The notes beneath the pieces were generated by a model. That model did no database searches and was not told the origin of the DNA. It saw only the letters and a list, made by a program, of their open reading frames with translations. From Nitrospirota bacterium (lineage in GTDB: Bacteria; Nitrospirota; UBA9217): 64,000 nucleotides of DNA. Position 1 is the stretch's first letter. Every line of letters starts with the position of its first letter. The position numbers and the translations under genes were made by a program. Below, piece by piece: positions 1 through 64,000 of this stretch. The DNA lies in the NCBI GenBank assembly GCA_035516175.1, contig DATJAO010000060.1, positions 32,779-96,778 of the forward strand. Direction: 5' to 3'.

Positions 1-12
1 TTCAGATTTTTT

Positions 13-41
13 TTGACAATCCGGCCATATTCCTTTATATT
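13..41 (+). promoter_or_regulatory. sigma70-like promoter upstream of mtnA
   Basis: TTGACA (13-18), 17-nt spacer, TATATT (36-41). It lies about 55 nt upstream of the mtnA ATG, which has an AAGGAG RBS. Confidence 0.45.
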
Positions 42-94
42 TAAACCAGTACAAAAACTCGTCTGACTTAAATACATCTAAAGGAGTTTCATCA

Positions 95-1156
95 ATGATC
101 CCGACCGTAGAATGGAAAAACGGCATCGTACGGATGCTGGACCAGACGAAACTGCCTCTCGAGACCGTATACAACGAATGTAAGGATTATCAGACCGTCG
201 CACGTGGGATCAAAGAGTTGTGGGTACGCGGTGCGCCGGCGATCGGAGTTGCCGCGGCCATGGGACTGGCGCTCGGCGCCCGGCAGATATCTGCTTCTGC
301 CTTTGAGGAATTCTGGCCAAAGTTCGAAGAGATCTGTAGCCACATGGCGGCCACACGGCCCACGGCGGTGAACCTCTTCTGGGCCATCGAGCGGATTAAG
401 AAGTTAGTACAGGAGAACAGGGACAAGGGCGTTGAGGCCATCCAAGATCTGCTCGTACAAGAATCGCAGCGCATGCTGGACGAGGACGTCGAAACGAACA
501 AGAAGATCGGCAGCTACGGGTCGGTATTCGTGGCCGATGATGACAATCTCATTACGCACTGCAATGCAGGTTCGATCGCTACGGCAGGCTATGGGACCGC
601 CGAAGGCGTGATGCGTGCCGCAGTGGAAGAAGGGAAAAAGATCCACGTATACGTCGACGAGACCCGTCCCGTACTCCAGGGTGCGCGTTTGACGGCATGG
701 GAGCTCATGCAGGAAAGAATCCCCTGCACCCTGATCACGGACAACATGGCCGGTTATTTCATGTATCACGACATGATCGATCTCGCCATTGTCGGCGCGG
801 ACCGTATTGCCCGGAACGGCGACGTGGCGAACAAGATCGGCACCTACAGCCTTGCGGTGCTCTGCAAAGAACATGGCATTCCTTTCTACGTGGCGGCTCC
901 GCTCTCCACCGTCGATTTCACCATGGAATCAGGATATCAGATCCCCATAGAAGAGCGCGACCGACGTGAGGTGACCCATATATTCGGCAAGGTCCAGATA
1001 GCCCCTGATGGCGTGAATGTGGCGAACCCGGCCTTCGATGTGACCCCGGCTCGTTACATCACGGCCATCATCACCGAAAAGGGGGCGTTCCATCCGAAGG
1101 ACATCCACAAACTTGCTGACGGTAATACCGATCCGGAGACATTCAGGATTCGTTAG
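95..1156 (+). CDS. mtnA: S-methyl-5-thioribose-1-phosphate isomerase (eIF-2B alpha/beta/delta family)
   Basis: 353-aa ORF. N-terminus [20 protein letters not shown] and the [12 protein letters not shown] motif are typical of MtnA. AAGGAG sits 8 nt upstream of the ATG. Confidence 0.9.
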
Positions 1157-1233
1157 AACAGCTCTTGTCATGTTGCTATAGCCTGCAGCTGCGCGGCGCG
1201 ATATTTCCGTTCACCAGGAGCGAGGAGGGCCGT

Positions 1234-2325
1234 ATGAAACAGACTGTTCTCCATCAGAAACATCTCCAGTTAAAAGCGAAAATAACGGAATTCCAGGGCT
1301 GGCAGGTCCCCTTCCAGTATACTGATGTGCAGGAAGAATACCAGGCGGTGCGGACCGCTGCCGGGCTGTTCGATGTGAGTTTTCTGGGCAGGCTTGAGAT
1401 CAGCGGTCCCGGTGCATCCGCCCTCCTCCAGAAGGTTTTCACCAGAAATACAGCAAAGATCGCCGAAGGCACTGCCCACTACGGGTTCCTGTGTAATGAA
1501 TCCGGTTTTACTCTCGATGACGCTGTACTCTTCCGCCTTCCCGATTCATCGTCAGGTATCAGATACCTGCTCTCCACGAGTGCCGGTAATACCGACAAAG
1601 TTCTCCGATGGCTTCAACATCATGCAACCGGCGACGTCCAGATAGCCGATAATACCTTGGTCTTATCCCAGCTCGCCCTCCAAGGACCGCACTCGTTCCA
1701 CATCCTGGAAAGACTTGCCGGATCCCATCAGAAAAAATTCAAACCAAGGAGTGTCCGAGAGCTAACCATAGCCGAGAAGCCGGTCATAGTATCACGGAGC
1801 GGCTATACCGGCGAGCACGGCTACGAATTCTTCGTGCCCGCGAACCACGCCGAGAGTTTCTGGGACGCGGTCCTGGAAGCCGGTCAGGAAGAAGGACTCA
1901 AACCTTGCGGCTTCGGCAGCCGGGATCTCCTTCGCCTTGAAATGGGATATCTCCTGTACGGGTACGACATCGATGAAACCAGGACACCTCTCGAGACCGG
2001 CCTCCTGTCCCTCATCGACTTCAAAAAGGACTTCATCGGCAAAGACGCACTGCTCAAGCTTAAAACCGAAGGCGTCAAGCAAACCCTGGCGGGGTTCTTG
2101 CTCCTTGAAAAGGGAATACCGCGGAGCGGTGGGAGCATTTTTTCCGAAAACCGCGAGATCGGGGTCGTGACGAGCGGGAACCAGTCGCCCCGATACCGGA
2201 ACGGCTTCGGGCTTGGCTATGTCGTAAGCCGGTACGCGCAGCCCGGGCAGGAAATCGAGATAGAGGTCCGCGACCGGGAGATTGCCGCCAAGATCGTGGA
2301 AATTCCGTTCTATAAAAAGAAATAA
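1234..2325 (+). CDS. gcvT: glycine cleavage system T protein / aminomethyltransferase
   Basis: GcvT-like sequence ([36 protein letters not shown]). Start moved to the ATG at 1234, which is preceded by GGAGGG. The track ORF begins earlier, at 1165. Confidence 0.85.
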
Positions 2326-2399
2326 AACACTGTTCATCTCGAGTGCTTCTGCCTGAATACGTCTTGTCTTCTCTCCTATCAGGTAGTATATTATCACTT

Positions 2400-4835
2400 A
2401 TGGAAACCAAGAAAGCCGTCATCCCGGTCAAGGGCATGACCTGCGTGAACTGTGCTGCGGCCATCCAGAAAGATATTTCAAAACTTGCTGGCGTCAGGAA
2501 CGCGAACGTCAATTTCGCGAACGAGAAGGCCGTTGTCGAGTTCGATCCCCTTACCGTCGGTCTGGACCGGTTCATAGAGACCATCCAGGAACTGGGATAT
2601 ACTCCCGTGACCGAAAGGACGATGATCCCGATCATTGACCTTGATGCATCGCGGGTACAGGAACTGGAACGCATTATATCCTCAATAGACGGTGTGCTGA
2701 AGGCCGTGGTGAACGTGGGGGCCGAAACCGTAGAAGTGGAATATGTGCCCGGACAGATCGGGCTCCGCGATATCAGGAGGTCTATGGAGAAGTCGGGCTT
2801 CCGCCTTCCGCAGCAGGCAGAAGGCCGATCGGCGCTCGACATCGAAAAGGAGGCCCGTGAGAAGGAGCTCACGGAACTTCGTACCAAGCTTACCGTCAGT
2901 GCAGTACTCTCCGCGTTGGTGCTCATCGGAAGCTTTCAGGACATGCTCCCCTTCATCACGATCATTCCCCGGCGGACCATGTGGTTCATCCTGTTCCTGC
3001 TTACCACGCCGGTCCAGTTCTGGGCAGGACGTCATTTCTATCAAAACGCCTGGGCGTCGATCAAGCACGGCAGCACGAACATGAATACGCTCGTCGTGGT
3101 GGGAACAAGCTCTGCCTATGCCTACAGCACGGTGCTCACGTTCTTTCCCGAGGCGCTGGGCCACTATGGCAGCCACGGCGGCGCATACTACGATACTGCA
3201 GCAATCATCATTACCCTGATCCTGTTCGGCAAGTATCTAGAGGCCCGTGCGAAATCACGCGCCGGAGAGGCCATTAAAAAGCTTATGGGCCTCCAGCCCC
3301 GGACCGCCCGCGTGGTGCGAGAAGGAATAGAACTGGATATCCCGATCGAGGAAGTGGATGCGGGGGATCTGATCGTTGTCAGGCCTGGGGAAAAGATCCC
3401 TGTCGACGGCGTCATCCGGAGCGGGTATTCATCAGTCGATGAGTCCATGCTCACGGGCGAGAGCCTCCCCGTTGAGAAAAAAATGAGTGATGTGGTGATC
3501 GGCGCGACCATCAACAAGACAGGAACATTTACCTTTGAAGCGACCAAGGTTGGCAGAGACACCATGCTATCCCAGATCATCCGCATGGTGCAGGAAGCGC
3601 AGGGCTCCAAAGCGCCGATCCAGCGGCTTGCCGATTACATTTCCAGCATCTTCGTGCCGGCGGTCATCTCCATCGGCCTGCTCACCTTCGTCCTCTGGTA
3701 TATCTTTGGATCAGCGGAAACCCGGTTTACCTTCGCACTCCTGAATTTCATCGCCGTGCTCATCATTGCCTGCCCATGCGCGATGGGACTTGCAACGCCT
3801 ACAGCCATTATGGTCGGCACGGGTAAAGGCGCGGAACAGGGCATTCTCTTTAAAAACGCCGAAAGCCTCGAGCGAGCCCAGAAGATCGATACCATCGTTC
3901 TCGATAAAACCGGCACGCTCACGCGCGGCGAGCCAAAGGTCACGGAAGTGATCCGGGATGGAATGAGCGAGCAGGAGATCCTGTTTTTCGCCGGCTCAGC
4001 GGAAAAAAACTCCGAACATCCGCTCGGTGAAGCCATCGTACAGGCTGCGCTTGAAAAGGGTGTCCAGATCGAACGGGCGGATGAGTTCGAGGCGCTCCCG
4101 GGTCACGGAATCAGGGCAAGGCTGAACGGCAAAGAGATCGTTTTGGGGAATGACCGGCTGATGACCGAGAGAAAAATCGACTTCACGCCATTCAGGCTTG
4201 CTGCTGAGAACATTTCATCCCACGGCAAGACCCCCATGTTCGTGGCCATTGACAAGAAGGCTGCCGGTATCATTGCTGTCGCGGACACACTCAAGGAGCA
4301 TTCGAAGGAAGCCGTATCCGGGCTCAAGGCCCTCGGCCTCGAGGTCGTGATGCTGACGGGGGACAACCGCCGCACGGCGAAGGCCATTGCCGATGAGCTC
4401 GGGATCAGCCATGTGCTGCCGGAAGTCCTCCCTCAGGATAAGATGGATATGGTAAAAAAACTCCAGGCCGATGGTCGCGTCGTCGCCATGGTCGGCGACG
4501 GGATCAATGATGCACCTGCTCTCACACAAGCGGACGTGGGAATCGCCATCGGCACGGGCACAGACGTGGCCATCGAGGCATCGGACGTTACCTTGATCAA
4601 AGACGACCTCCGCGTGGTTGCGACGGCAATGCGGCTCTCGCGCCGGACCATGAACACCATCAAGATGAACCTGTTTTGGGCGTTCTTCTACAACGTCATC
4701 GGCATCCCTGTTGCAGCCGGCGTCCTCTATCCGTTCTTTGGAATACTGCTGAATCCTATGTTCGCTTCAGCGGCTATGGCATTCAGTTCGGTGAGCGTGG
4801 TGTCGAACTCGCTCCGGCTGAGAAAATTCTCTTAG
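2400..4835 (+). CDS. copA: copper-translocating P1B-type ATPase
   Basis: N-terminal HMA domain with [11 protein letters not shown], the CPC membrane motif ([13 protein letters not shown]), DKTGTLT phosphorylation site and GDGINDAP hinge. Start taken at ATG 2400 ([12 protein letters not shown]). Confidence 0.92.
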
Positions 4836-4976
4836 ACGATAAGCGTGTCAACACTCTCTTGAACGGTCCGGAAAAGGCTTGAAAGGCCATGCAATGCAGT
4901 TTTTTTCTTTGCGTTCTTTGCGTATTCCACGGGAAACCGTTTCTTTTGTTTCTCTTAATCCCTTCACGGTGAAACA

Positions 4977-5414
4977 ATGAAGTTCATAGCCGACGTCATG
5001 CTGGGAAAGCTCGCAAAGCGGATGAGGCTGCTGGGATTCGACGTTCTCTATGACCGGACGCTCGATGACAACGAGATCATCCGACTGTCTCTGGAACAGA
5101 AACGTATTATCCTGACTCGAGATACGGAACTTGCCGGACGTCCCTTGGCGGCAAACCGCGTGTTCATCAGGCATGATGCCGTAAAGGATCAACTCCGCCA
5201 GGTCATCGATGCACTCATGATCGAATCAGCCCCAGGCCCCCTCACCCGCTGTTCCCTGTGCAATGACACACTCCTCCCGATCACAAAGCAGGACATAAAG
5301 GACCTCATTCCCAATTATGTGTATGTCAACTATGATGGTTTCTTACGGTGTATCAGCTGCGGAAGGATCTACTGGGAAGGAACGCACGTGAGAAATATGA
5401 GATTGTCGGGCTGA
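4977..5414 (+). CDS. Mut7-C RNase-domain (DUF82, PIN-like) protein with C-terminal zinc ribbon
   Basis: N-terminus KFIADVMLGKLAKRMRLLGFDVLYD is the family signature. The C-terminus carries CSLC...CISCG. Confidence 0.7.
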   Translation: MKFIADVMLGKLAKRMRLLGFDVLYDRTLDDNEIIRLSLEQKRIILTRDTELAGRPLAANRVFIRHDAVKDQLRQVIDALMIESAPGPLTRCSLCNDTLLPITKQDIKDLIPNYVYVNYDGFLRCISCGRIYWEGTHVRNMRLSG

Positions 5415-5486
5415 TTGTAGAATTAGGAAATCCGGCCCACCAGGGGCGAGGACGGGCTTTCAGTGCATCCGGAAAATACCACAATC

Positions 5487-6062
5487 TTAAAAATGAAAAT
5501 TAAGCGCAAGGCCGAGAGTAAACGTATCTCCATTAACGTTTGTGGCAACATTAAAGCCATTGATGTCCAGATTGTAATTAATGAACCGGTACACCCCTCT
5601 CACATCGATTGCGACCTGCTCATTGAGGAAATACTCAAAGCCCATGCCGAAATTAAAACCAGGGCCTGAAAATCTATATTGATCGCCGGTGACGTTGTAG
5701 GTCTCTTTGAACGTATAACCTCCCACCCCCATTAGCAGATATAGCTGATTCGGTTGGGGCCTTGGAAACAAAAAAAGCCGTAAATCTATACTCCAACCGG
5801 TCAAATCGCCGCTACTGAATCCCGGATAATGATCTTCATGGTTCGATCCTATAAAATTACCTTCAAGTGCCATCGGACCAAAATTATAACCAAACCTTAG
5901 TTCCAGTCCAAGGGCCGGATCGACGGTGTCGAAGTAAGAATCCGCAGCGCTGGTAATGTTAACATACGTAAGTCCAACGCCCACATACGGGCCCTCTTTA
6001 GCCATCGCAGGCGTGAAACAGAGGAGGATCGCCAATGCTGAAAACAATAATACCTTTTTCAT
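5487..6062 (-). CDS. outer-membrane beta-barrel protein (OMP_b-brl type)
   Basis: Signal peptide MKKVLLFSALAILLCFTPAMA|KEG, alternating Gly/aromatic beta-strand pattern, C-terminal ...LNFHF. Paralogue of 6281..6808. Confidence 0.7.
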   Translation of the reverse strand: MKKVLLFSALAILLCFTPAMAKEGPYVGVGLTYVNITSAADSYFDTVDPALGLELRFGYNFGPMALEGNFIGSNHEDHYPGFSSGDLTGWSIDLRLFLFPRPQPNQLYLLMGVGGYTFKETYNVTGDQYRFSGPGFNFGMGFEYFLNEQVAIDVRGVYRFINYNLDINGFNVATNVNGDTFTLGLALNFHF

Positions 6063-6232
6063 CGCTAACCCTCCAGATAATCTGGATTTGCTGTCGTCTT
6101 AAAATATAGCACACATCCAATGAGAGTCAAGGCAAGTGTACCCGAGTGGGATACTGCCGTCTCATGAGCGCCTCGTTATGACATAGGATGAAAGCATATC
6201 GGAATAAGGAAAGGTCGCGACGGTAATCGAAC

Positions 6233-6261
6233 ACAAAAAGCCGACCGAATCCGGGCCGGCT
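6233..6261 (-). terminator. rho-independent terminator downstream of the OMP gene 6281..6808
   Basis: On the minus strand, AGCCGGCC-CGGATTC-GGTCGGCT (one mismatch) is followed by TTTTTGTG. Confidence 0.5.
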
Positions 6262-6280
6262 ATATCGGATAGGTATGTTG

Positions 6281-6808
6281 CTATAGAAAGTGGTAGGTCA
6301 CGCCAACATCAATTGTCCTCACCGTAGCATCTAAATTAACCGGTGTCCCCTCATCAAAGGTGATCGAAGTACTCGTAAATCCAGCACTGAAGGACAACTC
6401 GGGGAACACATACATGTCGACGCCGAATCCCAATTGACCACCGATGCCTTTTATAGCATTGCTGTTTTCAATTTTATAGCTCCCGACGCCGATCATGATA
6501 TAGGGCTCAATGTGGCTGCCGCTGAGCGGGAAATGGAGTTTCGCGTCTATTGTTCCACCTTTGAAGTCCGTTGTTTCGTTCGTTCCTTTCAGGTCGATGC
6601 TAGATTTGAAAAGAGTCCCTTCTACCGAAAAATACCTCCCAAAGCCATAACCGCCGCGCAGACCCAGGCCATTACCTGAATCTAGATTAGTGTCGCCTGA
6701 AAAATAATCGAAGGGAATATATAAACCCAGATACAATCCTTCTTTTGCCATCGCTGGCGTGGCTATGAGTATTAATGACGACAGTACAAATAAAATAAAC
6801 CTCTTCAT
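6281..6808 (-). CDS. outer-membrane beta-barrel protein (paralogue of 5487..6062)
   Basis: Start moved to ATG 6808 (MKRFILFVLSSLILIATPAMA|KEG). It has the same signal-peptidase site as its neighbour and ends ...GVTYHFL. Confidence 0.7.
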   Translation of the reverse strand: MKRFILFVLSSLILIATPAMAKEGLYLGLYIPFDYFSGDTNLDSGNGLGLRGGYGFGRYFSVEGTLFKSSIDLKGTNETTDFKGGTIDAKLHFPLSGSHIEPYIMIGVGSYKIENSNAIKGIGGQLGFGVDMYVFPELSFSAGFTSTSITFDEGTPVNLDATVRTIDVGVTYHFL

Positions 6809-6953
6809 GAAAACATCTCCTTTCAATCTTACGTTCGTCTGCGCGTCAAATAATGACAAAGCACGGGTTACCGCCAGGATGCAGCGGCAATTCCCCTGTA
6901 AAAACGAAGACGGCAGCAGAATGACGCCGGTGCTTCTTGACGGAGCAACCAGG

Positions 6954-7877
6954 TCATTGCGGAGGAGCAAATGGTGATATCACAGGCGGAGTATGTACCG
7001 GCGGAGGAAGCGGTTTCACTAATGGCTCGGGCTGCGGCTCTGGTTGAGGCTCGGGTTCTGCCTGCTGAGGAGATACCTCATGCTGCGGTTCTGGCTTCGG
7101 TTTCGGCTTCGTCGGCCGAGGCTGTTTAACTTGGAGCGGCTGGTTCGTGATGCCAGCACGGGTAATGGCAAGGTCCCTGATCACGGTTCCTCTCGTCCCC
7201 TTTACGGCCAGTTCCTCGCCGTTCAGCAACAGCCTGACCGCACTCACATCGCTATAACTGAGAAGGAACATATCATCGGCGCTCCAGATAAGGCTCTCTC
7301 CTTTTTTGAGAACTGCCTTCTTCTGGGGGCTGGAATCGGTCCGGACCAGGAGCCAGGTATCTTCAAGAGCTACGACCTCAAGATACAGTTTATCCGGTCT
7401 TCTTGCTTGAAATTGTTCAACGCCCTGCAGTGTGCCGGTCGGGGCCGAAACCGTGACATTCGAGCTTCCCGTATGCTTGTTGGTAGGCATGGACGTAAGC
7501 AGGAAGACAATGAGCAATATGAATATTGCCGCACCCCAGACGAATGGCTCAATAGGGGCCTCCCTAGCCTTCTTCACTTTCCCTTGTTCAGAAATGACAG
7601 TCGTTTTTTCCCCATCGGCTGGCGGAGCCGGAGGAGTCACTGTTTGAGGTTTAAGCGCCGCATACCGTTTTAGGACCTCGGCTTCCTCAAGGTGTAAAAA
7701 CCGTCCGTAGTTCTTGAGAAAACCTTTTACGAAGACCTCGCCGGGAAGTTTGGAGAAATCTTCCTCCTCGAGGGCATGAAGATAATTGACACTAATCCTG
7801 GTCTGCATGGCCGCGTCCCGTATATCAATGCCCATCGCCTCACGCGCGTCGCGCAGATATTTACCTAATGTACCCAT
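6954..7877 (-). CDS. rodZ: RodZ-like cytoskeleton protein (HTH + TM + DUF4115) with Pro-rich tail
   Basis: MGTLGKYLRDAREAMGIDIRDAAMQTRISVNYLHALEEEDFSKLPGEVFVKGFLKNY is the RodZ N-terminal HTH. One TM segment. C-terminal PEPQPEPQPEP repeats. Sits directly downstream of a PilW-like TPR lipoprotein, as in many genomes. Confidence 0.75.
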   Translation of the reverse strand: MGTLGKYLRDAREAMGIDIRDAAMQTRISVNYLHALEEEDFSKLPGEVFVKGFLKNYGRFLHLEEAEVLKRYAALKPQTVTPPAPPADGEKTTVISEQGKVKKAREAPIEPFVWGAAIFILLIVFLLTSMPTNKHTGSSNVTVSAPTGTLQGVEQFQARRPDKLYLEVVALEDTWLLVRTDSSPQKKAVLKKGESLIWSADDMFLLSYSDVSAVRLLLNGEELAVKGTRGTVIRDLAITRAGITNQPLQVKQPRPTKPKPKPEPQHEVSPQQAEPEPQPEPQPEPLVKPLPPPVHTPPVISPFAPPQ

Positions 7878-7882
7878 CCACG

Positions 7883-8623
7883 TCACCTCAGGGTCCTGAT
7901 ATAGTCATTCGCCTTCTGGGCGACTTCACTTCCGGGAGCAAGTTCTGCCACTTTTTTGAATTCTACAAGCGCCGACTTCTTGTTGCCGTCCTTCAAGAGC
8001 GCAACGGCCAGGCTGTACCGCATATATGCATTCTGGGGCGCGGTCCCGACTCCTTCCTGGAATTCCTTGATAGCGTCTTTGACCTGTCCTGCCTCAAACA
8101 ATGCAGTGCCAAGCTTGTAATTGGTCAATTCAAGGTTTGCGTACCGCTTAGCCTCACGGTATGCCTCCACGGCTTTCCCATAATTTTTTTGCGTCATGTA
8201 CATATCACCCATGTTGAGATAGGGTATATGTGGAGTGGTATAAAGCTTGTTTTCAAGAGCTTTATTAAAACATTTAAGTGCTTCTTGCCATTTTTCCTGT
8301 TTTACGTAAACGACCCCGAGCCCGTTGTATGCCTCGGAAAACTTGGAATCCAGACTGATCGCTTCTTTATAGTATTTTATCGCCTCTTCCGGCTTCCCCT
8401 GGATATCATTCAGGACTCCAAGGTAATAATAAGACATTTTGTAGGAACTGTCGGTCTGCAGGGAGCGATTGAATTCGACCGAAGCAAGCTCGTAATTTTT
8501 TTCCTGAAAATGAGCGACCCCCTTCTCAAAATACCCTTCGGCCATCTTTGTTTTGTCAACCGGTTTACCAGTTGTGACGCAGCCTGCGAGCGCCAGAAGT
8601 AACACAATTACCAACGTTTTCAT
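7883..8623 (-). CDS. TPR-repeat lipoprotein (PilW/PilF-like)
   Basis: Lipobox LLALAGC, then several TPR units (A..Y..G..Y......A...F..AL pattern). Confidence 0.75.
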   Translation of the reverse strand: MKTLVIVLLLALAGCVTTGKPVDKTKMAEGYFEKGVAHFQEKNYELASVEFNRSLQTDSSYKMSYYYLGVLNDIQGKPEEAIKYYKEAISLDSKFSEAYNGLGVVYVKQEKWQEALKCFNKALENKLYTTPHIPYLNMGDMYMTQKNYGKAVEAYREAKRYANLELTNYKLGTALFEAGQVKDAIKEFQEGVGTAPQNAYMRYSLAVALLKDGNKKSALVEFKKVAELAPGSEVAQKANDYIRTLR

Positions 8624-8639
8624 ATGGAAGACACCCCTT

Positions 8640-9542
8640 TCAAAATGATGACAAAAGACGTGCGAGCGCTTCCTTATCTCTGCTCACAATGCCATTGGTG
8701 CTGCGGCTCTCTTTACTCAGCTGCGGTTTTGGCGCTCTTACCACGCCAGCCCTGATGGCCCGTTGAATGACGTCTTCCGGCTGCTTCGCTGAAACTTGCT
8801 GGGCCGTTTTCATCGGTGCACTAGCCGGTCTTTCAGGTTGTCTTGGCTTCACCGGCGGCGGCTGAGGAGGTTCCGGTGCAGGAGGCGCAGGGATTGTATG
8901 CGCGGGGGCAGCCGGAACAGCGACCTCCTGGGGCTGGTCAACCGGCGCAGGTTGTGCAACAGAAGCCGTGGATACAGGAACAGCCGGGGCAGCAGCCTCC
9001 TGAGGCTTGGCAGCAGGTTCCGGTTTTGCATCAGAAGCCGTGGATACAGGAACAGCCAGGGCGACAGAATCGTGGGGCTGGACAGCAGGTGCTGCAGGCT
9101 GCTCCAATGACCCTGTGGCCGGCACCGCGCTTTGTTCCACCGGTTTACCCTCAATCTGCTTGTTGAGATTGAAGATAGCCTGGTCGTCTATCCAATGGTT
9201 CCTCTCGTCCGAGGACATTTTCGTGAGATCGATTTCATCGAGCATAGCCCCCATTCCCTCGGCAAAACCACGCGCTTCTTCATCAACGGTATTCATATCT
9301 TCTTCAGGAAAGGGATTGGATGAATGCGGATAGAAAAGCCTTCGGTTCGTACCAAGGAGGTGAAGACCGATGTATGCTGAGATCCTCCCGCCGCCCTCGC
9401 GGCAGAAAATGACGTAGCTTCGGGCCTCCTCAAGGTTCATTTCCGGGGTTGCCACTTGGTGTGTGTTCATGGAAAAGAGCACCTTCAGCATGCTTCTTTC
9501 CTTGACCTTGAGATCGGTTATGGTAGTATCGACGGTAAACAT
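8640..9542 (-). CDS. hypothetical protein with Ala/Pro-rich repeat linker
   Basis: 300-aa ORF in an operon-like position. No family recognised. Contains a 24-aa tandem repeat (A-x-AVPVSTAS...). Confidence 0.55.
   Translation of the reverse strand: MFTVDTTITDLKVKERSMLKVLFSMNTHQVATPEMNLEEARSYVIFCREGGGRISAYIGLHLLGTNRRLFYPHSSNPFPEEDMNTVDEEARGFAEGMGAMLDEIDLTKMSSDERNHWIDDQAIFNLNKQIEGKPVEQSAVPATGSLEQPAAPAVQPHDSVALAVPVSTASDAKPEPAAKPQEAAAPAVPVSTASVAQPAPVDQPQEVAVPAAPAHTIPAPPAPEPPQPPPVKPRQPERPASAPMKTAQQVSAKQPEDVIQRAIRAGVVRAPKPQLSKESRSTNGIVSRDKEALARLLSSF
8960..9057 (-). repeat. in-frame 72-bp tandem duplication inside the hypothetical gene
   Basis: The identical 26-mer cagaagccgtggatacaggaacagcc occurs at 8960-8985 and 9032-9057. 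The period is 72 bp, i.e. 24 codons. Confidence 0.8.
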
Positions 9543-9598
9543 ATTACTTACATAAATTTAAATTGCAAAATCCTCGGCATAAAGGACCGTGGAGGATT

Positions 9599-10507
9599 TC
9601 AAATATCCTCAAAATGCGTGAGGCTCTTGAACTCCCGGTACCTGCTCACAATCTCTTGATAATCCAGGCTGCGGAGCCGATCGAGGCTGAATGCCTCGAC
9701 GTTGAGGGACGCCATGACGCTGCCGAAGATAACGGCCTTCCTCATGCTACCCTCGGTAAAGTTCATGGTGCTGGCCAGATATCCTATGAAACCGCCTGCG
9801 AACGTATCGCCAGCACCTGTGGGATCGAACACCGATTCGAGCGGGTAGGCCGGTGCGTTGAACACGCTGTGGCCATTGAACATAAGCGCGCCGTAGCTTC
9901 CCTGTTTGACCACGACCGTCTTCGGTCCCATGGCCTGTACGCTCTTCGCTGCTTTAACCAGACTCGCCTCTCCGGCAAGCTGCCTGATTTCTGCTTCGTT
10001 AATTGTGAGCAGGTCCACTTCTTTGAGCAAGCGCTTGAGCGCTTCGGGCTTGCTCGAAATCCAGTAATTCATCGTATCGCAAGCAACGAGTTTCGGCCTC
10101 TCGACCTGCCTTAACACTTCGAGCTGGATCTCAGGGTCCACATTCGCGAGGAACACGACATCGGAGTTTTTATAATCGCCGACGATGTTCGGCTTGAAGG
10201 TCGCAAGGACGTTCAGATGAGTGGCCAGCGTGTGTGCCTCATTCAGGTCATACCCGTACTCGCCTTTCCATCGGAAGGTTTCTCCCTTCTGAACCTCTAT
10301 GCCTCGAGTGTCGATGTTTTTGCTCTTGAGAAATTGTATGTGCTCCTTAGGGAAGTCCTCGCCTATAACGGCTACGAGCCGGACATCGGCAAAATAACTG
10401 GCAGAGGTGGAAAAATAGGTTGCTGAACCGCCGAGGGCATTCTCAACATTTCCGAAGGGGGTCTTGACCGAATCAAGCGCGACCGTACCTACAACGAGCA
10501 AACTCAC
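9599..10507 (-). CDS. PfkB-family carbohydrate/nucleoside kinase
   Basis: Ribokinase-fold N-terminus (LLVVGTVALDSV) and the DPTGAGDTFAGGF anion-hole motif. Confidence 0.85.
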   Translation of the reverse strand: MSLLVVGTVALDSVKTPFGNVENALGGSATYFSTSASYFADVRLVAVIGEDFPKEHIQFLKSKNIDTRGIEVQKGETFRWKGEYGYDLNEAHTLATHLNVLATFKPNIVGDYKNSDVVFLANVDPEIQLEVLRQVERPKLVACDTMNYWISSKPEALKRLLKEVDLLTINEAEIRQLAGEASLVKAAKSVQAMGPKTVVVKQGSYGALMFNGHSVFNAPAYPLESVFDPTGAGDTFAGGFIGYLASTMNFTEGSMRKAVIFGSVMASLNVEAFSLDRLRSLDYQEIVSRYREFKSLTHFEDI

Positions 10508-10620
10508 TAAATAAAACCTCCCTGAAATTTAAAATCCAAAAAGCAGAATGAAAAATGGATGAACGCGTAATTTTGATTTTTTATTGATCTTACTATCGTT
10601 TTTTTACTCACGCAGCTGCC

Positions 10621-11517
10621 TCATGCCTTTAGGCCCTTCATGTACTTCCCGATAATGGGAGTCAGATCCTTTTTCGTCTTGAACGGGATCAGGTTCTCGG
10701 GTGTCATGATCGTGCTCCTGAGCGACTCACTGCATCCGCACGCTCTCGTCTCCGGCAGGATCCGGACAGCTTCACGGATCATATCTTTCGATGTTTCGAT
10801 GTTCTTCTTCATGACCGCCAGCACTGCCTCGACGGACACGGCCTCTTCGCTGTGGTGCCAGCAGTCATAGTCCGTTGCCAGAGAAATGGTACTGTAGCAT
10901 ATCTCGGCCTCGCGAGCGAGTTTGGCCTCCGTGGCATTCGTCATGCCGATGACGTCGACGTCCCACTTCCGGTAGGTTAGCGACTCGGCGCGGGTCGAAA
11001 ACTGTGGCCCCTCCATGCACAGGTACGTACCGCCCCGGTGCACCGTGGCCCCTACGGCAATTCCTGACTTCACAAGAATCTCGAAGAGATAGGTACACAC
11101 CGGATCGGCCATGCCCACGTGCGCTACGATACCATTACCGAAGAAGGTGCTCCGCCTTTGCCTGGTGTGATCATAAAACTGGTCAGGAATCACGATATCA
11201 CCGGGCTTGATCTCTTCCTTCATGCTGCCGACTGCGCTCACCGAGATGATCCGCTCCACGCCCAGCTTCTTCATGCCGTAGATGTTCGCCTGGTAGTTGA
11301 TGTCCGTTGGTATAATGCGATGGCCGCGGCCGTGCCGGGGCAGGAACGCCACGCGCTTGCCGTGCAGCGTGCCGATGATGTAGTCGTCCGAGGGTTTGCC
11401 GAAGGGCGTCGTGACCTTCATGCTCATCACCTGGGTCAGCCCTTCCATTTCGTATAAGCCGCTGCCGCCGATAACACCGATGTTTATTTTTTCCGCTTTT
11501 GTACTCCGCTTTGCCAT
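10621..11517 (-). CDS. mtnP: S-methyl-5'-thioadenosine phosphorylase
   Basis: INIGVIGGSGLYEM, FLPRHGRGH and GMT(N)ATEAKLAREAE motifs of the MTAP/PNP family. Start moved to ATG 11517 (MAKRSTK...). Confidence 0.88.
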   Translation of the reverse strand: MAKRSTKAEKINIGVIGGSGLYEMEGLTQVMSMKVTTPFGKPSDDYIIGTLHGKRVAFLPRHGRGHRIIPTDINYQANIYGMKKLGVERIISVSAVGSMKEEIKPGDIVIPDQFYDHTRQRRSTFFGNGIVAHVGMADPVCTYLFEILVKSGIAVGATVHRGGTYLCMEGPQFSTRAESLTYRKWDVDVIGMTNATEAKLAREAEICYSTISLATDYDCWHHSEEAVSVEAVLAVMKKNIETSKDMIREAVRILPETRACGCSESLRSTIMTPENLIPFKTKKDLTPIIGKYMKGLKA

Positions 11518-11659
11518 TCTTGATAATTCCTTGAAACCACAGGGGACGCAGTTTTCGCAGACCAACGGAGATTACAAGGTGCTGAAACTGATGGTTCCTC
11601 GCCCTTTTCTTGTCGTTTCTTGGACCTCTGGATGCCGCGCTCCGAAATCCGTAATCGCC

Positions 11660-11926
11660 TCACCCTTGCGCCGCCTGCTCCTGTTCTGTTTTCTTGATTT
11701 CCACGGTCTCCAGGAGATCCACGGGTTTTTCGGGGATGATGGTCGAGATGGCGTGCTTATAAACGAGTTGCTGATTCTCCTGCTTCATAAGAATAACGAA
11801 GTTGTCGAAGCCCTTGATTATTCCTGTAAGCCGTGCTCCGTTCACGAGGTACATCGTCACCGGGATCTTTTCCTTGCGCATCTGGTTCAAAAAAACGTCC
11901 TGAAGATTAACCTGCGACTTACCCAT
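11660..11926 (-). CDS. hfq: RNA chaperone Hfq
   Basis: [40 protein letters not shown]...YKHAISTI covers the Sm1/Sm2 motifs. Start at ATG 11926 with a GGAGGGG RBS. Lies downstream of miaA. Confidence 0.93.
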
Positions 11927-11995
11927 CCACCCCTCCATGAAGCATGAAGCGAGATACGCTCTTCACGGCTGCTTCAACCTGAATATTTTTTTATC

Positions 11996-12943
11996 TTATA
12001 CCAACTTGTTTGAAATTTCAATGTTTTTCTTTATCCGCGCTACGATCTCTCCCGTATTGACAAGCCCACTAATGTCAATCCACTGAGCCTCTGGCTCCCT
12101 TCTGAACCAGGTGAACTGACGTTTGGCAAACCGTTTTGTGTCACGCTTGAGAAGGGTAACGGCCTCATCCTGCGAAGTCTTGCCGAGAAGATAGTCCATA
12201 AACTGCTTGTAACCCAGCCCCTGCATCGAGGGAAGCTCTGGCCTGCATCCCCGCTCCAACAGGGTTTTCACCTCGGCCTCAAGCCCGTCGATGACCATCT
12301 GGTCTACTCGTTTCTCTATCCGGGGATAGAGTTCCGTTCGCGACCTGACAAGAAAGAGCAGTCGGAAGCGGTATGGCCTGTCCCGGAACGAATGTTCCCG
12401 CTGGAATTCCGAAAGTTTCCTATCCTTGAGGTGATAGACCTCAAGTGCCCTAACCGTACGCCGGAGATCGTTCGGATGGATTTTAATCGCTGCCTCGGGA
12501 TCGACTTTCACCAGGTCGGAATAGAGCATCCCCGGTTCACTTTCGGCCTCTCGCTGAAGCAGGCGTTCGCGCAAGTCGAGGTCTGCAGGAGGACCATGGA
12601 ACAGCCCGCGCGTGAGCGCGCGGATATAAAGCCCCGTCCCGCCGACAACGATGGGAGTCCCGCCGGAGGAGATGATGCCATCGATCGCCGCCCGCGCATC
12701 TCTAAGATAGTCGCCCACACTGTACGGTTGGTGAGGCTCCACAATGTCGATCATATGATGGTACACGATTCTGCGCTGCTCCCTAGAGGGCTTGGCCGTG
12801 CCGATGTCCATACCGCGGTAGATCTGCATGGAGTCGGCGCTTACGATCTCTGCACAGAGTTCCTGCGCCAGAAGGATGGACGTATCGGTTTTGCCCACGG
12901 CAGTGGGCCCGGCGATGATAAGTATGGGTTTGTCTTTAGACAT
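11996..12943 (-). CDS. miaA: tRNA dimethylallyltransferase
   Basis: P-loop IIAGPTAVGKT, the SADSMQIYRGMDIGTAKP motif, and the mutL-miaA-hfq gene order. Confidence 0.92.
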   Translation of the reverse strand: MSKDKPILIIAGPTAVGKTDTSILLAQELCAEIVSADSMQIYRGMDIGTAKPSREQRRIVYHHMIDIVEPHQPYSVGDYLRDARAAIDGIISSGGTPIVVGGTGLYIRALTRGLFHGPPADLDLRERLLQREAESEPGMLYSDLVKVDPEAAIKIHPNDLRRTVRALEVYHLKDRKLSEFQREHSFRDRPYRFRLLFLVRSRTELYPRIEKRVDQMVIDGLEAEVKTLLERGCRPELPSMQGLGYKQFMDYLLGKTSQDEAVTLLKRDTKRFAKRQFTWFRREPEAQWIDISGLVNTGEIVARIKKNIEISNKLV

Positions 12944-13172
12944 AGTCTAGCAGATCATTCTCTCGACCGAAAGTTCGTTTTTCCCCCAACTTTTTATTAT
13001 TGCATCAAGCTGATATGCCGTATCGTGTCCGACAGAAAGGCATGAATCCGGCAAGCCCCGACCAGGCCTTGCCCGCAGGAAAGAATAACCGGATCTAGTT
13101 ACAAAAATCGTTCTCCATGGGGCTGGTACCGATGGGATGAATCGGGATAGTTATTGCTCATGGGACTTCGTC

Positions 13173-13315
13173 TTTGACATATTCTCCCTGAGGTCGGCAT
13201 CACCGACCAACGGAGCCGCTCCCTTCAACAGTTGCCAGAAAAGGTCTTCTCAGATGATACGCATGGCACAACCGGAGTCGCCGACACCTATAACTGCGGT
13301 TTTGACATTCTCCCC
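13173..13315 (-). repeat. two copies of the GGGAGAAT(AT)GTCAAA pseudo-start motif in the mutL-miaA spacer
   Basis: Plus-strand tttgacatattctccc (13173-13188) and tttgacattctcccc (13301-13315). On the minus strand each reads SD-like GGGAGAA + ATGTCAAA and opens only a 9- or 6-codon ORF (MSKTKSHEQ*, MSKPQL*). The real miaA start is ATGTCTAAAGAC. Confidence 0.6.
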
Positions 13316-13604
13316 GGCCGAAAGAGAGGGGATTTTACGGCACAAATTAATAAATATAGTGGGAACGGTTCATAGCAGATGTCATTCACTCGCTTCTTTA
13401 GCTTTTCTCGATGCCCACTTAATGAAGCTTTACCGGGTGCGCCGCCCTTTTCCGAACTCTCATGTTGAGCATCTCTACCGTAACCGAAAAAGCCATGGCA
13501 AAATAGATATACCCCCTCGGAATGTGGAAATCGAATCCTTCCGCGATCATAGTTACGCCGTGAGAACATCAAACGACAACGGCGATGACGATCTACCGTG
13601 ACCC

Positions 13605-15419
13605 CTATACCCTCTTAAACATTTTCCTGATATCGTTCAGGGGAAGACGTATGATCGTTGGCCTTCCGTGCGGGCAGGTATGCGGCATACGACACCGGAA
13701 AAGATCGCTGATCAGCTTCTCCATCTCCTTCTGGTCAAGGTGCCGATGGACTTTGATGGCAGGATGACAAGCCATCACGCTCAGGATCTTGTCTCGAAAC
13801 TCGTCCATCTTCCTGCTCTCCCCAAAGACATTCACTTCATCGAGAACATCGAGCACCAGCTTCCGGTAATCCGCACCAACGAGAAGTGACGGCACGGCTT
13901 TGATCATGAACGTCCCGCCGCCGAATTCTTCGACTGTGAACCCGAGCCGGTTGAACTCGGGTAAATACTCCGAAAGCAGGCTGCTCTGGGCCGGTCCGAG
14001 CTCAACCTGATCCGGCATGAGCAGGGACTGGACGGGAATATTTCTGTTGTCGAACTGGTCCTGGAGCTTCTCGAACAACACACGCTCATGCGCAGCATGC
14101 TGGTCGATGATCGCCATTCCTTCCTCTGATTGGGCAATGATGAAGGAATCGTGGACTTGGGCGAGTGGATACAAGTTTTGTTCAGGGCTTCCGGATGGCC
14201 GGGCTTGGGGATCCGCATAGCTCTCTCGCTGCACAGAAGAGTCATGGTCATACGAAAGAGGTGCGGTTCCGACATCGTTCTTTCTGCGTCCGAAAAAGGG
14301 AGATGGTTTTGTCGTATTTGATCCGTCTTCTTGCATGGTCTGATTCCTGAGATAATCCGCAAGGGCTTCGCTCACCCCCTCAGCATGAGACCGGTATGTC
14401 GTTACCGCCGCGTCAGCCACACGTATTCCTTGAGTCCGCAGTCCTTCCCTGATCACATCCCGGACAAGATCATGTATCTGTGATTGATTGCGGAACCGCA
14501 CTTCGGCCTTGGCTGGATGAACATTCACATCCACTAGTGCCGGATCGATCTCGATAAAGATAAAGCCCACGGGATGCCGGTCTCGCATAAGCATGTCATG
14601 GCAAGCGCTATAAAGGGCGTGTGTAAGTGACGGGTTCTTCACTGCGCGGCGGTTCACATAGAAGTCCTGATATGTCCGATCTGCCCTTGTGTACGGAGGG
14701 CGGCCGATAAGGCCGTAGATTCTTATCCCGTCCCGATTCCCCTCGAAATCCATCAGGTTTTCAGCAATTTCATTGCCATAAAGCTGGAATGTCCGCTCCT
14801 TCAGACTCATGGATGTTGGGAGGTCGAGTACCGTTTTTTTGTTATGGGTGAGCCGGAACCGGATGTCGGGATGGGCCATGGCCTGACGGGACACGGCAGA
14901 AACAATATGCGAGAATTCGGTTGCTGCGCTTTTCAGGAATTTAAGCCGTGCTGGTGTGTTATAGAACAGGTGGTTTATTTCAATGGAGGTGCCTTGTGGC
15001 GCTGCGGCATCAGTAATGACCTTTATAGCATCACCCTTGATCTCGATAAGCACACCTGCTGCCGTGCCCTTTACTGCGGTGACCATTCTTACCTGTGACA
15101 CGGCGGCAATGCTCGAAAGTGCCTCGCCTCGAAAACCCATGGTGCGTATGGCCTCCAGGTCTGCATCCGAAGTTATCTTGCTCGTGGCATGGCGCTGGAA
15201 GGCGGTCTGCGCGTCCTGCTTCGACATTCCGCTCCCGTTGTCGGTAATCCGGATCAGACGCCTGCCTGCCTGTTCGATGTCGATGAATATTTCAGACGCA
15301 CCTGCATCGATCGAGTTTTCAATCAGTTCTTTGACCGCCGATGCCGGTCTTTCGACCACTTCACCTGCGGCGATCTTGTTCACAACGTGGTCTGGGAGTA
15401 TATTTATTTTATCAGGCAT
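13605..15419 (-). CDS. mutL: DNA mismatch repair protein MutL
   Basis: GHKL ATPase N-terminus (VVNKIAAGEVVERPASAVKELIENSIDAGA) and MutL C-terminal dimerisation domain. Confidence 0.93.
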   Translation of the reverse strand: MPDKINILPDHVVNKIAAGEVVERPASAVKELIENSIDAGASEIFIDIEQAGRRLIRITDNGSGMSKQDAQTAFQRHATSKITSDADLEAIRTMGFRGEALSSIAAVSQVRMVTAVKGTAAGVLIEIKGDAIKVITDAAAPQGTSIEINHLFYNTPARLKFLKSAATEFSHIVSAVSRQAMAHPDIRFRLTHNKKTVLDLPTSMSLKERTFQLYGNEIAENLMDFEGNRDGIRIYGLIGRPPYTRADRTYQDFYVNRRAVKNPSLTHALYSACHDMLMRDRHPVGFIFIEIDPALVDVNVHPAKAEVRFRNQSQIHDLVRDVIREGLRTQGIRVADAAVTTYRSHAEGVSEALADYLRNQTMQEDGSNTTKPSPFFGRRKNDVGTAPLSYDHDSSVQRESYADPQARPSGSPEQNLYPLAQVHDSFIIAQSEEGMAIIDQHAAHERVLFEKLQDQFDNRNIPVQSLLMPDQVELGPAQSSLLSEYLPEFNRLGFTVEEFGGGTFMIKAVPSLLVGADYRKLVLDVLDEVNVFGESRKMDEFRDKILSVMACHPAIKVHRHLDQKEMEKLISDLFRCRMPHTCPHGRPTIIRLPLNDIRKMFKRV

Positions 15420-15876
15420 ACGAGCACAATTTCAACGGGGATCGCGCCTCACGAAAAGGTATCGATCCAGTACAGAATGGCGTGAATACTGCCTGCCCGG
15501 GATTTTCAGCGTTCGATTGCTTTGAACGATCAAACGCGCTCGTTTGCTTCTCGCGGGCGCTAAGGCCGAGAAGCCTTTCCTTCATACCGAACTCGCTTTT
15601 CATCTCACGGATATGCATATCGTTCATGTAATAGCAGAGCATATCGCCGCGCACATCGATTTTCTGCCAAGTAGTCAGCGCTCGATCCGTTTTTCCTGAA
15701 TTACAGTATTTCTAGGGGATCAGCTCTGGTTGCTATGTGCCGTATCGATAGAGCTCAATTTTGCCTGTCCGCGAACGGAAACAATGAACTGATGGGAATT
15801 TTCACGGTCATTCCCGGCCCAAGCCTTATGCCTCCGTCCGCCTTGGCTGTAGTATACTCGGCAACACGTCAATTGC

Positions 15877-17211
15877 TCAATAACTCAACTTTGCCTTTCC
15901 CAGGTTTGCAACCACCACGATCACCAAGCTGTCGGGATGAAGATACTTCTGCGCTACCCGTTTGATATCTTCGCTGGTCACAGCGTTTATCATCGCAGAG
16001 TACTTCTGAGGATAATCGAGACCGAGGTTATAGATCTCGATAGACGTCAGCATCCCGGCAATCTTCGCGTATGTGTCCACCTTCAATGGGAAACTTCCCG
16101 TTAGGTATGCCTTGGCATCGGCAAGTTCCTTGTCGGATACAGGCTCAGCCTGTATCCTCCGGATTTCCTTCAGCGTCTCGGCAATCACTTCGTTCGCTGA
16201 CTCATTCTTCGTCTTGATGCTGACCGAGAATGCTCCCGGTTCCTTCTGCGCGGAAAATACGCTGTGCACGTCATATGCCAGCCCTTTGTTATCGCGAATA
16301 TTATCCATAAGCCGGGAAGAAAATCCACCCCCGCCGAGTATGTAGTTCATGATCATCACGGCGTAGTAGTCGGGGTTTTCCCTGCTGATGCCGATATTGC
16401 CCATCTCGATATTCGCCTGGGTAATGTTCTTGTCGATCTTTTGTACTACGGTTTTCTCGATTGCCGTCGGCGGAATGGAGGCAGGAAGGGGCTGATCGCT
16501 CCGCTTCCATCCCTTGAAGTATTCCTGGAGAAGAGCAATTATCTCTTTTTCGTTCACGTCCCCTACCACGGCAACGATAGTGCTTTTTGGACTGTAGCGT
16601 ACTGAATAGAAATTTAAGATGTCCTGCCGCGTGAGTTTTGGCAAATAGGCTGCCACATCGTCGCTCGTCCTCCCATACGCATGTCTGCCGTATACCGCTT
16701 TCTTGAATGCCTCACCGGCAACGATGCCTGGTTCTTCTTTCTGCCGCTGGATCTGGGCAAGAATTTCCTTGACCTTGCGGTCGATCTCTTTCTGGTCGAA
16801 AACGGGATTCATGAGGACATCGGAGAGCAGGTCAAGGCCCGTCCGTATGTCCTTCCTGAGAACCCGCAGGCTTGCCGAGGCGAAGTCGTTTCCCCCGGAT
16901 ACGGAGAGCGACCCGCCGATGAAGTCGATCTCGCTGTTGATCCTGCCGGCCGGCCTTTTTGACGTCCCCTGCATGAGCAGCGACGCAGTGATCGATGCAA
17001 GGCCGGGCTTGTCCTCGGGTTCCGCTGTGCTCCCTGCCTTGATCGCCATGTTCACCGTGACCATAGGAATGTCATGCTTTTCTGAGAGTAACAGGACCAT
17101 GCCGTTGTCGAGAGGGATGCGCTTGCCGATCAGCTCGGCGGCGGATGTTTTTTGGGAGAATTGACAAACCACCGTTAATATAACAAGAAGTATGAACCTT
17201 TTAAGCCTCAT
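15877..17211 (-). CDS. M16-family peptidase, non-catalytic (beta-like) subunit
   Basis: M16 fold, but the HxxEH position reads ASLLMQG. Signal peptide MRLKRFILLVILTVV.... Start taken at ATG 17211 with GAGG upstream. Immediately downstream of the active M16 gene. Confidence 0.8.
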   Translation of the reverse strand: MRLKRFILLVILTVVCQFSQKTSAAELIGKRIPLDNGMVLLLSEKHDIPMVTVNMAIKAGSTAEPEDKPGLASITASLLMQGTSKRPAGRINSEIDFIGGSLSVSGGNDFASASLRVLRKDIRTGLDLLSDVLMNPVFDQKEIDRKVKEILAQIQRQKEEPGIVAGEAFKKAVYGRHAYGRTSDDVAAYLPKLTRQDILNFYSVRYSPKSTIVAVVGDVNEKEIIALLQEYFKGWKRSDQPLPASIPPTAIEKTVVQKIDKNITQANIEMGNIGISRENPDYYAVMIMNYILGGGGFSSRLMDNIRDNKGLAYDVHSVFSAQKEPGAFSVSIKTKNESANEVIAETLKEIRRIQAEPVSDKELADAKAYLTGSFPLKVDTYAKIAGMLTSIEIYNLGLDYPQKYSAMINAVTSEDIKRVAQKYLHPDSLVIVVVANLGKAKLSY

Positions 17212-17249
17212 TTTGTCGCCTCGCGTTTTCATTGTAAAATTTGCAATGC

Positions 17250-18569
17250 TCAATTCTTTGTTGGCACCAGTATCCCTACCGTCCTATTGTCCTCTGAGAA
17301 ATAATCTTTTGCCACACGCTGAATGTCTTCCTTAGTGACCGCATGGATGTTCTCCAGGTATTTCTCAAGCAGTTTCCTGTTCGCGACGCTCTCATACTCA
17401 CCGAGAAGCATGGCCTGGTAGAATACGGAATCCTGCCCCATGATGAATCCCGCTTCAATCTGGTTCTTTGCCTTCTGGAGCTCTTCGTCGGCAACCGGCG
17501 TTGTCTTAAGCTTTTCGATCTCGGTATAGAGCGCCTTCTCCACCTCCTCTGTAGTCTTACCGGGCATCACACCGGCATAGACGTAGAACAGATTCGGATC
17601 GTTTGAGATATTATCGTAATCGCCTCCGGCGTAGATAGCGAGCTGTTTTTCGTATACCAGCGACTTGTACAGGCGGGAACTCTTGCCCGAGGAGAGAATG
17701 CCTTGCAGGACCTCGAGGGCATAAGAGTCCTTGTCCTTGAGATCAGGCGTATGGTATCCGGCAAAAACAGCCGGAAGCTCTGCCTGTTTCTTAACGATGA
17801 TCCTGCGTTCACCCAGCTGTTTGGGCTCGACAGCAGCGACCCTTGGTACATCTGGTCCGCGCGGAATGGGGCCGAAATACTTTTCTATTTGCGGAAGGAG
17901 CGTCTTCGTATCGAAATCACCAGCCACAACGATGGTGGCATTGTTTGGTGCGTAGTAGGTGTGATAGTGATTATAGAGATCGTCGCGGGTAATGTTATTG
18001 ATGTCCGCCATCCAGCCGATCACCGGCCATTCATAGGGATGGGCAATGAAAGCCGCTGCCGTCATCTCTTCCACCATAGTCGATGTCGGGTCATCATCCG
18101 TTCTCATGCGGCGCTCTTCCTTAACCACCTCCCGTTCGGAGATGAACTCCTTCGGATCAATGAGCAAGTTCTGCATGCGGTCGGACTCGAGATCGAGCGC
18201 GATGCCGATACGGTCTGCGGCAAAGTTCTCGAAGTAGGCGGTATAGTCCTTGCCGGTGAATGCGTTGTCATCTCCTCCGTTCCGCATCACAGTCTGGGAA
18301 AAGGTCTTGGGCCCATACTTTTTCGTTCCCTTGAACATCATGTGTTCAAGCATGTGCGAGATGCCGGTCGTCCCGAGCTTTTCGTTCCGTGATCCGACCT
18401 TGTACCAGATCTGAAACGTTATCACCGGCGCCTTATGCTCTTCTTTGAGCAACACCTTGAGCCCGTTGGGCAGAACTTTTTCGGTAACGTTCATGTCCTG
18501 CCCCAAGGCAGACGTTACAACGAATACAGCATACAGGAACAGCAGTATTACTGATTTTACATATTTCAT
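17250..18569 (-). CDS. M16-family zinc peptidase, catalytic subunit
   Basis: HMLEHMMFKG (HxxEH) motif and signal peptide MKYVKSVILLFLYAVFVVTSALG. Start moved to ATG 18569 because the longer ORF would overlap dut. Confidence 0.85.
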   Translation of the reverse strand: MKYVKSVILLFLYAVFVVTSALGQDMNVTEKVLPNGLKVLLKEEHKAPVITFQIWYKVGSRNEKLGTTGISHMLEHMMFKGTKKYGPKTFSQTVMRNGGDDNAFTGKDYTAYFENFAADRIGIALDLESDRMQNLLIDPKEFISEREVVKEERRMRTDDDPTSTMVEEMTAAAFIAHPYEWPVIGWMADINNITRDDLYNHYHTYYAPNNATIVVAGDFDTKTLLPQIEKYFGPIPRGPDVPRVAAVEPKQLGERRIIVKKQAELPAVFAGYHTPDLKDKDSYALEVLQGILSSGKSSRLYKSLVYEKQLAIYAGGDYDNISNDPNLFYVYAGVMPGKTTEEVEKALYTEIEKLKTTPVADEELQKAKNQIEAGFIMGQDSVFYQAMLLGEYESVANRKLLEKYLENIHAVTKEDIQRVAKDYFSEDNRTVGILVPTKN

Positions 18570-18609
18570 TATCGATTCACCAACCTTCATTTTGGACTTT
18601 GAATTTGCC

Positions 18610-19065
18610 TTATCTCGCTCCTGTGTGTCCGAACCCTCCCTCCCCCCTCGCGGTCTCGGACAGCACATCCACCCTCATGAGCTTAGCCTTCTCAATCTTT
18701 GCGAAAATAATCTGGGCAATGCGGTCGCCACGGTGAATGATGAACGGCTTAGCACTGAAATTGAAAAGGATGACACCGATCTCGCCGCGGTAATCGGCGT
18801 CGATGGTGCCAGGCGCGTTCAGCATACCAATGCCGTGCTTGAGCGCGAGACCGCTCCGGGGCCGCACCTGACCTTCATATCCTTCGGGAATAGCAATCGC
18901 AATACCTGTCGGGACGAGTTTCCACATTCCCGCCTCGATGACCGTCTCTCCAGCGACAGCTGCGTACAGGTCAACGCCGGCAGAGTGTTCTGTCTGGTAG
19001 TGCGGGATGGGGAGTCCTTCGGAATTTTTAAGCTGTGTTATGTGAACAACGAGATGGCTGGGCAT
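18610..19065 (-). CDS. dut: dUTP diphosphatase
   Basis: dUTPase motifs [44 protein letters not shown]. Confidence 0.92.
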
Positions 19066-19149
19066 ATTTTTTTGACGACAGCATTAGCATAGAGCATTGT
19101 GTTGTCATCCCATTCGCTCCATAAATCTACGAGCGCTGCACTTTGACGA

Positions 19150-20406
19150 TTATATTTCCAAAACCGAATCCGGCACATCAGCCCTGCTCAGCGGGCCGAG
19201 GATCGCGAGCGACAGATTGTCCCGTGTAAATAGTTGCTGGGCGAGCCGCTGCACCTGCTCTGCGGTCACTTTTTCGACGCCCCTAATGATATCATCGATC
19301 GAGATATATTTGCCAAAATAGATCTCCTGTCTCGCCAGCCTGCTCATGTGGCTGTTGCTGCTCTCGAGGGAAAGGACAAGGTTCCCTTTGATCTGGTTCT
19401 TTACCCGCATCTCTTCCGCCGGCGTTATGCCCTCGTCCTTGATCTTCTTGAGCTCCCTGGTCACGAGCCGCAGCACCTCAAGCGTGTTCGTCGGATCGGT
19501 TCCGGCATACACCGTCAGCAGCCCCGTATCGCGGTACGAGGTCACATAAGAATAGATGGAATAAGCGAGTGCGTTCTGTTCGCGCACCTCCTGAAACAGT
19601 CGAGAGCTCATGCTGTTTCCAAGCACGGTGTTGAGCGCGGAGATCACATAGCGGTCATCGTGCATATAATTCATTCCCCGGCACCCGATACAGACCTGCA
19701 CCTGCTCAAGCTGTTTCTTCCTCACCGCCACGGCATGGCTGAAAGCAGGAGTCGCCTCTTTCTTGGGAATGCCTGCCCGCGATAGCCTTCCGAAGCTCTT
19801 ATCCAGAAGCTCGATCAGTCGGGCGTGTTCGAAATTGCCGGCAACGGATATCACGATCTCCTTAGGGCTGTAATAATGCTCGATATAGGAGATGATATCC
19901 TGGTGCTTGAGCGCTTTGATGGTCTCTTTTGTACCGAGGATGGGGCGGCCTAACGGATTGTCGGGCCAGACCGTGCTCGTGAAAAACTCGTGGATATAGT
20001 CATCGGGCGTGTCTTCCACTCCCTTAATCTCCTCAAGGATTACCTTGCGTTCCTTTTCCATTTCAATGGGGTCGAACTTGGAGCCAAGGAGAATGTCCGA
20101 CAGGATATCGACGGCCACCGGAAGGTGCTCGTCCACGACCTTGGCATAATAGGTGGTCGTTTCCTGCGAGGTGAAGGCATTCATCTCACCGCCAAGAGAG
20201 TCCATTTCGATCGCAATATCCTTGGCGGTCCTCTTCTCCGTTCCCTTGAAGAACAGATGCTCGATGAAGTGTGATATCCCGCCTATCTCCTCCGGTTCAT
20301 GGCGAGATCCCACCTTTACCCACACGCCTATGGAGACGGACCGCGATTTCGGCAGGGTTTCGGACACGACCCGTATCCCGTTGGAAAGGGTGTCTTTTCT
20401 GTACAT
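19150..20406 (-). CDS. M16-family zinc peptidase (cytoplasmic processing-peptidase type)
   Basis: GISHFIEHLFFKGT (HxxEH), no signal peptide, 418 aa. Confidence 0.88.
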   Translation of the reverse strand: MYRKDTLSNGIRVVSETLPKSRSVSIGVWVKVGSRHEPEEIGGISHFIEHLFFKGTEKRTAKDIAIEMDSLGGEMNAFTSQETTTYYAKVVDEHLPVAVDILSDILLGSKFDPIEMEKERKVILEEIKGVEDTPDDYIHEFFTSTVWPDNPLGRPILGTKETIKALKHQDIISYIEHYYSPKEIVISVAGNFEHARLIELLDKSFGRLSRAGIPKKEATPAFSHAVAVRKKQLEQVQVCIGCRGMNYMHDDRYVISALNTVLGNSMSSRLFQEVREQNALAYSIYSYVTSYRDTGLLTVYAGTDPTNTLEVLRLVTRELKKIKDEGITPAEEMRVKNQIKGNLVLSLESSNSHMSRLARQEIYFGKYISIDDIIRGVEKVTAEQVQRLAQQLFTRDNLSLAILGPLSRADVPDSVLEI

Positions 20407-22524
20407 TTATTTTTCTTTCTGGATCTGGTTGCCTTGTCCGTGCTGCGCAGCGCGCTCCTGGACGATCTTCTGCGCCAGGTGGCTCGGAACGTCTTCATAG
20501 CCGTAGAACTCCATGGTATACATGCCCCTTCCGCTCGTGAGCGAATTGAGCGTCGGTGCGTAGGAGAGCATTTCGGACATGGGCACAAGGGCCTTGATCG
20601 TCTGGCCATTCGCCTGGGGAACCACGCCCTGCACCTTGCCGCGGCGCGAGTTCAGGTCGCCGATCACGGCCCCGAGCGTATCATCCGGCGAAACCACTTC
20701 CACGCTCATGATCGGTTCGAGCAGTACCGGCCTCGCAGCTTCAACGGCCTTTTTGAATCCCATGGACGCAGCAACCTTGAATGCCATTTCCGATGAGTCT
20801 ACGGTGTGATAGGACCCGTCATAGAGTGTGACACGGAGATCCACCATGGGATACCCGGCAAGAGAACCTTCATGCATGGCCTCAACTACCCCTTTTTCAA
20901 CGGCGGGAATGTATTGACGCGGGATCACGCCGCCAACGATCTTGTCTACGAACTCGAACCCGCTGCCGCGCGGTAGGGGCTCGAGCTCGATCCATGCATC
21001 CCCGTATTGGCCATGGCCTCCGCTCTGCTTCTTATACTTGCCCTGGGCATTCGCCTTGGCCCTGATCGTTTCTTTGTACGGGACCTTCGGCGTCTTCATC
21101 TTTACGTCGACGCCGAACTTCCGCTTGAGCTTCTCGAGCGTTACCTCGATATGCACCTGTCCCATGCCCGACAAGATCATTTCCTTGGTCTGATCATCAA
21201 AGGCGAAGCGGAGCGTCGGGTCTTCGTCGAGCAGTTTGTGAATACCGATGCTCACCTTGTCCTCGTCACCCCGTGATTTCGGTTCTATGGCAAAGGAGAG
21301 CACCGGGTCAATGAACTTTGCAAAATCAAGCACAATCGCCTGCGTCTCTGGGCACAGCGTATCACCGGTGAGGGTCTCCTTGAGTTTGGCCACAGCGCCG
21401 ATCTGGCCCGCTGAAAGTGCCTGCGCGGTGACTTGTTTCTTGCCTTCGATGTAGAACAATGAGCCGATTTTTTCTTTTGTCTGCTTATTCGAGTTATAGA
21501 CGGCAGAATCTGCCTTCAGCGTTCCAGAGAAAACCCGCACCAAGGAAAGTTTACCGGCAAAAGGGTCGATGACGGTCTTGAATACGAGTGCGGCAAGCGG
21601 TTCCTCGGGGGTTGGCTTTCGCACAATCTCTTTTCCGGCCTTCGGATCTTTCCCCTTGATCGCCACGATACCGGCCCGTTCGACCGGGGAAGGGAGGCAC
21701 ATGATCACGGCATCCATGAGTTGTTGAATCCCCATATTTTTGACCGGTGAGCCGCACAGAACAGGCAAGAGTCCGCCGCCGAGCGTTCCATGCTTGAGCC
21801 CGGCTATGAGATCTTCCTGCGAGAGGTCTCCTTTGTCCAGATACTTTTCGAGCAGGCTGTCTTCGGTCTCCGCAATCTGCTCCACAAGCTTCTTGCGGTA
21901 ATTAGCTGCATCCTGCTTCATGTTGTCGGGGATCTCTTTTTCCTCAACCTTGCCGCTATTGTCCTTCGCAAAATAGAGGGCTTTCATCTTGACGAGATCG
22001 ATGACGCCCGCAAAGTTTTCTTCGAGGCCGATAGGAAGCTGGAGTATGAGGGCGCCTTTGCAGAAGTACTTCTCCATATCGCCTACGGCACGAAAAAAGT
22101 CGGCACGCTCCTTGTCAAGCTTGCTCACGAAGGCGATACGTGGTATCTCGTAGTCGCAGGCGAACTTGTAAATCTTTTCGGTCTCGGCCTTGACACCGGA
22201 CAGGGCGGATACGATGACTATAGCACCGTCAACAGCTCGGAGGGTCCCCTTCGTTTCTTCGAGGAAGTTGATATAACCAGGGGTGTCGATTATATTGATC
22301 CGGACTCCCTTCCAGTCCACGAATCCGAGCGCTGCGGTGATCGTGATCTTTCGAGTGATCTCCTCGGCCTCGTGCATGAAGACCGATGTGTTGTCGTCCA
22401 CGCTTCCCGGGACGTCTACTGCACCTCCGACGAAGAGCATGGCGTCGGCGAGCGATGTCTTGCCCGCGGCGCCGTGTGACAGGATGGCAATGTTGCGGAT
22501 TTCCCTGACATCAGCATTTTTCAT
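20407..22524 (-). CDS. elongation factor G paralogue
   Basis: Translational GTPase domain (NIAILSHGAAGKTSL, DTPGY), then EF-G domains II-V. The G1 motif deviates from the canonical AHIDAGKTT. Confidence 0.88.
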   Translation of the reverse strand: MKNADVREIRNIAILSHGAAGKTSLADAMLFVGGAVDVPGSVDDNTSVFMHEAEEITRKITITAALGFVDWKGVRINIIDTPGYINFLEETKGTLRAVDGAIVIVSALSGVKAETEKIYKFACDYEIPRIAFVSKLDKERADFFRAVGDMEKYFCKGALILQLPIGLEENFAGVIDLVKMKALYFAKDNSGKVEEKEIPDNMKQDAANYRKKLVEQIAETEDSLLEKYLDKGDLSQEDLIAGLKHGTLGGGLLPVLCGSPVKNMGIQQLMDAVIMCLPSPVERAGIVAIKGKDPKAGKEIVRKPTPEEPLAALVFKTVIDPFAGKLSLVRVFSGTLKADSAVYNSNKQTKEKIGSLFYIEGKKQVTAQALSAGQIGAVAKLKETLTGDTLCPETQAIVLDFAKFIDPVLSFAIEPKSRGDEDKVSIGIHKLLDEDPTLRFAFDDQTKEMILSGMGQVHIEVTLEKLKRKFGVDVKMKTPKVPYKETIRAKANAQGKYKKQSGGHGQYGDAWIELEPLPRGSGFEFVDKIVGGVIPRQYIPAVEKGVVEAMHEGSLAGYPMVDLRVTLYDGSYHTVDSSEMAFKVAASMGFKKAVEAARPVLLEPIMSVEVVSPDDTLGAVIGDLNSRRGKVQGVVPQANGQTIKALVPMSEMLSYAPTLNSLTSGRGMYTMEFYGYEDVPSHLAQKIVQERAAQHGQGNQIQKEK

Positions 22525-22564
22525 AAGACACTCCTTTTGGGGATAAATTTGTTTATCTTATGAA

Positions 22565-22867
22565 CTACCAGATCTCGGACTTTATTTTTCCAGCCTGCTT
22601 GAGCAACACGTCGACCACGGCTTCACTAAAGAAGTTGGACGACTGGCGGACGTCCGCATCCACCATGCTCTCGTAGTACTTCTTCCCTTCCGCGAGTTCT
22701 TCTGTCAAAATATCGAAGAGGCTGTCCTGTTCGATTCCCTCCTTTACCTTCGCCTGGTTGTACAGGAGAATGTCCGAGAGGATGGTACGCGCGAGCCTTT
22801 TTGCTTCATCAGGATTTTTAATCAATCTCATAGCGAGGGCCCCATTACAGGAAATTCCGTCATTCAT
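22565..22867 (-). CDS. hypothetical helical protein, translationally coupled to rseC
   Basis: Its ATG overlaps the rseC TGA (ATGA at 22865-22869). 100 aa. No family recognised. Confidence 0.5.
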   Translation of the reverse strand: MNDGISCNGALAMRLIKNPDEAKRLARTILSDILLYNQAKVKEGIEQDSLFDILTEELAEGKKYYESMVDADVRQSSNFFSEAVVDVLLKQAGKIKSEIW

Positions 22868-23301
22868 CAGGAAAGAATCTCGACGATGACGGGCTTGTAT
22901 TTCTGAGTTTTTTCCACTTTTTTATTGTACATACGGATGAAGAAAAAAGAGATCAGGAGGCACCCGGCTCCTGCGATAAATGCCCAGAGGTCGGAGTTCG
23001 CTTCTGCTCCATAAAGCACCGCCACGTTCTTGGCAAGAATGGCCCCGCCGATGAACGCCGCCATAGGAATGCCGTATAGAATGATCGATGCTTTCAGATA
23101 GAGCTGGGGAGCGACAACCACTTTCACCTTCTGCCCTTTGACCGCACCAAGAGGGTTGGCTGCCTCCATGAATGACTGATCACCGGGATGACATACCCCT
23201 GCAGCTACACACTGCTCACAGGCGCTCTTTTTCAAGAGCGCTACCCTGGCGACACTCCCCTCGACCTCTGCTACAATTCCTTCTTCTTCGATCATAATCA
23301 T
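22867..23301 (-). CDS. rseC: RseC/MucC-family (SoxR-reducing system) membrane protein
   Basis: N-terminal EGIVAEVEGSVARVALLKKSACEQC..GVC Cys cluster followed by two TM helices. Confidence 0.7.
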   Translation of the reverse strand: MIMIEEEGIVAEVEGSVARVALLKKSACEQCVAAGVCHPGDQSFMEAANPLGAVKGQKVKVVVAPQLYLKASIILYGIPMAAFIGGAILAKNVAVLYGAEANSDLWAFIAGAGCLLISFFFIRMYNKKVEKTQKYKPVIVEILS

Positions 23302-23388
23302 CCCTCGATCTCACCACCATGACACACAAGCTCAAGTTTTTTCTCAGTATTCACGGTGCCATAGTGACCGGGTGGTTCGATCTCTCTT

Positions 23389-24981
23389 CTAATTCTTCTT
23401 CGCCGTCCGCAGAAGCTTGTATTCGATGCTGTCCACCAGCGCCTGCCAGCTCGCTTCGATCACGTTTTCGGACACACCGACCGTGCCCCATTTATTCGTG
23501 CCGTCTCCTGACTCGATCAGCACCCGCACCCGCGCAGCTGTGCCCTCGGCTGCGGTCAGTACCCGCACCTTGTAGTCGATCAACCTCACGTTCTCCAGCC
23601 CCCTGCCAGGGAAATATTTCGGAAGTACCTTGCGGAGCGCCTTGTCCAAAGCATTGATGGGACCATTTCCCCAAGCCGCAGTGTGCTCGATGTTCCCTCC
23701 GACCTCTACCGTAACCGTAGCCTCGCTCACCGGATGAGGGTCAACCTTCCGCCTTTCGGTCAAGATACGATAATCAATGCGATCGAACATATTGAAGACC
23801 GATTCATAATTGTGCCCAGCGCGCAGCATGAGCAGTTCAAGCGATCCTTCGGCACCCTCGAACTCATATCCTTCGCTTTCCAGCTGTTTGACTTTCTTGA
23901 GGATCGTGATAAGTTCTGGGCTATTCGTGGAGAGCGGGATATTAAGTTCGGCCGCCTTCTGAAGAATATTACTTTTTCCCGCAAGATCCGAGACGAGGAT
24001 ACGCCGTTTGTTGCCGACCCGTTCTGGGATAATATGCTCGTATGTGAGGGGGTTCTTCACCACCGCATCGACGTGAACACCGGCTTTGTGCGCGAATGCA
24101 CTATCTCCGATATAGGGCTGTCGCTTGCGGTGCGGGAGATTCGCGAGTTCATCCACATACCGAGATACTTCTCTAAGTTTCGAGAGGTTCGCGTCGGAGA
24201 TACAGTCTATTCCCAACTTTAATTTGAGCGCTGGGATGATGGAGCAGAGATTCGCGTTTCCGCACCGTTCGCCGTATCCGTTGATGGTCCCATGTACCTG
24301 CACCGCTCCCAGCCTGATCGCAGCTAGAGAATTTGCAACGGCGAGCTCGGAGTCATTATGTGCGTGAATCCCGAAGGGAACCTTTATCCGCCGCTTGATG
24401 TTTGTGACGATTCGTTCCAAGTCGTTCGGCAGGGTACCGCCGTTCGTATCGCACAGTACCAGGCAGTCCGCCCCCGCTGCCTCGGCAGCGAGCAACGTCT
24501 GAATGGCATATTCGGCATTTGCCTTGTACCCGTCGAAGAAGTGCTCTGCATCATAGAAAACTTCGTCCATGTGCTTTTTGAGGAACGCCACGGAATCGCT
24601 GATAATCCGAAGATTTTCGTCAAGGGTGGTTTTGAGAGCCTTCAGGACATGGAGGTCCCAGCTTTTTCCATAAATGGTCGCTGTAAGCACTCCCGATGCA
24701 ACAAGTGCCTTGAGACTCGGGTCTTCCGAAGCCTTAAGCTTTGTCCGCCGCGTGGCGCCGAAGGCAACAAGCTTGGCTTTTCTCAGCTTGACGCGACGCA
24801 TCTCTTTGAAGAACTCGACGTCACGAGGGTTGGAGCCAGGCCAGCCGCCTTCGATGTAGCGCACCCCGAACTGATCAAGCTTTTTGGCCACGCGCACCAT
24901 ATCCTCGACCGAGAAGTTCACGTCCTCAGCCTGTGCGCCGTCGCGGAGCGTGGTGTCGTATAATTGAACAGTGGTCTTCAT
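23389..24981 (-). CDS. cimA: (R)-citramalate synthase (LeuA/CimA family)
   Basis: YDTTLRDGAQAEDVNFSVEDMVRVAKKLDQFGVRYIEGGWPGSNPRDVEFF N-terminus, HAHND motif and a LeuA-dimer C-terminal domain. 530 aa, as for CimA. Confidence 0.85.
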   Translation of the reverse strand: MKTTVQLYDTTLRDGAQAEDVNFSVEDMVRVAKKLDQFGVRYIEGGWPGSNPRDVEFFKEMRRVKLRKAKLVAFGATRRTKLKASEDPSLKALVASGVLTATIYGKSWDLHVLKALKTTLDENLRIISDSVAFLKKHMDEVFYDAEHFFDGYKANAEYAIQTLLAAEAAGADCLVLCDTNGGTLPNDLERIVTNIKRRIKVPFGIHAHNDSELAVANSLAAIRLGAVQVHGTINGYGERCGNANLCSIIPALKLKLGIDCISDANLSKLREVSRYVDELANLPHRKRQPYIGDSAFAHKAGVHVDAVVKNPLTYEHIIPERVGNKRRILVSDLAGKSNILQKAAELNIPLSTNSPELITILKKVKQLESEGYEFEGAEGSLELLMLRAGHNYESVFNMFDRIDYRILTERRKVDPHPVSEATVTVEVGGNIEHTAAWGNGPINALDKALRKVLPKYFPGRGLENVRLIDYKVRVLTAAEGTAARVRVLIESGDGTNKWGTVGVSENVIEASWQALVDSIEYKLLRTAKKN

Positions 24982-25046
24982 GTTTGTTTCGCATGGTGCA
25001 GAGTACGCAGAGCACGGGGCTCTGCCCTTTGCTCTCTCTGCCCTTC

Positions 25047-26264
25047 CTACGCCGCCTTGTCCATCTCAAAGGTCTCGTGGAGCACTCTGACAGCGAGCTC
25101 CGTGTACTTGGCATCAATCACGCAGGAGATCTTGATCTCTGACGTGCTGATCATCATGATATTGATCCCTTCCTTGGCCAGAGAAGAGAACATCTTAGCA
25201 GCAACGCCAGAATGCGAGCGCATACCCACCCCGATGATCGATACTTTGGCGATATCTTCCTTGAGGTTTACGCCCTGGGCGTCGATCTCGGCCACGACCT
25301 TCTTCATGACCTCCATGATCTTCTTTGAGTCGGTCTTGGGCACGGTAAAGGACATATCCGTAAGTCCGCCTTCGCCGATGTTCTGGATGATCATGTCAAC
25401 GATAATATTGTTGTCGGCGATCTCATTGAATATCCTTCCCGCCACACCCGGTTTGTCCGGCACGCCCGTAACCGTCACCTTTACCTGGTTCTTATCGTAT
25501 GCCACGCCGGACACTACCACTTTCTCCATGTCAGAATCCTCCTTGGTCACGAGGGTCCCGGGGTTATCATTGAAACTCGAGAGCACTCTCACCGGAACAT
25601 TGTATTTTTTAGCGAACTCGACGGAGCGGGTCTGAAGCACCTTGGCACCAAGGCTCGCCATCTCGAGCATTTCCTCGTAGGATATCTTGTCAAGTTTTCT
25701 AGCCTGCGGCACCATGTTCGGGTCCGTGGTATACACACCGTCCACATCTGTATAGATATCGCAAAAATCAGCCTTAAGCGCCGCCGCGACCGCCACGGCC
25801 GTGAGGTCAGAACCGCCGCGGCCGAGCGTCGTCACATCGGACTGCTCGTTGATGCCCTGAAAGCCCGCAACCACTGCGATCTTACCCTCCTTGATCGCCT
25901 GCTTGAGCCGTTCGCCCGTGATCTTCTCTATCCGCGCCTTCGTGTGGACGCTGTCCGAAATGATCCCCGCCTGCCGTCCGGTGAACGACTGCGCCTTGTG
26001 CCCGAGCGAATGGATCGCCATGGCCAGGAGCGCAATGGTCACTCGTTCTCCTGTTGACACGAGCATGTCCATCTCTCGAGGATCCGGGTTCTCGGTCACC
26101 TGCGAAGCAAGGTTGATGAGTTTGTCCGTCTCGCCGCTCATGGCCGAGACAACCACTACCACATCGTTGCCTTCCTCTTTCGTGCGGCAGACGCGCCGTG
26201 CCACATGCTTGATACGTTCAGGGTTCCCGACGGAGGTCCCGCCGTATTTCTGTACTATGAGCAC
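25047..26264 (-). CDS. lysC: aspartate kinase
   Basis: [12 protein letters not shown]-terminus, [12 protein letters not shown], two C-terminal ACT domains. GTG start with a GGAGGGAAGAGG RBS. Confidence 0.92.
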
Positions 26265-26274
26265 CCTCTTCCCT

Positions 26275-26405
26275 CCATGACATTTACTCTAAATAGAAGA
26301 GCTGATTCAGACGAGCTACACAACTATTCCGAATGACATGAATGAGCCTTGCTTTCCTTCTTATTCGTGTCATTCGTCCCTTCATGTCATTGGTGTTCAT
26401 GCATT
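26275..26405 (-). repeat. cluster of 4-5 copies of a TTC(A/G)TGTCATT motif in the lysC leader
   Basis: Plus-strand copies: CCATGACATTT (26275-85, abutting the SD), CCGAATGACATGAATG (26329-44), ATTCGTGTCATTCG (26363-76), CTTCATGTCATTGG (26380-93), and a degenerate TTCATGCATT (26396-405). Two point in one orientation and three in the other. Confidence 0.6.
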
Positions 26406-26410
26406 TCACG

Positions 26411-27640
26411 CTACTTCTTCAAGAAATAATCCATCAGCGTATGCCCATCCTCGAACATCAAGGCACCTTCCCGCTCCGCGATGCGCTCGTCGTAGGGCAC
26501 AGGACCGCCTTTGCGCTCCGACCTGTTGTCGTAAATGACGAAGGGTACGGGCTCGTTCGTGTGCGTCCTGATCTCAAGCGGCGTCGGATGGTCCGGGAGC
26601 GCCAGGATACGATACTCATCGAACTGCTTCATCCCGTGAATGATGTTGCCTACGATATACTCATCAAAGTCTTCGATGGCCCTGAGCTTGTTTTTAAGAT
26701 CGCCGGTGTGGCCCGCTTCATCCGGCGCCTCCACATGAACATAAACAATGTCCTTTGTCTTGAGCGCCCAGAGCGCATGCTCGGCCTTGCCAACGTAGTT
26801 CGTATCGATCCAGCCGGTCGCGCCCGGTACGTTGATCACCTCGAACCCAGCATATATGCCGATGCCTTTGGTAAGGTCCACGGCAGAGATCATGGCCCCT
26901 TCGAGGCCGTATTTTTCTTTGAAGGTAGGCATGCTCGGCCTCTTGCCCTGTCCCCAGAGCCAGATGCTGTTCGCCGGACGCTTGCCGTTTTCGACCCTGG
27001 CGTTATTGGCTGGATGGTGCAGGAGCAGGTCCGTTGACGCTTCCATCAGGGCATTAAGGACTTCGTCTCCTTCTCCTCGCGGAAGGTAGTCCTGAATATC
27101 CTTGTCCTGGATATCGTGTGGCGGCGTGCAATCGACCTTGTCCTTGCCCCCTTTCCAGACCATGAGGTGGCGGTAGCTCACGCCGGTATAGAAACGGATA
27201 CGGTCGCTACCAAGCTTACTATCAATCTCTTCGATGAGCAGGCGGGCATCCTGAGTGGGGATATGGCCTGCGCTGAAATCTTCCATGATCGCACGCCGCG
27301 CCGTGCCCGAGGCTGAGGATTTTCCACCGACGATGCGAAGCGTCACCAGATTACAGCGAAAGGCAACGTCATCAGGCCCCAGGTTGACGCCGATGCTCGC
27401 GGCTTCGAGGGGTGAGCGACCAGTATAGTATTTCCTCGGGTCATACCCCATGACCGTAAGGTTGGCAACGTCACTGCCCGGTGGAAACCCTTCCGGAATT
27501 GTGTGCACCATCCCTACCTTCCCGAGGGTCGCGAGCCGGTCGAGGTTCGGCGTTTTCGCCGCCTGCAGGCAGGTCTTGCCCCCGAGCTCTGCATGCGGCC
27601 TGTCAGCCATTCCATCACCGAGTAATATTATATATTTCAT
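26411..27640 (-). CDS. ApgM-type cofactor-independent phosphoglycerate mutase homologue (proposed alternative homoserine kinase)
   Basis: MKYIILLGDGMADRP N-terminus and metalloenzyme (alkaline-phosphatase superfamily) fold. Located between lysC and the thrC-like gene. Confidence 0.85.
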   Translation of the reverse strand: MKYIILLGDGMADRPHAELGGKTCLQAAKTPNLDRLATLGKVGMVHTIPEGFPPGSDVANLTVMGYDPRKYYTGRSPLEAASIGVNLGPDDVAFRCNLVTLRIVGGKSSASGTARRAIMEDFSAGHIPTQDARLLIEEIDSKLGSDRIRFYTGVSYRHLMVWKGGKDKVDCTPPHDIQDKDIQDYLPRGEGDEVLNALMEASTDLLLHHPANNARVENGKRPANSIWLWGQGKRPSMPTFKEKYGLEGAMISAVDLTKGIGIYAGFEVINVPGATGWIDTNYVGKAEHALWALKTKDIVYVHVEAPDEAGHTGDLKNKLRAIEDFDEYIVGNIIHGMKQFDEYRILALPDHPTPLEIRTHTNEPVPFVIYDNRSERKGGPVPYDERIAEREGALMFEDGHTLMDYFLKK

Positions 27641-27781
27641 AATATAAATAAAGAGTCAGAGGATATGACGTTTGGTTACATCGACTCATAACCATTACCC
27701 CTGAACCCTATCAGGATCTGAACACTTTTACGACCGCATCCATCATGGTCGTTATAATCTTGACAATCCCAGTCTTTGCAT

Positions 27782-28024
27782 TTATGAACTGACAACATCA
27801 CCTTCAACGGCTTCTACCTTTACGCCGCGCTCTTTGAGATACTTGATGCCTTCCTCGAGTTTTTTTTCCGCGCCTTCAAGTTCAAGAACTACCTCACCCA
27901 CGCTTTCAGTAACTTTGGCGCGGCGGATATTCGGCATTACATCGAACTTCCTCGCCATGGTGAAGATCACCGGTTCCTTGATCAGTTCCTGCGGGAAAGT
28001 AAGCTTAACCCTCTTCGTTGCCAT
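27782..28024 (-). CDS. NIL-domain protein (stand-alone)
   Basis: 80 aa from ATG 28024 with a GAAGGAGG RBS. KRVKLTFPQELIKEPVIFTMARKFDVMPNIRRAKV...VVLELEG matches the NIL/MetN C-terminal domain pattern. Confidence 0.65.
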   Translation of the reverse strand: MATKRVKLTFPQELIKEPVIFTMARKFDVMPNIRRAKVTESVGEVVLELEGAEKKLEEGIKYLKERGVKVEAVEGDVVSS

Positions 28025-28133
28025 GTTGCCTCCTTCTATTATTACTGCAGAGGTTGCAGGTGGCACAGTAATCATAACCTTGAATTTTGAAAGATCCGCA
28101 CTGCATTATCAACTTTCTCTCTGGTAAAAGTCT

Positions 28134-28412
28134 TTACTGTGTCCCACCAGCAATTGCAGGTACGATCGAGACATTATCGCCATCCTTCAGAGTGGTCTCT
28201 TCCTTGTTCACAAAGCGGATGTCCTCTTCGTTCACATAAATATTGATGAACCGTCGGATCTTACCGCCATCCGATAGCCGCTCCTTCATGCCCGGATAGT
28301 CCTTCTCCAGGGCGTCGACAAGCTCCACGATGTTCCTCGCGCTGCACTCCACATCTGCTCTGCCGTTCGTGAGCTTCTGCAAGGGAGTTGGTATTCTCAC
28401 TTTAATCGCCAT
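28134..28412 (-). CDS. MoaD/ThiS-family sulfur-carrier protein with masked C-terminus (...AGG-TQ)
   Basis: 92 aa from ATG 28412 with an AGGAGG RBS. Beta-grasp pattern. Ends DGDNVSIVPAIAGGTQ*. Confidence 0.75.
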   Translation of the reverse strand: MAIKVRIPTPLQKLTNGRADVECSARNIVELVDALEKDYPGMKERLSDGGKIRRFINIYVNEEDIRFVNKEETTLKDGDNVSIVPAIAGGTQ

Positions 28413-28522
28413 GTCTTTCCTCCTGAAAATGCGATTCACCTGAAATTGCTCCGATAGACACCCTAAGACAAAGAAGAACAGATTTTGCATTTCTTCGTGT
28501 CCGCTGTGGCTCTGTATCTAAA

Positions 28523-29755
28523 TCAACTGATTTGCTTCAGCAGTTTCTCGAAAGAGTCGATGTTCGGCTTGATCGGAGTCGGTCGTTTGAGATGGTCAGT
28601 GACTGCCTCGGTAGTCTTAAGTCCGTTGCCGGTGATGCAGATCACAAGTGTCTCGTCCTTCGGTATCCTGCCTGCATCGATGAGTTTTTTGGCCGCCGAT
28701 ACGGTCACACCGCCTGCCGTCTCGGCAAACACGCCTTCTGTTTCGGCAAGAAGCTTGATCGCATCCACGATCTCCTGGTCCGACGAATCCGCGCCGAACC
28801 CGCCCGTATCCCTCGTGACCTTCACCGCATAGTAGCCGTCAGCGGGGTTCCCGATTGCAAGGGACTTGGCTATAGTCTTGGGTTTTACCGGCTTAACGAT
28901 GTCACTCCCCTCCTTGATCGTCGCAGCGATCGGATTGCAGCCTGCGGCCTGCGCCGCGAACATCCTGGTTTTCACCGGCGGAACAAGGCCGATCTGCTCA
29001 AGCTCCTTAAAAGCCTTCCAAATCTTTGTCATGAGCGAGCCGCTGGCGTTGGGCACCACAATGTTGCGCGGTGTATTCCACCCAAGCTGCTCGACGATCT
29101 CGAAGCCCATAGACTTCGAGCCCTCACCATAGAACGGCCGGATATTGATGTTCACAAAGGCCCATGGATACTTGTTCGCGACCTCGGAGCAAAGGCGGTT
29201 CACCTCGTCGTAGTTGCCGTCAACCATCACCAGGTTGGGTTGGTAAATGAGCGAATTAATGGTCTTAGAAAGCTCAAGGTCGGACGGAGTAAATATAAAT
29301 CGCCTCATGCCCGCCCGCGCGGCCTGCGCAGCCACGGAGTTGGCAAGGTTGCCTGTCGATGCGCATGCCACAGTATCGAATCCGAACTCCTTTGCCTTCG
29401 TGATAGCCACGGCCACCACCCGGTCTTTGAACGAAAGGGTCGGATGGTTCACGGAGTCATCCTTGAGGTATATCTCCTTCACACCCCATGCCTTGGCCAG
29501 GTTCTGGGCTTTCATGAGCGGAGTAAAACCGGTGTCGAAGCCCGTGGCCGGGTCGCCTTCGATCGGCAGGAGCTCGCGGTAACGCCACATATGGTGCGGC
29601 CTGGACTCGATCTTCTGCTTCGTCATGTCCTTCTTGATCCTCTCGTAATCGTACGTGACTTCGAGCGGCCCGAAACAGAACTCGCATACATAAACGGGGT
29701 CAACCTTGTACTCCCTACCGCACTCTACGCACCGTAACCCCTTTACATACGTCAT
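28523..29755 (-). CDS. thrC: threonine synthase-family PLP enzyme with N-terminal zinc ribbon (ThrC, or a ThrC-like homocysteine synthase)
   Basis: CVECGREY...CEFCFGPLEV zinc ribbon. HPTLSFKDR PLP-lysine motif. Fold-type II PLP enzyme, 410 aa. Confidence 0.85.
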   Translation of the reverse strand: MTYVKGLRCVECGREYKVDPVYVCEFCFGPLEVTYDYERIKKDMTKQKIESRPHHMWRYRELLPIEGDPATGFDTGFTPLMKAQNLAKAWGVKEIYLKDDSVNHPTLSFKDRVVAVAITKAKEFGFDTVACASTGNLANSVAAQAARAGMRRFIFTPSDLELSKTINSLIYQPNLVMVDGNYDEVNRLCSEVANKYPWAFVNINIRPFYGEGSKSMGFEIVEQLGWNTPRNIVVPNASGSLMTKIWKAFKELEQIGLVPPVKTRMFAAQAAGCNPIAATIKEGSDIVKPVKPKTIAKSLAIGNPADGYYAVKVTRDTGGFGADSSDQEIVDAIKLLAETEGVFAETAGGVTVSAAKKLIDAGRIPKDETLVICITGNGLKTTEAVTDHLKRPTPIKPNIDSFEKLLKQIS

Positions 29756-29761
29756 CAGCTA

Positions 29762-30169
29762 TTATTCCTCCGGAATAATGTTCAAGGGGACTTCCGTAAT
29801 TTCCCCTTTAATGATGTTATACCCTTTTGCGACCGGGTTCTGTCTATCCATGAGCGAAACAATCACATATACTGCTTCCGGGTAGTACGCCAAATCTACA
29901 TCGGTTGAGGACGGGAATGCCGGGCCGCCGGGATGCGAATGATAAATGCTAACCAAATCTAATCCAGCTTCCCGCATCTCTCGAATTACCCGGAAGTGCT
30001 CTTTCGAGTCAATTTGATAAAATGTAGGACTCGGCATCTCACTGACGAGCGTATAAACTTTTTGGACCCTGTTATCCCTGCCGACAAGGATCCCGCATGC
30101 TTCATTGGGATACACGCGATCGCAATGCTCGTAGATACTCTGGAGATCGGTCTTTTTGATCGTCAGCAA
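29762..30169 (-). CDS. JAMM/MPN+ metalloprotease (Mec+/HcyD/QbsD-like)
   Basis: NEACGILVG ... YHSHPGGPAFPSSTD is the complete E..HxH..S..D JAMM motif. 135 aa. Confidence 0.85.
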   Translation of the reverse strand: MLTIKKTDLQSIYEHCDRVYPNEACGILVGRDNRVQKVYTLVSEMPSPTFYQIDSKEHFRVIREMREAGLDLVSIYHSHPGGPAFPSSTDVDLAYYPEAVYVIVSLMDRQNPVAKGYNIIKGEITEVPLNIIPEE

Positions 30170-30209
30170 CTGGAAAGATGCCCTCGTCTCTTATCCCTCA
30201 ACAGTGCCT

Positions 30210-31013
30210 TTAATGGCTCATGGAACAGAACTGCTCGTAATCGATCAGCTCTTTTATCGTGGGATGATCACCGCAGACTGGACACTCACGGTTCCGGGGT
30301 ACCTTCACCGTTCGGAAGTTCATGTCGAGCGCATTCCATAAGAGAAGCCTCCCTTTAAGTGGATGCCCGATGCCCAGAATCGCCTTGATCACCTCGGTAG
30401 CCTGGATGGTACCGATCACGCCGGTTACCACCCCCAGGATGCCAGCTTCCTGGCATGACGGCACCATGCCCGGCGGCGGCGGAACCTCGAAGAGGCAGCG
30501 ATAGCACGGCCCTTCACCCGGGAAAATGGTCATTACCTGGCCTTCGAACCGGAACACCGCCGCGCTCACAAGCGTTTTCTTGAGCATGACGCAAGCATCA
30601 TTCACAAGATATCGTGTGGGAAAGTTGTCGCTCCCGTCCACAACAATATCATAATCGCGAATGATCTGCATGATGTTCTTGGAGGTGAGCCGTTCCTTGT
30701 GCGGGACCACCTTAACATCATGGTTCAAGGTCTCGTACGTCTGCTTTGCCGAATCAGCCTTGTCCACCCCGATGCGGCTGGTGTTGTGCGCGATCTGGCG
30801 CTGGAGATTGGACAGCTCAACGCGGTCATTATCGATCACGCCGATCGTGCCCACGCCTGCTGCAGCAAGATAGTATCCCACCGGCGAACCGAGACCGCCC
30901 GCACCAACGAGCACAACCTTGGCGTTCAGTATCTTTTCCTGACCGTCTCCCCCGACCTCGGGGAGCAGGATGTGCCTGCTGTAACGGAGTATCTGGTCTT
31001 CTGTAAATTCCAT
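30210..31013 (-). CDS. moeB: ThiF/MoeB/HesA-family E1-like adenylyltransferase (no rhodanese domain)
   Basis: RYSRHILLPEVGGDGQEKIL, GAGGLGSPVGYYLAAAGVG Rossmann motif, and CYRC...CPVCG zinc site. 267 aa. Confidence 0.88.
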   Translation of the reverse strand: MEFTEDQILRYSRHILLPEVGGDGQEKILNAKVVLVGAGGLGSPVGYYLAAAGVGTIGVIDNDRVELSNLQRQIAHNTSRIGVDKADSAKQTYETLNHDVKVVPHKERLTSKNIMQIIRDYDIVVDGSDNFPTRYLVNDACVMLKKTLVSAAVFRFEGQVMTIFPGEGPCYRCLFEVPPPPGMVPSCQEAGILGVVTGVIGTIQATEVIKAILGIGHPLKGRLLLWNALDMNFRTVKVPRNRECPVCGDHPTIKELIDYEQFCSMSH

Positions 31014-31082
31014 TGTTAAACCGCCATACGTTGATCGACGTTAATCGTGAGAAAAAAATCTTTTTGATCAGATTCCCACGTC

Positions 31083-31349
31083 TTACGTTTCACGTTTTTT
31101 CTTTTCCCTGTCTTTCCTGACAAAGATATGCCACTCTTTTTCGGTCGTTTGCTCAATCTTCAAAACCCTCTGTCCCTCGTTCTCCATGCTCTTCGGAACA
31201 TTTTCCGACGCAGGTCTGTGATCTGTGATGATCTCAAGCACCTCGCCGAGGTTCATTTTCTCAATTGCCAGCTTCGAGCGGACGAAGGTATAGGGGCAGA
31301 CTTGACCTTTTATATCCAGTGTCTTATCAACCTTGAATTCGTCGGCCAT
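31083..31349 (-). CDS. TusA/SirA-like sulfurtransferase
   Basis: LDIKGQVCPYTFVRSKLAIEKM (CPxP-type active-site Cys). Start taken at ATG 31349, 5 nt after GGAGG. 88 aa with a Lys-rich tail. Confidence 0.7.
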   Translation of the reverse strand: MADEFKVDKTLDIKGQVCPYTFVRSKLAIEKMNLGEVLEIITDHRPASENVPKSMENEGQRVLKIEQTTEKEWHIFVRKDREKKKRET

Positions 31350-31426
31350 CATTACCTCCATTGCGTATTTCGGATTGCTGATTTTCGTTTGCCATTCCGC
31401 ATCCCGTAATCGACAAACCGGGATTC

Positions 31427-32743
31427 TTACCCCTGTCTCCCCTCCTCCACTCTGATCACCATCGTCGGTCCGGCAACGCAATCCATCTTATTTATTTCGT
31501 CGAGGGCACTGCGAACGTCCCGCTCAACCGCTTCGTGCGTCATCATCACGACCGGCACGGCCTCGGCAGCCTTCCGCCCCTTTTGAATCACGGAAGAGAT
31601 ACTGATATTATTCTTGCCGAGAACCCCTGAGATGCGAGACATCACGCCCGGTCTGTCGATCGCCGAGAACCGGAGATAATAGCATGACGTGATATCATCC
31701 ATCTTCCTGATCTTGAGCGTTGAACGCTCCCGGAATGCCGCCACCGGTGACCGGTTGGCGCAGCCGGACAGGATGTCCCTCCCGATGTCCATGATATCGC
31801 TCACCACGGCGCTTCCGGTCGGCATATCTCCCGCTCCCCTCCCGTAAAACATCGTCGATCCGACGGCGTCACCGACAACCGAGAGGGCATTGTAAACACC
31901 ATCCACTGTAGCGATGGGGTACTCCTCAGGAAGCATCGTCGGGTGCACCCGCGCCTCGATCTCGCCGTCCACCATCTTGGTAATTGCCAGGAGCTTAATT
32001 TTATACCCGAGATCCTTGGCGAAATCGATGTCCAGCGGCAAGATCTTGGAGATGCCTTCTGTGTAGATATCCTCGAACTTCACCGGTGTTCCGTATGTGA
32101 GCATCGTAAGGATCGCGAGCTTATGTGCGGAGTCGATCCCCTCGATATCGAACGTAGGGTCCGCTTCGGCGTAGCCCATTGCCTGCGCCTCTTTCAGAAC
32201 TTCCTCAAACTTTCTTCCAGCGTTCGTCATGAGCGTCAGGATATAGTTGCAGGTGCCATTCACGATCCCGTTGATTGACTTGATATTGTTAGCGGCCAAG
32301 CCGTTCCTGATAGCCGCAAGGATAGGAATGCCTCCTGCCACCGACGCCTCGAATCGGAGCGACTTCCCTGATTTTTCCGCGGCGGCATAGATCTCCTCAC
32401 CGTGCACTGCCAGGAGAGCCTTGTTTGCGGTCACTACGTGTTTCTTGTTCCTGATCGCCTCCAGGATGAATTCTTTTGCAGGTTTGTACCCGCCTATGAG
32501 TTCAACCACGATGTCGATCTCCGGATCGGCCAGGACTTCCTGTGCCTTGGTCGTAAGCTGGACACCTTTGAGCGAAATGCCTCTATCACGTTTGATATCC
32601 AGATCGGATATCTTCTTGAGCATTACCTCCGAGCCAAGCCTTCTCCGAATGATTTCAGCATTCTCTATGAGAATACGGGCAGTGCCGGCTCCTACTGTGC
32701 CGAAGCCGATGATACCTACAGTGATCGGTTTTCTTGATGTCAT
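31427..32743 (-). CDS. hom: homoserine dehydrogenase
   Basis: VGIIGFGTVGAG NAD(P) site, catalytic domain and C-terminal ACT domain. Confidence 0.92.
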   Translation of the reverse strand: MTSRKPITVGIIGFGTVGAGTARILIENAEIIRRRLGSEVMLKKISDLDIKRDRGISLKGVQLTTKAQEVLADPEIDIVVELIGGYKPAKEFILEAIRNKKHVVTANKALLAVHGEEIYAAAEKSGKSLRFEASVAGGIPILAAIRNGLAANNIKSINGIVNGTCNYILTLMTNAGRKFEEVLKEAQAMGYAEADPTFDIEGIDSAHKLAILTMLTYGTPVKFEDIYTEGISKILPLDIDFAKDLGYKIKLLAITKMVDGEIEARVHPTMLPEEYPIATVDGVYNALSVVGDAVGSTMFYGRGAGDMPTGSAVVSDIMDIGRDILSGCANRSPVAAFRERSTLKIRKMDDITSCYYLRFSAIDRPGVMSRISGVLGKNNISISSVIQKGRKAAEAVPVVMMTHEAVERDVRSALDEINKMDCVAGPTMVIRVEEGRQG

Positions 32744-32839
32744 ATCTCTCTGCCCTCTTAACGGTCATGGGGCAACGTGCCGGGTCCAAAGGTGGATTCT
32801 ATCGCATTCCCTGGCCCCCCTGCTACTCGACCCTTGGCC

Positions 32840-34015
32840 CTATTTCTGGATCGTTTGTTTGATGCCCTTTACGGCCTGGCGGATACGATGCTCGTTCTCC
32901 ACCAGAGCGAAGCGTACATATCCGTCTCCGTATTCACCGAAGCCGATGCCCGGTGAGACCGCCACCTTGGCCTCTTTGATGAGCTGCTTCGCAAACTCGA
33001 GCGATCCGATCCTCCTGAAGGGCTCAGGAATCTCAGCCCAGACGAACATCGTGGCCTTAGGTCTCTCAATGCTCCAACCCGCCTTATTCAGTCCATCTAC
33101 GAGCGCGTCCCGCCGTGACTGATATGTATCGGTGATTTCTTTTACGCACTCCTGCGGCCCGTTCAGTGCGATGATGGACGCGATCTGGATCGGCTGGAAC
33201 ATGCCGTAGTCGAGGTAGCTCTTGATCTTAATGAGGGCGCCCACCGCGTCTCTGTTCCCCGCACAGAAACCCACGCGCCAGCCGGCCATGTTGTAGCTCT
33301 TGGTCAGGCTGTAAAATTCGACACCCACTTCTTTCGCGCCTTTGGCCTGCAGGAAACTCGGTGCACGGTAGCCGTCGAAGTTCAGGTCCGCATAGGCCAG
33401 ATCATGAACTACCATGACATCATTCTCACGGGCAAAGTCAGCTATCTTCTGAAAGAACGCGACATCCACGACTGCTGTGGTCGGGTTGTTCGGGAAATTG
33501 ATGATCAGCATCTTGGGTCTGGGCCAGGTGTTCTTGAAAGCCTCCTGCATGTCGGCGAAGAAGTCGCTGTCTTTCTTGAGGGGTATTGACCGCACTTCGC
33601 CGCCCGCGATGATCACACTGTATGGGTGGATGGGATAGGCCGGTGTAGTGGTCAGTACCACGTCACCGGGTTCAACCGTGGCCAGGGCGAGATGGGACAG
33701 CCCTTCCTTTGAACCGATGGTCACCACTGCCTCGGTCTCAGGGTCGAGGTCAACATCATAGCGCCGTTTGTACCAATCACAGAGAGCGGTGCGAAGCTTT
33801 GTGATTCCCTTGGACGCGGAATATCGGTGGTTCTTCGGGTTCTTGGCTGCCTCGATCAGCTTGTCAACGATATGCTGCGGCGTACCTTGATCAGGATTGC
33901 CCATGCCGAGATCGATAATGTCCTCTCCTCGCCTGCGCGCCTCGATTTTCATGGCGTTGACGATTGCAAAAACATAGGGCGGTAACCTCTTGATCCTGGC
34001 AAAGCGCTCAGGCAT
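32840..34015 (-). CDS. class I/II PLP aminotransferase (AspC/AlaT type)
   Basis: [17 protein letters not shown]...DLGMGNPD N-terminus and the [17 protein letters not shown]-lysine motif. Confidence 0.88.
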
Positions 34016-34247
34016 TGCTATCTCTTTCTTTTTTCAAAGTTTTCAGCATCTAACCGCTTAAATTTAAAGAATAAAATTGATAATAAAACAGTATCTAAAT
34101 TTTGTCAATAAAAAACACTCTCCGAACAATAAAGTTATGATTTCCCGTTCATCAGACACAGAATTTCCATGCGATAACCACCCTTTTAGCTTACGGGGAA
34201 CCATTTTAAGTTTGATTTTTCAATCTGTTTGTGTTACGTTTTACGGC

Positions 34248-35441
34248 ATGATTACGAGCGACATCATAACGGATTCGCACAAATATATCATGAACACCTA
34301 TAGTCGGCAGCCGATCGTGCTCGTAAAGGGCCGGGGTATGAAGGTTTACGACTCCGACGGCAGAGAGTATCTCGACTTCGTCGCGGGCGTGGCCACAACT
34401 AACCTGGGGCACTGCCATCCCCGTGTTGTCGTTGCGCTCCAGAAGCAGGCGCAGCGCCTCATGCATGTGTCGAACCACTACCACAACGAACCACAGATCA
34501 ATCTCGCGAAGATGCTCGCAAAGCACTCGTTCGCCGACAAATCTTTCTTTTGCAACTCAGGCACCGAAGCAATTGAGGCGGCCATCAAGCTGGCACGGAG
34601 ATACAGCCGTGAGGTCCTGCGCCAAGACCGGTACGAGATCATAACCATGCGCGGTTCGTTCCACGGCCGTACGATGGGGGCTTTGGCTGCCACGGCCCAG
34701 GAGAAATTTCACACATCGTTCGAGCCACTGGTCCCTGGGTTCACGTATGTGCCCTTCAATGATAGCACCGCCGTTGAGCGGGCGATCACCGACCGGACCT
34801 GCGCCGTGCTCGTTGAGCCCGTACAGGGCGAGGGCGGGGTAAACGTCCCGTCCGACGGATATCTAAAAGCACTCCGGGAAATCTGTGACCGGAGTAACAT
34901 ACTCCTTATGCTCGACGAGATACAGACCGGCATGGGCCGCACCGGAAAGCTTTTCGCCTATGAGCACACCGGCATAACGCCGGATGTGGCGGCACTCGCC
35001 AAGGGCCTCGGCGCGGGCATGACTATCGGCGCTCTCCTCGCCACGGACAAGGCTGCCCAGGCATTCACACCGGGATCGCACGGATCTACCTTCGGCGGCA
35101 ACCCGTTAACCTGTGCAGCGGCCATTGCGTCCCTTGAAGCATTGCTTGAAGACAATATCATCATCCAGGCCGTGGAGGAGCTCAGCAGGCATTTCCTGGA
35201 GGGTCTTGATGATCTCAAGAAAAAATATGGTTTCGTAAAGGATGTACGTGGCAAAGGCCTCCTCATCGGCATGGAACTCGATTTCGAGGGCAAGGACATC
35301 GTCACCGCCTGTCTCAGGGAAGGGTACCTGATCAACTGCACTGTAGGAAACGTGCTGCGTTTCATGCCGCCGCTCGTCGTCACCACGGAAGAGATCGACC
35401 GTCTCATCAGCGTTCTCGACGGGATATTCGCAAAACATTGA
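34248..35441 (+). CDS. argD: acetylornithine aminotransferase
   Basis: Class III aminotransferase (FCNSGTEAIEAAIKLAR, DEIQTGMGRTGKLFAYEH). Start moved to ATG 34248 (MITSDII..YIMNTYSRQPIV). Followed by argF. Confidence 0.88.
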   Translation: MITSDIITDSHKYIMNTYSRQPIVLVKGRGMKVYDSDGREYLDFVAGVATTNLGHCHPRVVVALQKQAQRLMHVSNHYHNEPQINLAKMLAKHSFADKSFFCNSGTEAIEAAIKLARRYSREVLRQDRYEIITMRGSFHGRTMGALAATAQEKFHTSFEPLVPGFTYVPFNDSTAVERAITDRTCAVLVEPVQGEGGVNVPSDGYLKALREICDRSNILLMLDEIQTGMGRTGKLFAYEHTGITPDVAALAKGLGAGMTIGALLATDKAAQAFTPGSHGSTFGGNPLTCAAAIASLEALLEDNIIIQAVEELSRHFLEGLDDLKKKYGFVKDVRGKGLLIGMELDFEGKDIVTACLREGYLINCTVGNVLRFMPPLVVTTEEIDRLISVLDGIFAKH

Positions 35442-35627
35442 GATTCATTACAGGGGGTCATTTTTTAAAGGCGGCTTGCACAAGCCGCCTCTTACTTTTA
35501 GAGGATTCATACAACGAGTGACCCTGCGACCACAGATAAACACCGCTGATATCTCGGTTTCCTGTGTTCTTTTTTCCCCGTTTATCTGTCGTTTCATCGT
35601 AAGGCATTCTTTCTGACAGGAGAAGCA

Positions 35628-36548
35628 ATGAAAAAAGATCTACTTACGATTTTCGACCTTACCTCAGGGGATATTAAAGCCATCCTCAAACGTGCTGCAG
35701 CCTTAAAAAAGAAGCAGACGCAGGGCAAAGTCCACCAGTCCCTGAAGGGTAAATCCCTCGGCATGATCTTTGAGAAATCATCCACGCGGACACGGGTGTC
35801 ATTCGAGGTCGGCATGTACCAGCTCGGCGGCCAAGCGCTGTTCCTGTCCTCAAATGACCTCCAGATCGGACGCGGAGAGACCGTCACGGACACAGCGCGC
35901 ACCCTGTCCCGTTTCCTAGACGCGATTATGATCCGCACCTTCGCCCAAGCCACAGTAGAAGAGCTGGCGAACCACGCATCGATACCCGTGATCAACGGTC
36001 TTACCGACCTTCACCACCCCTGCCAGGCCCTCGCCGATCTCTTCACCATACAGGAAAAAAAACGCACCTTGAAAGGGCTCAAGCTCGCGTACGTGGGGGA
36101 TGGGAACAATGTCGCAAATTCGCTTATCCAGGCTTGCGTAAAGACCGGGATCCATTTCTCGATTGCAACCCCCCGGGGATATGAACTAGATATCGCCTTC
36201 GTGAACGAAGCCAGAACCGAAGCCGTCAAGACAGGCACGGTTGTCGAGATTACGGATGACCCCTATCGTGCTGTCAAGAGCGCTGACATCGTATACACCG
36301 ATGTCTGGGCGAGCATGGGTCAGGAAGCGGAACATGCCAAGCGACTCAAGGCGTTCCAGGGGTATCAAATCGATGCGAAACTCATTGGGGCCGCTGCCAA
36401 AGGAGCGCTCGTAATGCACTGCCTGCCAGCGCACCGCGGCGAAGAGATCTCCGCCGAGGTACTCGACGGGCCACAGTCCGTGGTCTTCGACCAGGCAGAG
36501 AACCGTCTCCATACGCAGAAGGCTGTCCTGGAGATGCTCATGCGTTAG
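35628..36548 (+). CDS. argF: ornithine carbamoyltransferase
   Basis: STRTRVSFE, HPCQALADL and HCLPAHRGEE motifs. Confidence 0.92.
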   Translation: MKKDLLTIFDLTSGDIKAILKRAAALKKKQTQGKVHQSLKGKSLGMIFEKSSTRTRVSFEVGMYQLGGQALFLSSNDLQIGRGETVTDTARTLSRFLDAIMIRTFAQATVEELANHASIPVINGLTDLHHPCQALADLFTIQEKKRTLKGLKLAYVGDGNNVANSLIQACVKTGIHFSIATPRGYELDIAFVNEARTEAVKTGTVVEITDDPYRAVKSADIVYTDVWASMGQEAEHAKRLKAFQGYQIDAKLIGAAAKGALVMHCLPAHRGEEISAEVLDGPQSVVFDQAENRLHTQKAVLEMLMR

Positions 36549-36700
36549 TCACCAATACTTTGCCGACAGCAGTCATTGTTTGCAGATCGGGCTCTTTAGC
36601 GTGTTCGGTCATTATTTTAATTATAGCAGAAAGATGAACGATTGTATACTTTTTTAGTTAGGGCGGCAATATTCAGTTTGTTTTGGAACCAGCGCCTTAT

Positions 36701-36722
36701 ATCCCCTCCTGAAGGAGGGGAT
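36701..36722. repeat. perfect 9-bp inverted repeat ATCCCCTCC-TGAA-GGAGGGGAT in an AT-rich spacer
   Basis: Read directly from the sequence. No adjacent T-run on either strand. Confidence 0.5.
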
Positions 36723-36879
36723 GTTACAGCGCAGATGATAAAACTGTAATAGCAGCTAATAAACATTTATAATTTGATGATAATAAATCTAAAATTAGAA
36801 TCTCACGCTGACTTTCCTCCCAAAAAGTGCTATAAGATATTCACGGGAACATACTATAATCACGCAGGGAGGTGGGCAG

Positions 36880-37587
36880 ATGAAACCGTTAATCGGCGTT
36901 ACCATGAACCTGGAGGTACAACCCGCTAGAAGCTTGAACATCATCGACCAGGACTACGGGAAGGCCGTGCTACAAGCGGGCGGGATCCCGTTACCAATTC
37001 TCGGGATGGAGACATCCATTCCCGATCTCGTTAAGCGCTTGGATGGTTTCCTTTTCACCGGCGGTGACGACATTCATCCGCGTTTTTATAAAGAGAAGCC
37101 GTTACCCGATGCGCGCATGTTGATCTCTCCCCATGGGCGCACCACATTCGAAATTGCGCTCTTTAAAGCCGCGGCCAGAGCAGGGAAACCGGTTCTCGCC
37201 ATCTGTTACGGCACTCAGCTCGTTAACATCGCCCTGGGCGGGAAGCTCTACCAGGACATAACCCTCCAGGTATCTGACCCCGTCAAACACAGAGCATCGC
37301 GCGCGGGAGAAAAGGTTTTCCATTTCATCGACATCTTCGAGGGCACCCTGCTCTCGCGCATCATGGGTGCCTCGCGGATCCGCGTGCGGAGCGCTCACCA
37401 CCAGAGCGTGAAGAATCCAGGCAGAGGTCTCCACCTCTCCGCGGTTGCCCACGACGGCGTCATTGAAGCGCTTGAGCCGAGGACAAAAAACTTTCTCATA
37501 GCAGTACAGTGGCACCCGGAAAAAACGCCCAATGACCAATACTCAAAGAAACTCTTCAAGGCGCTCGTCAGCGCATCAAAGAAATAA
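36880..37587 (+). CDS. peptidase C26 / gamma-glutamyl-GABA hydrolase-like class I glutamine amidotransferase
   Basis: GGDDIHP, AICYGTQLVN (nucleophile Cys) and VQWHPE motifs. A TATAAT box at 36855-36860 and a GGGAGG RBS lie upstream. Confidence 0.82.
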   Translation: MKPLIGVTMNLEVQPARSLNIIDQDYGKAVLQAGGIPLPILGMETSIPDLVKRLDGFLFTGGDDIHPRFYKEKPLPDARMLISPHGRTTFEIALFKAAARAGKPVLAICYGTQLVNIALGGKLYQDITLQVSDPVKHRASRAGEKVFHFIDIFEGTLLSRIMGASRIRVRSAHHQSVKNPGRGLHLSAVAHDGVIEALEPRTKNFLIAVQWHPEKTPNDQYSKKLFKALVSASKK

Positions 37588-39190
37588 TCCTTTCCCCACG
37601 GCCAGGGCATACGCTTCTCTTCCTGGCCTCATACTTATTGCTCTGCTTATCTTACCCGTGGGTGGCTGCCACTGGACGGATGAAGGGCGACTGCCCGGCT
37701 ATCTCTATCTGCGGCTCAACAATAATCCCACAACACTCGACCCCGCGCTCATAACCGATGTCCAGGGCGGCGGCATAGCCGCAAAATTGTTCAATGGCCT
37801 TGTTCGCTTCAATGAAAATCTTGACATCATCGCGGACATTGCTCGCTCATGGAGGCTTTCCGAAGACCAGCTCACGTATACGTTTCGCCTCCGGCATGAC
37901 GCTAGGTTCAGCAACGGAAGAAAGGTTACGGCCCGTGATTTCCAATTTTCTTTCGAGCGCGTGCTTACGCCGAAGACAAAGGCCCCCCTCACCTGGGTGC
38001 TCGATAAGATCGAGGGAGCGAACGATTTCATGGCGGGCAGGGCCGCAGCCATATCAGGCATTCATGTGGTGGATGACCATACGCTCGTGCTCAAGCTCGA
38101 AAAACCTTTCGGACCGTTCCTGTCACTCCTTGCGATGACCACTGCGTACGTGGTCCCCCGCGAGGAGGTGGAGCGCCTGGGCCAGGACTTCGGTACGCAC
38201 CCCATCGGGAGCGGCCCCTATGTCCTTGCGGAGTGGAAGCACGGGCAGTATCTCAGTCTCGCGGCAAGAGAAGATTACTTCGAAGGTAAACCGAAGCTCA
38301 ACGGGATTTACTACCGCGTCATCCCGGAAGACCTCACGGCGGTCGTGGAATTCGAGACCGGACACCTCGATGTGCTCCTGATACCTTCCTCGGAGTACCG
38401 GCGTTATACGAACGATCCCGCATGGCGTGATCTGGTGTTCGGCAGGCCGGGTCTGAACACTTATTATCTTGGTTTGAATTGCACCCGACCGCCTTTCAAC
38501 GATGTGCGTGTGCGGCGCGCCGTGAACATGGCAATCGATCGGCAGCACATCCTGAACACGGTCTTCGAAAAAAGGGGCGCACTGGCGACGGGACCGATAC
38601 CGCCGGAACTGTGGAAGGGCAGGACGTTGACCCGTACTGTGACAGGATACAGCTACGACCCTGAGAAGGCAAAAGCATTAATACGGGAGGCTGGTGCTGA
38701 GGGGGCCACGGTCAAAATCTATATCACCCTGGATGCGGAAGTCCTCGATATCGTCGAGGTTATTCAAAACTATCTGACTAAAGTTGGTCTCAAGGTCGAA
38801 ATAATCCAGCTTGACTGGAGCGCCTTAAAACACGCGGTGAATGAGGGAGAGCCCGATGCGTTCTGGCTGTCATGGTGGGCTGACTATCCTGACCCGGAGA
38901 ACTTCCTTTTTCCGCTCTTTCACTCAGCAAGCGTGGGTTCCGGAGGGAACCGCACGCGATGCATGGACCCTGAACTCGACCGACTCATCGAGACCGCCCA
39001 GCGTACCATGAACGAAAAACAGCGATATCAACTTTACCGGCAGGCCGAGGATCGCATCATAAAAAATGCCCCGTGGGTATTCATGTGGCATAGGGCAGAT
39101 TATTTCGTCATCCAGCCGTGGGTTAAAAATTTCAAGATCTATCCTCTCTACTCCATCGACAAGCGCGTGGACATAACCATAAGTCGCTAA
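37532..39190 (+). CDS. ABC-transporter substrate-binding lipoprotein, family 5 (peptide/nickel type), orphan
   Basis: Lipobox LPVGGC after an Arg-rich n-region, then an SBP_bac_5-like sequence throughout. The only in-frame start is ATG 37532, which overlaps the upstream gene by 56 nt. No permease or ATPase genes are adjacent. Confidence 0.85.
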   Translation: MTNTQRNSSRRSSAHQRNNPFPTARAYASLPGLILIALLILPVGGCHWTDEGRLPGYLYLRLNNNPTTLDPALITDVQGGGIAAKLFNGLVRFNENLDIIADIARSWRLSEDQLTYTFRLRHDARFSNGRKVTARDFQFSFERVLTPKTKAPLTWVLDKIEGANDFMAGRAAAISGIHVVDDHTLVLKLEKPFGPFLSLLAMTTAYVVPREEVERLGQDFGTHPIGSGPYVLAEWKHGQYLSLAAREDYFEGKPKLNGIYYRVIPEDLTAVVEFETGHLDVLLIPSSEYRRYTNDPAWRDLVFGRPGLNTYYLGLNCTRPPFNDVRVRRAVNMAIDRQHILNTVFEKRGALATGPIPPELWKGRTLTRTVTGYSYDPEKAKALIREAGAEGATVKIYITLDAEVLDIVEVIQNYLTKVGLKVEIIQLDWSALKHAVNEGEPDAFWLSWWADYPDPENFLFPLFHSASVGSGGNRTRCMDPELDRLIETAQRTMNEKQRYQLYRQAEDRIIKNAPWVFMWHRADYFVIQPWVKNFKIYPLYSIDKRVDITISR

Positions 39191-39316
39191 GGCTTATTAA
39201 AGTCAGGCAAAGGATTGACCGACAGCAGATCGACTAAACTTCAAGTTTATATTGTCGCCTCTATGCTGTGCTCTGCTGTCTGCATTCTGTCTTCTTACAC
39301 TGCCGGCAATCTGCGC

Positions 39317-39727
39317 TTACGCTACACTCGTTCGTTTCTCTTTCCCCCCTTTCCATTCATGTGCCGATTTTTTGACCCTTGCTATCATCTCGGGCGTAAA
39401 CTCCTTGATCCCATGGGCTTCCCTGGCATGGACCGCCGCTCCGTCTGCGAGCAGGTCTTCGGTCATAGCGATGTACCGCCACGTGCATTTCGGGCCCATA
39501 TCGCAGTTATATTCCTTCAATACGAGATCGGCAGCACCCGCAGCATCGGCTGCAGTAGGGAACTTGAAAAGGTTTTTTATCTTTCCCACCATATCGGGAC
39601 TAACCTCCCGCACTCCATGAACATCTCTCAAATGAACGGCCACGACATCGGCGAGCAGTTCTTCCGTTTTAGCTATATGTTTCCAGTTACATTTGTTTCC
39701 CAGGCTTTTGCAGGCAAACTCTCTCAT
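39317..39727 (-). CDS. tandem DUF1059 (small metal-binding) protein
   Basis: Two about 55-aa repeats: MREFACKSLGNKCNWKHIAKTEELLADVVAVHLRDVHGVREVSPDMVGKIKNLF and LKEYNCDMGPKCTWRYIAMTEDLLADGAAVHAREAHGIKEFTPEMIARVKKSA. Start at ATG 39727, preceded by AAGGAGG. Confidence 0.7.
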   Translation of the reverse strand: MREFACKSLGNKCNWKHIAKTEELLADVVAVHLRDVHGVREVSPDMVGKIKNLFKFPTAADAAGAADLVLKEYNCDMGPKCTWRYIAMTEDLLADGAAVHAREAHGIKEFTPEMIARVKKSAHEWKGGKEKRTSVA

Positions 39728-39909
39728 AATCCGCCTCCTTTGATATTTCTCTCCCATGATAATGAGATACCATCTATCTTAATTAGAGTATAGCACAGGC
39801 CAGGAGGCAGTCGCAGGAGGCAGCGCTTGCCGAACAAGGATGTCGCTATGATGAGAATTTCCGGAACTCTTCGGGAAAAACAGTTTGAAATTCCGGCGGG
39901 AATAGAAAC

Positions 39910-39936
39910 GCCGGTTAAAATGATTTTTTAACCGGC
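39910..39936 (-). terminator. perfect 11-bp hairpin downstream of ccsA (possible terminator)
   Basis: GCCGGTTAAAA-TGATT-TTTTAACCGGC. Only a weak T-tract (GTTTCTATT) follows on the minus strand. Confidence 0.4.
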
Positions 39937-40012
39937 AATTGAAATTACAACTAAAGTTGAAGTTCCGCAGTGCGATGATGCAAACCGGCTGAGGCGAGCC
40001 CGGGTAATTTTT

Positions 40013-41257
40013 CTAATTCATCCCTCCGTATGAATGGAGGCCGGAAAGCACCAGATTCACCCCCAGATACGTGAATATGACCGCCAGGAAACCGACCGCC
40101 GAAATCACAGCCATCTGAGTGCCCTTCCATCCGCGAACATACCGGGCATGAAGATAGATGGCATAGATGAACCAGGTGATGAGCGACCATGTCTCTTTGG
40201 GGTCCCAGCCCCAATAGGTGCCCCATGCGCTGTTCGCCCAGACCGCTCCAGTGATGATACCGCCGGTAAGGAGGGGCCATCCAATGGCGATCATGCGGTA
40301 GGTCACATCATCGAGCTGGTCTTGGGCTGGCATATACTGCTTCAGCAGGTTTTTGAGCCTCATTCCCTGCGACCATACGAGGCCGAACAGCCCCATAACG
40401 GCCGCCCAACTGACGAGAACGATGCTTATCGAGGAATTGAGAAAAGTCGATTCGAACATGTGTTTTTTGAACGACTCCCCTGCGGCAAGGTGCTTCAAGG
40501 TAATCAAATAGAAAAAATCGATAGCCATTGCCGCAAGCAGCCCAATTGCCAGGGTCACGCAGAGCGACCAGAACAGAAAGACCTGAGGTCTGTTCTTCGC
40601 CCCTGCCACGATCAAGTAGATGAACCATATAAGTATGAGCACGCCAATCCCCATCCAGAACGCTGTCTTCATCCTCTCGCCAAGACCTGCCATGTAATAT
40701 CCGAGGAGAGCCAGGACCACGATCGCCCCTAAGGCATACAAGAGATTTACGGCGGGCCCTCTTTCCTCGGTATCCATAAGGAGATAGATCATGCTGATGG
40801 CAAATGCCACGCCGAATGCGGCGTAGCCCAGGAAGCTTATCATGACGTGGTAAAACAGCCAGTTGCTTTTTAGCGCCGGCACCAGAGGGGTGATCTCGGA
40901 ACTGACGCCGGAGACATTGATGAATGCAAGAGCAAGAAAGGCCACGGGCATCACGAATGCGCCGAATGCCCGCGTCTTGTACTTGAACTCAACGATGACG
41001 TAGATGAGCACCATACTCCAGGTGAAGAACACCAGTGATTCATAGAGATTGGACAGCGGCACCCTTCCGATATCCATCTGGTATGACTCGCGCCACCGCA
41101 GAAGCAGGGCTATGGTCTGGATGACAAGACCCAAATACGTGACGCCCGAGGCGGCCTTACCAATAACGTTCTTCTTGAACGCAAGGTAACTTATATAGAG
41201 CACCATGGCCACGAGATATGATAATGTCGCAATGTTAAAGAGTAAGGAGCTTTCCAT
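40013..41257 (-). CDS. ccsA: system II cytochrome c biogenesis protein CcsA/ResC
   Basis: Polytopic membrane protein carrying the WWD haem-handling motif WGTYWGWDPKETWSLITW. Confidence 0.9.
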   Translation of the reverse strand: MESSLLFNIATLSYLVAMVLYISYLAFKKNVIGKAASGVTYLGLVIQTIALLLRWRESYQMDIGRVPLSNLYESLVFFTWSMVLIYVIVEFKYKTRAFGAFVMPVAFLALAFINVSGVSSEITPLVPALKSNWLFYHVMISFLGYAAFGVAFAISMIYLLMDTEERGPAVNLLYALGAIVVLALLGYYMAGLGERMKTAFWMGIGVLILIWFIYLIVAGAKNRPQVFLFWSLCVTLAIGLLAAMAIDFFYLITLKHLAAGESFKKHMFESTFLNSSISIVLVSWAAVMGLFGLVWSQGMRLKNLLKQYMPAQDQLDDVTYRMIAIGWPLLTGGIITGAVWANSAWGTYWGWDPKETWSLITWFIYAIYLHARYVRGWKGTQMAVISAVGFLAVIFTYLGVNLVLSGLHSYGGMN

Positions 41258-41274
41258 CTATCCCTCCGAAAAAA

Positions 41275-42783
41275 TTATGCAGAAATATCTTCCACTATCT
41301 TATTGAATTCACGCTCAAATCCCAAGCGGTTTTTGCTGGCCGAACCGGCAACAGTGACCACGGTCTGGCCCTTCCGGTCCTGTATCCGTACCCAAAGCTT
41401 TTTATGAGAACCGAAGAACGCCACGAGCGGTCCTAAGCAGAGCATGATGAAGCCGGCATATACTATCCAGACGCCGGGGTCCTTGGTAACCTGGAGGCCC
41501 GTGTACCTTGTCCCCCAATAGCCCCGGTAGCTGATTATGTAATTCTCCGGCATGTCGGGCTGGCCGGGGTCGGTTTTCAACACGATGGTCTTATAAATCG
41601 GCGACTTGCCTTTGTATACTTCTATTTGAACTGCTGGATTAATGTACTCGTCGCGCTCACTTTGGTATAGCATCACTTCTCCCGTTGCGGGATTTCGGAG
41701 CGCGTAGGGTTCGAAATTGAGCACCTTGATTGTGCGGTCTATAGAAGGCACATAAATAGCCTGCCCTAGATCAAATGTGATTGTTTCACCACGAGCCTGG
41801 GGATCGTTTTTAGGACGGATGTTCAAAATGACCTTTCCATGCGCGTTCGGTAAGGTTCCGTAGCTCGACTGATAGAAGGTAATGCCTTGGTAGGTCAGCG
41901 GGTCGTTCACCCGAATGCGTTTATCGAAGATCTTCCGGCCATTCAGATCGAAAACGCTCAGGGTACTGTGATATTCCGAGGGCATGCCCGTCGGCATCCC
42001 CGAAGGGCTCACATAGTAGTCGACATCAAAACTATCACACCGCACAAAATAGCCGAGCGGCATGGCTGGTACGCCGGCCTCTGGGCTGAGAATCACCGGG
42101 CTCTCGGCGATGCCGAACGCGGCCATAAGCTTGTCCCACATGGGCTCGTTCCTGAGATAGACGACTTTCGTAGCCTCGCCCTCGGGCAGGTTCAGGAACG
42201 CTTTGAAACCGAAAAAGGCGCCAATCAAAGCACCTATGAAGATAAGCAGGATGCTGACATGGGTGATATACACGCCGAAACGGCTGAAGAGGCCTTTCTG
42301 CGTCATGAGGTGAAGTACGTCGGCCCCCCGGGATTCGACAATACGGTAACCCCGCGCCCGGATCACCTTCATTGCGTGTTCCCGGGCATTGTCCATGCCG
42401 CCTTTGAAGGATATCTCTTTTTTAAACGGCACAGCCTTCAACCCATCGTCCTCAATCGGTTTGAGCGGTGCCGTGACGATTTTCCAGGTGTGGGGAAACC
42501 GGTCGAGCGTGCAGATCGTGAGGTTTGCCGTCAACAGAAAAAGGAGGAGCACGAACCACCATGTGTGGTACATGTCGAAGAACCCGAGCATCTCGAATAT
42601 ATCCACCGTGGTCCTACTGTATTCCTGCAGATACGTCTCCGGTGCCTCATTTTGCTGGATCACCGTACCGATGACCGAAACGATCGCAAGAATGATGAGC
42701 AGCACAACGGCAAGCTTCACAGATGAAAAGAACTTCCAGACCTTCTCCGCAATGATATCTATGAACCCCTTTTTCTTTTCCAA
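41275..42783 (-). CDS. resB: system II cytochrome c biogenesis protein ResB/CcsB
   Basis: ResB-like N-terminus (FFSSVKLAVVLLIILAIVSVIGTVIQQ) and a large periplasmic domain. TTG start 7 nt after GGGAGG. Directly upstream of ccsA. Confidence 0.88.
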   Translation of the reverse strand: MEKKKGFIDIIAEKVWKFFSSVKLAVVLLIILAIVSVIGTVIQQNEAPETYLQEYSRTTVDIFEMLGFFDMYHTWWFVLLLFLLTANLTICTLDRFPHTWKIVTAPLKPIEDDGLKAVPFKKEISFKGGMDNAREHAMKVIRARGYRIVESRGADVLHLMTQKGLFSRFGVYITHVSILLIFIGALIGAFFGFKAFLNLPEGEATKVVYLRNEPMWDKLMAAFGIAESPVILSPEAGVPAMPLGYFVRCDSFDVDYYVSPSGMPTGMPSEYHSTLSVFDLNGRKIFDKRIRVNDPLTYQGITFYQSSYGTLPNAHGKVILNIRPKNDPQARGETITFDLGQAIYVPSIDRTIKVLNFEPYALRNPATGEVMLYQSERDEYINPAVQIEVYKGKSPIYKTIVLKTDPGQPDMPENYIISYRGYWGTRYTGLQVTKDPGVWIVYAGFIMLCLGPLVAFFGSHKKLWVRIQDRKGQTVVTVAGSASKNRLGFEREFNKIVEDISA

Positions 42784-42956
42784 CGATCAACCTCCCGAAA
42801 GCAAGCACAGTTCGATTAAATTAGCACATTGGTATGAGTGCTGTCAAGGTGTTTTACATTTGCTGCTCCCGCTCTCGGCACCTTTGGCAGGGCATTTTTC
42901 TGAAGGATCACCAGGACGGAATGCGTACAGAGAACTATGCGGGGCCCTTCTGGACG

Positions 42957-43175
42957 TTATTCATCGAGCAGCTTATATCCAAGCTTCTCGATACTGTCCT
43001 TTGAAAGCTTCCTCAGAAAATCTTCTGCGATCTTTGAAGAATCATAGCCGATCTCTATCTTCCCATTTTGGACCTCTATCGATTCCACGCCCTCCATCCC
43101 TCCGATGAATCTGCGGAGCGCGAGAGAGCATTCCTCGCAGAACTGCTTCTGAACATTCAGGGACACTTTGCTCAT
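42957..43175 (-). CDS. small HMA-like (ferredoxin-fold) protein with CEEC motif
   Basis: 72 aa. VSLNVQKQFCEECSLALRRFIGGMEGVESIEVQNGKIEIGYD follows the HMA beta-alpha-beta-beta pattern. AGGGGGG RBS. Lies 173 nt upstream of resB on the same strand. Confidence 0.5.
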   Translation of the reverse strand: MSKVSLNVQKQFCEECSLALRRFIGGMEGVESIEVQNGKIEIGYDSSKIAEDFLRKLSKDSIEKLGYKLLDE

Positions 43176-43506
43176 GATTGCCCCCCTTTTCATTATAATA
43201 TATTATACTGCAGAATCTGCTCTTAGAAAACAGAACATTGCAGAGCGAAGAGATTTGTTCATTTTATTCTTTTGATATCCTTTACTAAGATGTGCGCCAG
43301 ATCGCCGTCATGATGCAATATTTCTAATGCTGACGAACTCCTTACCATATTCAGCATGCACAAGCAGATTATGCTGGCACGCATCGATGTCGAAAGCAGT
43401 GTGCAAGAAGTCCTGACCAAGGAACGACTCGATGAGCTCAAGCGGATGGTACCACAGCCAGCGGGAAGGGCGCCTGTGGTGCGGGGCAAAGGTACGTTAT
43501 ATCTTT

Positions 43507-44826
43507 TCACAACAAAGTTGCTGCAAGTTCCGCAAGATCAGAGCGTTCGCCCTTTACGAGCGTGATGTGGCCGGCGATGGACTCTTCCTTGAAACGGTCC
43601 ACGACGAAAGAAAGACCATTGCTACTGGAATCGATGTATGGGTTATCTATTTGCCCTGGATCACCAGTGAGTATCACTTTAGTTCCCTCGCCCGCACGAG
43701 TGATGATCGTTTTAATCTCGTGAGGCGTAAGGTTCTGGGCCTCGTCCACAATAAGATACTGGTTCGGCATGCTCCGTCCACGAATATAGGTAAGCGGTTC
43801 CACCTCGATCATACCGAGGTCGAAGAGGCTCTGAAGGTCTTTCTTGCCTTTGACCCGCCCAGGTCCAGCCGAAGAGCCCACGAGGAAGTCGAGGTTATCG
43901 CGGATGGGTTGCATCCAAGGCCGGAGCTTCTCCTCGATGTCGCCGGGCAAATACCCGATGTCCTTGCCAAGCGGGAACACAGGGCGCGAAACCACAAGCC
44001 GCTGGTACGCCCGGCTCTCAATTGTCCTTTCAAGGCCTGCGGCTAACGCTAGGAGCGTCTTGCCAGTACCGGCCCTACCCACGAGCGTCACTAGATTGAT
44101 TTCGTCGTTCAGGAGCAGATCGAGGGCAAACTGCTGCTGTTTGTTCCGAGCATTAATTCCCCACACACCGTGTTTGACGTTCACGATGGGAACGAGGACG
44201 TTCTTTTGCTGTTGATACCTCGCTAATGCCGTTTGTGATGCATTGGCTTTGTTCTTGAGCAATACAAACTCATTCGGAAAAAGCTTCTGACCAGGAGGAG
44301 GTGCAAATTCTCCCCTTGCGTAAAATTCATCGATTGTCCCGGGCTCTAACTCTAATTCCGTCTCTCCTGAATAAAGCTCGTCAAGTACAATATTGTCTGA
44401 CTCATAATCTTCCGCTTTCAGACCGAGAGCGTCGGCCTTGATACGGAGGTTCGTGTCCTTGGTCACGAGCACCACTGGCTTCTTGTCGTGCAGCAGATTG
44501 AGCGCGATAGAGAGAATGCGATTGTCCGCCTTCGTCGCAATTAGCTCATTCGGCAGGCGTTCAGACGATTGGTGGTTGAGTTCGACGCATAAGCTCCCCC
44601 CACCTTTGAGTTCGACTCCCTGAGAAAGCTTTCCTTTATGCCGCAGTTCATCGAGGATTCTCGAGACTTGACGCGCGTTTCTCCCAATTTCGTCTATCCC
44701 CTTTTTAAACTTGTCCAGTTCCTCGATCACGACAATTGGAACGATCACATCATTTTCCTCAAAGGAAAAAATCGCATTAGGGTCATGTAGCAGGACATTG
44801 GTATCAATTACGAATGTTTTTTTCAT
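43507..44826 (-). CDS. PhoH2-type protein (N-terminal PIN domain + PhoH ATPase)
   Basis: The PIN N-terminus reads FVIDTNVLLHDP..VIVPIVVIEELD. The Walker A motif reads GRAGTGKTLLALAAGL. Confidence 0.88.
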   Translation of the reverse strand: MKKTFVIDTNVLLHDPNAIFSFEENDVIVPIVVIEELDKFKKGIDEIGRNARQVSRILDELRHKGKLSQGVELKGGGSLCVELNHQSSERLPNELIATKADNRILSIALNLLHDKKPVVLVTKDTNLRIKADALGLKAEDYESDNIVLDELYSGETELELEPGTIDEFYARGEFAPPPGQKLFPNEFVLLKNKANASQTALARYQQQKNVLVPIVNVKHGVWGINARNKQQQFALDLLLNDEINLVTLVGRAGTGKTLLALAAGLERTIESRAYQRLVVSRPVFPLGKDIGYLPGDIEEKLRPWMQPIRDNLDFLVGSSAGPGRVKGKKDLQSLFDLGMIEVEPLTYIRGRSMPNQYLIVDEAQNLTPHEIKTIITRAGEGTKVILTGDPGQIDNPYIDSSSNGLSFVVDRFKEESIAGHITLVKGERSDLAELAATLL

Positions 44827-44830
44827 AATT

Positions 44831-45221
44831 TCACCGCTTTCTTAATTCCGTAATAGTGCACTTCTTTTGCATCATTCTCGTACCGCAATGCTGTTGAAAG
44901 TGACGAAATCCATTTAGTCTTTTTAGAGCCAGATATACTGTTGTGGTTAAATAAAGCGACCACATGGATTGAGATAGGAAAATATTACAATAATAGCAGA
45001 TAGTTTTGAGCAATCTCTTATTTTCCCCCAGGATTGCAACAGGCCGATCCCGTCCATCTTTTTGAGAAGGATATCCGAGACGATCAGATTGTAATGACCG
45101 GGCAACTTGAACAGTGCATCTTCTGCGCTCCTGACCTCATCGACTGTATGCTCGTCATCCATAGCACTTCACGAAGTGTATTCCTGACCGCGTCGTCATC
45201 CTCCGCAAGGAGTATTTTCAC
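44831..45221 (-). pseudogene. decayed CheY-like response-regulator receiver gene (at least 1, probably 2 frameshifts)
   Basis: A GTG at 45221, right after the tsaC TGA, opens MKILLAEDDDAVRNTLREVL. The receiver sequence continues in the -1 frame (ORF 44947..45162: DDEHTVDEVRSAEDALFKLPGHYNLIVSDILLKKMDGIGLLQ...AIIVIFSY). It probably continues again in a third frame (ORF 44831..45013: ...VYLALKRLNGFRHFQQH...), which ends 5 nt before the phoH2 ATG. Confidence 0.55.
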
Positions 45222-45851
45222 TCATCCTCCTAAGAGGAGGTCTTTAAGCGGGAGTGCTCCCTCACGTAGCACAATCGGTTGACCGGTACTTACATCCACC
45301 ACGGTCGAAGGCCAGCCGCCGGCGGTCCTGCCTCCGTCGAGGATGAGGTCGACCGTATCCCCAAGCGAAGCCGCTGCCCCTTCTGCCGTCTGCGGACTCG
45401 ATTCTCCCGCGACATTTGCGCTCGTGCCCGTCAGCGCGATTCCCAGAAAATCGAGCAGGCCACGGGTAAGCTCGTTCCCAGGGACTCTGAGCCCGATTGT
45501 GCCCGTTCCCGCGGTAAGCTCGCTGAGCACGTCCGCCCCGGCCTTAAATACGAGCGTGAGCGGCCCCGGCCAGAACGTCTTCATGAGATTCTCGGATGCA
45601 GGGTTGATCTCTGCCGTCCACATTTTGACATCGTCTGCTTTTGCTATCAGAAGCAATATGGGCTGATCAACCTTCCTGCCTTTGATCTCAAAGAGCCTCT
45701 TCACCGCAACAGGATTTTTCGGATCAGCGCCGAGCCCATAAAACGTATCTGTCGGATACGCGATCACCCCGCCACGGGATATCACGTTCCTGCAGCGAGA
45801 GAACGCAGACTGAGGATGTGCAGGGTCAATCTTGATTATCTCCGCGGTCAT
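45222..45851 (-). CDS. tsaC: L-threonylcarbamoyladenylate synthase (Sua5/YrdC/YciO family)
   Basis: GGVIAYPTDTFYGLGADP, KGRKVDQPILLL and SANVAGE motifs. Confidence 0.88.
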   Translation of the reverse strand: MTAEIIKIDPAHPQSAFSRCRNVISRGGVIAYPTDTFYGLGADPKNPVAVKRLFEIKGRKVDQPILLLIAKADDVKMWTAEINPASENLMKTFWPGPLTLVFKAGADVLSELTAGTGTIGLRVPGNELTRGLLDFLGIALTGTSANVAGESSPQTAEGAAASLGDTVDLILDGGRTAGGWPSTVVDVSTGQPIVLREGALPLKDLLLGG

Positions 45852-45926
45852 TTCTCACCCAAGCGGGGTTCGCATGCGGAATTGCCATAATCTCAATTAA
45901 TTCTTCTTACTCCACACCCCGCACTT

Positions 45927-46778
45927 TTACTTGTTCCCTATCAGCACGATATCCCCATTTTCTCTGTTGAGGACCCTGGCCACGACCGGGCATTTGACCT
46001 TAAAAAGGAAGAATGTCCGGGCATCTTTCTCTTGCACAAGCGTTTCGAAATTGGCTTGTCCCTTGCTTATGATCAGATCAGCCGACCGGTATGCGTCTAT
46101 GAACTGCTGAGAGCATGCCTCAAGCAGCGTACCGATGCCATCATTGCCATTATCGATGACCACCGCACACTCCGCGAGCCCTGCGGCAGTGGCATCGTCA
46201 CGCGTGGCATCGTTGATCACCGGAGAACCCTTGACCACAGCGGTCACGTCCTTTCCCCTGTCGCGCAGCGTCTCGATCAGGACACGGTCGAACACGATCT
46301 CTCCCGCGTTATCGCAAAGAAAGAGGATTCGCCGAGCGCCGGCTGCGGCCTGTGCAAAATTATGGTAGTCGCTTGAGGACAAGGGCAGGAGAAACGATTC
46401 TGACAGGGAGCGGTCCAAATCAAAGGTCTCGTAAATTCCGAAGTCGATCACATTCCCGGCTATAGCGATGCGCACGCCGCCTTCGAGACGGTCGGGAGTT
46501 TCAGCAGCCATCCTCCTGAGTCGCGTCAGCCGTTCGAGGGCAATGCGATTATAGGAGTCCTTCACCTGTTTATACGGATCTACACCGGTCTCCTCGCGCA
46601 GGATCCGATGGATAAGCGTGGTGGTCCGCGCAGGAACCTCATCTAAAGAAGCGCGCTCGATGATCTCCTCGGCCTTGCGGAGAATGCTGCGTCCGCGGTC
46701 GCCGTTCACTCCTGCGTAATTCAACGTACGCGTTATCTGCCCAAAAAAGCATGGCAGGCACTCAAGCTCGGTCTTCAC
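45927..46778 (-). CDS. DUF89 / ARMT1-like damage-control phosphatase family protein
   Basis: ECLPCFFGQ N-terminus, CDNAGEIVFD and SKGQANFE motifs. Start proposed at GTG 46778, which overlaps the purE stop (GTGA). Confidence 0.7.
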   Translation of the reverse strand: MKTELECLPCFFGQITRTLNYAGVNGDRGRSILRKAEEIIERASLDEVPARTTTLIHRILREETGVDPYKQVKDSYNRIALERLTRLRRMAAETPDRLEGGVRIAIAGNVIDFGIYETFDLDRSLSESFLLPLSSSDYHNFAQAAAGARRILFLCDNAGEIVFDRVLIETLRDRGKDVTAVVKGSPVINDATRDDATAAGLAECAVVIDNGNDGIGTLLEACSQQFIDAYRSADLIISKGQANFETLVQEKDARTFFLFKVKCPVVARVLNRENGDIVLIGNK

Positions 46779-47398
46779 AATGCCGGACCCTGTGCCGGGG
46801 TGGAGCCGCCTGGTTTCTTCTTCCACCGCCTCCGTCTGGATTTCTTCTTTGCCGAGGGGACCTCGGTAGCAACCATCTCCCGGGGAGGAGCCACTGCCGC
46901 AGAAATCGCAACAAGCCGCTTGGCCTTTTCCTCCACGTCACGCTCCATCTCTACCTTGAAGACCTTAAGGCGATTGGCTACCTTTACGTCTCCTACGGCG
47001 ATGATCTGCGCCGCAAAAACTCCGGCGTTCTTTGCACCGGCCTTGCCGAGCGACATAGTTGCAACGGGCACACCGCCGGGCATCTGCGCCACGGACAGCA
47101 GCGCATCAATCCCCTTGAGCGGCGAAGAATCGATCGGCACGCCGATCACCGGCAGCGTTGTCTGTGATGCGACCACACCGGCTAGGTGCGCGGCCCATCC
47201 CGCGCCGGCGATGATCACCTTGAGGCCGCGCCGCTCTGCACTCTGGCTATATTCGTGCACCTTTTTCGGCGTACGGTGCGCCGATGCGATCGTCATCTCG
47301 TATTCAACGCCGAACTCCTGGAGCATCGCAGCTGCTTCCTGCATTACCGGCAGGTCAGAATCGCTTCCCATCAATATTCCTACGGCTGGTTTCCCCAT
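46775..47398 (-). CDS. purE: 5-(carboxyamino)imidazole ribonucleotide mutase with unusual basic C-terminal extension
   Basis: VGILMGSDSDLPVM, ASAHRTP, AGGAAHLAG-like (AGWAAHLAG) and GVPVATM motifs. 207 aa, versus about 165 typical. Confidence 0.9.
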   Translation of the reverse strand: MGKPAVGILMGSDSDLPVMQEAAAMLQEFGVEYEMTIASAHRTPKKVHEYSQSAERRGLKVIIAGAGWAAHLAGVVASQTTLPVIGVPIDSSPLKGIDALLSVAQMPGGVPVATMSLGKAGAKNAGVFAAQIIAVGDVKVANRLKVFKVEMERDVEEKAKRLVAISAAVAPPREMVATEVPSAKKKSRRRRWKKKPGGSTPAQGPAL

Positions 47399-47520
47399 GA
47401 TGAACTCCCTTCATCAAAAAACAATGTTGAAAATTGAAGATTGAAAATTTGAATCTGCAAATGCCGATACATTTGCACGTTACATTTTCCAATTTACGAT
47501 TTTTAATGCTCTTAGGAACT

Positions 47521-48798
47521 TCAGCTCCCTGTCTCGAGCGCCCGCGCGCCGATATCCCGGCGGTAGTGAGCACCATCAAAAGATATCTCCCGCACCCCAG
47601 CATAGGCATTGTCGATGGCCGCGGCAACCACGGCCCCCAGACCAGTGACCCCGAGCACCCTGCCGCCGTCGGTCACGATTGTGCTGTCCTTCATCGACGT
47701 CCCCGAATGAAAGACCATGACATTCTTGTGTCCTGCGGCCTTCTCGAGTCCCTTGATTTCCTTACCCTTCTCGTATTTACCTGGATACCCGCCCGATGCC
47801 ATGATAACGCACACCGCGGATTCCGGTTTCCACTTAATGTCTATCTTCGTGAGCTTCCCGGCGAGGATGGCCTCTATGATCTCGATGAGATCGGTGTCAA
47901 GCCGCGCCATGACCGGCTGCGTCTCCGGGTCTCCGAACCTCGCATTGAACTCGAGCACTTTTACTTCACTGTCATGGATCATGAGGCCAGCATACAGAAC
48001 GCCTTTGAACGGCCTTCCTTCCTTCTCCATTGCCCGCACCGTCGGGACCATGATCGTCTCCATGATCTTCCGCTCGAGCTTTTTGGTCACGATCGGTGCC
48101 GGCGAATAGGCGCCCATGCCGCCGGTGTTCGGGCCCTTATCAGCGTCGAACACGCGCTTGTGGTCCTGCGAAGACGCCATGGGGGCCACGCCCTTGCCGT
48201 CGGTGAAGGCCATGAACGATGCCTCTTCTCCCTTCAAGCATTCCTCGACCACCACGCGGTCTCCCGCTGCGCCGAAAGCCTTCTGGGACATGATCAAGTC
48301 CAGCGCCTTGAGCGCCTCGGCCACGGTCTCGGCAACCACGACGCCCTTTCCCGCAGCCAACCCGTCGGCCTTCACCACGATTGGAGCGCCCTTTTCTAAG
48401 ATGTATGCCTCGGCCGTAGCCTTATCGGTAAAGACTCCATACTCCGCAGTCGGTATATGGTACTTCCTCATGAGGTCTTTGGAAAACTGTTTGCTCGCCT
48501 CTATCTCCGCGGCATCCCGGCTCGGACCGAAGATACGGAGGCCCGCATTCGTAAACTCATTCACGATGCCCATGGAAAGCGGTCCCTCAGGGCCCACAAT
48601 GGTAAGGTCGACAGCCGTTGCCCGGGCAAACGACAGCAGGGCCGGAATATCCTCGGCCTTGATTGGAGCACATTCCGCTATCTGCGCAATGCCCGCATTG
48701 CCCGGCGCTGCGTAGATCTTTGTGACCTTCGGACTCTGCGCAACCTTCCAGACGAGCGCGTGCTCCCTGCCGCCACCGCCTACGACGAGTACCTTCAT
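47521..48798 (-). CDS. purD: phosphoribosylamine-glycine ligase
   Basis: MKVLVVGGGGREHAL N-terminus and ATP-grasp domain. Confidence 0.93.
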   Translation of the reverse strand: MKVLVVGGGGREHALVWKVAQSPKVTKIYAAPGNAGIAQIAECAPIKAEDIPALLSFARATAVDLTIVGPEGPLSMGIVNEFTNAGLRIFGPSRDAAEIEASKQFSKDLMRKYHIPTAEYGVFTDKATAEAYILEKGAPIVVKADGLAAGKGVVVAETVAEALKALDLIMSQKAFGAAGDRVVVEECLKGEEASFMAFTDGKGVAPMASSQDHKRVFDADKGPNTGGMGAYSPAPIVTKKLERKIMETIMVPTVRAMEKEGRPFKGVLYAGLMIHDSEVKVLEFNARFGDPETQPVMARLDTDLIEIIEAILAGKLTKIDIKWKPESAVCVIMASGGYPGKYEKGKEIKGLEKAAGHKNVMVFHSGTSMKDSTIVTDGGRVLGVTGLGAVVAAAIDNAYAGVREISFDGAHYRRDIGARALETGS

Positions 48799-48921
48799 GC
48801 CTTACTCCTTTTGACCAAGGCAACCATGTTGCCGTTATCGCGTTACGTATCATGAATGAATCGGTTCGGTCACAACGAGCATAGGTAAGAAGCGCACGGC
48901 ACGCATCGTAATCTTCTACCC

Positions 48922-49755
48922 CTACTCTCTGCCCCGTGCTCTCTGCTGTCTGTCCAATTCTGCATTCATGCTTCCCGTCCGGTATCCCTCGAGGTCCAGG
49001 CAGACATAGGTATATCCGAGTCCCTTCAGTGCCGACGTGACCTTCTCAGCCGTTTCATTTGAAAAGAGCTGCCCAAAAGCCTCACGGTCAATCTCTATTC
49101 TCGCTATATTGCCGTGATGACGCACACGCACCTGCCGTAACCCGAGAACGTGCAGATGATCCTCGGCGTTCTTTACGGTCTCAATAATGTCTGGGGTGAT
49201 CCTCGTGCCGTACGGAATACGAGAGGAAAAACAGGCAAGCGACGGTTTGTCCCACACGGGGAGGTTTAAAAATCGCGCGAGTTCGCGGACATCGGATTTG
49301 GACAGTCCTGTTTCCACAAGCGGGCTCCTGACAGAAAACTCCTCAGCGGCCTTTCTGCCAGGGCGGTAGTCATCAAGATCGTCCGTGTTCGAACCGTCGA
49401 GTATGCAGGAAATACCTTCGGTCTCGGCAATCTTCTTCAGTTTTCCGTAAAGCTCTTTTTTGCAGAAATAGCAACGTTCCGGGGAATTCCGCACAAACTC
49501 TTCTGACGCAAGTTCCTGTGTACGGAGTATCCGGTGCGTCACACCCAGTGTGCGGGCAAACTCCTTCGCTGCTTCGAGTTCGCCGGGCGGATAGGTCTCG
49601 GAAACTGCAGTAATAGCTATCAAGCGAGGGCCCATGACCTCAGCCGTGGCCCTGAGCAAAAGAGAACTGTCCACGCCTCCGGAATAGGCGAGCACGGCAC
49701 ATTTCATACCCCGGAGCAGCGTTCTGAGACGGTCCCATTTTTGTTCTATCACCAT
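48922..49755 (-). CDS. larE: PP-loop ATP pyrophosphatase, LarE-like (TIGR00268 type)
   Basis: PP-loop AYSGGVDSS and conserved Cys context PSLACFSSRIPYG. Confidence 0.75.
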   Translation of the reverse strand: MVIEQKWDRLRTLLRGMKCAVLAYSGGVDSSLLLRATAEVMGPRLIAITAVSETYPPGELEAAKEFARTLGVTHRILRTQELASEEFVRNSPERCYFCKKELYGKLKKIAETEGISCILDGSNTDDLDDYRPGRKAAEEFSVRSPLVETGLSKSDVRELARFLNLPVWDKPSLACFSSRIPYGTRITPDIIETVKNAEDHLHVLGLRQVRVRHHGNIARIEIDREAFGQLFSNETAEKVTSALKGLGYTYVCLDLEGYRTGSMNAELDRQQRARGRE

Positions 49756-49844
49756 CTAAGCGATAATAACACAGCACGAACGGGAGTGTCAATAAAGTAC
49801 TTCTCAACCGCCTTTTTTCCACGTGTTCGAAACCCGGATAGTTG

Positions 49845-50642
49845 CTATTTCCGCCCCTCCGGGACATTGAAGCCCAGTTTAGCGGACAGCGCGTTGCCGG
49901 ACTCGAGAAGCAGGGAGATGATCCCGCCTTTTTCAAGCCGTTCATCAGTGAGCCGGCTTGCGGGAGCCACGATCCCTACAGCGGCGATCACGCTTTTCGA
50001 GAAGTCTTTTGCCGGCACGGCAATGCTGCGCACCTCCGGGTCGCATTCCTCGTTCTCAAGTGCATATCCCCTCTCTGCGGTTTTCTTCAACTCCGCTGTC
50101 AGGGCATCACGCGTCTTTATGCTCTTGTCAGTAAGCCCCGGCAGGCTGATTTCAGGATATAGTCGTTCAATCTCGACAGGTAATAACGTGGCTAGCTGTG
50201 CCTTACCCACGGCGGTGCAGTGGGCAGGAAGCATGGCGCCGATGCGCGAGACGGCTCGCACGGTCCTGTTCGTCTCCACGCTGTCCATGTAGATCACTTT
50301 GTTTCCCCGCAGGACCGCCACCACCGCAGTCTCTCCCGATGAAGCCATAAGGCTTTCAAGGATCGGGCGCGCCTGCCGACGGCACTCGCGCTGCTCGATG
50401 AAGATCGATCCGATCTGGAGCGTCTTGGGGCCAAGCCGGTAGTTCTCCGTCGCCTTGTTCTGCTCGATATAACCGCGATGTTCAAGCGTGGCGAGCAGCC
50501 TGAACACGTTGTTTTTGTGCAGCCCCAGCCTCTTCGAAAGCTCGGTCACGCCGAGTTCGTCTTCGGTCTTGGTGAACGATTCCAGGATGTCGAGCGCGTG
50601 GGAAACCGATTGGATCGTGTAGTTGACTTTTTCCCTCTTCAT
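49845..50642 (-). CDS. IclR-family transcriptional regulator
   Basis: wHTH (LGVTELSKRLGLHKNNVFRLLATLEHRGYIEQ) plus an IclR effector domain. GTG start with an AGGAGAG RBS. Confidence 0.85.
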   Translation of the reverse strand: MKREKVNYTIQSVSHALDILESFTKTEDELGVTELSKRLGLHKNNVFRLLATLEHRGYIEQNKATENYRLGPKTLQIGSIFIEQRECRRQARPILESLMASSGETAVVAVLRGNKVIYMDSVETNRTVRAVSRIGAMLPAHCTAVGKAQLATLLPVEIERLYPEISLPGLTDKSIKTRDALTAELKKTAERGYALENEECDPEVRSIAVPAKDFSKSVIAAVGIVAPASRLTDERLEKGGIISLLLESGNALSAKLGFNVPEGRK

Positions 50643-50727
50643 ACAATGACTCTCCTACCTGCAGCATTTCTTTGCTCCGTTAGGAAACGCTGTGGACTCT
50701 TGAGAGAGCTTTCATCTCTAGTGGAGT

Positions 50728-51150
50728 TTACTTGAACGCGCCGGGTTGATCACCTTTTTTCACCGGGTAACCCTTCATTAACCAGTCAGGGATGCCTGCC
50801 TGATAAATCATGAGGTGGGTATACCCCATATCATGGGCCGCACCTGCGGCCATGCGACTCAGGCCTCAGCCGGTTCCTCTGCAATAAAAGATTATCGGTG
50901 TCGTCTTATTCTTGGGGAGGCGCGCTGCCTCAAAATTCATCCGCTCCGCCGGAATATTAATCGCACCTGAAATGTGACCTGCCTGATACTCATCGGGCAG
51001 TCTTGTATCAATGAGCACGAAAGAGCGCTTCCCCGCCATCCACGCTTTCACGTCTTCAGCATTTATGATCGGAAACTGCGCTATGGCAGGCGAGGAGGAA
51101 AGGAGGATGAATCCGAATAAAAACCATAAGAATACCCTTTTTCTGAGCAT
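50728..51150 (-). CDS. periplasmic single-domain rhodanese with in-frame UGA (candidate selenocysteine, motif CRGTG-U)
   Basis: The track ORF 50866..51150 covers the signal peptide plus two-thirds of a rhodanese domain. It stops at TGA 50866-50868, inside the active-site loop. The same frame then encodes the missing rhodanese C-terminus (GLSRMAAGAAHDMGYTHLMIYQAGIPDWLMKGYPV...) up to TAA 50728-50730. Confidence 0.6.
50833..50868 (-). promoter_or_regulatory. UGA followed by a SECIS-like hairpin
   Basis: UGA, 12 nt, then AUGGCCGC-AGGU-GCGGC(C)CAU. That is 6 G-C pairs, one bulged C and 2 more pairs. The apical loop contains GGU. Confidence 0.5.
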
Positions 51151-51186
51151 AATAAAGTCCTTCCCTCACTTTAAAACAGTTGTTTA

Positions 51187-51215
51187 ATATTATGTCTCTG
51201 GGAGATTTTTGTCAA
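51187..51215 (-). promoter_or_regulatory. sigma70-like promoter of the rhodanese gene
   Basis: On the minus strand: TTGACA (51215-51210), 17-nt spacer, TAATAT (51192-51187). It lies about 35 nt upstream of the ATG, which has a GAGGGAAGGA RBS. Confidence 0.5.
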
Positions 51216-51620
51216 GAAAAAACAAGCTTCCAACATCATGACGAGAAAGCCTCCTTAGATACCTGCATTCACTAACGGCTACAGATGATAACTTACATCA
51301 TCGTATGATCAATAAGATACACCGTCAGCAGAAGGCGGCAACTTTCTTCTCATGGGAACGAATTGAGGAAACAAAAAAAGATGAGGAGATGAAAGAATGA
51401 ATGATGCCGCTGCGGCAATCTTGATGTACACAAGGGGAACAATGTTTGTGAGATAATTACCAACTCCGACGGCAAAAAGATGATTCGTCGCGCTCGCTGT
51501 ACACACGCCCCGCCATTACTGTCTGCCAGCGAAACCTCGTGGCAAAAGCCACCGCGAGAAGCTAGGTTTTCTCTACCATCTCGGCCGGAACAATAAATGT
51601 CAACGACGTCAGAAACGCCG

Positions 51621-52328
51621 TCACTTAAGCAATTCTTTCTGTCTCTTGATGAGCGCCTTGATCCCTTTCTCTCCCAGAGCAAGAAGTCTGTTCAGTTCCT
51701 GTTTCGAGAACGGTTCGCCTTCGGCCGTACCCTGCACCTCCACGATCTTGCCCTTACCGGTCATCACCAGATTCATGTCCACTTCGGCGGCTGAATCTTC
51801 AACATAACTAAGATCGAGCATCGGCTTGCCGCCAACGATCCCGACGCTCACCGCAGCGAGGTAGTCCGTGACCGGGACAGTATCGAGAAGCGCCTGCTTA
51901 TAAATAAACCGCAGCGCATCAATGAGGGCGATGTACGCACCGGTGATCGAGGCCGTACGGGTGCCGCCGTCGGCCTGGACCACATCGCAGTCGACGAGCA
52001 CCGTGCGCTCGCCCAGGGCGTCCATATCTACGACGGAACGAAGCGACCGGCCGATGAGCCGCTGGATTTCGTGCGTGCGTCCGCCCACCTTATTTCGCTC
52101 CCGCGTGATGCGCTGAGACGAGGAACGGGGAAGCATGGCATACTCTGCGGTCACCCAGCCGATGCCTTTCCCCCTGAGGAAAGGAGGCACGGAGTCTTCG
52201 ATCGTTGCCGTACAGATGACCTTCGTATCGCCCATCTCGATGAGCACCGAGCCCTCTGCTGCTTTGATGTAGTTTCTCGTGATTTTCAGTTTGCGGAGTT
52301 CGTCCACCTTCCTGCCGTCAACGCGCAT
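51621..52328 (-). CDS. rph: ribonuclease PH
   Basis: [38 protein letters not shown]. Start moved to ATG 52328 with a GGGGAGG RBS. Confidence 0.92.
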
Positions 52329-52436
52329 CAAAACCTCCCCAAAATATTGATAACCAAAGCGACGCTGATACACGGAGAAAGCCCGAAGAGAAAAAATCAA
52401 GTGTTACCCCGTGACTCGGTGCTTTGTGGTGAAGCA

Positions 52437-53204
52437 TTAATATTGGAAATATTTCGTCTTTCCTTTTCCCACGGGTCTCGCGGTTTTCAACATGTTGTCA
52501 ACAAACTGTTTGGCTTTTTCCACAGCCTTTTCCACAGGATATCCCTGAGCTATGAACACTGTGACGGCCGAGGAGAGCACGCACCCGGTGCCGTGAAATT
52601 CGCCCTTCCGCCGAACTGTGGAAAAGCTGAGCACCGTTCTACCTCCATACAGTGTATCCGTTGCGGGACCACTCCTATGTCCACCCTTTATGAGAACGTA
52701 CGCCGGACCCAGGTCAAGGAGGGTACCGGCGGCGAAATCCATATCCCCTTCGTTTCTGATGGGCAGACCAGTAATAAATTCTGCCTCGGGGACATTGGGA
52801 GTAACGATGAGTGCAAGCGGGAAAAGATTCTTTTTTAGCGATGGTACGGCTTTAGGCTGGAGCAGCATCATTCCTGAACTCGACCGGAGCACGGGATCGA
52901 TCACAAGATTTTTGAGACTGAATTTGTTTACGGCATCGGCAACGGCATCAACATTCTGCCTCGTGAGAAGCATTCCTGTCTTGATGGCGTCAGGTTTGAT
53001 ATCCGAGAGCAGCGCATCAAGCTGATTGGAAAGTATTCGAGATGTTACCGGTTCAACTACGGATACACCCCGGCTATTCTGCACCGTGAGCGCTGCGGGC
53101 ACCGCCATCCCGAAAGCCCCGAGTGTCTGGAAGGTCTTGAGGTCTGCCTGGATCCCGGCGCCGGATGAAGGGTCAGAGCCGGCTATGGAGAGAACTTTGA
53201 TCAT
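52437..53204 (-). CDS. thiD: hydroxymethylpyrimidine / phosphomethylpyrimidine kinase
   Basis: [22 protein letters not shown]-terminus and a GTGC motif near the C-terminus. Start moved to ATG 53204. Confidence 0.88.
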
Positions 53205-53334
53205 TGGATGCAAATCGACATGTATGTTCACAAATTGTTATGACATTGGAACGCCGGGTCCTGTTTACTCAGTGCTGGGACATGATTCGCGTGCATGACG
53301 GTTTCTTATTTCTTGCCCTGCCCCGTGTCCCTTG

Positions 53335-54180
53335 TTATTCTAGCTTCAAATGAATTAACTCCAGCGGATTAACGCGCGCGCCTTGCATCCGTACGCCCCA
53401 GTGCAGGTGCGGTCCGGTAGCACGGCCTGTGGCACCAACGAGGGCGATCACATCGCCCTTTTTCACCTGTTGGCCTGATGTGACGAGAATTTTGGAGAGG
53501 TGAAAAAACATTGTATAAATGCCCTGCCCATGGTCAAGGATCAAGGATTTGCCCGAAAAAAACTGCTCGTCAATCAGGACGACGACGCCGTTATTCGGTG
53601 CATGCACTGCATCACCTTCTTTAGCCTCCACATCCACACCGCTGTGCGGGCTTTTGGGGATCTTATTAATGACCCTGCGTACTCCAAACTTAGTCACGAT
53701 TTCACCTTCCCGGGGATTGATAAAATCGCCGTCCCACACGCGTTCTGTCTCGTTCGGCCAGATCGCTGCCATTTTGAGCTGCTCGCGTTCCGCCCGCGCC
53801 TCATTCTCCGGAGAGAGCTCGACCATGTCTTTCGGGAGCGTGAGCCTCTGCACGGGATACGCTTTTTTGATCACCGTCACAGATCGGGAGAGAATGGTTC
53901 CATTCACAGAGACGTCAAGATCGTACTTTCCCGGTTCGGTAAAGAGATCGATGCCAATCACTGCTTTGAAAGAATCTTTGGACACATTGAAATAAATTTT
54001 CTTATCCCCGAATTTTCCTTCCACGGGGGCGACAGCGCCCTTCACGGTCACGATCATGATATCTCCCGGGCCAGGTGTATTCGGCTCAAGCTTGATCTCG
54101 GGCTGCCGGGCCGTCACTGCAAAAACGTTAAAAGGCAGACAGAGCATCATGAAAAATAAAATCGCCTTAACAGGACTCAT
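53335..54180 (-). CDS. M23 (LytM-type) metallopeptidase, secreted
   Basis: Signal peptide MSPVKAILFFMMLCLPFNVFA. HSGVDV and GATGRATGPHLHWGV motifs. Confidence 0.85.
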   Translation of the reverse strand: MSPVKAILFFMMLCLPFNVFAVTARQPEIKLEPNTPGPGDIMIVTVKGAVAPVEGKFGDKKIYFNVSKDSFKAVIGIDLFTEPGKYDLDVSVNGTILSRSVTVIKKAYPVQRLTLPKDMVELSPENEARAEREQLKMAAIWPNETERVWDGDFINPREGEIVTKFGVRRVINKIPKSPHSGVDVEAKEGDAVHAPNNGVVVLIDEQFFSGKSLILDHGQGIYTMFFHLSKILVTSGQQVKKGDVIALVGATGRATGPHLHWGVRMQGARVNPLELIHLKLE

Positions 54181-54231
54181 CGATTTGCGTTCAGTTCCGC
54201 ACTCCGCACTCCGCATTCCTCACTTCCCTCC

Positions 54232-55533
54232 TTATGTTTTTCGCTTTACGTCGGTTTTGAGATACGCGCTCACGCCTTTCATGGAACAGAACTCTCCGCA
54301 CATGGTACAGACATCGGACTCCTTTGGCAGGCTTGATTCGCGTAGCTTACGCGCCCTGTCTGGATCGATCGAGAGCTCAATCTGGCCCTTCCAATCGAGC
54401 GCTTTCCGCCGCCGCGACATCTCCCTATCCCATTCGATCGCGCCTTTCACACCCTTGGCGATGTCCGCCGCATGCGCCGCAATCCGAGAGGCGATCACGC
54501 CTTCACGAACGTCTTCGAGATCTGGCAGGCGCAGATGCTCGGATGGCGTTACATAGCAGAGGAAGTCAGCTCCCGCCGCCCCGGCGATGGCACCGCCGAT
54601 GGCGGAGGTGATATGATCGTATCCTGGCGCCACGTCCGTTACGAGCGGTCCAAGCACGTAAAATGGCGCCCCCTTGCAGAGTTCCTTCTGAATCTTGATG
54701 TTTGTCTCAACCTGGTTGATCGGAACATGCCCTGGCCCTTCGATCATTACCTGCACGCCCGCGTCGACCGCAATGTCCCTCAGTTCGCCGAGCGTGATGA
54801 GTTCTTCGATCTGCGCCCGGTCCGTGGCATCAGCAAGGCTTCCCGGCCGCATGCCGTCTCCGAGTGAAAGCGTCATATCGTATTTTTTCGCGATCTCAAT
54901 GAGGCGGTCGTACTGTTTGTAGAGCGGGTTCTCTTCTTCATTATGGATGATCCATTCGAGATGGAATGCGCCGCCGCGACTGACCACGTCCATGATCCTG
55001 CCCTGGAGCTTGAGCCGATCCACACTCGACGTAGTCACCCCGCAGTGCACGGTCACGAAGTCTACCCCCTCCTCGGCTTGCTCCTCGATAACGCGGAAAA
55101 GCATCTCCGGATCCATCTGGACAATGGAGGAGCCTTGCTCCACGGTCGCAACCGCAGCCTGATATATGGGGACCGTGCCGATAGCGACTGTCGAGTGCTT
55201 GATTATCTCTTTGCGGATCTCGACAATCGGACCGCCGGTGGAGAGGTCCATGACCGCATCAGCACCGGAAGCGACTGCCGCTTTAAGCTTCTCGATCTCA
55301 TCCTCGATGGACATCCGGTCCCTGGATGTGCCGATGTTCGCATTGATCTTGGTCCGCAGTCCCCTGCCGATGCCGAGAGGTACGATCGACGTATGCAGCG
55401 CATTTCTCGTGATGACGATGGTGCCCTTGGCTACCCCTTCGATGATATGGTCAAGACTAACACCCTCGGCCCGGGCCACAGCCTCCATCTCGGGAGTGAT
55501 ATTTCCTTTGCGTGCTTCAAGAATCTGAGTCAT
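54232..55533 (-). CDS. thiC: phosphomethylpyrimidine synthase
   Basis: Radical-SAM ThiC sequence throughout, with the C-terminal CTMCGEFCSMK cluster motif. Confidence 0.95.
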   Translation of the reverse strand: MTQILEARKGNITPEMEAVARAEGVSLDHIIEGVAKGTIVITRNALHTSIVPLGIGRGLRTKINANIGTSRDRMSIEDEIEKLKAAVASGADAVMDLSTGGPIVEIRKEIIKHSTVAIGTVPIYQAAVATVEQGSSIVQMDPEMLFRVIEEQAEEGVDFVTVHCGVTTSSVDRLKLQGRIMDVVSRGGAFHLEWIIHNEEENPLYKQYDRLIEIAKKYDMTLSLGDGMRPGSLADATDRAQIEELITLGELRDIAVDAGVQVMIEGPGHVPINQVETNIKIQKELCKGAPFYVLGPLVTDVAPGYDHITSAIGGAIAGAAGADFLCYVTPSEHLRLPDLEDVREGVIASRIAAHAADIAKGVKGAIEWDREMSRRRKALDWKGQIELSIDPDRARKLRESSLPKESDVCTMCGEFCSMKGVSAYLKTDVKRKT

Positions 55534-55582
55534 TATGCACCTCGTGATAGTGACAAGAGACGTGAGGTTTTTCTCTCGTCTC

Positions 55583-56212
55583 TTATTTCACTGCTTCACT
55601 AATTCGCCCATTCATAAGCTCTGCAGCCCTCTGGACATCAGCGGCAGCCAAGATCGCCGAAATCATCGCAACACCGTCTGCCTCTGCCTGCATGACTTGA
55701 GCTATATTAGGTTCTCTTATGCCACCAATGCCAAAAACTGGTATCCGAATATTTTTCTTCACGATCCCGATTGCCTCAACTCCTAGCGGCTCGCCATATT
55801 GCATCTTGGATGGTGTCACGAAGATCGGACCAAGGGTGATGAAATCGGCACCGGCCTCCTCAGCGTTCACCGCTTCTGCAAGAGAATGGGTAGATACCCC
55901 AATGAGCATCTTCTTGCCGACGATCTTTCTCACAGCCTCCGAAGGCATGCTCTGATGGCCGAGATGTACGCCATCCGCTTCTACGGCGACTGCCACGTCA
56001 ACACGATCGTTAATGAATAGCTTCGCGCTGGACTCCCGTGTCATCCTTCTGAGTTCCTGGGCGATAGCAATTAGCTCCCGCACCGGCAAGTCCTTTTCTC
56101 GAACCTGGATTGCCCGCACACCGCCTTTAAGAGCGAGCCGAACGGCGGCAGGAAGCGACATCTTCGTAATCTTGCGGTCGGTGATCAGGTAGAGCCTGAA
56201 GTCAACTGCCAA
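55583..56212 (-). CDS. thiE: thiamine-phosphate synthase
   Basis: LYLITDR, VQVREKD and GGI motifs of ThiE. Confidence 0.9.
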   Translation of the reverse strand: MAVDFRLYLITDRKITKMSLPAAVRLALKGGVRAIQVREKDLPVRELIAIAQELRRMTRESSAKLFINDRVDVAVAVEADGVHLGHQSMPSEAVRKIVGKKMLIGVSTHSLAEAVNAEEAGADFITLGPIFVTPSKMQYGEPLGVEAIGIVKKNIRIPVFGIGGIREPNIAQVMQAEADGVAMISAILAAADVQRAAELMNGRISEAVK

Positions 56213-56265
56213 TGAAACCCTCCACGGAAGCTTCGGGCATGGAGCAGAGACCGTGCACTCTCCTC

Positions 56266-57045
56266 TTAGTTCCCGATCATACCCTCCAGCGGGCTACTAG
56301 CCGTGGCGTAAAGTTTCTTCGGGATTCTGCCAGCCCTGTAGGCAAGCCTTCCGGCGAGCACGCCGTACCTCATGGCCTCGGCCATGGCAATCGGGTCCCT
56401 GGCCCCGGCGATCGCTGTGTTCAGGAGCACCGCATCGCAGCCGAGTTCCATCGCAAGCGCCACGTCCGATGCCGTACCCACACCGGCGTCAACCACGACA
56501 GGGACCTTCACTGTTTCCATGATAATTCTGATATTGTACGGGTTCCTGATGCCGAGGCCGGATCCGATGGGCGCTGCGAGCGGCATAACCGCTGGACAAC
56601 CTAGGTCAACGAGCTTCTTGGCCATGATCGGGTCGTCGCTCACGTAGGGAAGCACGATCAATCCTTCTTTCACAAGCACCTTCGTGGCTTCGAGCAGCGC
56701 CTCGTTGTCCGGAAACAGGGTCTTGTCGTCGCCGATCACTTCGAGCTTCACAAGTTTCGTGATTCCCGCCTCTGCCGCCAGCATGGCCGTGCGGATCGCA
56801 TCCTTGGCCGTGTAACAGCCTGCTGTGTTCGGGAGGATCTTGTACTTCCTCGGATCGATATAATCGAGGAGGTTCTCCTTGCTGCGGTCGATGATATTGA
56901 CGCGCCGCACCGAGACCGTTACCACGTCCGTACCTGAAGCCTCGATAGCCTTCTTCGTTTCCGCAAAGTCCTTGTACTTCCCGGTCCCGACCCAGAGCCT
57001 TGACCTGAACTCAATACCAGCAATGACCAGTTTATCGTCAGTCAT
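56266..57045 (-). CDS. thiG: thiazole synthase
   Basis: [19 protein letters not shown] and VKLEVIGD motifs. ATG 57045 is preferred over the GTG at 57057. Confidence 0.93.
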
Positions 57046-57091
57046 ATTCAATATCACTCCTCAACTTTTCATATTGGACCCTGAATGTGTG

Positions 57092-57295
57092 TCAGGATCC
57101 TCCCTGCATGAAGCTCACTACTTCGAGGTTGTCGTCCTCTTTTATTGCGGTCGTGCCGAATTTGTCCTTTTTTACGATTTCAAGGTTCAACTCAACAGCC
57201 ACGCGTTCCTGCTGAACCTTTAAAAACTCGAGCAAACCTTGGACTGTTATGCCGTCGGGTACTGTTTTTTTCTCTCCGTTGCATGTGATCATCAT
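57092..57295 (-). CDS. thiS: ThiS sulfur-carrier protein with one extra residue after the Gly-Gly (…MQGG-S)
   Basis: 67 aa, MMITCNGEKKTVPDGITVQGLLEFL... First gene after the TPP riboswitch. The C-terminal codons were read directly: ATG CAG GGA GGA TCC TGA. Confidence 0.8.
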   Translation of the reverse strand: MMITCNGEKKTVPDGITVQGLLEFLKVQQERVAVELNLEIVKKDKFGTTAIKEDDNLEVVSFMQGGS

Positions 57296-57411
57296 ACGCC
57301 ATGCTCCCAATGTCCTAGCGAGCAAAGCGATCTCTTTTTCATGAAATCATAGACCTGGGATTGCTTCGTCGCTAGCAGGCATCTCGCAATGACAGCGAAA
57401 TAAATTAATTC

Positions 57412-57447
57412 TCTAAAGAAAAAGCCGTATCCGGGAGGATACGGCTT
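57412..57447 (-). terminator. intrinsic terminator forming the expression platform of the TPP riboswitch
   Basis: Perfect 11-bp stem AAGCCGTATCC-TCCC-GGATACGGCTT, followed by TTTTTCTTT on the minus strand. It lies between the aptamer and thiS. Confidence 0.65.
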
Positions 57448-57469
57448 GAGAAGGGTTATATGAAGCTGT

Positions 57470-57565
57470 GAATGTTCGCCTTCCCTACGCCGGCACTACC
57501 CGGATCAGGTTCTAAGGGTCGCCCTCGAAAAAAGAGGACTCTCAGCCGATCGGCTCCCCCAGCTC
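57470..57565 (-). promoter_or_regulatory. TPP (THI-box) riboswitch
   Basis: The minus strand reads GGGGGAGCCGAUCGGCUGAGAGUCC...GCGACCCUUAGAACCUGAUCCGGGUAGUGCCGGCGUAGGGAAGGCG. This contains the conserved CUGAGA, ACCCUU.GAACCUGAUC.GG.UA.UGCC.GCGUAGGGAA elements. Confidence 0.85.
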
Positions 57566-57577
57566 TCTATGATCTCC

Positions 57578-57606
57578 ACAATACAGCACAGGCAGGTCAA
57601 AGTCAA
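57578..57606 (-). promoter_or_regulatory. sigma70-like promoter of the thi operon
   Basis: On the minus strand: TTGACT (57606-57601), 17 nt, TATTGT (57583-57578). It sits just upstream of the riboswitch and just downstream of the cobC stop. Confidence 0.5.
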
Positions 57607-57623
57607 TGGTTTTCTGGTCGTGC

Positions 57624-58220
57624 TCACCCGTTCAGAAGCTTAATCACGGCCATGCCGTCGTCGTAGTAATCGATTATATTGAGCGCGCCGAAGGACTGGT
57701 CGATCCTGAACAGGTTCATGAGATCGAGGCCAAGTGCATCGGCGATGATGACCCTGTTGACCCCTCCATGCAGCAGCATCGCGATCTCCTGGCCGGGATG
57801 CGAGCCGACCAACTTTTTGTGCACCGGCAGGATCCGTTCCCGGACATCCAGCAGGCATTCGCCGTCAGGAGGCCGGTAATTGATGAGGTCAGCCCTCCAG
57901 GCAGTATACTCCCCGGGAAAGCGATCCTTAATCTCCTCGGCCGTAAGCCCCTCCCATTTACCGACGCTTCGTTCCCGGAGATCACGCAGGGGGGTGTAAG
58001 TGAGGTTGAGGCTCCGAGAAATGATCTCCGCCCCCTTGGCTGAGCGAATAAGGTCGCTGGAATACACTGCCGCAATGTTTTTCCCAGCGAGCATCCCGGC
58101 AAGCCGCCGCATCTGTTCTCTGCCATCCTCGGTGATATCGATATCGATATGGCCGTTGTACCGTTTCTCTCCGCCGTTCTGCACTTCGCCATGGCGCATG
58201 AGATACACTCTCGTGAACAT
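57624..58220 (-). CDS. cobC: histidine-phosphatase family protein, probable alpha-ribazole phosphatase
   Basis: The LMRHGEV (RHG) motif places it in the phosphoglycerate-mutase-like fold. It is the last gene of the cobU-cobT-cobS string. Confidence 0.8.
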   Translation of the reverse strand: MFTRVYLMRHGEVQNGGEKRYNGHIDIDITEDGREQMRRLAGMLAGKNIAAVYSSDLIRSAKGAEIISRSLNLTYTPLRDLRERSVGKWEGLTAEEIKDRFPGEYTAWRADLINYRPPDGECLLDVRERILPVHKKLVGSHPGQEIAMLLHGGVNRVIIADALGLDLMNLFRIDQSFGALNIIDYYDDGMAVIKLLNG

Positions 58221-58223
58221 ACT

Positions 58224-58970
58224 TCAACTCCGGTTTGACAGAATGACGAAAAGCAAAAGTGTCAGCGCCTCGTTTAACTCACTCACGGCTCCAATCGCAT
58301 CGCCGGTCACGCCTCCGAGCTTTCGCACCAGATACCATCGGCAGACAATGGTGAAGAGCGCGACGCTGGATATGAGAATTGCCGCCCAGATGCCGCTCAC
58401 GAATACCGCCAGTCCCAGCGCCACGGCCGACGCCGAAATCATTCCGCTAACCCGCAGATGTCCGACGAAAGCGCTGCCCATTCCCTGTTCACGGCCATAG
58501 TTCGCCCGAAAAACCATGAGAATTTGGGACCACCGGCCCAGCATCGGCGCAGTAAGCAGTGCTGATGCTTTGTCGTTGTCGAACAGATTATTGAAACAGA
58601 GATATTTTACGAGCAGGAGTAGCACGATGCCGAGCGCACCGGCAGTGCCGAGCCGACTGTCCTTCATGATCTCGAGCCTGGACGTTCTGTCATGCCCGCC
58701 CATGATACCGTCGAGCGTATCGGCCAAGCCGTCGATATGGATGGCTCGCGTGATAAGCACAAGCATGATGAGCAGAAGGGCATTTGCTATAGTAGGGGGC
58801 ACGGTCCATGCAAGGGCCTTGTCCGAATAGTTCAGTATCACGCCGATCAGGAAGCCGACAAAGGGGAAGTAAACCACGGATTTCGCCAGGTCACCCTCGG
58901 TCACGTCATGCTTCCTGCTTATGGTAAAGATCGTAAGAAACTCCACAGCATTGATGAAGTTTTTGATCAT
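58224..58970 (-). CDS. cobS: adenosylcobinamide-GDP ribazoletransferase (cobalamin synthase)
   Basis: Polytopic membrane protein with a CobS-like N-terminus (AVEFLTIFTISR..., FPFVGFLIG, DGLADT..D). Confidence 0.88.
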   Translation of the reverse strand: MIKNFINAVEFLTIFTISRKHDVTEGDLAKSVVYFPFVGFLIGVILNYSDKALAWTVPPTIANALLLIMLVLITRAIHIDGLADTLDGIMGGHDRTSRLEIMKDSRLGTAGALGIVLLLLVKYLCFNNLFDNDKASALLTAPMLGRWSQILMVFRANYGREQGMGSAFVGHLRVSGMISASAVALGLAVFVSGIWAAILISSVALFTIVCRWYLVRKLGGVTGDAIGAVSELNEALTLLLFVILSNRS

Positions 58971-59020
58971 CGCTTGACTCTCATCTTTTTTTATCGCTCC
59001 ACGTTCCTACCTTTTTATTT

Positions 59021-60091
59021 TCACACCTTCACTTCTTCATCCCTCTTCCCGGCAACGCCGGCATCGGCGAATGTCGCCATTTCCGTAAGGATTCTCACGC
59101 CGGCCTCAACAAGCGACATGCCAAGTGCCGCACCTGTGCCTTCACCTAGCCTGAGGTTCAGGTCAAGCAGCGGAATCTGCTCCAAATGTTCGAGCATCTT
59201 CCGGTGTCCGATTTCTACCGACTGGTGCGCCGCGATGATGTACCCTTTGACCAAGGGGTTCATTTCTGCGGCGATTAGCGCACCGGCAGTTGAAATGAAA
59301 CCGTCCACGACTACAGGGATCCTGAACAATGCCGCACCGATCACGAGACCGGCGATGCCCGCGATCTCGAACCCACCGACTTTCGCAAGTACGTCGAGGG
59401 CATCCTTGGGATCGGGGCTGTTCACCGCAATCGCCTTTTTAATGACCGCCACCTTGTTCCGAAGCGAGCTGTCGTCAATGCCGGTGCCGCGGCCCGTTAC
59501 TTTTTCCGGATCCGTGCCGGTGATGACGGATACGATGGCAGAGGACGGCGTTGTGTTCCCGATACCCATGTCTCCTGTACCGAGGATATCGACGCGGTCA
59601 CGGTATTTTTCGACCAATTCAATACCGGCGAGCACTCCCCGCTCCGCCTCGTCGCGCGTCATGGCCGGGCCCTTGGTCATGTTCCGCGTGCCGTGGCCGA
59701 TTTTTCTTATCTCCAGCCCCTCAGTAGGCTCAAACTCATGGTCGACGCCCATATCCACCACGATCACCCGTGCGCCGACATGTTTGGCAAGCACGTTCAC
59801 CCCTGCCCCACCGCCAAGGAAGTTATAGACCATTTGCGGTGTAACGTCTTTGGGGAACGCGCTCACGCCCTCTTCGGTCACCCCGTGGTCTCCGGCAAAG
59901 GTGAATATTATCTTATTCTTGATGCTGGGCTTGTTCTTGCCCGTGATGAGACAATACTTCTTCGCCAGCTCTTCGAGCCGGCCGAGGCTGCCTTGCGGTT
60001 TCGTCAGGTTATCAAGCTGTGCCTGGATGTCATTCGTACGTGATGTGTCAACGGGCTGGATCCTTTTCAATACTTCCTGCAGTCGTCCCAC
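59021..60091 (-). CDS. cobT: nicotinate-nucleotide-dimethylbenzimidazole phosphoribosyltransferase
   Basis: [22 protein letters not shown] and GEGTGA motifs. GTG start. Confidence 0.92.
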
Positions 60092-60223
60092 TTTCTTTAC
60101 CCCCTGTTATAATTTCATTTCAAGTTTGGCCCACTCTTCCCGAGGAAATCTGCGTTCGACAGTATTTTCTCGCTATTAACAGAAATGCCTTTTGTCCTGC
60201 ATCCTCACCATAACGCGATAGAA

Positions 60224-60745
60224 CTACTTGATCTTCATCGGTATCCCCGCCGCAGTAAAATAAACTTCGTCCGCAGCCTGCGCTACTTTCTGGTTCAACA
60301 TGCCGGCGAAATCCCGAAACCGCCGTGCAAGCGGATTATCCGGTACGATTCCGAGCCCGACCTCGTTCGACACGATGATAGATGAGCCATCGAAGCTTTT
60401 GATCGCTTCAACTAGCACATCGGAGCGGGAATTGACCGCATCGTCCCCATTGGTATGGGCCATGACGTTGCTCAACCAGAGCGTAAGACAGTCAAGCAGG
60501 ACTATCTGGTAACGTTTGTTCAGCTTTTCGAGCAGGTTCGCGATGGCAAGCGGCTCTTCATAGGTGTCCCATGCGGCTGCGCGGCGCTCCCGGTGATGTT
60601 GTATTCGCGACGCCATTTCCGTATCAAGCGCCTGTGCCGTGGCGATATATGCTCGCTTGCCCGTCATGCCGTTCGCCAGCCTTTCAGCAAAAGCGGATTT
60701 TCCTGATCGGGCCCCGCCGGTGATGAAGTATATTTTTTTTATCAT
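60224..60745 (-). CDS. cobU: bifunctional adenosylcobinamide kinase / adenosylcobinamide-phosphate guanylyltransferase
   Basis: P-loop ITGGARSGKSAFAE, followed by a CobU/CobP-like sequence. Confidence 0.9.
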   Translation of the reverse strand: MIKKIYFITGGARSGKSAFAERLANGMTGKRAYIATAQALDTEMASRIQHHRERRAAAWDTYEEPLAIANLLEKLNKRYQIVLLDCLTLWLSNVMAHTNGDDAVNSRSDVLVEAIKSFDGSSIIVSNEVGLGIVPDNPLARRFRDFAGMLNQKVAQAADEVYFTAAGIPMKIK

Positions 60746-60788
60746 TATCCTTATATCTTCCCTGCCTCTTTCACCCTGACCCCTGCCA

Positions 60789-61448
60789 CTACTGTTTCAT
60801 GAACACAACGTCCGCAAAGTAGCTCTCGGCCGAGGTCTCGGTATGCTGTGAGTTAATCTGGAGCCTCACACCTTCTACTTCCGTGGGTTCATCTCCGAAC
60901 AGTTTCTTATAATCGTCGTACACGTTCCGAACCTCGGTGAGCCATTTTCCCGTATCCGCAGCACCCGAACGAACGACTATTGCCTTGATGGACATAAAGA
61001 ACGGCGCTGAGGCGTTTCCCATGGTCCCCTGCGGCACGGTCGTGTCCCAGATATAGACCATCGCCCTGGTCTTTGAGAATGCAAGGAAAAGTTGGGCTGC
61101 CTGGTCATCGGTCTTCGATCTTCTGAAATCGCCTCCCACGGGAAGCTTCGTCACCTTCCATTTCCAGGTGAGAATTGGGAACTGCTTGAGGTCCACAAGC
61201 ACCTCTTTCTGAAGGGAGAAGGACGTATTAGCGCTCCTGAAGCGGACTGCATTCAAATCTCCGTCCTTGACCACGGCATAATCCGCCTTGCCGGATTTTT
61301 CCTTAAGCTGCCATCCCTGTGGAACGCCCTTTTCGTTTACGCCGGTGGAAAAATCCGCAATTACAAGACGGCCTTCCGCCGCTCCTGCCGCGGAATAAAG
61401 GAACAGGAAGGATGCCACCAAGGCATTCAAAACAATCATCGTTTTCAT
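60789..61448 (-). CDS. DUF3047-family secreted protein
   Basis: Signal peptide, then GWQLKEKSGKADYAVVKDGDLNAVRFRSANTSFSL...FPILTWKWKV...KTDDQAAQLFLAF, matching the DUF3047 pattern. Start moved to ATG 61448. Confidence 0.7.
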   Translation of the reverse strand: MKTMIVLNALVASFLFLYSAAGAAEGRLVIADFSTGVNEKGVPQGWQLKEKSGKADYAVVKDGDLNAVRFRSANTSFSLQKEVLVDLKQFPILTWKWKVTKLPVGGDFRRSKTDDQAAQLFLAFSKTRAMVYIWDTTVPQGTMGNASAPFFMSIKAIVVRSGAADTGKWLTEVRNVYDDYKKLFGDEPTEVEGVRLQINSQHTETSAESYFADVVFMKQ

Positions 61449-61462
61449 TATGTCCCTATCAG

Positions 61463-61495
61463 AAAAAAACCCCACCTGGGTTCATCAGGCAGGGG
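61463..61495 (-). terminator. terminator-like hairpin + U7 in the leader, 14 nt upstream of the DUF3047 start codon
   Basis: The minus strand reads CCCC-UG-CCUG-AUGAACC-CAGG-U-GGGG followed by UUUUUUU. Confidence 0.5.
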
Positions 61496-61570
61496 CTGGT
61501 TTTCATCGTATCTTATAAAGAATTGAGCGGGCAACGGGTCTCAAACCCCGTAAACCCGCAGCCGAGAATG

Positions 61571-61599
61571 ATAATAATCAAAGTGATAACACTTGTCAA
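61571..61599 (-). promoter_or_regulatory. sigma70-like promoter of the DUF3047-cobUTSC string
   Basis: On the minus strand: TTGACA (61599-61594), 17 nt, TATTAT (61576-61571). Confidence 0.45.
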
Positions 61600-61818
61600 G
61601 GCGTTAATTCTTGATGCACAAAGAGGTTCTTGTTGAAACCTCTCCAGAGAGCCGATCCGGTTAATGGCAAGATGACCGAGTATTGCCGGAGGCCATTAAG
61701 TCAATTGCCGAGAGTTTTTCTTTCTGCATACACGTCTGTGAAATGGTGGACGCATTACGAATTGCGCAGGTCTTGCGACATTTAGATTTTGTATGAAAAT
61801 AATAAGTCGAAAAAGATA

Positions 61819-61846
61819 TTGACAGTGCAGTAAGGTGTGGTACTAT
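61819..61846 (+). promoter_or_regulatory. sigma70-like promoter with extended -10, facing the GT2 gene
   Basis: TTGACA (61819-24), 16 nt, TGgTACTAT (61838-46). About 270 nt upstream of ATG 62122. Confidence 0.4.
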
Positions 61847-62121
61847 CTGCAATAGTATTTTATGATTTAAAAACATAAAGAGTTCTCTCGGCAGGTAACC
61901 CAGTTTTTTGATTGAAATTGGGTACGTTTTTATTCCACGATAAATAAATTCTTGAAGTCTTCAGCCGATAACTGTTACGGGGAATTGCGGATTACAAACC
62001 CATAGTTTGCTTAAATTACTAAAAGCATATGATGGTCCGGCCTTATTGAGGAAGAAGGTCATACGAGGAGGAACTAAAACGAATCACAGCGTGTGCTGGG
62101 GAGGATATATTTAGTCTGGCT

Positions 62122-62811
62122 ATGAAGCTTTCTGTGATCATACCGTGTTTTAATGAACTGAAGACCATAGACGCCGTTGTTTATGCAGTCAGAAATTCTC
62201 CGTATGACAACAAAGAGATCATCGTCGTTGATGATTTTTCGACTGATGGAACAAGAGAAAAAATAAGGAATGAATTAGAGAGAAAGGTCGATAAAGTAAT
62301 TTACCATGAGAGTAACAGGGGCAAAGGAGCTGCAATAAGGCATGGCATCAAAGAGGCAACGGGAGATATTGTCATCATACAAGATGCCGACCTTGAGTAT
62401 GACCCCAATGAGTATCCGATAGTGATCGGTCCGATTCTGGATAATAAAGCAGATGTAGTATTCGGTTCTCGATTTATCAGCAATAGACCACATAGAGTGT
62501 TGTATTTCTGGCACAGCGTGGGGAATGGCATTTTAACATTCTTCTCAAATATATTCACCAATCTGAACCTATCCGACATGGAAACCTGTTATAAGGCATT
62601 TAAGAGAGAAATTATACAGTCCATTAATATCGAAGAGGACAGGTTTGGGTTTGAGCCCGAGATAACCGCGAAAATTGCCAAACTGAGATGCAGGATCTAC
62701 GAGGTGGGAATTTCTTATTACGGAAGGACTTATGAAGAGGGCAAAAAAATCGGATGGAAAGATGGTTTCCGGGCTTTTTATTGCATTATCAAATATAACC
62801 TGTTTCGTTGA
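62122..62811 (+). CDS. family 2 glycosyltransferase (polyprenol-phosphate sugar synthase type, Dpm1/ArnC-like)
   Basis: LSVIIPCFNE, VVDDFSTDGT and QDADLEYDP motifs. 229 aa. Confidence 0.85.
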   Translation: MKLSVIIPCFNELKTIDAVVYAVRNSPYDNKEIIVVDDFSTDGTREKIRNELERKVDKVIYHESNRGKGAAIRHGIKEATGDIVIIQDADLEYDPNEYPIVIGPILDNKADVVFGSRFISNRPHRVLYFWHSVGNGILTFFSNIFTNLNLSDMETCYKAFKREIIQSINIEEDRFGFEPEITAKIAKLRCRIYEVGISYYGRTYEEGKKIGWKDGFRAFYCIIKYNLFR

Positions 62812-63014
62812 AGGGCTTTAGGTCATTTTAGATTTATTTTGCTATTTTGATCTTCTATTTTTTTCACACCGTAAACTTTTCAAGAGGCGCATTCATACAA
62901 TGCGGCATGCCCGCAGGGTTTATGAATGATAAAGCGCTTCATGTCATATTGAAAGGATTTATGGAGTTCGTCGAAAACGACTTTAGGAAATAACCGTACG
63001 AATAAAGACGCTGC

Positions 63015-64000
63015 ATGAACACGAACCTGTTACGCAATAAATTTTTCGTCTTTACGCTTATCTGTGTGGCTGGCCTGCTGGCCTACTCTAATACGTTTAC
63101 TGTGCCATTCCAATTTGATGATGACGGTTATATTGTCAACAACCCGATAATCAGAAGCTTTCGTTATTTTCTTCATCCATCAGAAGCCGTTACGCTTAAT
63201 CAGCAATCTCCCACCGCCTTCCCCATCGGTTTACGCTATGCATTCATGACCCGCTTCCTGGGCTATCTCTCTCTTGCTATGAATTACCATCTGCACGGGC
63301 TTGACGTCGCGGGTTATCATATCGTCAACCTGCTGCTTCATATCATCAACAGCTTTCTGGTATATTTGATACTCAGAAATACCTTCAAAACAGCTTTATT
63401 TTCAAATCGAGAAGCTGAAATCGGTTCAAACTCCCACGACGCGATTGCGTTGCTCTCGTCGTTGCTTTTTGTCTGTCATCCGATTCAGACTCATGCAGTT
63501 ACCTATATCACATCACGGTTTGTTTTGCTTGCCACCTTCTTCTTTCTGCTTTCCCTTTTCCTATACATATCGTCCACGATGTCAACCACCGATGGCAAAC
63601 GCCATGTTCTCCATGCGGCCGCCCTCGTTTCAGCGGCTGCAGCGATGGTAACGAAAGAGTTCACTTTCACTCTGCCGCTAATCATAATGCTGTATGATCT
63701 GGTCTTTTTGTCACGTAGCACTCCTGATCGGATCAAAACACTCGCCCCTTTTTCCCTGACCCTGTTCATCATCCCGACGCTCGTTTTTATACAGCAGGGC
63801 AAACTTCAATCCCTCGACAGCACCATGCGGGTCATCACTGCCGCTGATGTATCGCAGATATCCCGAAGCGATTACCTTCTTACCCAATTCAGGGTCATCA
63901 TAACCTATATACGGCTTTTGTTTTTCCCCATTAACCAGAGCATTGATCATGACGTTCCCGTATATCATTCCCTGTTTCAACTGCCGGTTTTTGCATCATT
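63015..64000 (+). CDS. TMTC/PMT-like polytopic membrane glycosyltransferase (GT-C type), 5' part only, runs off the window
   Basis: Not in the supplied ORF track. I translated 328 codons from ATG 63015 to the window end with no stop (MNTNLLRNKFFVFTLICVAGLLAYSNTFTVPFQFDDDGYIVNNPIIRS...HPIQTHAVTYITSRF...). It has multiple TM helices and the FxFDD / Q-T-x-AV-x-YI motifs seen in TMTC/DUF1736-type proteins. An in-frame TAA at 63003 fixes the start. Confidence 0.7.
   Translation, partial: MNTNLLRNKFFVFTLICVAGLLAYSNTFTVPFQFDDDGYIVNNPIIRSFRYFLHPSEAVTLNQQSPTAFPIGLRYAFMTRFLGYLSLAMNYHLHGLDVAGYHIVNLLLHIINSFLVYLILRNTFKTALFSNREAEIGSNSHDAIALLSSLLFVCHPIQTHAVTYITSRFVLLATFFFLLSLFLYISSTMSTTDGKRHVLHAAALVSAAAAMVTKEFTFTLPLIIMLYDLVFLSRSTPDRIKTLAPFSLTLFIIPTLVFIQQGKLQSLDSTMRVITAADVSQISRSDYLLTQFRVIITYIRLLFFPINQSIDHDVPVYHSLFQLPVFAS

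Follow-up and report, generated by a model that had tools for sequence, protein, structure and literature searches.

A probable MetM/MetO-type route to homocysteine from O-phosphohomoserine in an aspartate-family operon of a Nitrospirota bacterium

Judging from homology and gene neighbourhood, six consecutive minus-strand genes in the window (i.e., the whole 64-kb stretch of DNA that was analysed) probably encode a pathway of the MetM/MetO type that leads from O-phosphohomoserine to homocysteine and is embedded in an aspartate-family operon. The MetM/MetO/Mec/MoeZ pathway is known from Streptomyces albulus (Hasebe et al., 2024, Appl Environ Microbiol 90:e01247-24) and is summarised in GapMind 2026 (PMC13759103); the core of the block fits its MetM, MetO, Mec and E1 components. 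What goes beyond the known pathway is a NIL partner, a short E1 combined with TusA, and a carrier module that is kept in relatives lacking MetM. The preliminary description of this DNA had proposed a kinase-fed, carrier-thiocarboxylate-dependent homocysteine synthase of the MetM/MetO type, and this is supported by the separate clade of the enzyme, a second ThrC, the failure to find MetA, MetX or DUF39, and a conserved neighbourhood. That proposal needs correction on two points: the pathway has been published and is included in GapMind 2026, and a second route via a plant-type cystathionine gamma-synthase (CGS) is possible.

The block and its flanks comprise the following genes:

25047..26264, minus strand: aspartate kinase (lysC), co-directional with the cluster (NF005155, 653.6 bits)
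26411..27640, minus strand: HomK-type homoserine phosphotransferase, ApgM-like (TIGR02535 "proposed homoserine kinase", 563.3 bits against a cut-off of 446.3)
27782..28024, minus strand: NIL protein, 80 aa, cysteine-free (Pfam NIL, 68.2 bits)
28134..28412, minus strand: MetO-like sulfur carrier, CysO-type ThiS/MoaD beta-grasp, C-terminus ...PAIAGG-TQ (Pfam ThiS, 61 bits)
28523..29755, minus strand: MetM-like ThrC-family PLP enzyme, 410 aa (Pfam PALP, 221.6 bits; a zinc ribbon is also matched)
29762..30169, minus strand: JAMM/MPN+ metalloprotease, Mec/HcyD-like (Pfam Prok-JAB, 94.6 bits)
30210..31013, minus strand: MoeB/ThiF-type E1 adenylyltransferase, 267 aa (Pfam ThiF, 283.1 bits, residues 11-246)
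31083..31361, minus strand: TusA-family sulfurtransferase, GQVCPYTF (Pfam TusA, 77 bits)
31427..32743, minus strand: homoserine dehydrogenase, hom (NF004976, 556.8 bits)

All six genes of the block lie where they had been described and pass the Pfam gathering scores, and the flanking hom, ApgM-like (TIGR02535), lysC and cimA genes were likewise correctly placed. The order of the operon is alaT-hom-tusA-E1-JAMM-metM-metO-NIL-homK-lysC-cimA, with an intact metM between the JAMM gene (6-bp gap) and the carrier gene (110-bp gap). Members of the HomK-type family complement E. coli thrB (GapMind 2026, PMC13759103). The window also holds a separate ThiS gene at about 57098-57283; a riboswitch search of the 64 kb returned a TPP riboswitch at 57464-57570 as the sole riboswitch and no SAM riboswitch.

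In the proposed pathway, Hom and HomK would supply O-phosphohomoserine, while the JAMM protein would strip the Thr-Gln cap off the CysO-like carrier, the exposed Gly-Gly of which would be adenylated by the short E1 and converted to carrier-COSH with sulfur from a TusA persulfide or directly from sulfide. The MetM-like PLP enzyme would then perform a gamma-replacement on O-phosphohomoserine with the carrier thiocarboxylate, and the resulting carrier-homocysteine adduct would be hydrolysed by the JAMM protein. Threonine would come from a separate plant-type threonine synthase encoded on another contig.

The MetM-like enzyme has an N-terminal CxxC...CxxC ribbon and its PLP lysine (K110) lies within SFKDR. 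In the phylogenetic tree it belongs to a clade of 83 sequences (SH-aLRT 99) that is separate from both the plant-type ThrC and four bacterial ThrCs in the PDB; the latter, from Aquifex, Thermus, M. tuberculosis and B. subtilis, group in another clade. Clustering with proven threonine synthases, which would have spoken against the proposal, is thus not what the tree gives. Identities are 36-37% to solved ThrCs (26-37% when the bacterial and plant structures are taken together), compared with 56-57% to carrier-adjacent cyanobacterial and actinobacterial members of the clade. At eleven positions the MetM-like clade departs from the ThrCs: G64, M65, T88, F134, S155, N157, R160, G187, A194, A240 and S248 (Thermus numbering), each shared by 90% or more of the ThrCs in the comparison, are replaced by V, V, L, Y, N, R, Y, A, K, S and D, respectively, in 99% or more of the clade members. 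By phylogeny, the name "threonine synthase" does not apply to the 410-aa protein. Its putative membership of the MetM family is transitive; a Microcystis member of the clade has 51.6% identity to S. albulus MetM, and B. subtilis ThrC has 33%.

The 410-aa gene is also not the only thrC homologue of the genome: a plant-type threonine synthase is encoded on another contig (559.6 bits to Arabidopsis TS1) and groups with Arabidopsis TS1 in the tree (SH-aLRT 100). MetA/HTS, MetX and HcyBio/DUF39 were not found in the genome, which is 86% complete, so that these absences are provisional. A plant-type CGS is present and may represent a second route. The only PF01053 enzyme of the genome is located on another contig.

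The enzyme and the carrier are strongly linked across phyla. Among 77 loci of other species, spanning more than 12 phyla, 70 have a CysO-like GG carrier immediately behind the member of the MetM-like clade, and the gene order of the window cluster recurs in relatives; consequently, the arrangement is not due to chance, and the neighbourhood can be regarded as conserved. In Nonomuraea gerenzanensis a SAM riboswitch (68.7 bits) lies directly upstream of the clade member, and the carrier there ends in GG; of 17 further loci sampled, 7 have a SAM riboswitch at the same position, with at least four named phyla represented. In three Nitrospirota relatives a canonical ThrC comes immediately after the enzyme, the carrier and NIL (the copy in locus L010 scores 527 bits against Aquifex ThrC), placing two ThrC paralogues side by side. 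This canonical thrC lies between NIL and homK and is absent from that spot in the window.

The best PDB matches of the carrier are of the CysO type (4n6e_B, 78.5 bits; M. tuberculosis CysO 3dwg_C, 72.5 bits), and the protein shares 45% identity with the carrier encoded downstream of the SAM-riboswitch-controlled homologue of Nonomuraea. Its gene has the Shine-Dalgarno sequence AGGAGG, and its SIVPAIAGG motif is conserved across phyla. The Gly-Gly is capped by Thr-Gln, and a capped GG occurs in all 17 family carriers read, including that of the window. The JAMM protein, which carries the motif E...HSHPGGPAFPSSTD (HxHx7Sx2D) and is the only JAB of the genome, would act twice, first cutting off the TQ cap and later freeing homocysteine from its adduct with the carrier. 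The JAB of the corresponding cluster in a Dissulfurispiraceae MAG shares 41% identity with it, and GapMind 2026 (PMC13759103) lists a diverged Mec of the Nitrospirota species Dissulfurispira thermophila. The E1 has two CxxC pairs and, according to Pfam, no rhodanese domain; its NCBIfam scores are 302.9 bits for MoeB (PRK05690) and 337.9 bits for the SAMP E1 UbaA. A second E1 (41% identical) is encoded elsewhere in the genome. TusA keeps its position in 14 of 16 same-family loci examined, and also in locus L012, but is rare in other loci (4 of 83 by a strict count). It may take over the job of a rhodanese domain by donating persulfide sulfur to the carrier adenylate, so that the short E1 and TusA together would stand in for the rhodanese-bearing MoeZ, an arrangement that goes beyond the Streptomyces pathway.

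Of 90 Nitrospirota genomes, 88 have NIL no more than 2 kb downstream of the MetM-like enzyme; for the whole set of 77 loci the figure is 33. NIL probably belongs to the carrier and not to the enzyme, because it persists beside the carrier in genomes that have lost MetM and is fused behind the Gly-Gly of the carrier in three species (L019, L021 and L040), with a JAB gene near each fusion. The protein can be aligned with the C2 (methionine-binding) domain of MetN from E. coli, and its N32 then faces N295 of MetN. In view of this resemblance and the lack of cysteine, we tentatively consider it an adaptor or pro-domain that would sense methionine or homocysteine and might modulate processing or loading of the carrier; this is the weakest part of our explanation. 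The preliminary description held that the roles of NIL and TusA in such a homocysteine pathway had not been described, and we indeed found no description in the literature.

A phylogenetic profile places the MetM-like gene in 90 of 121 Nitrospirota genomes and DUF39 in 10, all 10 of which lack MetM. The window genome's own family differs: the MetM-like gene is missing from 16 of its 21 genomes, all 16 of which possess plant-type CGS, and yet hom-(TusA)-E1-(JAMM)-carrier-NIL-HomK is kept in all 12 MetM-less genomes examined, with carrier and NIL well conserved (NIL 62-87% identity) and the GG always capped. The closest relatives thus retain the carrier genes even after loss of the enzyme, which implies that MetM is dispensable in this family and that the carrier must have another client. 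It is conceivable, though unlikely, that TusA, E1, JAMM, carrier and NIL form a general CysO-type sulfur-delivery unit, the main client of which in the family is not MetM, so that MetM would be a redundant and decaying second client here. By analogy with Wolinella HcyS/MetY, the client might be the plant-type CGS-family enzyme, acting on O-phosphohomoserine and carrier-COSH; alternatively it might be a CysM-type cysteine synthase, both being assignments in which we place little confidence. The CGS is found in 20 of 21 family genomes, adjoining plant-type ThrC (best PDB match tobacco CGS, 368.7 bits), the carrier is CysO-like, a CysK/M gene lies beside the carrier module in Nitrospira loci, and a CysK/M-type gene is present in the window genome. 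However, metM is intact between its JAMM and carrier neighbours and shares 76-80% identity with the family's remaining copies, MetM and carrier are almost inseparable outside this family, CGS-family and CysM genes are absent from the window cluster, and the use of a carrier by plant-type CGS is itself putative.

It seems improbable that the 410-aa protein is a threonine synthase, whether genuine or bifunctional, and that the adjacent carrier genes serve an unrelated sulfur need. The protein scores 275 bits with TIGR00260 (thrC), above the cut-off, and 303.1 bits with NF006050 "threonine synthase" against a cut-off of 303; the Microcystis homologue produced threonine from O-phosphohomoserine and deaminated threonine in vitro, while methionine was not raised in vivo, and the canonical thrC of the NIL-homK interval of relatives is missing here. 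Against this stand the separate clade and its replaced ThrC-conserved residues, the SAM riboswitch control of homologues, the canonical ThrC beside the homologue in relatives, and the genome's own plant-type ThrC. Ubiquitin-like conjugation of the SAMPylation type by carrier, E1 and JAMM, regulating neighbouring amino-acid enzymes, is highly improbable: the top NCBIfam matches are to SAMP1 (48.1 bits), the SAMP-activating E1 UbaA (337.9 bits) and desampylase (75.7 bits), but all three score under the curated cut-offs, the best structural relatives of the carrier are CysO-type sulfur carriers, and the close association with a PLP enzyme and with SAM riboswitches indicates a biosynthetic role.

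The MetM/MetO-type reading, which we prefer, shares with S. albulus a PLP enzyme homologous to ThrC, a ThiS/MoaD-type GG carrier encoded behind it, an E1 and a JAMM hydrolase that serve this carrier, and O-phosphohomoserine as the putative carbon substrate. The window differs in its short, rhodanese-free E1 with a TusA gene beside it, in the presence of NIL, in having all components in one block within the hom-homK operon, in the lack of a SAM riboswitch and in the TQ-capped GG of its carrier; Nonomuraea, an actinomycete of the MetM-like clade, has the layout SAM riboswitch-enzyme-carrier. With the bacterial and plant threonine synthases (PDB 2zsj, 1uim, 2d1f and 6cgq; 1e5x) the window enzyme has in common the fold, the PLP lysine motif and the predicted substrate O-phosphohomoserine, whereas its clade, its zinc-ribbon N-terminus and the replacement of T88, S155, N157 and R160 (Thermus numbering) set it apart. 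The window NIL resembles the MetN C2 domain and the NIL-ferredoxin of the DUF39 route in its fold, in the Asn of the N-I-x motif and in its link to methionine or homocysteine metabolism, but stands alone, without ABC ATPase, ferredoxin domain or DUF39, and its type is linked, sometimes fused, to a ubiquitin-like sulfur carrier. In Wolinella succinogenes, the HcyS/HcyD/HcyF/MetY system of Krishnamoorthy and Begley reportedly uses a capped carrier that is trimmed by a JAMM protein, adenylated by an E1 and converted to a thiocarboxylate to make homocysteine, after which the JAMM protein releases the product. Our proposal follows the same logic, although in Wolinella the PLP enzyme belongs to the PF01053 sulfhydrylases and uses O-acetylhomoserine, whereas that of the window is a ThrC-fold enzyme with O-phosphohomoserine as its likely substrate. 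The CysO/CysM/Mec+ system of M. tuberculosis makes cysteine from O-phosphoserine with a CysM-fold enzyme; the window cluster shares its CysO-like carrier and JAMM/E1 logic but, unlike that system, has no CysM gene.

The preliminary description placed six consecutive genes on the minus strand, and this arrangement was confirmed, all six products having Pfam matches above the gathering scores:

27782-28024, minus strand, NIL protein
28134-28412, minus strand, ThiS/MoaD-type sulfur carrier with the C-terminus PAIAGG-TQ
28523-29755, minus strand, PALP enzyme of 410 aa with an N-terminal CxxC...CxxC ribbon and the SFKDR lysine
29762-30169, minus strand, Prok-JAB (JAMM) protease with the motif E...HSHPGGPAFPSSTD
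30210-31013, minus strand, ThiF/MoeB-type E1 of 267 aa without rhodanese
31083-31361, minus strand, TusA protein

The block is flanked upstream by hom and an aminotransferase gene, and downstream by the gene of an ApgM-like protein (26411-27640, minus strand), lysC and cimA. The ApgM-like protein can be assigned to the HomK family (TIGR02535, 563 bits versus a cut-off of 446), a family of homoserine phosphotransferases that complements E. coli thrB (GapMind 2026, PMC13759103). Genes for the supply of O-phosphohomoserine, homK and hom, are present on either side of the module. The intergenic spacing in the block is 6-146 bp, and the Shine-Dalgarno sequences of the carrier and NIL genes are clear. 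A promoter/terminator scan yielded a sigma-70-like site (34108-34080, 11/12 matches) upstream of the aminotransferase gene; since the counts of promoters and terminators were not above those in shuffled sequences, this site, together with the gene spacing from which we infer the operon structure, is a hint of one long operon. The sole riboswitch in the window is a TPP element (57464-57570, 70.6 bits), and the riboswitch search revealed no SAM riboswitch in the 64 kb. A separate ThiS-family gene (ca. 57098-57283, minus strand) is located just downstream of the TPP riboswitch, and the genome holds four ThiS-family genes in total. It comprises 2.49 Mb on 73 contigs and is 86% complete, and absences of genes are read against this incompleteness.

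The preliminary description proposed a phylogeny of the 410-aa enzyme against genuine threonine synthases (ThrC), and the two are separate. In a tree of 99 sequences, including the ThrCs of Aquifex, Thermus, M. tuberculosis and B. subtilis and threonine synthase 1 (TS1) of Arabidopsis, the enzyme and 82 homologues form one clade (SH-aLRT 99) outside the cluster of proven ThrCs, and an enlarged tree was concordant. This MetM-like clade (83-84 sequences) stands apart from the four solved ThrCs, which cluster with the canonical (bacterial-type) ThrCs of relatives, and from the plant-type ThrC. On phylogenetic grounds, the enzyme does not qualify as a threonine synthase. Its scores against ThrCs of solved structure (PDB) do not exceed 194 bits (36-37% identity); the canonical ThrC of a relative (locus L010) reaches 527 bits with the Aquifex ThrC. 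At eleven alignment columns, a residue shared by at least 90% of the ThrCs has given way to another in at least 99% of the MetM-like clade. Residues G64, M65, T88, S155, N157 and R160 of ThrC (Thermus numbering) are V, V, L, N, R and Y in the enzyme and its clade, and T88, S155 and R160 are presumably among those lining the ThrC phosphate pocket that confers reaction specificity. The profiles TIGR00260 (275.4 versus a cut-off of 167.1) and NF006050 (303.1 versus 303) both accept the enzyme and fail to tell MetM from ThrC. Because a Microcystis homologue has been reported to act in vitro as both threonine synthase and threonine deaminase, the MetM-like enzyme may be bifunctional.

The second thrC that the preliminary description suggested searching for does exist in the genome and is of the plant type. 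Two proteins exceed the TIGR00260 cut-off in the profile search, i.e., the enzyme and a protein of 472 aa on contig C23, which matches Arabidopsis chloroplast threonine synthase 1 with 559.6 bits and pairs with it in the tree (SH-aLRT 100). Its gene is directly upstream of that of a Cys/Met-PLP enzyme, the best solved relative of which is tobacco cystathionine gamma-synthase (CGS; 368.7 bits); this pair is located outside the window (C23:29106-31650; L002:150-2769). A third zinc-ribbon PALP paralogue (contig C62, ca. 65800-67000) was considered as a second MetM and rejected, as it represents a cysteate synthase (TIGR03844, 463 bits versus a cut-off of 325). The search for conventional routes to homocysteine, also proposed earlier, gave no match for MetX, MetA/HTS or DUF39/HcyBio (the COG1900 route) in this 86% complete genome. 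A CysK/M-type gene, which may be of either the CysK or the carrier-dependent CysM type, occurs on contig C61, and there is none in the window cluster.

The carrier gene starts 110 bp downstream of the enzyme gene, and the JAB gene, with its HxHx7Sx2D motif intact, lies 6 bp upstream of it. The Gly-Gly is capped in all 17 carriers read from the window's family, that of the window included, by caps such as C, CR, VDNR, RG, I, R, S and TQ. Since these carriers are capped and the genome contains a single JAMM, trimming, at the least, would require this protease; a further role, as known from Mec and HcyD, would be to free homocysteine from the carrier adduct. The ThiF domain of the E1 covers residues 11-246 of 267 and matches only the N-terminal parts of MoeZ models, and the Pfam and NCBIfam profiles detect no rhodanese domain in it. 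Of 16 loci from the same family that were examined, 14 have a TusA gene next to the E1 gene, as does a Dissulfurispiraceae MAG (L012), and elsewhere it is rare; TusA, or free sulfide, would stand in for the rhodanese persulfide. In a Nitrospinaceae MAG (L043:12296-13029), a TusA gene (EVCPYTF) is immediately followed by that of a protein of two tandem NIL domains, ca. 3 kb downstream of the enzyme, carrier and E1 genes, which forms a second, independent TusA-NIL adjacency. A role of the carrier in SAMPylation was rejected because the scores are below the cut-off and the carrier is CysO-like.

The neighborhood is indeed conserved in relatives, a point on which the preliminary description had made its proposal depend. 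Among 80 species-representative loci that were fetched (53-65% identical to the enzyme; at least 12 named phyla), 77 had enough downstream sequence, and in 70 of these the enzyme gene precedes that of a carrier whose end, SIVPAIAGG, is conserved. In three Nitrospirota loci (L010, L012 and L018), the order enzyme-carrier-NIL is immediately followed by canonical ThrC (362-364 aa), HomK and LysC and, therefore, two ThrC paralogues occur side by side. The link to the MetM of S. albulus (UniProt A0A059WBP2) is transitive, via Microcystis, cyanobacterial and actinomycete members. The Microcystis "ThrC," adjoining a MetO-like gene, has been reported to be 51.6% identical to MetM, and B. subtilis ThrC 33%; cyanobacterial members of the clade are 56-57% identical to the enzyme. 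Nonomuraea gerenzanensis, used as the actinomycete anchor, has a clade member (51% identity to the enzyme) with a SAM riboswitch (68.7 bits) upstream and a carrier of 91 aa downstream that ends in GG and is 45% identical to that of the window, and the same layout of riboswitch, enzyme and carrier has been reported for S. albulus metM. Of 17 other loci sampled, seven have a SAM riboswitch upstream of the enzyme gene, among them loci of Actinomycetota, Chloroflexota, Verrucomicrobiota and Planctomycetota, which makes eight with Nonomuraea; no such element was detected in the five cyanobacterial and two Nitrospirota loci sampled. When an actinobacterial MAG homologue served as the query, the homology search yielded Acidimicrobiia-type metagenome proteins only. 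As far as gene neighborhoods can tell, the context of the MetM-like enzyme points to methionine.

Seven Nitrospira/Nitrospiraceae loci (L036, L039, L042, L048, L056, L060 and L083) have the order CysK/M-like, E1, MetM-like, carrier, NIL, second E1 and JAMM. One carrier here has two E1 genes and a gene resembling cysteine synthase on its flanks, which suggests that it may serve the synthesis of both cysteine and homocysteine. Eight cyanobacterial loci (L054, L072, L073, L078, L085, L088, L089 and L093) possess a second ThiS/MoaD-like gene upstream of the MetM-like gene, besides the downstream carrier, with no NIL, E1 or JAMM genes near these loci. In five Chloroflexota loci (L035, L045, L079, L084 and L091) the order is enzyme-NIL-carrier rather than enzyme-carrier-NIL, and L084 has additional genes downstream, of the carrier-like, CysK/M-like, E1 and JAMM types. 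In the Dissulfurispiraceae MAG (L012:4972-7423), an insertion of about seven small genes separates the JAMM gene from the MetM-like gene in an otherwise intact cluster; among them are a MazE/PIN toxin-antitoxin pair and one gene each of the TumE and HVO_A0114 families.

In 88 of 90 Nitrospirota genomes, the gene of the NIL protein (80 aa, no cysteine) lies no more than 2 kb downstream of the enzyme gene; overall, NIL is present in 33 of the 77 loci, including Verrucomicrobiota, Planctomycetota and Chloroflexota, with none in 21 cyanobacterial loci. In three species (L019, L021 and L040), the carrier is fused to NIL in a single polypeptide (...SIIPAIAGG-linker-NIL) in which both Pfam domains score above the cut-off, with a JAB gene nearby. 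The NIL protein aligns to the methionine-binding C2 domain of E. coli MetN, its N32 being opposite N295 of MetN, a residue that we take to be required for methionine trans-inhibition. The preliminary description regarded the role of NIL in such a pathway as undescribed, and our literature search likewise found no paper connecting NIL with MetM/MetO or with sulfur carriers. The near-obligate association in Nitrospirota, along with the carrier fusions in other lineages, suggests that NIL is a third, hitherto unstudied component of protein-thiocarboxylate pathways.

In a sample of 121 Nitrospirota genomes, a MetM-like gene (called at ≥57% identity) is present in 90. DUF39 occurs in ten, all of which lack MetM and nine of which belong to one family. 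Sixteen genomes of the window's family also lack MetM, and each has an orthologue of the plant-type CGS (≥80% identity). Together, the three groups account for 116 of the 121 genomes, and this near-exclusive distribution is what would be expected if the MetM-like enzyme is a homocysteine synthase. The earlier proposal that the "threonine synthase" is a homocysteine synthase of the MetM/MetO type is supported by phylogeny, carrier neighbors, SAM riboswitches and this genome profile. Within the window's family, only 5 of 21 genomes contain MetM. All 12 MetM-less genomes examined retain the core of hom, E1, carrier, NIL and HomK, with LysC and CimA next to it wherever the contig is long enough; TusA was undetected in one and JAMM in another. 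Their metM is cleanly missing between JAMM and carrier (gaps of 144-227 bp where measured), their NIL is 62-87% identical to that of the window, and their carrier is highly conserved and capped. None of the 21 family genomes has a canonical ThrC, and a plant-type ThrC adjoining the plant-type CGS occurs in 20 of them and in 3 of 100 genomes outside the family.

In the simplest history, the ancestor would have had the order hom-tusA-E1-JAMM-metM-carrier-NIL-thrC-homK, as in L012, after which the plant-type TS+CGS pair would have entered the family, canonical thrC would have been lost everywhere and metM in most lineages. The window genome would then be an intermediate still holding metM. The displacement of metM and thrC by this pair supports the functional assignment of MetM, and the retention of the carrier cassette without MetM implies that the carrier has another client, for which the plant-type CGS and the CysK/M-type enzyme are candidates. 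A reading that joins these observations, and which we consider rather unlikely, is that TusA, E1, JAMM, carrier and NIL would constitute an autonomous sulfur-delivery cassette tied to no single enzyme. The incoming plant-type TS+CGS would have displaced canonical ThrC and MetM in most family members, and the plant-type CGS would now take its sulfur from the same protein thiocarboxylate. NIL would act as a carrier-bound, methionine-sensing pro-domain or partner that gates JAMM trimming or E1 loading, and some lineages would make it as a carrier-GG-NIL precursor. If this is true, a PF01053 enzyme would be using O-phosphohomoserine together with a carrier, a combination not described so far.

The pathway of S. 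albulus consists of MetO (carrier), Mec (JAMM), MoeZ (E1 sulfur ligase) and MetM, which is often misannotated as threonine synthase, and a diverged Mec has been listed from the Nitrospirota species Dissulfurispira thermophila (GapMind 2026, PMC13759103). The core of our finding, therefore, belongs to an already published type of pathway. Among the new points, the one of greatest interest is that relatives which have lost MetM keep the carrier-NIL cassette. The genomes form a natural series, which starts with MetM plus canonical ThrC, passes through MetM plus the plant-type pair (the window genome) and ends where only the plant-type pair remains and the carrier module is kept. This series is a concrete, testable case of pathway displacement and raises the question of which enzymes one sulfur carrier can serve. 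Annotation pipelines label the MetM-like enzyme threonine synthase, and at least 599 species representatives are among the matches listed for one of its peptide patterns; as a consequence, predictions of methionine prototrophy would go wrong for many uncultured lineages.

With the MetM/MetO pathway the system shares a distinct ThrC-homologous lineage, an adjacent GG carrier and a supply of O-phosphohomoserine, and its JAMM is a candidate for the hydrolase (Mec) that would act on the carrier. However, the Streptomyces E1 is a MoeZ with rhodanese, whereas that of the window is short with a TusA gene adjacent, and the SAM riboswitch of Streptomyces has no counterpart in the window. The DUF39/NIL-ferredoxin route needs HcyBio and a NIL-ferredoxin fusion, whereas the window genome is without HcyBio and its 80-aa NIL is without cysteine. 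Compared with CysO/CysM/Mec, the carrier is CysO-like; the window cluster has no CysM-type gene, and the CysK/M-type gene on C61 is a candidate partner. The comparison of sequences and gene orders thus supports a MetM/MetO pathway in a variant form, which is set apart by its short E1 and the adjoining TusA, by a putative NIL partner and by its position within the predicted hom-homK operon.

Follow-up and report, generated by a model that had tools for sequence, protein, structure and literature searches.

The window analysed here is a 64-kb stretch of Nitrospirota DNA. On its minus strand lies a short rhodanese gene with an in-frame TGA, followed by a gene for a transcriptional regulator. The features of the locus are listed below.

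51187..51215, minus strand: sigma-70-like promoter, TTGACA-17 nt-TAATAT, with 10/12 consensus positions
51172..51186, minus strand: near-palindromic element TAAACAACTGTTTTA, a putative operator, between the -10 box and the ribosome-binding site, conserved in upstream alignments
51158..51167, minus strand: ribosome-binding site GAGGGAAGGA, 7 nt ahead of the ATG, as read from the sequence
50728..51150, minus strand: complete coding sequence of a 140-residue pre-protein, continuing through UGA codon 95 to a TAA at 50728-50730, as supported by frame, PF00581, orthologues and coding selection
51079..51150, minus strand: predicted Sec-type signal peptide, residues 1-24 (MLRKRVFLWFLFGFILLSSSPAIA / QF)
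50881..50883, minus strand: TGC codon for Cys90, the canonical rhodanese catalytic Cys at the end of the central beta-strand, invariant in orthologues and in the wider family
50866..50868, minus strand: in-frame TGA, codon 95, proposed to encode selenocysteine (Sec), sixth residue of the loop C-R-G-T-G-U
50833..50853, minus strand: bSECIS-like hairpin, core stem 50851-50846/50841-50836, apical loop AGGU at 50845-50842, identified by folding, published constraints and orthologues
49845..50642, minus strand: IclR-family transcriptional regulator (HTH_IclR and IclR_C), partner gene 85 nt downstream

A sequence-only reading of the window had described a 94-codon open reading frame at 50866..51150 on the minus strand and placed the TGA that ends it in the active-site loop of a rhodanese. 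Both descriptions hold. The C-terminal end is ...TTPIIFYCRGTG-TGA, and the loop reads FYCRGTG-TGA. The same frame is indeed open for 45 further codons (GLSRMAAGAAHDMGYTHLMIYQAGIPDWLMKGYPVKKGDQPGAFK) up to the TAA, and the proposal that these codons supply the missing C-terminal part of the fold is confirmed by a Pfam match that spans the stop. In the read-through protein, residues 31-125 align with PF00581 (profile positions 2-101 of 102, E = 1e-17), and the score of 64.9 bits, against a gathering threshold of 22.2, is that of a whole-domain rhodanese. Therefore, the rhodanese domain continues across the TGA.

Cys90 is aligned with the active-site Cys of solved rhodaneses (6mxv). In the AlphaFold model of a Cys-containing orthologue (P0002; mean pLDDT 86.7), a strand (residues 85-88) leads into the loop C89...C94-S95, which is followed by a helix (residues 96-106). 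The catalytic Cys is thus the first loop residue after the central strand and before the helix, as in rhodaneses, and structure comparison indicates that the fold of the model agrees with that of solved single-domain rhodaneses. The signal peptide was judged by eye from a basic n-region, a hydrophobic core and an A-x-A site. This site recurs among the orthologues in the form A[ML]AQ[FY]P, and the matching segment of the P0002 model is unstructured and of low confidence. Cleavage after residue 24 would leave a mature protein of ~116 residues, predicted from these features to be exported to the periplasm.

Among Nitrospirota orthologues, the TGA column is occupied by TGA in 41 distinct sequences and by a Cys codon (TGT/TGC) in 17; TAA and TAG do not occur. 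Alignment of full-length orthologues, a check proposed beforehand, reveals CRGxGC, with Cys exactly where the TGA stands, as expected of a Cys/Sec pair. In the wider family, Cys89 and Cys94 are both invariant, and distant relatives without TGA strictly have Cys at this column. One apparent Trp variant (P0016) was rejected, its codon being TGA. About 55 homologues in public protein sets end at 93-94 residues, exactly at the TGA column.

The codons downstream of the TGA behave as coding sequence. Across 40 sequences, pairwise differences in the downstream third are 0.27, 0.24, and 0.51 at the first, second, and third codon positions, respectively, and the synonymous share of codon differences is 41% in frame versus 10-11% in the shifted frames. 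Judged by this pattern of substitution, the frame downstream of the TGA is under purifying (coding) selection. TGA is also the ordinary stop codon of 14 of the 40 other domain-verified genes in the window, and a reassigned genetic code is therefore rejected.

The hairpin downstream of the TGA

The sequence-only reading had proposed that the mRNA folds into AUGGCCGC-AGGU-GCGGC(C)CAU at 50853..50833. This segment, which begins 12 nt past the UGA and lies within the codons for M-A-A-G-A-A-H, folds as claimed, with the core GGCCGC/GCGGCC. The gap between the UGA and the loop is 20 nt. When counting starts at the U of the UGA, the G and U of the loop fall on nucleotides 26-27, again as claimed; those of E. 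coli fdhF fall on nucleotides 23-24, in a hairpin whose stem has a bulged U. As in fdhF-type SECIS elements and the consensus bSECIS model (PMC13188914), the hairpin lies within the coding sequence just after the UGA, and its small apical loop contains G and U.

The bSECIS model specifies a loop of 3-9 nt, a stem of 4-16 bp, G in the first two loop positions, a spacing of 16-37 nt, and a folding energy of at most -7.5 kcal/mol (PMC13188914). Under these constraints, implemented with bulges disallowed, the window hairpin passes with a 6-bp core, the loop AGGU, a spacing of 20 nt and a core energy of -11.7 kcal/mol. All 41 TGA forms pass, versus 4 of the 17 Cys forms (Fisher p = 7.5e-10), and TGA forms fold at a mean of -16.2 kcal/mol versus -9.9 kcal/mol for Cys forms (Mann-Whitney p = 2e-7); the orthologue sequences are phylogenetically related, so that the statistical tests here and in the next paragraph overstate independence. 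The spacing in TGA forms is always 19-22 nt.

In TGA forms, pair 18-33 occurs as GC (n = 16) and as CG (n = 12). The covariation score is 0.261, whereas shuffling gives 0.130 and none of 500 shuffles attains the observed value; no covariation was found in the hairpin of the Cys forms. The paired wobble columns 21/30 have entropies of 0.38/0.17 bits in TGA forms versus 1.06/1.42 bits in Cys forms. By this comparison of orthologues, the hairpin is maintained by selection in TGA forms only. The stem is encoded by Ala-Ala-Gly-Ala-Ala codons (GCN GCN GGN GCN GCN), which are prone to pairing anyway. Cys forms still make 70% of the pairs, indicating that the hairpin comes partly free with the protein sequence.

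The significance of the hairpin lies in this orthologue comparison and not in the single sequence. Taken alone, the 61-nt fold is unremarkable against shuffles (z = -1.0), and 56 of the 2380 TGA triplets in the window (2.4%) are followed by a bSECIS-compliant hairpin. The TGA at 50866-50868 is the only one of the 56 within a credible split reading frame. A second selenoprotein gene in the window was considered and rejected, the four other SECIS-plus-ORF matches all being off-frame artefacts inside known genes. At gathering thresholds, Rfam reports only a TPP riboswitch and nothing on the hairpin. A permissive Rfam scan of 50600-51300 yields a single match, a chance one to a snoRNA (E = 0.33), and none to a SECIS family, which is weak evidence because no Rfam family reached any threshold here.

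Upstream elements and the IclR gene

The promoter that the sequence-only reading had assigned to the gene was recovered at 51215..51187 on the minus strand. Its pattern has a single match in the 64 kb, versus 0.01 expected by chance. Sec and Cys orthologues alike have the -35 box and the spacing conserved in their upstream regions. AGGAG-like sequences occur in the orthologues at the position of the ribosome-binding site.

Between the two lies the putative operator. The exact motif TAAACANNTGTTTTA occurs once per locus in 50 loci, always just 5' of the rhodanese start, and nowhere else in those loci, with up to 20 kb scanned; the window has one exact copy of the TAAACAACTGTTTTA-type motif. Of the 69 orthologous loci, 63 have the IclR gene beside that for the rhodanese, with 81-97% identity among the matches listed. 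In these alignments and loci, the promoter, the TAAACAACTGTTTTA element and the IclR gene are conserved together. No minus-strand terminator-like site was found in the rhodanese-IclR intergenic stretch, and the two genes are probably co-transcribed. Transcription would start from the sigma-70-like promoter and would probably be controlled through TAAACAACTGTTTTA by the IclR regulator encoded downstream, the co-conserved candidate for binding this element.

Reading of the UGA

We consider it highly likely that 50728..51150 on the minus strand is one exported-rhodanese gene, in which UGA codon 95 is read as Sec by means of a bSECIS, the active-site loop contains Cys90 and Sec95, and regulation is linked to the IclR protein. 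The core of this reading, a real exported rhodanese selenoprotein gene with its UGA read as Sec, is very probable. The sequence-only reading had arrived at Sec and a 140-residue exported C-x4-U rhodanese, and it is supported by the Cys column, by 41 TGA and no TAA or TAG, by coding selection and by the hairpin. In the mechanism that we infer for the UGA, the hairpin GGCCGC-AGGU-GCGGCC would serve as a bacterial SECIS and recruit SelB and Sec-tRNA(Sec) to the ribosome stalled at the UGA. After Sec insertion, 45 more codons would be translated up to the TAA. UGA termination probably competes with Sec insertion, and some truncated product is therefore likely.

The capacity of the genome for Sec insertion is assumed. 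Neither the 64-kb window nor ~15 kb of extra contig (~80 kb in total) contains selA, selB, selC or selD: Pfam scans of 40 window ORFs detect no SelA, SelB or SelD, and contig extensions of ~10 kb and ~5 kb have no Sec-machinery genes. ARAGORN finds no tRNA, and hence no tRNA-Sec, in the window or in 23 related loci, which also lack selA, selB and selD. A tblastn search with the SelD protein from a locus of the tandem family described below (L171) finds nothing further in 1.6 Mb of DNA searched. A selC embedded in selB has been reported in Nitrospirae; the phylum is therefore known to include Sec users (PMC13188914).

The alternative that survives best, itself very unlikely, is that the UGA is read through without Sec. 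In that case a near-cognate or a suppressor tRNA would supply Trp, Cys, Gly or Arg at the UGA, and the only effect of the hairpin would be to slow the ribosome or hinder release factor 2. Downstream structures stimulate read-through in general, and the ~80 kb of contig DNA and the 23 related loci are without Sec machinery, as this alternative would allow. However, all non-TGA relatives, distant families included, strictly have Cys at the column, which is the hallmark of Cys/Sec exchange, and TAA or TAG is never seen there. The loop G and the spacing fit SelB-type bSECIS rules in 41/41 TGA forms. In addition, a related family has TGA in the same column adjoining a Sec-containing selD, and Sec users exist in the phylum.

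Less probable still is that the TGA is a real stop, either in a pseudogene or in a gene with a functional 94-residue product, with the 41-codon ORF from the ATG at 50853 as a separate small gene in one variant. All public gene calls do stop at 93-94 residues, and gene callers also predict the separate 41-residue ORF. A 94-residue product, however, would lack the final third of the rhodanese fold, to which the helix that follows the active-site loop belongs, and the 45 downstream codons are kept in frame with synonymous-biased substitutions across 40 sequences. Against a separate small gene, the four codons from the TGA to the ATG are conserved as protein (xLSx), and most orthologues have no Met at its supposed start (e.g. 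TLSKAAAGSAA). Retention of the stop as TGA only, in 41 lineages, is unlike pseudogene decay.

An error of sequencing or assembly that turned TGT or TGC into TGA is extremely improbable. A single base separates TGA from a Cys codon and two long-read MAG loci (L013 and L024) have frameshifts in the rhodanese gene, but 41 distinct orthologous sequences have the TGA, it comes with hairpin-preserving codon choices absent from Cys forms, and different projects have yielded the identical product in four independent assemblies (two from ENA, one from JGI and one from Logan).

Related rhodaneses and proposed function

Sec insertion remains the preferred reading, and it places the protein among rhodanese-related selenoproteins, which, as the sequence-only reading had stated, are already in the literature (PMC1088965, PMC1976440, PMC13188914). 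Five forms of rhodanese-domain selenoprotein have been catalogued. Form 1 (PF00581, motif UxxS, reference WP_010941598.1; Zhang & Gladyshev 2005) is tabulated in PMC13188914 and PMC9312934. The protein described here resembles form 1 in having a rhodanese domain and a single Sec. The UxxS motif fits the U-G-L-S of the window protein and the U-x-L-S that every orthologue has (U-[TGSK]-L-S); judged from this motif only, the Sec column may be shared with form 1, to which the TGA column of the Desulfobacterota tandem rhodaneses described below lends indirect support. ExtH, a Geobacter rhodanese-like lipoprotein, was considered as the identity of this known form and rejected as a different, 49-kDa protein.

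Two other catalogued forms give the best NCBIfam matches. TsoB (form 5, NF045694, UxxxxU; Haft & Tolstoy 2025, cited in PMC13188914) is a rhodanese/DsbD fusion-like double selenoprotein. It is the best match, at 62 bits, over profile positions 42-160, which correspond to its rhodanese part, and the spacing of the two chalcogens is equal (UxxxxU versus CxxxxU here) when compared by motif. However, 62 bits is far below the cut-off of 805, and the protein here has no DsbD-like membrane domain, Cys and not Sec at the first position, one TGA and 140 residues. NF041203 (rhodanese_LYCAU, form 3, CxU) is the second-best match, with nearly the whole profile covered, and is likewise a small single-domain rhodanese selenoprotein with a catalytic Cys and a nearby Sec. 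It scores 44 bits, where the cut-off is 115, and Sec is at Cys+2 there but at Cys+5 here. No NCBIfam model claims the Nitrospirota rhodanese family.

Desulfobacterota tandem rhodaneses, ~35-37% identical to the Nitrospirota protein, read FYCNGxK-C/U-GKS. One clade of this family has its TGA in exactly the loop column seen here, followed by a hairpin after ~22 nt. They have two rhodanese domains in ~250 residues, whereas the Nitrospirota protein has one in 140, and the active-site loop is CNGxKU in the former and CRGxGU in the latter. In at least some tandem proteins (e.g. L022), a Cys lies behind a hydrophobic N-terminal segment, suggesting that they are lipoproteins, whereas the Nitrospirota protein has an A-x-A signal-peptidase site. 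At one tandem-family locus, the TGA-form rhodanese gene adjoins a SelD gene whose own frame also contains a TGA. The TGA evidence for this family rests on L170, L171 and 41 truncated homologues; a full-length tandem-rhodanese query finds only Cys forms among the top-ranked matches, and the hairpin of another member (L140) failed the strict no-bulge constraint test. Given the five catalogued forms and a tandem family with TGA in the same column, the gene would therefore be an unannotated addition to the known rhodanese selenoproteins.

Proteins without Sec offer a further comparison. E. coli PspE (2jtq) is a small exported rhodanese domain with an active-site Cys, 33% identical over the aligned fold, but it has a single Cys and neither Sec nor a second Cys in the loop. 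The PspE models TIGR02981 and NF007627 score 39.9 and 39.7 bits against cut-offs of 126.3 and 102, respectively. Sud of Wolinella succinogenes, a periplasmic polysulfide-sulfur transferase, is also a small exported rhodanese with an active-site Cys and without Sec or a second loop Cys. Such periplasmic sulfane-sulfur carriers provide the best functional analogy.

In the loop C90-R-G-T-G-U95, Cys90 is the canonical persulfide-carrying nucleophile. Residue 95, five positions past Cys90, is placed at the loop end, just ahead of the N-terminus of the next helix, and in the proposed chemistry Sec95 would be a second, more reactive chalcogen partnering Cys90. It might bond with Cys90 as Cys-S-Se-Sec, or carry the sulfane sulfur or selenium that is being transferred. 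The protein would then be a redox-active periplasmic sulfur or selenium carrier or reductase, and not a plain one-cysteine sulfurtransferase; both this Cys-Sec chemistry and the substrate are what we infer for the protein. A wider proposal is offered tentatively and is more doubtful: a distinct class of exported C-x4-Sec rhodaneses, with Sec ancestral and repeatedly replaced by Cys, a Cys90/Sec95 selenenylsulfide switch turning what is otherwise a passive fold for carrying sulfur into a periplasmic sulfane sulfur or selenium reductase or carrier, and a dedicated IclR-type sensor acting on TAAACAnnTGTTTTA.

All public sources sampled list the TGA-form orthologues as fragments of 93-94 residues, and one of these entries has Trp at the TGA. 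Recognition of the gene would correct annotation across a whole Nitrospirota clade and extend the catalogue of rhodanese selenoproteins. The family is a natural experiment, with 41 Sec versus 17 Cys forms and a SECIS visibly decaying in the Cys forms, and is useful for studying gain and loss of Sec codons and SECIS elements. A second chalcogen at catalytic Cys+5, Cys or Sec, is seen in several exported rhodanese families and points to a two-residue redox mechanism that is uncharacterised for the rhodanese fold. The conserved promoter element and the IclR partner offer a way of testing which signals the protein responds to. With a Sec rhodanese adjoining selD in the related tandem family, a role in selenium trafficking is conceivable, in which a selenoprotein would itself handle selenium.

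A rhodanese gene interrupted by an in-frame UGA

The rhodanese gene (50728..51150, minus strand) begins as a 94-codon open reading frame, with an ATG at 51150 and the end ...TTPIIFYCRGTG-TGA, the TGA lying at 50868-50866. The sequence-only reading described the same frame as open for 45 codons past the TGA, up to a TAA at 50730-50728, and the stop as splitting a rhodanese fold; both descriptions match what we find. If the stop is read as Cys, the protein has 140 residues and matches PF00581 (Pfam Rhodanese) across the stop, over residues 31-125 and profile positions 2-101 of 102 (E = 1e-17); the stop thus interrupts the domain and does not mark its boundary.

The read-through protein, used as a query, returns ~55 homologues of 93-94 residues, all ending in ...FYCRGxG, and a handful of full-length homologues (121-149 residues) with Cys at the TGA-aligned column, as CRGxGC. 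Aligning the orthologues, as had been proposed, places Cys at this column in the full-length ones and TGA in the others. The homologous protein P0016 (locus L169, 292-714) appears as a Trp variant in the public gene call because its source translated UGA as Trp; the DNA there is TGA, and the protein is full-length but wrong.

Scans of one-genome-per-species and metagenome collections give 69 orthologous loci, and those that are organism-named and genome-derived are all labelled Nitrospirota, Nitrospirae, Nitrospiraceae or Nitrospiria. The critical column is TGA in 41 distinct sequences and TGT or TGC in 17; neither TAA nor TAG occurs among them. The frame past the TGA is conserved in the orthologous DNA: mean pairwise differences per site are 0.27, 0.24, and 0.51 for first, second, and third codon positions, and the synonymous share of differing codons is 41% in frame versus 10-11% in the two shifted frames. 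In addition, the Met at which gene callers begin a 41-codon downstream ORF is missing in most orthologues. Therefore, the locus is neither a pseudogene, which the TGA-only stop column and the conserved downstream frame rule out, nor an upstream gene followed by a separate 41-codon gene, which in-frame conservation and the missing Met rule out.

In two loci from metagenome-assembled genomes, L013 (~10001-10391) and L024 (~10001-10419), the rhodanese gene looks frameshifted in the tblastn frame. In L013 an intact Cys-form active-site motif and the C-terminus are found in another frame; in L024 the active-site motif is followed by one more frame shift. Judging by their isolate names (MFD…) and the great length of their contigs, both loci appear to come from long-read assemblies, and the frameshifts are likely assembly indel errors, not real pseudogenes.

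An identical 94-residue product is present in four independent assemblies (two ENA, one JGI, and one Logan), hence the same TGA is present in all four. Genome-wide reassignment of UGA is ruled out, since TGA serves as a normal stop codon for 14 of the 40 domain-verified genes of the window, among them the adjacent RNase PH gene. We know of no bacterial explanation other than selenocysteine (Sec) insertion for the combination of site-specific UGA recoding, a SECIS-like hairpin, and an otherwise all-Cys column. The sequence-only reading took the UGA to encode Sec, and we judge it right on the Cys/TGA column, the coding selection downstream, and the hairpin selected in TGA forms: codon 95 is very probably decoded as Sec. 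On the same comparative grounds, the rhodanese gene is in all likelihood a genuine selenoprotein gene, mis-annotated everywhere, with a well-documented SECIS.

No tRNA-Sec, SelA, SelB, or SelD is found in the window, in ~15 kb more of the same 118-kb contig, or in 23 related loci. The tRNA-Sec gene selC can be embedded in selB in Nitrospirae (PMC13188914); the phylum therefore includes Sec users, a report that is no evidence on the source genome.

Selection on the hairpin in UGA-containing forms

The proposed hairpin, AUGGCCGC-AGGU-GCGGC(C)CAU at 50853-50833 (minus strand), is indeed the local minimum-energy structure. Taken alone it is unexceptional (z = -1.0 versus shuffles), and its stem codons encode Ala-Ala-Gly-Ala-Ala, which partly pair by default. 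We coded the consensus bacterial SECIS model as a test of four constraints, taken as PMC13188914 quotes them. All 41 TGA forms satisfy them, with a UGA-to-loop spacing always of 19-22 nt and G-rich loops (for example AGGU, GGGU, GGGC, and CGGGUU), as against only 4 of the 17 Cys forms (Fisher p = 7.5e-10, optimistic because the sequences compared share ancestry). Of the TGA triplets in the window, only 56/2380 do so. The mean fold energy over 39 nt is -16.2 kcal/mol in TGA forms versus -9.9 kcal/mol in Cys forms.

On a fixed register, in which columns 16-23 pair with 28-35 and column 1 is the U of UGA, pairing reaches 85.6% in TGA forms. These forms score 0.261 for covariation versus 0.130 in shuffles, none of which (0/500) attains the observed value; pair 18-33, in particular, is G-C in 16 sequences and C-G in 12. 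On this register covariation is absent from Cys forms, most of which do not form pairs 18-33 and 21-30. Columns 21 and 30, which pair with each other, each correspond to the wobble base of an Ala codon. Their entropies are 0.38 and 0.17 bits in TGA forms versus 1.06 and 1.42 bits in Cys forms; adjacent wobble positions in TGA forms have 1.0-1.9 bits. Covariation and frozen wobble columns thus indicate that the hairpin is kept by selection on synonymous sites, and this selection acts only where the UGA must be decoded.

In a neighbour-joining tree, rough in that it uses 55 aligned residues without resampling support, TGA forms occupy all deep branches, and nested among them the Cys forms make up a single main clade plus two sequences on their own. 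As a lead, this suggests that Sec is ancestral in the group and gave way to Cys on more than one occasion, after which the hairpin decayed.

Promoter, operator-like element, and neighbouring genes

51186-51172, minus strand: near-palindrome TAAACAnnTGTTTTA of the rhodanese gene, after the -10 box and before the ribosome-binding site
49845-50642, minus strand: IclR-family regulator, 85 nt downstream of the rhodanese gene
48922-49755 and 46775-47398, minus strand: LarE-type ATP-dependent sacrificial sulfur transferase and purE (weak LarB match)
57464-57570, minus strand: TPP riboswitch RF00059 (70.6 bits), upstream of the thiamine operon

The promoter-like TTGACA-17-TAATAT noted earlier is present at 51215-51187 (minus strand) and is the sole such match in the window. 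All orthologues have cTTGACAaa, a 17-nt spacer, a -10 box, the near-palindrome, and then AGGAG upstream. The window has one exact copy of the near-palindrome, as does each of 50 loci, invariably at the same place (e.g., L001 9966-9980 and L002 9965-9979), with no second exact copy in up to 20 kb per locus. The IclR regulator is found at 63 of the 69 orthologous loci, beside Sec and Cys forms alike. Its identity is 81-97% among the matches listed, above that of the rhodanese itself, and its best NCBIfam matches (BhcR and PcaR/PcaU) are all under their cut-offs. No terminator-like site lies in the 85-nt gap between the two genes. The near-palindrome is probably the operator of the co-conserved regulator, which may bind it. 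Taken together, the shared promoter, near-palindrome, and IclR neighbour indicate that the two genes form a conserved unit, which is probably autoregulated.

Downstream, the LarE-type gene (TIGR00268, 316 bits versus a cut-off of 150) adjoins the IclR gene and is followed by purD and purE; a LarE-like gene is near the rhodanese gene in 39/69 loci. Upstream are RNase PH and the thiamine operon (thiS-thiG-thiE-thiC, then an M23 peptidase and thiD), which runs toward the rhodanese locus. No functional link of the rhodanese to the LarE-type, purD, purE, RNase PH, or thiamine genes is seen.

Between RNase PH and the rhodanese promoter, a 65-codon ORF (51309-51506, minus strand) gives a weak partial match to GDT1 (cation/proton antiporter). 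A 38-residue stretch of it is kept at 68-87% in nine orthologous loci; the ORF may be a conserved small gene or the remnant of a gene. Elsewhere, an EF-G-like GTPase gene (20407-22524) is directly followed by a run of three genes (15877-20406, minus strand) for M16-family (insulinase-like) peptidases of 458, 472, and 418 residues.

The active-site loop and known rhodanese selenoproteins

The N-terminus, MLRKRVFLWFLFGFILLSSSPAIA followed by QF, has the signal-peptide features named in the sequence-only reading, and these are conserved in orthologues. Because the N-terminus starts with basic residues and contains a hydrophobic core and an A-x-A site, the protein is predicted to be exported. As modelled by AlphaFold, the Cys orthologue P0002 (mean pLDDT 86.7; 90-96 across the domain) resembles ordinary single-domain rhodaneses (PspE, GlpE, YgaP, and TSTD1), with a strand (85-88, LIFY), the loop C89-R-G-L-G-C94-S95, and a helix (96-106). 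By this model, Cys90 of the window protein corresponds to the canonical catalytic cysteine, and Sec95 to the sixth loop residue, at the helix N-terminus. Across a wider family, which takes in tandem-domain proteins from Desulfuromonadales and their relatives as well as C-x4-C-x2-S rhodaneses of other phyla, these two positions hold Cys, or Cys/Sec, without exception. This invariance suggests a putative two-chalcogen mechanism, in which a Cys-S-Se-Sec bond would form or a sulfane atom would bridge the two residues. The pattern YC-x4-C-x2-S is common to loci L025, L027, L037, L044, L045, and L047, from an alphaproteobacterium, Aminicenantes, Desulfovibrionales, and others. Therefore, the two-cysteine loop defines a rhodanese subtype that is widespread and not confined to Nitrospirota.

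The tandem rhodaneses are 35-37% identical to the window protein and include a clade of forms ending exactly at the TGA column (41 clusters, ~101 residues). TGA is confirmed in loci L140, L170, and L171, so the Nitrospirota protein is not alone in having Sec at this place in the loop. On the metagenomic contig L171 (8001-9842), the tandem-rhodanese gene has TGA at the same loop column, a hairpin 22 nt downstream of it, and selD directly after. This selD carries an in-frame TGA in its TCG-U-AAKIGP motif (…LSRTCG[TGA]AAKIGPADL…), so two adjacent selenoprotein genes have been called as fragments. An adjoining selD is not seen in L170.

Rhodanese-related sulfurtransferases have been counted among selenoproteins since 2005 (PMC1088965, PMC1976440), and a 2026 review tabulates five rhodanese-domain forms (PMC13188914), confirming the earlier statement that such proteins are catalogued. 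Their motifs are UxxS (form 1), UxxG (form 2), CxU (form 3, NF041203), UxxG (form 4), and UxxxxU (form 5, TsoB, NF045694). No NCBIfam model reaches its cut-off on the window protein: the rhodanese part of TsoB scores 62 bits (cut-off 805) and the LYCAU model 44 bits (cut-off 115). Likened by motif alone, UxxS of form 1 fits the window's U-x-L-S, there preceded by C-x4, and UxxxxU of TsoB has the same spacing as the window's C-x4-U. By the reviewers' rule of same domain and same Sec site, the window protein would probably be classed with form 1. Rhodanese selenoproteins are thus already known as a kind, to which the window gene adds an unannotated one with a conserved regulatory partner.
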